A stretch of 8,040 nucleotides of DNA from contig JAEOSI010000091.1 in the NCBI GenBank assembly GCA_016840425.1, positions 1 through 8,040 on the forward strand, written 5' to 3'. Of the stretch, positions 1-8,040 are shown one piece after another. The notes beneath the pieces are model-generated. The model had not been told where the DNA came from and did not search any database. It saw only the letters and a program-made list of their open reading frames with translations. Numbering within the stretch: position 1 is the stretch's first letter; each line of letters starts with the position of its first letter. This DNA is from Candidatus Wukongarchaeum yapensis (lineage in GTDB: Archaea; Asgardarchaeota; Wukongarchaeia; Wukongarchaeales; Wukongarchaeaceae). The translations under genes and the position numbers were made by a program.

Positions 1-142
1 TTCCGACAAACTTTTTATCTTTGACTACGGGTAGTCTGCGAAACCCGTTTACATCCATTATGCAGATTGCTTGTTCTACTGTTTGTCCTTCTTCCGCGAT
101 GAAAACCTCTTTTGTAGCATATTTGAAAACTTCTAAACTCAT
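1..142 (-). CDS. CBS-domain protein, N-terminal part (runs off the left edge)
   Basis: Hand translation from ATG at 142: MSLEVFKYATKEVFIAEEGQTVEQAICIMDVNGFRRLPVVKDKKFVG. This fits the CBS pattern (T-V-x-x-A-x-x-x-M-x3-F-R-R-L-P-V-V-x4-V-G). SD GGAGGT at 156-151, 8 nt upstream. Missed by the ORF track. Confidence 0.88.
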   Translation of the reverse strand, partial: MSLEVFKYATKEVFIAEEGQTVEQAICIMDVNGFRRLPVVKDKKFVG

Positions 143-257
143 CTGAGATAACCTCCATGAATCTTTAAAAGAAAAGCTTGTGAAAATTTACAGTTCCATT
201 TTACAAAAAAAAGTAGAGTTGATAAAGGTAACTATAAAACTATAAAAGTTATTTGCT

Positions 258-277
258 AAAAAAGAAAAAAAGAGAAA
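258..277 (-). terminator. Oligo-T tract, putative intrinsic archaeal terminator after the 37-aa ORF
   Basis: Minus strand reads TTTCTCTTTTTTTCTTTTTT, starting about 24 nt after the stop at 301. Confidence 0.5.
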
Positions 278-300
278 GTTATGGTTTAGAGATCTACGTT

Positions 301-414
301 TTATAAGAGAAGCCACACTGCTACTACAGCCACTACCGCAATAGCTGCGAGAATCAACATGTCATGTATGCATAAACCCTCTTTATCTTTACACAGGGGA
401 CAAATTAGACCCAT
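301..414 (-). CDS. 37-aa microprotein: CxxC-x6-CxH motif followed by one C-terminal transmembrane helix
   Basis: MGLICPLCKDKEGLCIHDMLILAAIAVVAVVAVWLLL*. SD-like GGTGGT 4 nt upstream of the ATG, an in-frame stop immediately upstream, a downstream T-tract, and a 19-residue hydrophobic tail. Below the ORF-track cutoff. Confidence 0.7.
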   Translation of the reverse strand: MGLICPLCKDKEGLCIHDMLILAAIAVVAVVAVWLLL

Positions 415-476
415 TTATACCACCGATTATTTTAATTGTGGGAAACTCCCGCCTACCTTATTTATCGCAGCTAGAG

Positions 477-484
477 GTTATAAA
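477..484 (-). promoter_or_regulatory. Candidate TATA box (TTTATAAC) for the microprotein gene
   Basis: Minus strand GATAAATATG-TTTATAAC, about 63 nt upstream of the ATG at 414. A small inverted repeat GTGGGA-AAC-TCCCGC (438-452) lies near the implied transcription start. Confidence 0.3.
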
Positions 485-548
485 CATATTTATCAAAGTA
501 AAACCGAGTTAAGTGAGAAACTATTTTCTTAGAGATAGAGAGCAGTTT

Positions 549-564
549 AATAAAAGCAAAAAGA
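549..564 (-). terminator. Oligo-T tract, putative terminator of the purM-purP transcript
   Basis: Minus strand TCTTTTTGCTTTTATT, about 57 nt downstream of the purP stop. Confidence 0.4.
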
Positions 565-620
565 TGGGAGGGTTTATGATTTGTTTTATTGTTATTAAAT
601 CAACTTTTTTATTTTTGGTT

Positions 621-1808
621 TTATGTTACTATTTTTTCGAGCATATTGTGTTTTATTGCTCTTTTTATTTCTAGAGCGGTTCTTCTGCCACTGCTCATTC
701 TTTTTCTCCATAAGACATTGCCATAAGGATGGCCCCAAAATGCGTGGACGTTTGTTCCTCCGCCTATCCTGAAAGCTACGTCGTACACTACTGGTTCCAT
801 TTCAGGTTTTATAATTGTTTGGAGGCAAAAAGCGCCTATTATTCCCGGTTTGAAATATTTTTGTGTGGCTTTGACAAATTTTTCCCCTATTTCGAAGACA
901 TATCTTAGTATTGATTCTCTTGCTGTGCATATATTGTGACCTACAACGATGTATAGTGGTTCTTTCATACTATTTGGTAGTTCTAGTTGTTGTTGGGCAG
1001 GTAATCTTATGTATCCGTCTAAGTTGCTTTCAAATCTCCAATCAATGCCTAAAAGTTCCAAGGGCTCATCGCCTAACTCCTCGCTTATTAGGCTGTAGAA
1101 ATAGTCAAAGTTAAAAACTGGTCCTATGATATACTCTTCCATTCTTGCTTTTTCCAAGTCTTCTTTTGTGATTATGCCGCGTTTTATCAGTCGTTCTGCT
1201 TTTTCTTCGTATTCTTTTTTGGTTGAGGCTGTGAAGAATCCTCGTTCTAGTTTCATTTTTGCGTGGTGTAATTTTACCATTACAAGGCCTAATTCGTCTA
1301 TTTCTTCAGGAGATTCTAGTTTTTTGGGGGTTTTTATGCCGCCTTTTTCGCAAAGGCTGTAATAGTCGGCTATTTCTCCCTCTTCTCCCTCTTCGCCTCT
1401 TTTCCCTCTTTCTTCTATACGAAGCATGTTTCTTGAGCCCATGAGAGGTACTCTGAACTCATTTTCTATTTGATCCTCTCCCACATAAACGGTAAAGGCA
1501 CGGTTCGGCACAATTATCATGTTTTTTTCGCGCATAAACTCCTGTTTTTGAAGCATCTCTTTAAAAGAATTCAAAACTATCGCGTTATCAACACAACCAC
1601 ACACAAGGTTCCCATCTAAATATTTTGATTTTAGGTATTTAGTGTACGGTTTTTCTCGGTCTTTCTGGCAAAAAGCGTAAGTTTCAAACCCTTCGTCTTT
1701 GGCACCGTCTGTGATATCGAGAGCAGAATGAGAACCTATGGTACCAATAGTTATTTTTGATTTATCATACTTTTCAACTATTTTGTGTACTTCCTCTAAA
1801 CTTATCAT
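621..1808 (-). CDS. purP: PurP-family ATP-grasp formate-dependent formyltransferase (FAICAR synthetase-like, DUF1246/DUF1297 domains), long ERGFF-type clade
   Basis: Motifs IGTIGSHSALDI..GAKDEGF, IVPNRAF, VKL...ERGFF, GPVFNFDYF, DWRFESNLDG..RLPA, GHN..TARES, GAFCLQ, YDVAFRIGGGTN. SD AGGAGAG at 1826-1820. Located in a pur cluster. The exact step it catalyses is not certain for this clade. Confidence 0.9.
   Translation of the reverse strand: MISLEEVHKIVEKYDKSKITIGTIGSHSALDITDGAKDEGFETYAFCQKDREKPYTKYLKSKYLDGNLVCGCVDNAIVLNSFKEMLQKQEFMREKNMIIVPNRAFTVYVGEDQIENEFRVPLMGSRNMLRIEERGKRGEEGEEGEIADYYSLCEKGGIKTPKKLESPEEIDELGLVMVKLHHAKMKLERGFFTASTKKEYEEKAERLIKRGIITKEDLEKARMEEYIIGPVFNFDYFYSLISEELGDEPLELLGIDWRFESNLDGYIRLPAQQQLELPNSMKEPLYIVVGHNICTARESILRYVFEIGEKFVKATQKYFKPGIIGAFCLQTIIKPEMEPVVYDVAFRIGGGTNVHAFWGHPYGNVLWRKRMSSGRRTALEIKRAIKHNMLEKIVT
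1371..1411 (-). repeat. Purine-rich 9-nt tandem micro-repeat inside purP (GAAGAGGGA x2 plus degenerate copies) encoding ERGKRGEEGEEGE
   Basis: Read directly from the sequence; in-frame low-complexity stretch. Confidence 0.6.
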
Positions 1809-1832
1809 TTTTTACTAAACTCTCCTTTCGAA

Positions 1833-1850
1833 AGCTTAAGTTTTCTTTCT
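1833..1850 (-). promoter_or_regulatory. Possible internal BRE/TATA for purP
   Basis: Minus strand AGAAAGAAAA-CTTAAGCT in the 58-bp purM-purP gap, about 25 nt upstream of the ATG. Confidence 0.25.
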
Positions 1851-1866
1851 CAAGATATTATTTTGT

Positions 1867-2925
1867 TTAAAATTTAATGGTTTCTTTTTCAGTTTTTATT
1901 TTTATCGCGCCCTCTTTGTTTGTGACTTTTCCTATTGTTTGGGCTTTTGTTCCGCGGTTTTTGCATATTCTAATTACTGTTTCACCCTCTTCTTTTGGGC
2001 AAATGATGCAAAAACCTATGCCTTGATTAAAGGTCCTGTACATTTCTTGTGTTTTGACATTTCCAAGCCTTTTAATTGATTTAAAAATTGGCAGGGAGTC
2101 GGGCATATTATCTAATTCGAATCCTAAATTAGCTATTTTCCCTACTCTTTTAAGTTTTGTAAAGCCTCCTCCTGTTATGTTTACTAATCCGTTAACGGTT
2201 GTTTTTTTAATAATTTCCATAACTTCAGGTACATATATTTTTGTGGGTTTTAACAGTTCTTCTCCTACGATAAATCCTTCTTCAACCTCATCATAGATCT
2301 TTAGCTTGGCGATGTCGAAGAAGACTTTTCTTGCTAAAGAAAGACCGTTGCTGTGAATCCCACTACTTTCAAGACCTATTATAACGTCTTCAACTTTTAT
2401 CTTATCTCCGAGGATTAAGTCTGATTTTTCCACGAATCCTAGAACTGTTACCGATATATCGAACCCTATTTTTCCAGTGATTCCTGTTATTACTCCAAGG
2501 TATGGTGCTGTTTCGCCTCCAACTATGGCGGTTTTTGCCTGTTTTGCCCCTTCAACTATTCCTTTTAGGAGATCTTCAACTAATTTTGGATCCATTTTTT
2601 CAAGGGCTATTGTATCCACTAAAGCTATGGGTTCTGCACCGACGCATAACGTATCATTAACGCTCATAGCTACGCCATCTATGCCAATAGTATCGTATTT
2701 ATCCATCATTTGTGCTACAAGAACTTTTGTTCCCACTCCATCAGTGTGGAGTGTAACGATTTTCTCCCCGATTTGGATAAGACCTGCGAAGTGTCCAAAA
2801 ACCCTTAAAACCTCTTTTCTAGCTTCACAGGTGCTCATAATCATCTTTAGAATTCGTTCTTTTGAAGAATCTAAAAGATCGATATCGACTCCCGCCTCCG
2901 CATAAGTTATAGATTTTTCACCCAA
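1867..2925 (-). CDS. purM: Phosphoribosylformylglycinamidine cyclo-ligase (AIR synthetase)
   Basis: Motifs ITYAEAGVDI, TDGVGTK, MSVNDTLCVGAEP, GGETA, SSGIHSNG, xITGGG, RTFNxGIG. TTG start with SD GAGGGGT at 2937-2931. Confidence 0.97.
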   Translation of the reverse strand: MGEKSITYAEAGVDIDLLDSSKERILKMIMSTCEARKEVLRVFGHFAGLIQIGEKIVTLHTDGVGTKVLVAQMMDKYDTIGIDGVAMSVNDTLCVGAEPIALVDTIALEKMDPKLVEDLLKGIVEGAKQAKTAIVGGETAPYLGVITGITGKIGFDISVTVLGFVEKSDLILGDKIKVEDVIIGLESSGIHSNGLSLARKVFFDIAKLKIYDEVEEGFIVGEELLKPTKIYVPEVMEIIKKTTVNGLVNITGGGFTKLKRVGKIANLGFELDNMPDSLPIFKSIKRLGNVKTQEMYRTFNQGIGFCIICPKEEGETVIRICKNRGTKAQTIGKVTNKEGAIKIKTEKETIKF

Positions 2926-2963
2926 TTTTTACCCCTCGAAACTTCTTTTAAAGGCTTTTTCAT
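2907..2963 (-). other. Upstream mini-ORF MKKPLKEVSRGKNWVKNL*; first 12 aa identical to PurC; overlaps the purM start out of frame
   Basis: This is the copy of the purC start codon and first codons inside the left inverted repeat. Whether it is translated is unknown. Confidence 0.5.
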
Positions 2964-2973
2964 GCCTTTTCAT
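2929..2973 (-). other. Second upstream mini-ORF MKRHEKAFKRSFEG*, in frame with purM and ending 3 nt before its TTG
   Basis: ATG at 2973-2971, TAA at 2931-2929, then AAA TTG. Whether it is translated is unknown. Confidence 0.4.
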
Positions 2974-3002
2974 GCCCCTTAACTTGACTTTACTTAAAAC
3001 AA

Positions 3003-3016
3003 TATTAAAACTTTTG
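3003..3016 (-). promoter_or_regulatory. Candidate BRE-TATA for purM (CAAAAG-TTTTAATA)
   Basis: Lies at nearly the same position within the repeat as the purC BRE-TATA (2-nt offset). Confidence 0.45.
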
Positions 3017-3105
3017 TGTATATTTTGTATATATCGGAAGATAATATGTGTTTTTTATACAATTTTATGTTAAAAAAAGCAATTCTTCAAAAATTTGGAA
3101 AAAGG

Positions 3106-4191
3106 TTAATATGTGTTTTTTAGCCATTCTTTAAGCCTTTGTGTGGGTGTAACGTATATGTTGTCAAGGATTGTTCCTTTTGCTTCTTTTATTTTTAAAA
3201 CTTCTATTAATGGCTTATTCGCTCCTCCCGCTAATCCGTTGGCGATTATGGCTGCTCCTTGTGCTGCTTCTTTGGTTTCTGGATCCAGTTTTTCTACTGG
3301 AAATATTTTTGCTTTGAGAAGGTTTTCACGTAACTTTTTAATCAAGCGCTTATTTTGGCCGTAACGCCCGGATAAATAGATTAAAGGTTCTTCTTCCGTT
3401 GTGGGATATACAGAGGGAATTAGACGATAGATGTCTTTTATTATTCCATCTAAATAAGCGTTTAAAGCTGTTTCATATTCTTTTTTTCCTTCTTCTGCTT
3501 TAATTATCAGATCCTCTATAGAGATTTCTAGGTTTTTTAAAAGATCCGTTATTCCGCCGCTTATAACCAAGTTTTTTTCAATATCACCTAAGAGGTATGC
3601 TAACTCGGCATCGAGGAAGCCGCAGCTTCTAAAGCCTATTGTTGCGCAACTTCCTCCTATGCCGTCGACAATGCCTCCATTTTTAACCGCTATGAAAGCG
3701 TTAAAGGCATAACCTAATTCAGCAAGAATAAAAGAGGATTCTTCATATTTTTGCCCTGTTTTTTCCCTATGTTGGAAGAGGGCGAAGGCGGTTGCACAAA
3801 CTTTGTCTGCGGTTCCCATGTCTATCCTGTTTGTTTTTCGCCATTTGGGAACTGTTGATAAGTGTTTTACACCAGGTACTGTGAAACAACGTGCGCCACG
3901 CCTTGATAGAAAACTGAGGACTTTTCTAATGCCAAGTGTAGATTTTTCTGTAGATTTTAGTGTTACAAGTAGTAGATCTTTTTCGGTTAAAGTGCTTATG
4001 TCTTTTACGGGTAATCCATATCCGCTAGGGGCCACTACACAGACTAAATCTTCTCCTACTAAGCTAGCTATAAGTTCAGGATCTGAGACAACTTCACGGG
4101 TTAGAAAAGATTTGCTTAAAAAGACCTCGCCGTCTTCGAGACCACAGATGTCATAACTAAAGCTTCCTGGATCGATGCCAAGGGTTTTCAC
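3106..4191 (-). CDS. DUF1464-family protein (predicted butyrate/acetate-kinase-like, ASKHA fold)
   Basis: Phosphate-1 motif GIDPGS, then APSGYGLP, DMGTADKV, ELGYAFNAFIAV..G.IVDGIGG, LDAELAYL, YLSGR, EAAQGAAIIANGLAGG, which together match DUF1464 as I recall the family. GTG start with GAGG about 9 nt upstream. Confidence 0.85.
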   Translation of the reverse strand: MKTLGIDPGSFSYDICGLEDGEVFLSKSFLTREVVSDPELIASLVGEDLVCVVAPSGYGLPVKDISTLTEKDLLLVTLKSTEKSTLGIRKVLSFLSRRGARCFTVPGVKHLSTVPKWRKTNRIDMGTADKVCATAFALFQHREKTGQKYEESSFILAELGYAFNAFIAVKNGGIVDGIGGSCATIGFRSCGFLDAELAYLLGDIEKNLVISGGITDLLKNLEISIEDLIIKAEEGKKEYETALNAYLDGIIKDIYRLIPSVYPTTEEEPLIYLSGRYGQNKRLIKKLRENLLKAKIFPVEKLDPETKEAAQGAAIIANGLAGGANKPLIEVLKIKEAKGTILDNIYVTPTQRLKEWLKNTY

Positions 4192-4224
4192 TTTGAAGAA
4201 CCTCGCTATAAAAACCCGTGAATG

Positions 4225-4234
4225 TTTTATAAAA
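4225..4234 (-). promoter_or_regulatory. Candidate TATA (palindromic TTTTATAAAA) for the DUF1464 gene, lying inside the repeat-bounded segment
   Basis: About 34 nt upstream of the GTG at 4191. Confidence 0.35.
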
Positions 4235-4252
4235 TAGTTTAGCTTTCAGAAA

Positions 4253-4419
4253 TTTTGAAGAATTGTTATTTTTTAACATAAAATTGTATAAAAAACATGT
4301 GTTACTCAAAGATATATACAAAAGTTTAGAAAATTTTATAATATTGTTTTAAGTAAAGTCAAGTTAAGGGGCATGAAAAGGCATGAAAAAGCCTTTAAAA
4401 GAAGTTTCTAGGGGCAAAA
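4253..4419 (+). repeat. Right arm of ~167-bp inverted repeat (promoter/leader and first 12 codons of purC)
   Basis: See left arm. About 145 of 167 positions match by hand alignment, with one indel. Contains the tandem GCATGAAAAG/GCATGAAAAA (4371-4390). Confidence 0.97.
4328..4341 (+). promoter_or_regulatory. Candidate BRE-TATA for purCSQL (AGAAAA-TTTTATAA)
   Basis: Purine-rich BRE directly followed by a canonical TATA. Implies a transcription start near 4365, just before the AGGGG SD (4367-4371). Confidence 0.55.
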
Positions 4420-5111
4420 CAAAGCAGGTTTATTCTACAGAAGACCCCACGCAGGTGATTCTCGAATTTTCTGACAGAATTACTGCCGGGGATGGTAAAA
4501 AACGTGATGAATTGCCCAATAAAGGCGTTTTGAACTGTGGAATTTCCACGAAATTACTACAACTTCTTGAGCAGACAGACATCCCCACCCATTACATAGA
4601 AACAATAGGCAAGGATAAGATGCTCGTTAGAAAACTGGAAATGCTCCCCTTGGAAGTTGTTTTAAGAAATATTGCGACGGGAAGCTTGATTAAGCGTTTA
4701 CAAATGATTAAGGAAAAAACTGTTTTAAAAAGGCCTATAGTCGAGTTTTTCTTGAAAAACGATGAGTATCATGACCCTTTCCTTTCTGAAGAGTATATAG
4801 CCCTATTAGAAATTGCGACACCTGAGGAAATAGAAGAGATGATAAGGCTTGCAAAAAAAGCAAACGATGTTTTATTACCTTTCTTTAAGAAAATCGGCAT
4901 AGACTTGGTAGATTTTAAACTTGAATTCGGCGGAGATACTGCGGGCATTTTGAGAATAGGAGACGAGATAAATCCAGACAGTATGAGGCTATGGGATACA
5001 GCAACTGGAAGGATACTGGATAAAGACAGGTATAGGAAAGACTTAGGGCAGGTAATTGAACACTATATCGAAGTTTACGAACGTGTAACAGGGAAAAAAT
5101 TCGAAGGATAA
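4383..5111 (+). CDS. purC: Phosphoribosylaminoimidazole-succinocarboxamide (SAICAR) synthase
   Basis: Motifs RGKTK.VY, FSDRITAGDG, EVVLRNIATGSL, EFFLKND, DFKLEFG, DEINPDSMRLWD, DKDRYR. Confidence 0.98.
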   Translation: MKKPLKEVSRGKTKQVYSTEDPTQVILEFSDRITAGDGKKRDELPNKGVLNCGISTKLLQLLEQTDIPTHYIETIGKDKMLVRKLEMLPLEVVLRNIATGSLIKRLQMIKEKTVLKRPIVEFFLKNDEYHDPFLSEEYIALLEIATPEEIEEMIRLAKKANDVLLPFFKKIGIDLVDFKLEFGGDTAGILRIGDEINPDSMRLWDTATGRILDKDRYRKDLGQVIEHYIEVYERVTGKKFEG

Positions 5112-5146
5112 ATGATTGTTTAATAAGAGTGAGAGTGCGTGATAAA

Positions 5147-5422
5147 TTGCCACAAAAATACACCGTAGAAATAATTATTGAAAACAAGCCTGCTGCAAGG
5201 GATCCGGAAGGAGAAACTGTGATGCGCGATCTTGTGCATAAGTCAGGTTATACTAACATTAAATCGGTAAGGACAGGGAAAATCTTGCGCTTAAACTTAG
5301 AAGCTTCCAGTGAAGCAGAGGCAAAAGATACCGTGATAAGGATGGTTAATGAGCTTAGAATTTACAACCCAGTAGCCCACATTTATCGTGTTGAGATAAA
5401 AGATAAGAGAGGAGAAAGTTGA
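5147..5422 (+). CDS. purS: FGAM synthase subunit PurS
   Basis: VEIIIENKP..RDPEGETV, SVRTGK, RIYNPV. The TTG at 5147 (MPQKYTVEI..., 91 aa) gives a typical PurS N-terminus. The ORF is open from the GTG at 5129, so the start is uncertain. Confidence 0.93.
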   Translation: MPQKYTVEIIIENKPAARDPEGETVMRDLVHKSGYTNIKSVRTGKILRLNLEASSEAEAKDTVIRMVNELRIYNPVAHIYRVEIKDKRGES

Positions 5423-6138
5423 ACACAGAAATAAAAATAGGCGTAGTCAGGTTTCCTGGCAGTAATTGTGATCTTGACACGGTCTATGTTCTTCGTGATG
5501 TTCTAGGGGTGAGTGCGGATCTTGTATGGCATAAGGATAAACTTGAAGGATTTGGTGGAATCGTTCTTCCCGGCGGCTTTGCTTATGGGGATGCTTTGCG
5601 GGCAGGAATAATTGCCGCTTATAGTCCCGTAATCCAAGAGGTAAAAACGTTAGCCCGAGAGGGAGTGCCCGTAGCGGGGATTTGTAATGGGTTTCAGGTC
5701 CTTATAGAGGCAGGACTTTTACCCGGAGCTTTACTACCTAATGATGGATTAAAGTTTATTTGTAAATGGGTTAATTTACGCGTAGAACATAGTGATACCG
5801 CTTTTACAAACGTTGAAAAAAAAGGAGGCTTATGGAAGCTTCCTATCGCCCATGGAGAAGGGAGGTATTTTGCCGATAAAACAATCTTAAAAGAACTTCA
5901 TGAAAACAACCAAATCGTTTTTCTTTACGTTAATGATGAAGGCGAACCTACGGAAGATGCAAACCCTAACGGTTCGTTGGAAAGCATAGCGGGTATATGT
6001 AATCTTGAGAGAAACGTTTTAGGCTTAATGCCTCACCCAGAAAGAGGTTCTGAAAAAACTCTCAGCCCTTATAGGACAGATCATGGAAAGAGGTTTTTCC
6101 AGTCTATGATCGAATACATAAGAAAGGGGGTGGCATGA
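5419..6138 (+). CDS. purQ: FGAM synthase glutaminase subunit PurQ
   Basis: FPGSNCD, LPGGFAYGD, GICNGFQ (catalytic Cys), IAHGEG, MPHPER (His/Glu of the triad). TTG start overlaps the purS stop (TTGA); SD GAGGAG upstream. Confidence 0.98.
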   Translation: MNTEIKIGVVRFPGSNCDLDTVYVLRDVLGVSADLVWHKDKLEGFGGIVLPGGFAYGDALRAGIIAAYSPVIQEVKTLAREGVPVAGICNGFQVLIEAGLLPGALLPNDGLKFICKWVNLRVEHSDTAFTNVEKKGGLWKLPIAHGEGRYFADKTILKELHENNQIVFLYVNDEGEPTEDANPNGSLESIAGICNLERNVLGLMPHPERGSEKTLSPYRTDHGKRFFQSMIEYIRKGVA

Positions 6139-6141
6139 AAC

Positions 6142-8040
6142 TTGACCTCTGTTTGTCTTAGACCTTCAGATATCACTTTAGAGCTGAACGATAACGAAAT
6201 AGGGAAGGTTAGGGAAATTTTGGGCAGAGAGCCTAATACTGTTGAATGGGCAATGATAGATGTAATGTGGTCGGAACACTGTTCTTATAAAAGTTCAAAG
6301 CCTATTTTGGAACTGTTGCCTTGGGAAGGTGCAAAGGTTTTAGTGGGGCCTGGGCAGGATGCGGGAGTTGTTAATATAGGGGATAATTTGGCGGTTGTTT
6401 TTAAAATTGAGAGTCATAATCATCCTAGTGCTGTAGATCCTTATAATGGGGCGGCTACGGGGATTGGAGGGATTGTTAGGGATATTCTTTGTATGGGCGC
6501 CCGTCCAATAGCATTAATCGATCCTTTAAGGTTCGGGTTACTTGATAATGGGCATACAAAATGGTTGTTAAAGTACGTGGTTAAAGGTATAGGGGATTAT
6601 GGAAACTGTATTGGAGTTCCTACTGTAGGAGGAGAGGTGGAATTTGATCCGAGTTTTGAGAAAAATTGTTTGGTTAATGTGGGATGTTTAGGGGTCACAA
6701 CTCATGATAAAATAATGCCGAGTAAGGGGGGTAATCCTGGAGATTACGTGGTTTTAATGGGTGGTTCTACGGGTAGGGATGGTATTCATGGTGTAACTTT
6801 TGCTTCGAAAGAGTTATCTGGGGATTCTGAGGAGGATGATAGGGGATCGGTTCAGATTGGTGATCCTTTTACAAAGAAGAAAATTATTGATGCGACTCTG
6901 GAAGCAATAGAGACGGGATTTGTTAAGGGGCTTAAGGATTTAGGAGGAGGAGGGTTAACCTGTGGTACTTGTGAAATGGCAGATGCAGCAGGTGTGGGTT
7001 TAGAAATAAATCTTGATGAGGTTTATCTTCGGGAGCCAGATATGGACACTTGGGAGATGGTTATTTCTGAGTCGCAGGAAAGAATGCTTTTCATAGTTGA
7101 CCCTGGGGGATTAAATGCAGTTACCGATGTTTTTGAAAAGTATGAGTTGCCTTATGCAGTGATAGGTAAGGTTACGGACACAGAAAGACTTGTCATGTAT
7201 AGAGGAGGGAATTTGGTTGTGGATTTGCCTCCAAGTATTCTCACAAAAGTTCCCACTATAGACAGAGAATCTAAAAAACCTCCCTATTTAGAAACCCCTT
7301 GGAAAATTAGAAAACCAGTCCCTCCCAAGGACATTGTCGGAGCTATATACGCCGTTCTTGCTTCTCCGAATATTGGTAGTAAGGAGTGGATTTATCAGCA
7401 GTATGATCATGAAGTGGGAGTGAGAACCGCTGTAAAGCCCGGTAAAGCAGATGCCGCCGTATTGCGAGTTCTTGGAAATAAAAAGGGCATCGCCATAGCC
7501 ACAGATTGTAACTCTCGCCATGTTTATTTAGACCCGTATAATGGGGGCGTAGAAGCCGTTGTTGAAGCCTGTCGTAATGTCACTTCGGTGGGAGCCGAAC
7601 CTGTAGGAATGGTTGATTGCTGTAACTTCGGAAACCCTGAAGATCCTGAAATTTTCTGGCAATTTAAAGAAGCGGTGAGGGGGATGGCGGATGCATGTAA
7701 GTTTTTGAAAGTTCCGTGTGTTGGGGGAAATGTGAGTTTTTACAACGAAGACACTGTTACTGGGATTGCGATAAAACCTGCTCCAGTAGTGATGGTGGCA
7801 GGTTTGATGGAGGATGTGGAAAAGGCAGTCACTATGGAATTTAAGCAACCAGGTGAAAAGATAGTGATTGGGGGCGAAACTTTGGACGAAATTGAAGGAT
7901 CTGAATACTATACTTTAATACATAAAATAGAGGGAGGCAACCCTCCAAAAGTAGATCTTTTAAAGGAAAAACGTGCAATGCGTGCAATGCTCGAAGTAAT
8001 AAATAAAGGGTATATCACCGCTTCTCATGACTGCTCGCGG
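6142..8040 (+). CDS. purL: FGAM synthase subunit PurL (small type), 3'-truncated by the window edge
   Basis: Hand translation is open for 633 codons from TTG 6142: WSEHCSYKSS, ESHNHPS, GGIVRDI, TGRDGIHG, VQIGDPF, DLGGGGL, SESQERM, YQQYDHEV, NFGNP, GGNVSFYN. SD GGGGGTGG at 6126-6133. Absent from the ORF track because it lacks a stop in the window. Confidence 0.97.
   Translation, partial: MTSVCLRPSDITLELNDNEIGKVREILGREPNTVEWAMIDVMWSEHCSYKSSKPILELLPWEGAKVLVGPGQDAGVVNIGDNLAVVFKIESHNHPSAVDPYNGAATGIGGIVRDILCMGARPIALIDPLRFGLLDNGHTKWLLKYVVKGIGDYGNCIGVPTVGGEVEFDPSFEKNCLVNVGCLGVTTHDKIMPSKGGNPGDYVVLMGGSTGRDGIHGVTFASKELSGDSEEDDRGSVQIGDPFTKKKIIDATLEAIETGFVKGLKDLGGGGLTCGTCEMADAAGVGLEINLDEVYLREPDMDTWEMVISESQERMLFIVDPGGLNAVTDVFEKYELPYAVIGKVTDTERLVMYRGGNLVVDLPPSILTKVPTIDRESKKPPYLETPWKIRKPVPPKDIVGAIYAVLASPNIGSKEWIYQQYDHEVGVRTAVKPGKADAAVLRVLGNKKGIAIATDCNSRHVYLDPYNGGVEAVVEACRNVTSVGAEPVGMVDCCNFGNPEDPEIFWQFKEAVRGMADACKFLKVPCVGGNVSFYNEDTVTGIAIKPAPVVMVAGLMEDVEKAVTMEFKQPGEKIVIGGETLDEIEGSEYYTLIHKIEGGNPPKVDLLKEKRAMRAMLEVINKGYITASHDCSR
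7972..7989 (+). repeat. Perfect 9-bp tandem duplication CGTGCAATG x2 (RAM-RAM) within purL
   Basis: Read directly from the sequence; frame-preserving. Confidence 0.75.

Follow-up and report, generated by a model that had tools for sequence, protein, structure and literature searches.

An inverted copy of the purC promoter beside purM in Candidatus Wukongarchaeum: concerted evolution of a probably static duplication

The window, that is, the whole 8,040-nt stretch of Candidatus Wukongarchaeum yapensis DNA analysed here, is one entire contig (C82) of a metagenome-assembled genome of 2.16 Mb that comprises 277 contigs and is 92% complete. It carries purine biosynthesis genes in two units that read away from each other, with a gene of the DUF1464 family between them.

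621-1808, minus strand: purP, archaeal FAICAR synthetase (DUF1246 and DUF1297; Pfam E = 4e-74 and 1.9e-37), the second gene of the purM-purP unit
1867-2925, minus strand: purM, AIR synthase (Pfam AIRS and AIRS_C; bounds are those of the open reading frame)
3106-4191, minus strand: DUF1464 gene, one complete open reading frame (Pfam E = 2.5e-91), of the ASKHA or "butyrate-kinase-like" family
4383-5111, plus strand: purC (Pfam), with its ATG at 4383
5129-5422, plus strand: purS (Pfam)
5419-6138, plus strand: purQ (Pfam)
6142 to the contig end (8040), plus strand: purL (Pfam)

The purM start is a TTG at 2925-2923, the earliest possible start past an in-frame TAA. The DUF1464 gene has a Shine-Dalgarno sequence of its own (GAGGT); NCBIfam gave only a sub-threshold butyrate kinase match for its protein, and a search of the literature on DUF1464 found nothing specific. 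The last 144 nt of the window are also the first 144 nt of a second contig (C114), on which purL ends and is followed by two purF paralogues and purD (GATase_7 and GARS_A matches), a continuation of the purC operon. The region upstream of purF thus belongs to that same operon. DUF1464 adjoins pur genes in 0 of 14 other Asgard genomes, and since it lies away from them there, both its insertion and the promoter duplication described below appear to be specific to this genus.

The DUF1464 gene sits between the arms of a long inverted repeat. The arms are 170 nt long and 1153 nt apart, and they are 83% identical without gaps and 88% identical with them (BLAST E = 1.4e-53). The original prediction, made from the letters of the window, had placed here inverted repeats of ~166 bp that enclose one complete gene and share a perfect 70-bp core running into purC, and each of these features is borne out. 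It had also proposed a search for additional copies; none of the arms or their blocks was found in the 2.16-Mb genome beyond these two. The elements in and around the arms are the following.

2907-2963, minus strand: relic of the purC start, in the window an 18-codon upstream open reading frame that overlaps the purM TTG
2927-3096, minus strand (towards purM): purM-side arm, which repeats in inverted form the purC promoter, leader and first 12 codons
2938-3007 and 4339-4408: left and right copies of a 70-nt perfect block
3001-3016, minus strand: candidate BRE/TATA of the purM unit, variant alpha, CAAAAG then TTTTAATATT
3049-3077 and 4269-4297: left and right copies of a 29-nt block, a candidate regulator binding site
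3072-3096, minus strand: oligo-T tracts T7, T5 and T5 just past the DUF1464 stop, a candidate DUF1464 terminator
4225-4234, minus strand: candidate TATA of DUF1464 itself (TTTTATAAAA)
4250-4419, plus strand: purC-side arm, with the purC promoter, leader and first 12 codons
4324-4345, plus strand: candidate BRE/TATA of the purC unit, variant beta, a 15-nt segment (4324-4338) then TTTTATAATATT (4334-4345)

The purC arm begins with T-rich tracts, followed by the 29-nt block, a segment termed W, GATATATACAAAA, a segment termed V with the BRE/TATA, a short spacer, the leader, the ATG and 12 codons, and the purM arm holds the same series of elements. The 70-nt block takes in the downstream part of the TATA-like element, the spacer, the presumptive start region, the leader with its Shine-Dalgarno sequence, the ATG and 26 coding bases of purC; the whole repeat reaches about 37 bases into the gene. 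Two further perfect blocks are of 13 nt each. Between the 70-nt and 29-nt blocks the arms have diverged in V (15 nt, beside the TATA) and in W (16 nt), which are parted by a conserved block of 12-13 nt. The sequence supports the earlier proposal that the arms are duplicated promoter modules for two divergent pur transcription units.

In archaeal BRE/TATA promoters the TATA-like element lies ~26 nt upstream of the transcription start. On the purC side the element reads AGAAAA then TTTTATAATATT (4328-4345), its TATA-like part lying 38-49 nt before the ATG, and transcription of purC would begin near 4366, because the pattern of a conserved TATA, a variable spacer (4353-4358) and a conserved leader fits such a start. 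The putative BRE/TATA elements of the two arms, assigned from sequence, are the two different variants that had been described, and the purC and purM units may be co-regulated. The purC leader has AGGGG 16 nt before the ATG, and in a genome-wide profile pentamers of Shine-Dalgarno type peak 16 to 11 nt before start codons, which fits both the purC and the purM start. The corresponding profile for TATA-like words, by position before start codons across the genome, was flat and of no help in placing the promoter. The candidate TATA of DUF1464 lies just inside the inner edge of the right arm; this stretch is shared by all purC-side edges and is unlike the purM-side edge. The arms do have the outward-reading T6/T7 tracts that had been noted, and as oligo-T tracts serve as terminators in archaea, those just past the DUF1464 stop may terminate its transcription. 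A structured cis-regulatory RNA (riboswitch or leader) was considered and rejected: an Rfam scan of the whole window returned one unrelated sub-threshold match only, and both leaders and both inner blocks fold no better than shuffled sequence (z -0.7 to +0.5).

The two ends of the repeat differ in what the copied codons do. The purM start lies two bases outside the repeat, and its Shine-Dalgarno sequence, GAGGGG (2937-2932), derives from purC codons 9-11; the TTG and the preceding GAGGG motif are retained in all purM arms. The remainder of the copied purC start has fared otherwise. In G001 and L042 1-nt deletions disrupt its frame, in L038/L048 and L050 the frame is degenerate, and the region is heavily decayed in lineages C and D (lineages are defined below), whereas purC arms have no indel in the corresponding region of the arm alignment. 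Since frame-breaking indels and decay are confined to purM arms, the copied start on the purM side is, judged by its sequence, a decaying relic apart from the reused Shine-Dalgarno motif. A functional upstream open reading frame on that side was rejected as a conserved feature on the same grounds. Because the repeated codons are truly coding at purC alone, the copy went from purC to purM, and the purC-side arm is likely to be the source.

Relatives of the locus were gathered in two ways. A scan of metagenome contigs with the core of the repeat found two more contigs, and exact-protein look-ups with the members of two 90% DUF1464 clusters and with PurC led to further contigs in NCBI, ENA and JGI assemblies. 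The resulting set has 17 contigs with DNA (14 spanning both arms and 3 partial) and one gene table without DNA. By flank identity these fall into four lineages: A (the window and nine others), B (G001, L047 and L049), C (L038, L039 and L048) and D (L050). One member of the set, L074, is 100% identical to the window and may share its sample. G001, the sister species, matches the window collinearly over 7.7 kb (90.5% identity) and shares its inverted repeat. The purM-side arm is found in 14 of 14 assemblies that cover that side, and the arm boundaries are the same on all 14 contigs that span both arms. The repeat is thus recovered in 16 contigs besides the window, from different samples and assemblers, in agreement with the earlier view that it is not an assembly duplication.

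DUF1464 is co-oriented with purM and divergent from purC in 17 of 17 contigs and in the gene table. Between lineages, identity at the fourfold-degenerate sites of DUF1464 and purC is only 65-81%, and such divergence together with a single orientation indicates that the arrangement is old and stable. The truly independent lineages number four, and under slow, neutral flipping chance alone would give all four the same orientation about 1 time in 8. Two raw-read runs yielded 1 and 0 reads, essentially nothing from the organism. The two best Logan contig sets match the window at 100% identity and are uninformative on orientation; contigs built at k=31 break at the repeat cores, here into pieces covering 2700-2967, 3049-4298, 4269-4408 and 4379-4700.

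Comparison of the arms, in an alignment of 29 of them, indicates that the two copies have not evolved independently. Within genomes the inner block is identical between arms at 41/43 positions in lineage A, 43/43 in L044, 43/44 in lineage B and 44/45 in lineage D, compared with 38-41/44 between lineages. The outer block is identical at 75/76 within the window's own genome (G000), and at 72/76 and 69/76 between G000 and G001. Segment by segment, paralogous arms are therefore more alike than orthologous ones. Substitutions unique to lineage D are found in both arms at columns 63 and 177, as are differences between lineages A and B at columns 31, 172 and 180. In L044 and L045, strains diverged from the window by ~1-2.6%, the purM arm has a W tract of purC type (15/16 positions alike); in the window (G000) the figure is 7/16. 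This is a discrete and recent conversion tract, 16 nt long, with the purC arm as donor and the purM arm as recipient. Lineage D is fully homogenised upstream of the TATA: V and W are identical between arms, and the inner block is identical at 44/45 positions or throughout. The closeness of paralogues, the shared lineage-specific substitutions, the W tract and the homogenised arms of lineage D together point to arms that evolve in concert by repeated gene conversion.

Conversion acts within a genome and does not account for identity across lineages. Of 29 arms, 27 have the 29-nt block intact, the two purM arms of lineage C having one change, and the outer block of the purC arm is 91-97% identical between lineages versus the 65-81% seen at neutral sites. 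Conservation above the neutral rate argues for purifying selection on the 29-nt and outer blocks. Located ~70-97 nt upstream of the presumed transcription start and conserved far above neutral expectation, the 29-nt block is probably regulatory, a candidate site for binding of a regulator. No copy of it was found upstream of purE or purB, and a shared motif search there gave nothing above chance. The mosaic of perfect and diverged blocks, which had been put down to gene conversion, recombination or selection and held to argue against misassembly, is well accounted for, on the arm alignment and the lineage-specific changes, by gene conversion plus selection.

One feature of the mosaic calls for more than conversion in a single direction. 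The V segment occurs in two variants: alpha has AAAC and then one or two copies of an 11-nt unit, and beta has an 11-nt insertion that gives TTTTATAATATT. Beta is found in the purC arm of lineage A (window 4324-4338) and in the purM arm of lineage B (L037:3505-3519, L047 and L049). Alpha is found in the purM arm of lineages A, C and D and in the purC arm of B, C and D, so that in A and B the arm without beta carries alpha. A segment identical at 15/15 positions cannot arise twice, which means that the beta segment has changed arms; within one genome, conversion in a single direction would remove one of the variants, so the swapped sides need another route. Two may be considered from the sequences. 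One is reciprocal exchange, with two crossovers amounting to a transient inversion, together with contraction of the 11-nt tandem unit. The other is allelic recombination among haplotypes for which the ancestor was polymorphic. An exchange of BRE/TATA variants between the arms had been predicted, and movement of this segment between them did occur in evolution, in that the same 15-nt variant lies in opposite arms in two species.

With this anatomy, one orientation in all assemblies, concerted evolution of the arms and conservation above the neutral rate, the locus is probably no switch but a static inverted duplication, in which gene conversion and selection maintain two copies of the purC promoter. 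As an alternative, host homologous recombination could now and then cross over in the 70-nt or 29-nt blocks, both of them perfect and long enough for the purpose, and leave populations with a minority of molecules that carry DUF1464 the other way round and the BRE/TATA modules of the two pur units exchanged, with no need for a dedicated recombinase. Recombination between the arms has clearly happened several times, and the presence of alpha and beta on opposite arms in lineages A and B, most simply a product of reciprocal exchange, is the one observation that keeps such a flip-flop alive; inversions between the terminal inverted repeats of IS elements are, moreover, documented in bacteria (PMC3004938). 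Against this, 17 contigs and one gene table from four lineages show, at the level of contigs, one orientation, and a balanced mixture is made less likely by the fact that most of the assemblies continue unbroken across both arms. Little would change in function either, since both arms carry what appear to be working promoters: each holds a complete promoter module outside the crossover points, and a flip would leave both pur units driven. A recombinase-independent flip-flop is on this evidence unlikely. That natural populations hold a minority inverted isomer through low-frequency reciprocal crossover, the opposite placement of beta being a fossil of two crossovers, is quite unlikely; if true, the archaeal lineage closest to eukaryotes would have a promoter-swap polymorphism that needs no recombinase. 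A literature search on archaeal invertible promoters driven by homologous recombination found nothing specific.

Programmed phase variation, a regulated switch in which the segment is turned round by a site-specific invertase, has in its favour that inverted repeats bracket a short segment beside promoters and that tyrosine recombinase genes exist elsewhere in the genome. Matches to PF00589 lie only on contigs other than those of the locus (C133, C192 and C189 in G000 and C31 in G001), the single Phage_integrase match of G001 being a 314-aa open frame (E = 6.9e-44) to which G000 has a close counterpart. The window contig, as had been reported, has no recombinase gene, nor does the 31.9-kb contig of G001, and serine recombinases (PF00239) gave no match in either genome. 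The arms, moreover, are 170 nt of promoter and coding sequence and not short recombinase sites, the orientation is everywhere the same, and a flip would turn off no gene. Programmed inversion is in consequence highly improbable, and the reading of the locus as an invertible promoter-swap cassette is not upheld: one orientation is seen, the locus contigs have no recombinase gene and inversion would switch no gene on or off. A single orientation of DUF1464 in all relatives, which had been named as an outcome counting against active inversion, is what the contigs show. Similarly, a single gene bracketed by inverted repeats superficially resembles a composite element, the arms being the terminal repeats of a transposon or MITE carrying DUF1464, yet there are only two copies in the genome, the enclosed gene is DUF1464 and not a transposase, and the arms contain the purC start and promoter. 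The mobile element was rejected on the lack of a transposase and the copy number. An assembly artefact is countered by recovery of the locus by several assemblers from at least 15 samples or assemblies, with lineage-specific differences. That the repeat is either of these is extremely unlikely.

The static duplication may have come about and be maintained as follows. The purC promoter module would have been copied, in inverted orientation, to the start of purM, and the SD-like GAGGG within the copied purC codons would have been reused for the purM TTG start. Two near-identical promoters would then fire outwards, one into purC-S-Q-L-F-F'-D and the other into purM-purP, with DUF1464 between them transcribed from its own promoter and terminated in the T-tracts of the arm. 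Two forces would keep the copies alike: purifying selection on the promoter and regulatory blocks, and recurrent non-allelic homologous recombination between the arms, mainly as gene conversion.

The locus so understood does not reveal a new kind of genetic switch. It offers a natural example of two halves of a pathway placed under one promoter design, in which the promoter was copied and the copies were kept in step, and it provides evidence at the sequence level that uncultured Asgard archaea carry out non-allelic homologous recombination. The near-invariant 29-nt block stands out as a candidate site for a purine-responsive regulator.

Several known systems bear comparison. Plastid inverted-repeat isomers are a known parallel for flip-flop driven by recombination. 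In bacteria, inversions between the terminal repeats of IS elements resemble the present case in that short inverted repeats bracket ~1 kb and could recombine without a dedicated invertase; there, inverted isomers were observed at 9% of loci (PMC3004938), whereas here no isomer is seen in 17 contigs, and the arms are a host promoter and not transposon ends. The fimS, hin and Bacteroides invertons likewise have inverted repeats adjoining promoters, but they differ from this locus, where the repeats are long, no recombinase is nearby, the promoters are placed in the arms and not in the segment that would flip, a flip would have no on/off outcome and one orientation is seen. Closer to home, purCSQL is a conserved operon in other Asgard genomes, and in one of these (G008) purP is divergent from it, so that another pur gene reads away from purCSQL as purM does here; in this genus, by contrast, DUF1464 interrupts the intergenic region and there are two purC promoter modules. 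The nearest likeness is to inverted duplicates homogenised by gene conversion, of which the enterobacterial tuf genes, rRNA operons, plastid inverted repeats and Y-chromosome palindromes are examples. As in these, there are two inverted copies of common origin, with paralogues closer than orthologues, mosaic tracts and shared lineage-specific changes. Unlike duplicates of the tuf or rRNA type, the unit is not a whole gene but 170 nt of promoter, leader and start codon, and the host is an uncultured Asgard archaeon. The locus thus adds a case to a known phenomenon, inverted duplicates that evolve in concert, combined with promoter duplication for co-expression.

The 144 nt at the 3' end of the window (7897-8040) are identical to the start of another contig of the same genome, C114, on which (C114:1-4794) the rest of purL precedes two purF paralogues and purD. 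In light of this shared end and the genes that continue from it, the purC-side promoter probably drives an operon of seven genes.

The gene that separates this operon from purM and purP, DUF1464 (window 3106-4191), has its closest relatives beyond the genus at only about 44% identity, spread over many archaeal groups, and a weak butyrate-kinase-like (ASKHA) signal is the sole hint of its function. DUF1464 does not adjoin pur genes in 14 other Asgard genomes, so that its placement between the pur units is genus-specific.

On the purM side, the decayed purM arm of lineage C, one of the four lineages with the pur locus, no longer has its stop codons in frame with purM. The purM call in one sequence of this lineage (L048:2645-3814) is 389 aa long and exceeds the other purM calls by 37 residues, and these extra residues are probably an artefact of the gene caller.

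Inverted repeats also occur on three other contigs of the genome:

C43:5305-5473 and 6963-7131 (L078), inverted repeat with arms of 170 nt, 85% identical, each arm composed of two tandem units of ~70-80 nt apiece
C205:4343-4936 and 7459-8015 (L079), inverted repeats 307 nt and 261 nt long, with 84-88% identity
C160:1-2955 (L080), AhpC/TSA peroxiredoxin gene duplicated in inverted orientation, 98% identical, 471 and 370 nt

The repeat on C43 is a second one with the same geometry as that of the pur locus, and encloses a single gene, for a 432-aa HEAT-repeat protein, with divergent neighbors; no further copies of its repeat unit were found in the genome. The repeats on C205 surround a region with a PIN-domain gene, and the AhpC/TSA copies on C160, which flank a DUF92 membrane-protein gene, are a candidate for another case of recent duplication or gene conversion.

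Beyond purP, an A/T-rich spacer of ~480 nt (window 143-620), which differs from the sister species by an indel around 201-299, separates this gene from a CBS-domain gene whose start lies off the contig end. In another Asgard genome (G008, contig C72; L054), purP is divergent from purCSQL and lies ~550 nt upstream, an arrangement that may represent the ancestral layout from before DUF1464 was inserted and the promoter duplicated.
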